From: an archaeon
GTDB taxonomy: Archaea > Iainarchaeota > Iainarchaeia > Iainarchaeales > 1-14-0-10-31-34
NCBI GenBank assembly: GCA_043819075.1
Contig: JBDRFE010000004.1
Span: 1 to 20,618 of the forward strand
Length of the DNA stretch: 20,618 bases
Direction of reading: 5' to 3'
Shown here: positions 1 through 20,618 of the stretch, in pieces
Position numbering within the stretch: position 1 is the stretch's first letter
How the letters are laid out: each line of letters opens with the position of its first letter
The notes under the pieces: model-generated
The model's database searches: none
What the model was told of the DNA's origin: nothing
Seen by the model: the letters and a program-made list of their open reading frames with translations, nothing else
Translations under genes and position numbers: made by a program

Positions 1-5
1 AAAAA

Positions 6-398
6 TTATTTTTTGTAGAATTGTTGTCGCATGGCTATTTTTGCCTGTTCTTTTGCCCGTTCTTCAGTAGCGCCATCAGCCATAAACTTTCCAACAAAAA
101 TTTGCAATGCTTTGTCTCTTAAGAATCCCAGTTGTTTCATTGCATCGCCAAGACTATTGAATTTTAATTTTTTTGCTATTGCTTGGTTCAGAACCTCTTG
201 AGAAGGGTTTGGCGACATCCAATCAGGTTCTCCGCGAGTTTTAGGTTCTCCGGTCTTTTTAGGTGCATTAGAAGAAGGTTTTCCTTTTCTAAGGGAGTTT
301 TCTCCAGAAGAATCTTTGGCTTTAGCTGAAAAACTTTTTCCAGTTAATCTTCTCCTGAATCCAGAAACTGGCTTTCTTCTTTTCTGAAATCTCGGCAT
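6..398 (-). CDS. Hypothetical basic protein (~130 aa) with Lys/Arg-rich, probably disordered N-terminus
   Basis: ORF 6..410; ATG at 398 (MPRFQKRRKP...) preferred over the TTG at 410. Divergent from uppP. No family recognised. Confidence 0.6.
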   Translation of the reverse strand: MPRFQKRRKPVSGFRRRLTGKSFSAKAKDSSGENSLRKGKPSSNAPKKTGEPKTRGEPDWMSPNPSQEVLNQAIAKKLKFNSLGDAMKQLGFLRDKALQIFVGKFMADGATEERAKEQAKIAMRQQFYKK

Positions 399-464
399 AA
401 TCTCATTCAAATTAAATGCTTAAGTGGTTAAAATAGTTTACTGCAGAATATTTAAGTGATTTAA

Positions 465-1211
465 ATGGATTTAGTTCAGGCAGTGGTTTTAGGCTTATTG
501 CAGGGGGTAACTGAATGGCTGCCAATCAGCTCGCAGGGAAATACGATTATTGCAGCAGTAAAATTATTCGGCTTGAATCCAGAAACAGCTTTTTCTTATT
601 CTGTTTTGCTTCATTCAGGTACAATGCTTGCTGCATTAATTTATTTCAGAAAAGAATTCACTGAAATAATTTCATTAAAAAACAAAAACCTGCTTAAATT
701 CATTTTAATTGCATTAGCCGCAACAGGAATAACAGGAATTCCATTGTATTTGTTTGTTAAAAGCATTACAGGTTCAGGTTACATTACATTGTTTATTGGA
801 TTAATGCTGCTGGTTACAGGAATACTGCAGTGGAAAAAAAAACAGGAAAAAACAGCAAAAGAAAACAACAGAAACGCATTTATTTTAGGAATAGGGCAGG
901 GAATAAGTGTATTGCCTGGAATAAGCAGGAGCGGAATAACAACAACAGTTTTATTGTTTGAAGGATTCTCGCCGGAAAAAGCTTTCAGGCTGAGCTTTCT
1001 ATTGTCTGTTCCGGCAGTGTTTTTAGCTGAAGTGCTTTTCGGCTTAAAAGAAGGAATTACATTTGAATGGAATCTTCTTCTGGCCATAGCAATAGCATTT
1101 GTTTCAGGGTACATCAGCATAAAGTATCTGATAGAATTTGCAAAAAAAATTAATTTCAGTTATTTCTGCTTTGCAATAGGAATCTTCTACATAATCATCT
1201 CTTTTTTGTGA
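465..1211 (+). CDS. uppP: Undecaprenyl/polyprenyl-diphosphate phosphatase, BacA/UppP family
   Basis: Motifs QGVTEWLPISS and PGISRSG, then AFRLSFLLSVPA; multi-pass hydrophobic 248 aa. Confidence 0.93.
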   Translation: MDLVQAVVLGLLQGVTEWLPISSQGNTIIAAVKLFGLNPETAFSYSVLLHSGTMLAALIYFRKEFTEIISLKNKNLLKFILIALAATGITGIPLYLFVKSITGSGYITLFIGLMLLVTGILQWKKKQEKTAKENNRNAFILGIGQGISVLPGISRSGITTTVLLFEGFSPEKAFRLSFLLSVPAVFLAEVLFGLKEGITFEWNLLLAIAIAFVSGYISIKYLIEFAKKINFSYFCFAIGIFYIIISFL

Positions 1212-1343
1212 GTGTTTCTGGGCTTCTGAAAAGTTGTTGAAAAAAACCCAAAACTAACTGTTTTCAGTTAAAAAATGATTATTTAAGCCTTTTCCTGCTT
1301 TATTTTATACATAATGAGTTGGAGTGCTGACTAAGGGATTACA

Positions 1344-1706
1344 ATGATTGTAATTGATTTTTTCGTTAATTTGGTTTCACTTAACCTTCAGTGGTTTGTT
1401 GAATTAGGGATGAATAACCTAATCTGGGTTTTTGTTTTCCTTACAGCAGCTTTTGTTTACAACGAAATGCACTGGAGCCCTAAATACTTTTTTGTAAGCG
1501 TATTTTATATTCTGACTTTAGTTGAATTCGTGCCAATGCTTGGCTGGGTCTATCTTGTGGGCGGATTCTTTTTCCTTAACTATGTTAGCAGAATAACAAT
1601 CATGACTTTTGCAGGGCAGATTTCTTGGCTGAAAGACAGTTTTCCTGCAATAATGGCAGTGCAGTTCTGGTTAGTGTTAATTTATTATAATTTGTTTTTG
1701 GTGTGA
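1344..1706 (+). CDS. Small multi-pass membrane protein A1 (120 aa), paralog of 1887..2249
   Basis: Hydrophobic throughout. Shares IDFFV, LQWFVEL, AFVYN, LVGGF and YN with the 1887 ORF in a gap-free alignment. Confidence 0.8.
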   Translation: MIVIDFFVNLVSLNLQWFVELGMNNLIWVFVFLTAAFVYNEMHWSPKYFFVSVFYILTLVEFVPMLGWVYLVGGFFFLNYVSRITIMTFAGQISWLKDSFPAIMAVQFWLVLIYYNLFLV

Positions 1707-1885
1707 AAATGGGTGAAGGAACAGGAATTTCAGGAGGAATAAAAGTTTTCTTTGTTTTGTTTACTGTTCTCTTTGCATTAAACTTAATCGGAATAAAACT
1801 TTTTTCCGGAATCATTTATTCAGCTGAAGGGATTACAGGATTGTTTTTGATTTCAGTTTTAAACCAGCTGTTCATGAGGCTATAA
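1703..1885 (+). CDS. Small two-TM membrane protein B1 (58-60 aa), paralog of 2255..2434
   Basis: Overlaps the upstream stop (GTGA); alternative ATG at 1709. LNLIGI and C-terminal FMRL match the 2255 ORF. Confidence 0.7.
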   Translation: MKMGEGTGISGGIKVFFVLFTVLFALNLIGIKLFSGIIYSAEGITGLFLISVLNQLFMRL

Positions 1886-1886
1886 A

Positions 1887-2249
1887 ATGCTGTCAATAGA
1901 TTTTTTTGTAAAATTCGCGACACTCGATTTGCAGTGGTTTGTTGAATTAGCAATGGATAATCTGTTATGGGTGTTTTTGTTCATCGCGGTTGCATTTGTT
2001 TACAACAACAACAAGTTTTCGCTTAAAATGTTTTTAGTAATATTGATTTCAATTATCTCTTACATAGAATTCTTTGATGCGGTCGGAATAATCTTTCTTG
2101 TAGGAGGCTTTTTGTTTGTATATTATGCAGTAGAAGTGATTCTTTTGACTTTCACTGAAACAATGCCTCAATTAAAAGGAAAAATCGCGTTTGTCCTCAC
2201 AGTTTACTTTTTCGTCATGCTTACATTATACAACATCGGAGTGTTTTGA
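1887..2249 (+). CDS. Small multi-pass membrane protein A2 (120 aa)
   Basis: Colinear paralog of 1344..1706; starts 1 nt after the B1 stop. Confidence 0.8.
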   Translation: MLSIDFFVKFATLDLQWFVELAMDNLLWVFLFIAVAFVYNNNKFSLKMFLVILISIISYIEFFDAVGIIFLVGGFLFVYYAVEVILLTFTETMPQLKGKIAFVLTVYFFVMLTLYNIGVF

Positions 2250-2254
2250 TCTAA

Positions 2255-2434
2255 ATGATAAAAAAATCTTTGATTCAGGGACTGTATATCATGATATTGC
2301 TGTATCTTGCAGTAATTTTTCTTAACATATTGGGAATACAGGCATTTGATTATTCACCTTTGTTCAGTTCACAGGGAATGCTGTTGTTTTACATTTTCAT
2401 TTCCATCGGAACCTTAATGTTCATGAGAATTTAA
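2255..2434 (+). CDS. Small two-TM membrane protein B2 (59 aa; absent from the ORF track)
   Basis: Hand translation: MIKKSLIQGLYIMILLYLAVIFLNILGIQAFDYSPLFSSQGMLLFYIFISIGTLMFMRI. Matches B1 (LNxxGI, SxxG, IS, FMRx) and sits in the same position after an A gene. Confidence 0.75.
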   Translation: MIKKSLIQGLYIMILLYLAVIFLNILGIQAFDYSPLFSSQGMLLFYIFISIGTLMFMRI

Positions 2435-2465
2435 TAAAAAAAGTCATGTTTTCAGGTTAATCCCT

Positions 2466-2698
2466 CCTTTTCTTTTTGGGCAACAAATACTTTTTCTTTC
2501 TTCAGGCAACACCTTTTTCTTTTTGGGCAAGCATTTTCTTTCTTTGGGCACTACTAAAACTTTTTGGTTTTAGTGTGCATTTAATTCCTTGTGGAATTAA
2601 ATTGCAACTTGCACTTTCTTTCTTTTGGAACAACATGAAACCAAAGGTTTCATGTGCATCAGGAAATTTATTTCCTGATGAAGAAAGAAAGGGCAGAG
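2466..2698. repeat. Structured intergenic repeat element, expanded copy
   Basis: Five degenerate TTTTCTTT(C)TT-GG(G)CAAC units. Four perfect hairpins (2553-2574, 2579-2602, 2633-2655, 2657-2680) and a closing stem 2614-2624/2681-2691. Shares three blocks with 13198-13256. Confidence 0.8.
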
Positions 2699-2735
2699 TT
2701 AATCTTATTAATTTCATAAAACTAATTCTAATAGA

Positions 2736-3668
2736 ATGAAAAAAATAATTTTCGCACTGGCCTTGCTGGTTTTGTTCAGCGGCTGCATTGGATACTTTGA
2801 ATCAGCAGAAAAAACAAGCACTTTTGAAATAGGAAAAGAAAAAATTTCCACAGAAATTTATTATGAGGGAGGGCTTTCAGAAAAAGGAAAAGCAGTTGAA
2901 GACTGTACAAAAGAATTAAAGGAATTGTTCCCTTCAGCTGAAGCTGGATTAGAGGCAAACATAAACAACCCGGATGAAAAAGAAAGGGAATTAGTTAAAG
3001 CAAAATTACTGTTTTTAAGGGAAATAAAAGCTTCAGTTAAATGCACACTGGAAAAAGAAGGGCTTTTAGGAAAACTTACAATAAGGTTTGAGAATTCAAG
3101 GGAAACAGTGAAAAAATTAAGCGGGCTTGCACCACAGGAAGGCTTTGTTTTAACTGACATCAACAAAGAATATTCTTTTCTGCTGATAAAAAAAGAAACA
3201 AAAGATTATTTCTCTGAAAAAATAACCAAAGAAAATCTGAAAATAAAAATTGACGGCGAAACAATTGAAGTTGTCCCAGACAGTTTTTCAATAAAAGACT
3301 CTTTCATCCAGTTCCAGGACACAAAAAACTTTGACGTGAATTTCATTAAAATGGAATTCAGGGAAGAAAAGCCGGTTGAATTCCCTTTTGTCCTTGTTGC
3401 AGCAGGTTTTATTGTATTAATTGCATTAAGCGTGATTTTTGTCATATGGAGGCAGAGAAAACCTGAAGAAATATTTGAGAAATCAGAGGAAGAAATAAAA
3501 AACAAGATGAAAAAAGAATTAGTTAACGGATTAGGCACAACAGAAATACAGATACTCAGCGTGGAAAGGGTTCCGGATGGCTTTGAAACAGAAGTAATAA
3601 TTAAAACAAGAAAATACAATATTTCTTTTAACTCAAAAGGCGAGTTAATGAACTATATAAGAATTTAA
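2736..3668 (+). CDS. Putative lipoprotein with a C-terminal TM helix and small C-terminal domain
   Basis: MKK, hydrophobic core and lipobox-like LFSGC; TM segment FPFVLVAAGFIVLIALSVIFVIW followed by RQRK. Confidence 0.75.
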   Translation: MKKIIFALALLVLFSGCIGYFESAEKTSTFEIGKEKISTEIYYEGGLSEKGKAVEDCTKELKELFPSAEAGLEANINNPDEKERELVKAKLLFLREIKASVKCTLEKEGLLGKLTIRFENSRETVKKLSGLAPQEGFVLTDINKEYSFLLIKKETKDYFSEKITKENLKIKIDGETIEVVPDSFSIKDSFIQFQDTKNFDVNFIKMEFREEKPVEFPFVLVAAGFIVLIALSVIFVIWRQRKPEEIFEKSEEEIKNKMKKELVNGLGTTEIQILSVERVPDGFETEVIIKTRKYNISFNSKGELMNYIRI

Positions 3669-3677
3669 GGGAAAAAA

Positions 3678-4112
3678 ATGGATGAAAAAAAAAGCAACCA
3701 GATAGAAGAAATTGTTGACGCAATTAAAGGAAAGAAAAAGCCTGAAGAAAGAAAAAAAGAAAACCTGGAAAAAAATGAAGCAGGAAAAATTTCAGGAAAA
3801 ACAGGAACAGCAGAAAAAGCTTTTGGCAGAACAGCTGAAACAGGAAAAACCCATGAAGGAACCGGGGCAACAGGAAAACCAGTTATTGAAAAAGAACGTG
3901 AAGAAGAAATAGAAAAAATGATTGGATTGCTGAAAAAAGATGATGATGAACTGCTGAAAAAAGACAGGCTGACAGAAAAAGTAAACAAATTAGTTGAAGA
4001 AACAGAAAAAGAATTAGGCCAGATAAAATTTACAGGAATAAAACCTGAAAGAGAAAAGAAAAAAGAAAATGCATTAAGCTACTTGAAAAAACTTGTGAAA
4101 AAAAAATCATGA
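3678..4112 (+). CDS. Hypothetical highly charged (Lys/Glu) protein with a Gly/Thr/Lys-rich linker
   Basis: 144-aa ORF 9 nt after the upstream stop; A-rich codon style like neighbouring genes. Confidence 0.65.
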   Translation: MDEKKSNQIEEIVDAIKGKKKPEERKKENLEKNEAGKISGKTGTAEKAFGRTAETGKTHEGTGATGKPVIEKEREEEIEKMIGLLKKDDDELLKKDRLTEKVNKLVEETEKELGQIKFTGIKPEREKKKENALSYLKKLVKKKS

Positions 4113-4763
4113 AACAATTACTTCACTGTTGTCTTTTAAGCCCAATTTTTTCCTTAAATCCAGCGGAGAAATTATTTCAACTATGTTTTCAGAGTGAGTG
4201 GTTCTTTCAGGAACAATTACTGTTGCATCAACTGAATTATTCAGTTTTACCCTGAAAAGACAAGCAGAGCCAAAAGACCTTTCCCTGCCGGAAAAGCCTT
4301 TGATTAAAATCTTTTTTTTTGATGAAAGAAAATCAGTTAATTCAAATTCATTTACTTCAAGGTTTAGTGTGCCGGGAAAAACTTTTTTGCCTAATTTTTC
4401 CTTGAACTGTTTCTGGTAGCCAGGAATATTAATGTAATATTTTCCTTCACCAAGACCGGATTTTACTTTGCCTGAAATCTCGCTGCTTTTTTTTTCTGAA
4501 AAAATTCCTTCAAGCTCATGCTTTCTTTTAATTAAAGCCTTTCTTCCTTTTTCTGTAAGGGAAATGACATTGCCTGAACTAAACACTTTTCTTTCAATAA
4601 ACCCGTTTGAAGCAAGAAAAACAAGTTTTCTTGAAACAGACTGCTGGGAAATCCCTAATTCAACTGCAATTCCAGAAGTTGATGCTTTAAATGAACCTGA
4701 CATGCCTGCTTTTTTTGCAATGAACAGCAATACAAAAAAGTTTTTTTCAGGAAAAGCTTCCAT
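4107..4763 (-). CDS. ribK: CTP-dependent riboflavin kinase with N-terminal winged HTH (RbkR-type architecture)
   Basis: HTH STSGIAVELGISQQSVSRKL; kinase motifs GKVKSGLGEGKYY, FPGTLNL, PERTTH, EIISPLDLRKKLGLKD. ATG at 4763 preferred over TTG at 4853. Confidence 0.92.
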   Translation of the reverse strand: MEAFPEKNFFVLLFIAKKAGMSGSFKASTSGIAVELGISQQSVSRKLVFLASNGFIERKVFSSGNVISLTEKGRKALIKRKHELEGIFSEKKSSEISGKVKSGLGEGKYYINIPGYQKQFKEKLGKKVFPGTLNLEVNEFELTDFLSSKKKILIKGFSGRERSFGSACLFRVKLNNSVDATVIVPERTTHSENIVEIISPLDLRKKLGLKDNSEVIVS

Positions 4764-4896
4764 AAAATAAACAAAAGAAAAATACAAATTAAAATACAAT
4801 GCCAAGAACAATGTTAAGAAAAAAACAGTAAAACAGGAAAACCTGCAAAACAATAAAAAAAATGCCTGAAAGAAAAAAACAGCTGATTCAACATAA

Positions 4897-4908
4897 TACT
4901 TTAAATTC
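4897..4908 (+). promoter_or_regulatory. Candidate TATA box in the divergent ribK/rpoH intergenic region
   Basis: CTTTAAAT at 4899-4906, about 100 nt upstream of rpoH. The AT-rich background makes this weak. Confidence 0.3.
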
Positions 4909-5003
4909 TTTTCTGACGGTAATTTGTTAGATTACTTGCTTAATCGTTTATGGTGCCTTTTACTCTTTAAAAAAAAGCATTTTTTCTCTCTGGTGATGAT
5001 TTT

Positions 5004-5246
5004 TTGGTAAAAAAACTGAGTTCTATAATGAATCATGTTCTGGTTCCGATTCACGAAATTATTGCAGAAGAAGAAGCTAAAGAAATAATAAAAAAATTCG
5101 GGCAGAAAAAAGAAAAATTCCCGCAGATTTTATTGTCTGACCCTGTAATAGAAGAATTAGCTGCAAAAAAAGGCGACTTAATCAGGATTACAAGAGAAAG
5201 CCCTACAGCAGGCAAAAGCACTTACTATAGACTGGTGGTCAAGTGA
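5004..5246 (+). CDS. rpoH: DNA-directed RNA polymerase subunit H (Rpo5)
   Basis: HVLVPIHEI, FPQILLSDP, RESPTAGKSTYYRLVV; GGTGA SD at 4992-4996 before a TTG start. Confidence 0.96.
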   Translation: MVKKLSSIMNHVLVPIHEIIAEEEAKEIIKKFGQKKEKFPQILLSDPVIEELAAKKGDLIRITRESPTAGKSTYYRLVVK

Positions 5247-6718
5247 ACGGCTGGCCATTAATCAAATCTTATTTTGAAAGCAAAAACATTTCACAGCAGG
5301 AAATAGATTCATTCAACCAGTTCATTGAAATAAAATTAGATGAAATTGTAGAGGAAAACAAAACCATTGTGCCAAAAATAGAGGAAGTAAAAATTGAACT
5401 GAAAAACATTGAAGTATTAAAGCCAAAAATAATTGAAGCAGACGGTTCTCCTAGAGCAAATTTTTTCCCAATGGAAGCAAGAATCAGGAACAGGACTTAT
5501 TCAGGGCCGTTATTTCTTACAATGAAACTGCTTAGAAGAGACGTAGAGCAAGACGAAAAAAGAGCTTATATTGGCGAACTACCCGTAATGCTGAAATCAA
5601 ACCGCTGCTGGCTTGAAGGATTAAACCCAGAAGAATTAATTGAAGTAGGCGAAGACCCAATGGATTTTGGAGCATACTTTATAATCAACGGCTCAGAAAA
5701 AGCCCTGATGACACAAGAAGTGCTTTCATCTGACAGAGTGTTGGTTTCAAAACAGACAGACAAATGCATTGCAGAAGTGATTTCAACCAAAGGCGCATTC
5801 AAGGGAAGAGTGAGAATAACAAGAAGCATTGACGGAGTATTATATGTAACTTTTCCTTCTTCGCCAAGAAAACTAAAATTATTTGTTTTATTAAAAGCAT
5901 TAGGATTAACAAACGAAAAAGAAATTATCGGCGCTTTCCCGGAAGAAAAAGAAACAATGAATGATGTTTTATTAAACCTTGAACTTGATGATGAAACAAA
6001 AAAAGAAAACGATGCATTAGACAAAATAGGAAAATATGTTGCTCCAGGGCAGGTCATTGAATACAGGCTGAGAAGAGCAAAAGAAGTAATTGATGCATTC
6101 TTATTGCCTCACATAGGCCAGAGAGCAGAAGACAGGCTGGCAAAAGCATATTATCTGGCTATGATGGCAACAAAAGCAGTTGAATTAAGTTATGGATTAA
6201 GGGCAGAAGACGACAAAGACCATTACAAAAACAAAAGATTAGAGTTAAGCGGAAAACTAATGGAGCACTTGTTCAGGTATTCATTCAAATACTTTATTAA
6301 AGATTTAAAGTTCCAGATTGACAGGACAGTTACAAGGAGAAGGAAACTAAATATTTCAACTGTTGTAAGGCCTGGGGCAATAAGCGAAAGAATTAGGTTT
6401 GCAATGTCAACAGGCAACTGGATTGGAAGAGCAACAGGCGTTTCAAAATTCATGGAAAGAGTAAATTATTTAGCTCCATTAACTGATTTAAGGAAAGTGA
6501 AAAGCCCTTTGGATAAAAACAGGGAATTATATGAGGCAAGAGATGTTCACGGAACACACTGGGGAAGGCTTGACCCGATTGAAACACCTGACGGACCTCA
6601 ATGTGGTTTAGTAAAAAACTTAAGTTTATTGGCTGAAGTGACAGTTGACACACCAGAAGAGCCAATAGAAAAAATACTTGACTCAATGAATGTTAAACTA
6701 AAAAAAATTATAGGTTGA
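5243..6718 (+). CDS. rpoB2: DNA-directed RNA polymerase subunit B'' (Rpo2N)
   Basis: PMEARIRNRTYS, GAYFIINGSEK, DDKDHYKNKRL, HWGRLDPIETPDG, GLVKNL. Confidence 0.96.
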   Translation: MNGWPLIKSYFESKNISQQEIDSFNQFIEIKLDEIVEENKTIVPKIEEVKIELKNIEVLKPKIIEADGSPRANFFPMEARIRNRTYSGPLFLTMKLLRRDVEQDEKRAYIGELPVMLKSNRCWLEGLNPEELIEVGEDPMDFGAYFIINGSEKALMTQEVLSSDRVLVSKQTDKCIAEVISTKGAFKGRVRITRSIDGVLYVTFPSSPRKLKLFVLLKALGLTNEKEIIGAFPEEKETMNDVLLNLELDDETKKENDALDKIGKYVAPGQVIEYRLRRAKEVIDAFLLPHIGQRAEDRLAKAYYLAMMATKAVELSYGLRAEDDKDHYKNKRLELSGKLMEHLFRYSFKYFIKDLKFQIDRTVTRRRKLNISTVVRPGAISERIRFAMSTGNWIGRATGVSKFMERVNYLAPLTDLRKVKSPLDKNRELYEARDVHGTHWGRLDPIETPDGPQCGLVKNLSLLAEVTVDTPEEPIEKILDSMNVKLKKIIG

Positions 6719-6722
6719 AAAA

Positions 6723-8537
6723 ATGGCATCACAAGGAAAAGTGTATATTAACGGAAGGCTGATAGGATTTCATAAGAGCCCAGAACAGTTAACCAAAGAC
6801 TTAATCCATCAGAGAAGAAAAGGAAAAATCCATCCTCAGGCAAACATTGCATTCCATAATGACACTCAAGAAGTTTACATTAACACTGACGCAGGAAGAG
6901 TGCAAAGGCCTTTATTAATAGTTGAAAACGGGAAACTTAGGTTCAGGGAAGAACAATTAAAGCAGCTTTCAGACAAAAAAATAACTTGGAATGACTTAAT
7001 CAAAGACGGAACCATTGAATACTTGGATGCAGAAGAAGAAGAAAATGCCTTGATTGCAACAACAGAAGAAGAAATAACAAAAAACCACACTCACATGGAA
7101 ATTGATTCAGCCGGAATACTTTCAGTCATAAGCTCTTTAATCCCTTATTTAGAGCACAACATGGCTGGAAAAGCACTGCATGGAGCAAAAATGTTCAAGC
7201 AGGCTTTAGGAATTAACGGCGTTAATTATAATTTAAGGACTGACACTGAAGGCCATTTACTGCATTACGCGCAAAAAGCAATAGTGAAAACAAAAACAAG
7301 CGATTTAATGGATTTGGATAGAAGGCCGCAGTTGCAGAACTTTGTTGTGGCAATAATGCCTTACTATGGATTCAACACATTAGATGCAATTGTATTGAAT
7401 AAAGGCGCAGTTGAAAGAGGATTAGGAAGAAGCTCTTATTTTAGGACATATGAAACCGCTGAATCAAGATATCCTGGCGGGCAGATAGACAAATTTGAAA
7501 TCCCAAAAGAAGAAACAGCAGGCTTTCTCGGAGAAGAATTTTACAAGAAACTAGGAGAAGACGGCTTAGTTGAATTAGATGAATTTGTTTCAGAAAAAGA
7601 TGTTATTGTAGGCAAAACTTCTCCTCCAAGGTTTTTGGAAGAAGTATCAGAGTTCGGAGTCGTACAGGAAAAAAGAAGGGAAAGCTCTATTACAGTAAGA
7701 AAAGGAAAACCGGGTTTTGTAGACAAAGTATTTATTGCAGAAGACATTGAAGGAAACAAATTAGTTAAAATAAAAATAAGAAGCAATATGCCTCCAGAAG
7801 TTGGAGACAAATTTTCTTCAAAGCACGGGCAGAAAGGAGTTGTTGGAGCCATTATTTCAGAAGAAGACATGCCTTTCACAGAAGAAGGAATAGTTCCAGA
7901 TTTAATTCTGAACCCGCATTCAATTCCATCCAGAATGACAATAGGGCATTTAATTGAAATGCTTGGAGGCAAAGCAGGTTCATTAAAAGGAAAAGAAATT
8001 GACGGAACACCATTCAGTTCAGTCAGCCAGAAAGAAATAGGCAGAATGCTTGAAGAAAAAGGTTTCAGGGCAGACGGAAAAGAAGTTTTCTACGATGGGT
8101 TAAGCGGAAAAAAAATTGAAGGAGAAATTTTTACAGGAGTAGTTGCTTACAGAAGATTATTCCACATGGTTGCACACAAAATGCAGTCAAGAAGCAGGGG
8201 ACCAGTGCAAATTCTTACAAGGCAGCCGACAGAAGGAAAAGAAAAAGAAGGCGGGCTAAGGTTTGGAGAAATGGAAGGAGAAACATTGGTTGGGCACGGA
8301 GCAGCAATGCTGTTGCACGAAAAATTAATTGAAGACTCAGACAAGTTAATTGAATTAGTCTGCGAAAAATGCGGTTTGGTTGCAATAAACGACCAGATAA
8401 GGAACAGAAAGTATTGTCCGGTATGCAATTCAAGCGCAGTTTACCCAGTGGAAATGAGTTATGGATTCAAACTGCTTTTAGATGAATTAAAGTCTTTAGG
8501 GATCATGCCAAAGTTATTGATTAAGGACAAGGTGTAA
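6723..8537 (+). CDS. rpoB1: DNA-directed RNA polymerase subunit B' (Rpo2C)
   Basis: GDKFSSKHGQKG, PDLILNPHSIPSRMT, GGLRFGEME, C-terminal CxxC...CxxC zinc motif. Confidence 0.97.
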   Translation: MASQGKVYINGRLIGFHKSPEQLTKDLIHQRRKGKIHPQANIAFHNDTQEVYINTDAGRVQRPLLIVENGKLRFREEQLKQLSDKKITWNDLIKDGTIEYLDAEEEENALIATTEEEITKNHTHMEIDSAGILSVISSLIPYLEHNMAGKALHGAKMFKQALGINGVNYNLRTDTEGHLLHYAQKAIVKTKTSDLMDLDRRPQLQNFVVAIMPYYGFNTLDAIVLNKGAVERGLGRSSYFRTYETAESRYPGGQIDKFEIPKEETAGFLGEEFYKKLGEDGLVELDEFVSEKDVIVGKTSPPRFLEEVSEFGVVQEKRRESSITVRKGKPGFVDKVFIAEDIEGNKLVKIKIRSNMPPEVGDKFSSKHGQKGVVGAIISEEDMPFTEEGIVPDLILNPHSIPSRMTIGHLIEMLGGKAGSLKGKEIDGTPFSSVSQKEIGRMLEEKGFRADGKEVFYDGLSGKKIEGEIFTGVVAYRRLFHMVAHKMQSRSRGPVQILTRQPTEGKEKEGGLRFGEMEGETLVGHGAAMLLHEKLIEDSDKLIELVCEKCGLVAINDQIRNRKYCPVCNSSAVYPVEMSYGFKLLLDELKSLGIMPKLLIKDKV

Positions 8538-8539
8538 GA

Positions 8540-12344
<3,805 letters not shown>

Positions 12345-12348
12345 TTAA

Positions 12349-12714
12349 ATGGACATAAACATTGAAATCAGGAGGGCAGTTGAAACAGGAAAAGTCAGTT
12401 TCGGCGAAAAAACAGCTGAGAAAAACATTTTAAAGGGAAACGGGGAATTAATTATTATAAGTTCCAATGCAAAAAAGCTCTTGAAGGAAAGACTGGAACA
12501 TTATGCAAAATTAAGTGAAATTCCTTTTTTTGAATTCAAGGGAACCTCAGTTGAACTGGGTTCTGTTTGCGGAAAACCTTTTCCGGTTTCAGCAATGACA
12601 GTATTAAGCAAGGGAAAATCAAAAATACTTGAGTTTGACAAAACACCAGAAAAAACAACAGGGAAAAAAACAGTGAAAAAAAAGAAAAGCAGAAAAACAG
12701 TGAAAAAAAAATGA
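12349..12714 (+). CDS. rpl30e: 50S ribosomal protein L30e with Lys-rich C-terminal tail
   Basis: AVETGKV and ELGSVCGKPF motifs; canonical position after rpoA''. Confidence 0.94.
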   Translation: MDINIEIRRAVETGKVSFGEKTAEKNILKGNGELIIISSNAKKLLKERLEHYAKLSEIPFFEFKGTSVELGSVCGKPFPVSAMTVLSKGKSKILEFDKTPEKTTGKKTVKKKKSRKTVKKK

Positions 12715-13124
12715 AGATTTCAAATGAAGAAATACTCTTGATAAACGCATTACAGGACTTTTCAGGCGTTACCGCAAGAGACTGCATAATAAGCAAAAAA
12801 AATATTATTTTTGTTGTAAACGAAAAAGATGTAGGAAATGCAATAGGAAAAAAAGGGGAAAAAGTCAACAGGCTGAAACAAAAATTAAGGAAAAACATCG
12901 AAATATATGGTTACACAGAAAAGCCAGAAAACTTCATAAAAAATTCATTGAAAGAAATAAAAATAAACGAGGTAACAGAAAAAGAAGAGGAAGGCAAAAA
13001 AACAATTTTTTTAAGCCTTGACTCTGAAAACAAAAGGAACATCGCAGAAAAATCAGGGAAACTGAAAAAAATAAAAGAGATTGTGAAAAGAAATTATAAT
13101 ATTGACAACATCAGGATAAGGTGA
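12711..13124 (+). CDS. nusA: Archaeal NusA-like KH-domain protein
   Basis: DVGNAIGKKGEKV KH motif; 137 aa; canonical position between rpl30e and rps12. Confidence 0.9.
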   Translation: MKISNEEILLINALQDFSGVTARDCIISKKNIIFVVNEKDVGNAIGKKGEKVNRLKQKLRKNIEIYGYTEKPENFIKNSLKEIKINEVTEKEEEGKKTIFLSLDSENKRNIAEKSGKLKKIKEIVKRNYNIDNIRIR

Positions 13125-13129
13125 AACAA

Positions 13130-13264
13130 ATGGACAGCACACTAAAAACTTTAACTGAAATGGAAAACATCTTTTTTCAAGAAAGGAATTATGTTCCTTT
13201 TCTTTCTTTGGGCAACCTGCACTTTCTTTCTTTAAGAAAAGAAAGAAAGGGCGGAGGTGAATGA
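13130..13264 (+). CDS. Unannotated 44-aa small ORF, possible leader peptide upstream of rps12
   Basis: AGGTGA SD at 13119-13124, 5-nt spacer, ATG 13130. Encodes [44 protein letters not shown]; stop 1 nt before the rps12 ATG. Confidence 0.45.
13196..13256. repeat. Structured repeat element, short copy, with a 12-bp hairpin
   Basis: CTTTCTTTCTTT-AAGA-AAAGAAAGAAAG at 13222-13249. Blocks match 2534-2550 (17/17), 2604-2625 (21/22) and 2681-2698 (17/18). Confidence 0.8.
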
Positions 13265-13265
13265 T

Positions 13266-15221
13266 ATGGCAAGAGGAGAATTCAGCGCAAAAAGCCTGCA
13301 GAAAAAAAGAAAGAAATGGAAAAAAAAGAACCCGAAAGAAAAATTGAGGGCAAAAAGAAAAATTAAAAAACTAAAAGACATAATGGAAGGCTCTCCACAG
13401 GCAAGAGGAATTGTGCTGGAAAAAAGAGGGGTAACAGCAAGACAGCCAAACTCTGGAATAAGAAAATGTGTTTCTCCAGAAACGAAAGTTCACTTGCATG
13501 ATGGTTGTGTAATGCAAATCAATGAAATGAAAAATAACTGGAATCAAATAACAGTTCAGTGCTTTGACAAAAATAAAAAAGAAGTTATTCCAACTGAAAT
13601 TACAGATTGGTTTGAAGTTAAAGAGGATTACGGCCAAGTATTTGAAATTAGGACAGCTGAAACCAAAAGAGTGCTAAAAGCTTCTGGAGACCACCCAATT
13701 TACACAGCGAGGAAAAAAATTGATTTAAAGGATTTAAAAGTTGGAGACAAAGTCGCAGTGATGCCTGGCAATCCAGTGGAATTCAAAGAAACAAATAAAG
13801 TAATCTTAACCGAAAATGAAATAAGAAAAAACGCTGAAAAAACAATAAAAATTGAACGAGTCATAACAGAGCTGGAAAAAAAGAATCTTTTGCCCCTTAA
13901 TCTGAACAATAAATTAATGCCAAAATTAATTAGGATAATAGGGCATTTATTTGGCGACGGAACATTAAGCTGGGGAAAATCAGGCACAGGATATGGCGGA
14001 AAAATGGTTTTCAGTGGAAGTGAAGAAGAATTAAAGGAAATCAGAAGGGATACAGAAGCTTTGGGGTTAAAAATTTCCCCTATACAAAAACAAAAAAGGG
14101 AAAGTATAGTGGAAATGAACGGAAAAAAACATTTAATTAAGGGAACTAGTTTGTCTTTTAGTTGTACTTCAGTAGCTTTTTATACTTTGCTTAAAAATCT
14201 GGGAGTTCCTATAGGAGATAAAGCGAATTCAAAATATTTGCTTCCCACTTGGATTAAAAATGGACCAATGTGGGCCAAAGAAGAATTCATATCAACATAT
14301 TTTGGATCAGAACTGGAGAAACCCAGATTAGTGAACAAAACTTTTCAGCCGCCATGCTTAAACATAAGCAAAACAGAAAAAACATTAGAAAGCGGGAAAA
14401 AAATGATGAAAGACATTGAAGAAATACTGAAAGAATTCGGGGTAAAAGCTTCTTTACTTAAAACAGAAAAATACGCTCAAAGAAAAGACGGAACAAACTG
14501 TTACAGAAACTTGCTCTATATTAAATCAGGCCATGAAAACTTGATGAACTTATTCGGAAAAATTGGCTACAAGTACAGCCCAAAAAAGGAAGCTTTGGCC
14601 AGATATGCTTACCAGTATCTAACAATTAAAACAAACAAAATGAAAGAAGAGCAAAAAGCTTTTGAAAAAGCAATTGAACTAAGAGAACAGGGGCTAACAA
14701 TCAAGAAAATAACTGAAGAACTTAATAATACAGGCTTTGCCCAAATAAAAAAAGCAAGAGTTAATTACTGGATTTCTTGCGGAGTAAAAGAAAAAGAAAA
14801 AATAGGTTCAACATCCAAAGAAACTGGCTTAAATCAATGGATAAAAGAAAACACTAAAGGGTTAGAAAACAGTGGCCTTGTATGGGAAACAATAAAAGAA
14901 ATAAAACCAATCAAAAACCAGATTTTAATGGATATAACAACAAAAAACACAAACCATAATTTTTTTGCAAACGGGTTCCTTACAGGAAACTGTGTTAGAG
15001 TTCAGTTAATCAAAAACGGAAAACAATTAACCGCTTTAGCACCATTTGACGGTGCAATAAAATTCATTGACGAACACGACGAAGTGTTAATTGAAGGTGG
15101 CGGCGGAAGAAAAAAAGGGGCAAAAGGAGACTTGTGGGGAGTCAAATTCAAGGTAATTAAAGTAAACAACCAGTCATTAGAAATGCTTAGAACAGGCAGA
15201 AAAGAAAAAGTTAAAAGGTAA
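13266..15221 (+). CDS. rps12: 30S ribosomal protein uS12 precursor containing an intein (spliced product 143 aa)
   Basis: N-extein ...[27 protein letters not shown]-extein [11 protein letters not shown]...[12 protein letters not shown]...; GGAGGTGA SD at 13253-13260 supports ATG 13266. Confidence 0.96.
13467..14990 (+). mobile_element. Intein (508 aa) with LAGLIDADG-type endonuclease domain in uS12
   Basis: Starts CVSPETKV; block B ASGDHPIY; block [10 protein letters not shown]; block [23 protein letters not shown]; Cys at +1. Removal restores [13 protein letters not shown]. Confidence 0.95.
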
Positions 15222-15226
15222 ATGAA

Positions 15227-15832
15227 ATGAAAACATCACTTTTTGGAAAATGGGATTCAAAAGACATAAAAATAGAAGACATCAGCCTGGTCAAATACAT
15301 TAACTTCGAAGAAAAAATCATTCCCCACACTTTCGGCAAAAACACCAGGAAAAGGCTTGCAAAAGGAAACCTAAACATAGTTGAAAGGCTTGTCAATAAA
15401 ACAATGCGTTCAGGCCAAGGAAAAAGAAAGCTTTCAGGAAAATACATCAGGGGAAGAAAAGGCTGTGGAAAAAAACTTCAGTCAATGAAAATAGTTGAAG
15501 ACGCATTCAGTATAATTCAAAACGAAACAAAACAAAACCCGTTACAGGTATTAGTCAAAGCAATAGAGAATTCAGCTCCAAGAGAAGACGTTACAAGAAT
15601 AAAAAAAGGCGGAATAGCTTACACTTTATCAGTCGATATTGCTCCTTTAAAGAGAATTGACGAATCATTAAAGAATTTAGCTTTAGCTGCATTCTCTTCT
15701 TCTTTCAACAAGAAGGTAACAGCAGCACAGGCTCTTGCAAAAGAATTGATTCTTGCATCAAAAAACGATTCTAATTCTTTTTCAGTAAAAAGAAAAAACG
15801 AAGTAGAAAGAATTGCAATAAGCTCAAGATAA
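15227..15832 (+). CDS. rps7: 30S ribosomal protein uS7
   Basis: LFGKW, IVERLVNK, NPLQVLVKAIENSAPRED, KNEVERIAISSR. Confidence 0.96.
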   Translation: MKTSLFGKWDSKDIKIEDISLVKYINFEEKIIPHTFGKNTRKRLAKGNLNIVERLVNKTMRSGQGKRKLSGKYIRGRKGCGKKLQSMKIVEDAFSIIQNETKQNPLQVLVKAIENSAPREDVTRIKKGGIAYTLSVDIAPLKRIDESLKNLALAAFSSSFNKKVTAAQALAKELILASKNDSNSFSVKRKNEVERIAISSR

Positions 15833-15878
15833 ACCAAAAAGGTGTTTGATTAAAAATTGAAAATTTAAGGTGATTTGA

Positions 15879-18800
15879 ATAAGCAAAAGAGAAGACGTTG
15901 CAAGAGAAGCACAAAAATTCATGAACACCAGGGAAAACATAAGAAATATTGGTGTTGTTGCACACATTGACCACGGAAAATGCATAAGCGGGAAAACAAG
16001 CATACTTCTTGAGAATGGAAGAATCCAGAAAGCAGAGGATTTATTTAAGTTATCTGAAAAAGGAAAAAAAGTAAAAGAAAACAAGAATGAAATAGTTTTT
16101 GATGTATCAAATTTAAATGAAAAAGTCTTAAGCTTTAATAAAAACAAAAAAGAAATTACTTCAAATAGGATTACGCATGTATGGAAGCTTAAAACAGATG
16201 AAGAATTGGTTAATTTAACTTTTTCAAATGGCTCTAAAATTAAAACAACTCCTGAACATAAGTTTCTTTTATTAAGTGAACAAGGAAAAATTTTTGAAAA
16301 ACAAGCAAAAGAAGTAGAATTAAATGATTTTGTCCTAGTTCCAAAATTTATCAAAACAAAGCCAATGAATTTAGATAAATTAAAGAAAAATATTCTGGAA
16401 AATCTTGCAAAAGACAATAGTTTTTTTATAAGATTAAATGACAGGAATTCACTGGAAATCAAAAGAAAAATTCTTGATTACGGGTTAGAAAAAACACGAA
16501 AAGAAGTTGAATCAAAACTGAAAAACAAATCCTTCTATCACGGAGCATACAACGGAAGATACAGGCTTCAAGACTTCAAAAAAATCTGCGAAAAATTTGG
16601 TTATGAATGCTTTGAATTAATTGAATCAATTAATTACAGGGAAAGCCTGAAAAAAGAAGGGCATTCATCGATTGACTTGAAACTTCCCAAAACCGAATAC
16701 GAATTCACTGACTTCATGTATTTGCTTGGATTGATTTGGGGTGACGGGGGAAAATGCGGGAAAGAAATCAGGATAACAAACGAAGACAGGCAAATAATTG
16801 AAGAAACAAAAAAAATAATGCAAAAAATATTCGGTGTTAAAGCTGTCGAAAGAAAATACAAAAACAAAGCAACAAGAATTGATTTGAAAGCAGGGCTTAC
16901 TTTCCTGAGAATACTGGAAAAAGCATTTGATTTTCCCTTAAAAAACAAATCAGAAAGCATTGAAATCCCAAAAACAGTTCAGTGTTCCTCAAATGAACTG
17001 CTTAAAGCATTTATTCAAGGATACTTTGATTCAGACGGAACAGTGGAAAAATCAAGAAGAGCAATCAGCTTAAGCTCAAAATCAGCCAAAATAATGGAGC
17101 AGCTCAGATTAAGCCTTTTAAGATTTAGTTGCATGGCAACATTCAACGAAAAAAAGAAAACTATTTATATTTCAGGAACAAACCTGAAAGTTTTTTCTGA
17201 AGAAATCGGCTTCAGACTGAAAAGAAAACAAGAAAAAGCATTAAAGTTTGCAGCAATTTCCCAGACAAACCGGAACACTGATTTACTGCCTCTTTCAGGC
17301 AAAGTTCTGAAAGAAATAAGAAAAGAACTGGAGATTCCATTGAATGCATTCAAAAAAACACAAGAAGTGATTGAATCAGGCAAGCAAAAAATCTATGCAT
17401 TAAATTTCAGAGAATTTATTTCTACTGTTTATTCTTTTGTAGGAAACCCGAAAATAAAAAATCCTGAAGCATGGAAAAAAATACAGGAAATTGAAAAAAC
17501 ATTATTTGATTGCACAACCTTGTTTGTTACAAAAAAAGAATATGAAAAAGAAGAATTTGTTTTTGATTTCAGCGTTGAAAAAACACACAACTTTATAGGC
17601 AATGGCTTAATAATTCACAACACCACAATGACAGACAACTTAATTGCAGCTTCAGGAATAATTTCAACTGAATTAGCAGGAAAACAGCAGTTCATGGACT
17701 ATTATGCATTAGAACAGGAAAGAGGAATAACAATCAATGCAGCAAATGTTTCTATAGTTCAAAAATACGAAGGAAAAGACTATTTGATTAACATAATTGA
17801 CACTCCAGGCCATATTGATTTTGGAGGAGAAGTAATCAGGGCAATGAGAGCAGTAGACGGAGTCATTTTAGTTGTTGACTCAGTTGAAGGAGTAATGCCT
17901 CAGACAGAAACAGTCATCAGGCAGTCATTAAAAGAAAACGTAAAGCCATGCTTGTTCATAAACAAAGTTGACAGGTTAGTAAATGAGTTACAATTAACAC
18001 CGGAAAAAATGCAGGAAAGGTTTGTAAAAACAATTACTCATGTCAACAGATTAATTGAAAGAAATGCTCCTGAAAAATTCAAGGAAAAATGGAAAGTAAA
18101 AGTAGAAGACGGTTCAGTTGTATTTGGTTCAGCTTATTATAACTGGGCAATATCAACTCTGCACATGAAAAAAACCGGAATAACCTTCAAAGAAGTATAT
18201 GATTACTGCAAAAACCAGGACCAGAAAACCTTGTCACAAAAAAGCTCTTTATATGAAGCAATAGTTGAATTAGTGATAAAACATCTTCCAAATCCGTTGG
18301 AAGCACAAAAATACAGGATACCAAAAATCTGGACAGGCGAACTTGAAAGCGAAGAAGGAAAAGCAATGCTTGAATGCAATGCACAAGGGCCTTTAGCAAT
18401 GATGATAGTTGACATCAGCGTTGACCCGCACGCAGGAGATGTTGCAACAGGAAGAATTTACTCCGGAACAGTAAAAAAAGGAACAATAGTGAAATTAATT
18501 GGTTCACAAAAAGAAATCGGAGTACAGCAAGTAGCATTATTTATGGGCCCAGAAAGAGTGCAGGTAAGCGAGGTTCCAGCAGGAAACATTGCTGCTTTGG
18601 TGGGCTTAAAAGAAGTTTATGCCGGAGAAACAATTTCTACTATAAAAATGAAGGAATTTGAAAGCTTTATGTCAACAGCAGAACCAGTAATAACTGTTTC
18701 AGTTGAAGCAAAAGAAGCAAAAAATTTGCCGAAATTAATTGAAGTAATAAGGCAGATAACAAAAGAAGACCCAAATGTCAGGGCAGCAATAAACCAGGAT

Positions 18801-19715
18801 ACAGGCGAACACTTGCTTTCAGGAATGGGAGAACTCCATCTTGAAGTAACACAGCATAGAATTGAAGTAGACCACAAGGTTCCGATTACTGTGAGCCCGC
18901 CGATAGTTGTTTTCAGGGAAACAATAACAAAAAAATCCCCTCCAAAACACGAAGCAAAAACTCCAAACAAACACAACAAGTTTTACATGCATGTAGAGCC
19001 CATTCCAACAGAAATACTTGAAAAATTAATTGAATCAAAAATCCAGGGAAAAATAAGAGACAAAGACAAAGAAATAGTGCAAAAATTAATTGACATGGGA
19101 GTAGACAGAGAAGAAGCAAAAAGAATCTGGGCGGTAAACAACAACTGCTATATTGTTAATGCAACAAAAGGAATTGAAGCATTATTTGAAGTAAAAGAAT
19201 TAATTGTACAGGCATTCAATGACGCAACAAACGAAGGGCCTTTAGCAAAAGAAAAAGTTCATGGAATAAAAGTCTTATTAGAAGACGCAAAACTGCACGA
19301 AGACGCAATTCACAGAGGCCCGGCACAAGTACTGCCTGCAATTACAAGAGGAATTTATGCATGCATGCTTCAGGCAGACGCCTTATTGCTTGAACCAAAA
19401 CAAATTCTTTCAATTTTAGTTCCACAGGATTTTATGGGAGCAGTAAGCAAAGAATTAGGCTCCAGAAGGACTCAAATCACTGACATGAGAAACGAAGGCG
19501 ACCAAACCATTATAATCGGAAAAGCTCCGGTAAAAGAATTAATCGGCTTTAGTGCAACAATAAGAGGAGCAACACAAGGAAGAGCAGTCTGGACAGCAGA
19601 ATACTCAGGCTATGAACAACTGCCAAGAGAATTACAGCACAATACAATAGTTGACATAAGAAAAAGAAAAGGAATGGACCCAGAACCAAAAAAAGCAGAT
19701 TTCTTTTTTGATTAA
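15879..19715 (+). CDS. fusA: Translation elongation factor EF-2 precursor containing an intein (start is ATA 15879 or ATG 15921)
   Basis: AHIDHGK|TT P-loop, ERGITI, DTPGHIDF, NKVD, GMGELHLE, diphthamide loop HEDAIHRG. Spliced length is 731 aa from 15879 or 717 aa from 15921. Confidence 0.95.
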   Translation: MSKREDVAREAQKFMNTRENIRNIGVVAHIDHGKCISGKTSILLENGRIQKAEDLFKLSEKGKKVKENKNEIVFDVSNLNEKVLSFNKNKKEITSNRITHVWKLKTDEELVNLTFSNGSKIKTTPEHKFLLLSEQGKIFEKQAKEVELNDFVLVPKFIKTKPMNLDKLKKNILENLAKDNSFFIRLNDRNSLEIKRKILDYGLEKTRKEVESKLKNKSFYHGAYNGRYRLQDFKKICEKFGYECFELIESINYRESLKKEGHSSIDLKLPKTEYEFTDFMYLLGLIWGDGGKCGKEIRITNEDRQIIEETKKIMQKIFGVKAVERKYKNKATRIDLKAGLTFLRILEKAFDFPLKNKSESIEIPKTVQCSSNELLKAFIQGYFDSDGTVEKSRRAISLSSKSAKIMEQLRLSLLRFSCMATFNEKKKTIYISGTNLKVFSEEIGFRLKRKQEKALKFAAISQTNRNTDLLPLSGKVLKEIRKELEIPLNAFKKTQEVIESGKQKIYALNFREFISTVYSFVGNPKIKNPEAWKKIQEIEKTLFDCTTLFVTKKEYEKEEFVFDFSVEKTHNFIGNGLIIHNTTMTDNLIAASGIISTELAGKQQFMDYYALEQERGITINAANVSIVQKYEGKDYLINIIDTPGHIDFGGEVIRAMRAVDGVILVVDSVEGVMPQTETVIRQSLKENVKPCLFINKVDRLVNELQLTPEKMQERFVKTITHVNRLIERNAPEKFKEKWKVKVEDGSVVFGSAYYNWAISTLHMKKTGITFKEVYDYCKNQDQKTLSQKSSLYEAIVELVIKHLPNPLEAQKYRIPKIWTGELESEEGKAMLECNAQGPLAMMIVDISVDPHAGDVATGRIYSGTVKKGTIVKLIGSQKEIGVQQVALFMGPERVQVSEVPAGNIAALVGLKEVYAGETISTIKMKEFESFMSTAEPVITVSVEAKEAKNLPKLIEVIRQITKEDPNVRAAINQDTGEHLLSGMGELHLEVTQHRIEVDHKVPITVSPPIVVFRETITKKSPPKHEAKTPNKHNKFYMHVEPIPTEILEKLIESKIQGKIRDKDKEIVQKLIDMGVDREEAKRIWAVNNNCYIVNATKGIEALFEVKELIVQAFNDATNEGPLAKEKVHGIKVLLEDAKLHEDAIHRGPAQVLPAITRGIYACMLQADALLLEPKQILSILVPQDFMGAVSKELGSRRTQITDMRNEGDQTIIIGKAPVKELIGFSATIRGATQGRAVWTAEYSGYEQLPRELQHNTIVDIRKRKGMDPEPKKADFFFD
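15981..17621 (+). mobile_element. Intein (547 aa) with LAGLIDADG homing endonuclease in the EF-2 P-loop
   Basis: Starts CISGKTSI; block B TTPEHKF; LLGLIWGDG and FIQGYFDSDG; ends THNFIGNGLIIHN; Thr at +1. Confidence 0.96.
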
Positions 19716-19716
19716 A

Positions 19717-20556
19717 TTATTTTTTTCTAACGAAACGTTTCCTGAAATCTATTTTCAGGCTGTAAAGCTCAGACAGTTTTACTGTTTCAGAAACAATAAA
19801 CCTGCTTTCAAGAAAGCTTGCAATAACCCGGTCTTCAGCAGGAATTCTTAATTCAAAAACAGTTTGGCTTCCAAGAACCTTGCGCGCATTAATAATTAAA
19901 TTCATATAAGCAGAATGCTTGCTTTTGGTTATTGTTTCAGCAGATAAGCCTAAAGTAGGAACAATCAATCCAAAAGAAGTTGCATTAGTCAGTTTTCCTT
20001 TTTCGGAAACTTCAACACTTACCCCGCCTTTAGAGCCTAAATGAGGAATTAAACCAGAATAAAAATGGTCTTTTCTTGAAATTCCAATTGACTCATAAAA
20101 TGCGTCTTTCACTGCATTTAAAGTAATTCCCTTGAAATTTTTTTCAGCCCACTTAAAAAAAGCTCCTGAATCAATAACAGTTTTTCCAAAGCCAAAAAAA
20201 ACATATCTTCTAAGCGCTTTTTCGTTCAAAGAAAGCTTGCAAAACCCGTTTTTAAACCTGACAAAACCATGTTTTGCGGTCGGCACTCTAACAAATTTTT
20301 CTCTGTGTTTCCTTAAAATGCCCACGAGATTTTTTTTAGCCTGAGGGCTTAATTCTGCAGCAGCCTGTTCTGGAACTTTAGCCCGCTCAATAACCTTGAC
20401 AATTTCAGCTTTAATCTGTGTATCGAATAGCCTTGAGTTAACTGAAACAATTTTTTCAGGGGTCCTGACAACAACAAAAGGCGATTTTCTTTCAGAAGGC
20501 CTTTTTAGGGTCAGCCTAGATTTTCCTGAAAACCCTGGCCTTTGTTTTCCCGGCAT
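19717..20556 (-). CDS. Hypothetical basic protein (279 aa), convergent with fusA
   Basis: Long ATG-initiated ORF with A-rich coding strand; basic N-terminus MPGKQRPGFSGKSRLTLKRP. No family recognised. Confidence 0.75.
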   Translation of the reverse strand: MPGKQRPGFSGKSRLTLKRPSERKSPFVVVRTPEKIVSVNSRLFDTQIKAEIVKVIERAKVPEQAAAELSPQAKKNLVGILRKHREKFVRVPTAKHGFVRFKNGFCKLSLNEKALRRYVFFGFGKTVIDSGAFFKWAEKNFKGITLNAVKDAFYESIGISRKDHFYSGLIPHLGSKGGVSVEVSEKGKLTNATSFGLIVPTLGLSAETITKSKHSAYMNLIINARKVLGSQTVFELRIPAEDRVIASFLESRFIVSETVKLSELYSLKIDFRKRFVRKK

Positions 20557-20618
20557 AAAAATCTTGAACGCAAACTTTAATTTAAACTTAATGCAAAAAC
20601 AAAAAATGCGTTAAAAGG

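Follow-up and report, generated by a model that had tools for sequence, protein, structure and literature searches.

A class-1 intein in the ribosomal protein uS12 gene of an Iainarchaeales archaeon and its relatives in other archaea

Few inteins are known from the core of the translation machinery. The supplement of PMC4760082 (Novikova et al., 2016) lists four aEF-2 inteins and a single uS12 case, the latter as 'Rps12P, 1, COG0048, Crenarchaeota' with Caldivirga maquilingensis marked; its Rps12P rows hold a count of 1, with no site, sequence or discussion. Ribosomal protein S12 adjoins the decoding bases, according to the accessible part of PMC3884664. A search of the openly accessible literature returned no paper devoted to uS12 inteins. 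Here we describe an intein in the rps12 gene of an archaeon of the Iainarchaeales (assembly GCA_043819075.1), found within a window of 20,618 nucleotides, the whole stretch of contig JBDRFE010000004.1 that was analysed. The first-pass annotation of this window knew of no described intein in a ribosomal protein, a claim that the C. maquilingensis entry in the PMC4760082 supplement overturns; the intein is another member of a listed, apparently uncharacterised uS12 allele.

We consider the insert to be, with high probability, a selfish class-1 intein with a homing endonuclease, long resident in archaeal rps12 and most likely splicing constitutively, a reading that fits the parasite model as given in the accessible parts of PMC2814812 and PMC10643990 and for which the Pfam intein matches in 14 source-genome ORFs besides uS12 also count. 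The precursor would be translated and Cys1 would form a thioester with Lys-1, after which Cys+1 would take over the N-extein, Asn508 would cyclise without a penultimate His, and the normal 143-aa uS12 would be released for the small subunit. The LAGLIDADG domain would cut empty rps12 alleles, into which the intein would be copied by gene conversion; the site would be used because it is very conserved and essential and provides the Cys. We infer splicing, endonuclease activity and homing from residues, fold and distribution.

The interrupted rps12 gene and its junctions

The rps12 gene of the window (Table 1; arrows mark insertion points) sits in a rpoH-B''-B'-A'-A''-L30e-nusA-S12-S7-EF2 cluster, that is, an archaeal RNA-polymerase plus str cluster as read from the window with Pfam, and has GGAGGTG at 13253-13259 upstream of its ATG. 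The first-pass annotation had described a 508-aa Cys...Asn intein splitting a 143-aa uS12 (67 + 76 aa once the intein is removed) between PNSGIRK and CVRVQL, and this description is borne out by the ORF, by Pfam and TIGR models and by mapping to solved uS12. On the precursor, Pfam finds Intein_splicing (51.6 bits, cut-off 35.8) and Ribosom_S12_S23, and the intein end models TIGR01445 and TIGR01443 score above their cut-offs. The exteins map to adjoining residues of solved uS12 chains (9o17_AO 1-66 and 67-142; 11hg_RR 5-68 and 69-141), leaving neither gaps nor repeated residues in the host sequence. The insertion point, here called site a, lies six residues past the Pro of the PNS loop, so that the location beside the decoding-centre loop also holds; the Pro and Ser of this PNSA loop presumably have a role in decoding. 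With Cys1, Asn508 followed by Cys+1, and an in-frame insert whose removal restores the host protein, the insert is a genuine class-1 intein.

Table 1. Features of the interrupted rps12 gene and of the aEF-2 intein (window coordinates)
Feature	Position	Strand	Basis or remark
rps12 (uS12) precursor ORF	13266..15221	+	651 aa plus stop
N-extein, 67 aa, C-terminal end QPNSGIRK (Lys-1)	13266..13466	+	translation; mapping to solved uS12
Intein, 508 aa (CVSPETKV ... [12 protein letters not shown] at the C-terminal end), site a (K↓C), RtcB-related family; Cys1, Gly507-Asn508	13467..14990	+	Pfam, TIGR models, 52-allele alignment
Block B, S-G-D-H (intein Ser73, His76)	13683..13694	+	alignment; His76 kept in at least 95% of 52 alleles
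First LAGLIDADG motif, IIGHLFGDG (Asp164)	13935..13961	+	motif by inspection; endonuclease fold by Foldseek
Second LAGLIDADG motif, FISTYFGSE (Glu282)	14286..14312	+	motif by inspection
Helix-turn-helix-like pair 3' of the endonuclease	14700..14783	+	predicted model; HTH_28 match in family member L077
Blocks F and G, Asp489 ... His497-Asn-Phe ... Thr-Gly-Asn508	14931..14990	+	52-allele alignment
C-extein, 76 aa, from Cys+1 (CVRVQL; [10 protein letters not shown])	14991..15218	+	translation; mapping to solved uS12
aEF-2 intein, 547 aa, LAGLIDADG, HGK↓C...HN↓TT	15981..17621	+	Pfam; separate from the uS12 intein

In a genome assembly of 75 contigs that is 90.55% complete, the interrupted gene might be suspected of being an assembly chimera or a dead copy, the functional rps12 lying elsewhere. 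However, both junctions are spanned by assembled contigs (not raw reads) from public runs, including those of a second study: the 5' junction in all four runs compared, with 0 differences, and the 3' junction in runs X1 (0 differences) and X2 (1 difference), of which X1 may be the source sample and X2 comes from the other study. Site a is moreover occupied in 52 distinct alleles, and the window's rps12 lies in a normal operon with an open frame under purifying selection; we therefore regard a chimera or dead copy as vanishingly improbable. Empty rps12 contigs in X2, X4 and X5, three of the four carrier-containing runs, omit exactly 13467-14990; for the two compared in detail, mismatches number 51 in 351 bases and 21 in 213, which identifies them as empty alleles of relatives. 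A search for a second, intein-free rps12 across the 90.55% complete genome found none. With this sole copy, mature uS12 should need splicing, as had been proposed for small-subunit assembly at the outset; an insertion of this size (508 residues), placed at the foot of the decoding loop, should not be tolerated in a functional subunit, and the unspliced precursor would be unable to work in the ribosome.

Several other features of the window and its genome deserve mention. The aEF-2 intein, two genes downstream of rps12 and directly past the P-loop Lys, is of the kind listed in the supplement of PMC4760082. Between nusA and rps12 (13196-13256) lies a hairpin-forming repeat of about 60 nt, possibly a REP-like or miniature mobile element; at least 11 further copies lie elsewhere in the genome, on contigs other than the window's, and many similar repeats are present in metagenome contigs. 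Two similar-looking hydrophobic ORFs in tandem, each of 120 aa (1344-1706 and 1887-2249), have no Pfam match. The ORFs with Pfam intein matches elsewhere in the genome, with the loci L130 (G000:C75:7693-9216), L131 (G000:C2:70896-74054) and L132 (G000:C29:41565-43886) among them (G000 being the source genome), encode, for example, an IscU/NifU-like protein, a subunit of the A/V-ATPase alpha/beta family and a MinD/ParA ATPase.

Splicing residues, endonuclease and the question of redox gating

The anatomy was examined in an alignment of the 52 distinct full-length site-a alleles, from which nine partial site-a proteins were left out and in which P0014 (a fusion) and P0018 were not counted. Cys1, the terminal Asn, Cys+1 and Lys-1 are invariant (52/52), and the block F Asp and His are conserved; the class-1 features named in the accessible text of PMC4031507 are present as S73-G-D-H76 in block B and Asp489 in block F. 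The Cys...Asn ends noted in the first-pass annotation are therefore correct, but that annotation overlooked the Gly that stands in place of the penultimate His. This His, usual though not required in class-1 inteins, is absent from all alleles, in which the penultimate residue is Gly (38), Ser (12) or Lys (2). PMC4031507 puts at about 5% the share of functional inteins in which this position is not His.

Since both nucleophiles are Cys, it had also been suggested that a Cys1-Cys+1 disulfide gates splicing by redox state. A domesticated switch of this sort, in which the disulfide (or metal binding) would hold the precursor under stress and so gate small-subunit assembly, would agree with the age of the allele and its retention in many lineages, and with disulfide-sensitive splicing in other inteins, as described in the accessible parts of PMC4031507 and PMC10663303 (the MoaA trap). 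The MoaA trap uses an N-extein Cys near the junction (PMC10663303, same part), whereas the 67-aa N-extein of uS12 has no Cys. Furthermore, Cys+1 occurs in 63 of the 65 intein-free uS12 sequences examined (duplicates included) and in 102 of 114 alleles of the intein's family in other genes; as an ordinary host residue and the family norm it needs no special explanation. Sister genomes live without the intein, inteins at a second site in the same loop (site b, below) have Ser+1, and the Cys residues inside the intein are 4-56% conserved among the 52 alleles. The gate, though chemically possible, is unsupported as an adaptation, and we judge the domesticated switch improbable; we are equally doubtful that uS12 splicing would serve as a conditional assembly checkpoint, with redox or metal state setting the rate of working small subunits in single and double carriers. 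The Cys1-Cys+1 disulfide precedent reportedly belongs to a PolII intein. We thus retain constitutive splicing as the preferred reading.

Two LAGLIDADG motifs with their catalytic acids, recognised by inspection, together with an endonuclease fold matched by Foldseek to I-DmoI and PI-PfuI, characterise the insert as a putative LAGLIDADG homing intein. Both acids are retained in 47 of the 52 alleles, at 35-77% identity to the window's allele. In two Caldivirga alleles (L007, L010) the acids have been lost together with a deletion, and both of these dead-endonuclease alleles also lack the helix-turn-helix-like pair, a candidate DNA-binding helper. The fold comes from AlphaFold2, which gave a pLDDT of 41 for a single-sequence intein model and 84 for a 52-row precursor model, used instead; the latter best matches the endonuclease-bearing inteins TliVMA, PI-PfuI and PI-SceI in Foldseek, with I-DmoI matched as well. 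The low confidence of its uS12 halves (34-77 per block) was not accepted as a sign of precursor misfolding. The Pfam LAGLIDADG models did not match the uS12 intein, and neither did any PDB entry in a sequence search with the intein.

Family, distribution and descent

The intein matches positions 95-577 of the NCBIfam model NF038162 (E 2e-90) and shares with this RtcB-related family a length of about 500 aa, its motifs and the preference for Cys+1, while the other members occupy other hosts and sites: RtcB, RpoB'', RpoA', Pus10, aRF1, a tRNA synthetase, thioredoxin, and HerA-like and other ATPases. The RtcB intein of the source genome itself is 31% identical to the uS12 intein. When compared with 23 alleles from other hosts, the 51 uS12 alleles longer than 440 aa fall into a single clade (value of 99 in the tree). 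Family alleles in RpoB'' (GPQ↓C), RpoA', Pus10 and aRF1 (L057-L062, L064, L087; P0144, P0147, P0148, P0151, P0192) in several cases share an operon with rps12, and P0143 has two family inteins within RtcB, 25 residues apart. In thioredoxins the family occupies W↓C(G/P)PC, with the first active-site Cys as +1 (L077:1279-3126; P0196, P0224, P0227, P0250, P0262); these alleles are better candidates than uS12 for redox-linked splicing. The source genome also contains a free-standing frame of 395 aa (L133, G000:C60:29603-30790), 27-29% identical to the endonuclease part of the intein and devoid of splicing ends, and similar frames of 350-440 aa are present in several relatives.

The search for uS12 inteins across archaeal proteins and genomes that the first-pass annotation had called for recovered the 52 full-length site-a alleles, patchily spread over several archaeal phyla (DPANN groups, Thermoproteota and other archaea). 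Its patterns were archaeal. In a first protein search 17 of 20 matches were site-a proteins, and a second search gave many more. A junction scan of GTDB genomes yielded 17 loci, 15 of them true and two (L002, L005) chance matches. The titles of the 15 name Ca. Iainarchaeum, Micrarchaeota, Woesearchaeota, Aenigmatarchaeota, Methanobacteriota, Methanosarcinales, Caldivirga and uncultured archaea; the Methanosarcinales title (L009) is doubtful, as its extein groups with a Woesearchaeota-titled one. Another carrier (P0037) is named as Hadarchaeaceae. Among sampled, incomplete genomes, the intein is found in two of six of the window's genus and, of the 191 in its class that gave an rps12 match, in nine (one a partial case), and in the family of G201 in five of 30 incomplete genomes, one of the 30 being too short to tell. 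Four genomes with two matches (G087, G051, G045, G073) reflect contig breaks or weak matches and not inteins. A scan of viral contigs gave 0 empty and 0 occupied sites. Given this spread, ribosome building in the carriers should depend on protein splicing. The database names of intein-bearing rps12 genes are often wrong (RtcB, hypothetical), and sets of ribosomal markers can be corrupted as a result.

On an extein tree of 102 rows and 121 columns, including selected empty alleles, intein presence changes 16 times, with at least nine changes forced, and the extein nearest to the window's is that of the intein-free genome G025 (value of 99). Intact alleles, dead endonucleases (L007, L010), a mini-intein (P0040, 175 aa) and empty sites were all encountered; patchy presence together with this decay series is what a homing parasite would show and speaks for homing. 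The intein tree broadly tracks host groups, with the window's allele among those titled Iainarchaeum/Diapherotrites. For deep cross-lineage transfer, AU tests did not reject vertical descent (two tests, p 0.49 and 0.19), and no co-conversion signal was evident by eye in flanking DNA near saturation. The best reading of the site-a intein is an old allele that would be cycling on within lineages.

The agreement between intein tree and hosts could also be explained by an immobile relic that splices but homes no more, inherited vertically with occasional precise loss. For a single close pair, G000 and G122, the intein dS (1.01) equals that of host genes (0.91-0.99), as the relic would require, and this pair bears no direct sign of recent homing. 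The second motif, GSE-L and not canonical DADG, and the failure of the Pfam LAGLIDADG models point the same way. Against the relic stand both catalytic acids, kept in most alleles in spite of their divergence, and the repeated precise loss without re-invasion that it entails, which established intein biology makes unlikely. In the family of G201, moreover, the G226 intein is as close to that of G207 (80%) as the G209 intein is (78%), although the G226 exteins are more distant, which may hint at mobility and is suggestive only. The endonuclease dN/dS of 0.11 is no proof of activity, because the dead pair G201/G202 has 0.18. Altogether we hold an immobile relic to be very unlikely and keep to the selfish, homing intein.

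A second insertion site and comparison with known inteins

Outside the window, the protein P0010 has another insert, five residues upstream of site a and within the loop itself (QPN↓C...SHN↓SAIRK). This site-b intein, with Cys1, T-x-N-H, terminal His-Asn and Ser+1, has no similarity to the window's intein and no match among Pfam intein models; judged by its sequence, it represents an unrelated family, inserted within the PNSA loop (PN↓S). The Atlas clusters closest to it are either viral or bear intein names, which we regard as a lead only. A metagenome scan for site-b DNA gave five loci, two of them in rps12 context (L092, 228 aa, 2322-3005; L090, 153 aa, 63-521), the other three (L088, L089, L091) being degenerate uS12-like pieces without an intein, which were dropped. 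The protein search returned nine proteins from 585 candidates, all of them uS12: P0130 and P0132 have the mini form at site b alone; P0136 and P0137 have a longer, endonuclease-like middle, with a weak LAGLIDADG match in P0137; P0131, P0133, P0134 and P0135 are complete with inteins at both sites, and P0129 is a partial double. At position +1 of site a, P0137 carries Ala, a residue that should preclude a site-a intein.

In the four complete doubles the middle extein reads SAMRK or SGLRK, and removal of both inteins leaves 145 aa. The double carriers are known from protein records alone; for P0131 the records name 10 contigs, which come from two sources, and a survey of 401 genomes in the class to which G205 belongs turned up neither site-b nor double alleles. 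The site-a inteins of the doubles form a long-branched group in the intein tree, for which a separate invasion looked possible; one origin was not rejected (p 0.75), the constrained tree being the better one. We consider it highly likely that the two-site, double-intein anatomy is real and splices. Such a uS12 would have to be spliced twice, on either side of five residues of the decoding loop. The double alleles would offer a compact natural experiment on the order of splicing and on homing endonucleases facing overlapping targets. A search of the openly accessible literature found no paper on the site-b intein or on double uS12 inteins.

The doubles resemble the Haloferax MCM-a/MCM-d pair, in which, according to the accessible part of PMC10643990, two inteins occupy one essential gene and doubles likewise coexist with singles. 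They differ from it in that the middle extein of uS12 is only five residues (15 bp), so that the target sites each reach across the insertion point of the other intein. With the C. maquilingensis Rps12P/RpsL intein of the PMC4760082 supplement, the window's intein shares the host protein. In the Caldivirga-named alleles L007 and L010 the intein is likewise inserted at this K↓C site and shares a clade with that of the window, which suggests that the listed C. maquilingensis intein would occupy this site too; their endonuclease is dead, whereas that of the window's allele, 37% identical to them, is intact. In architecture, finally, the uS12 intein is like TliVMA (7qss), PI-PfuI (1dq3) and PI-SceI (1vde) in combining a Hint domain with a two-motif LAGLIDADG fold (Foldseek E 1.6e-16 to 4e-10), and is distinguished from these inteins by an identity of 10-16%, an extra helical region past the endonuclease and the penultimate Gly.
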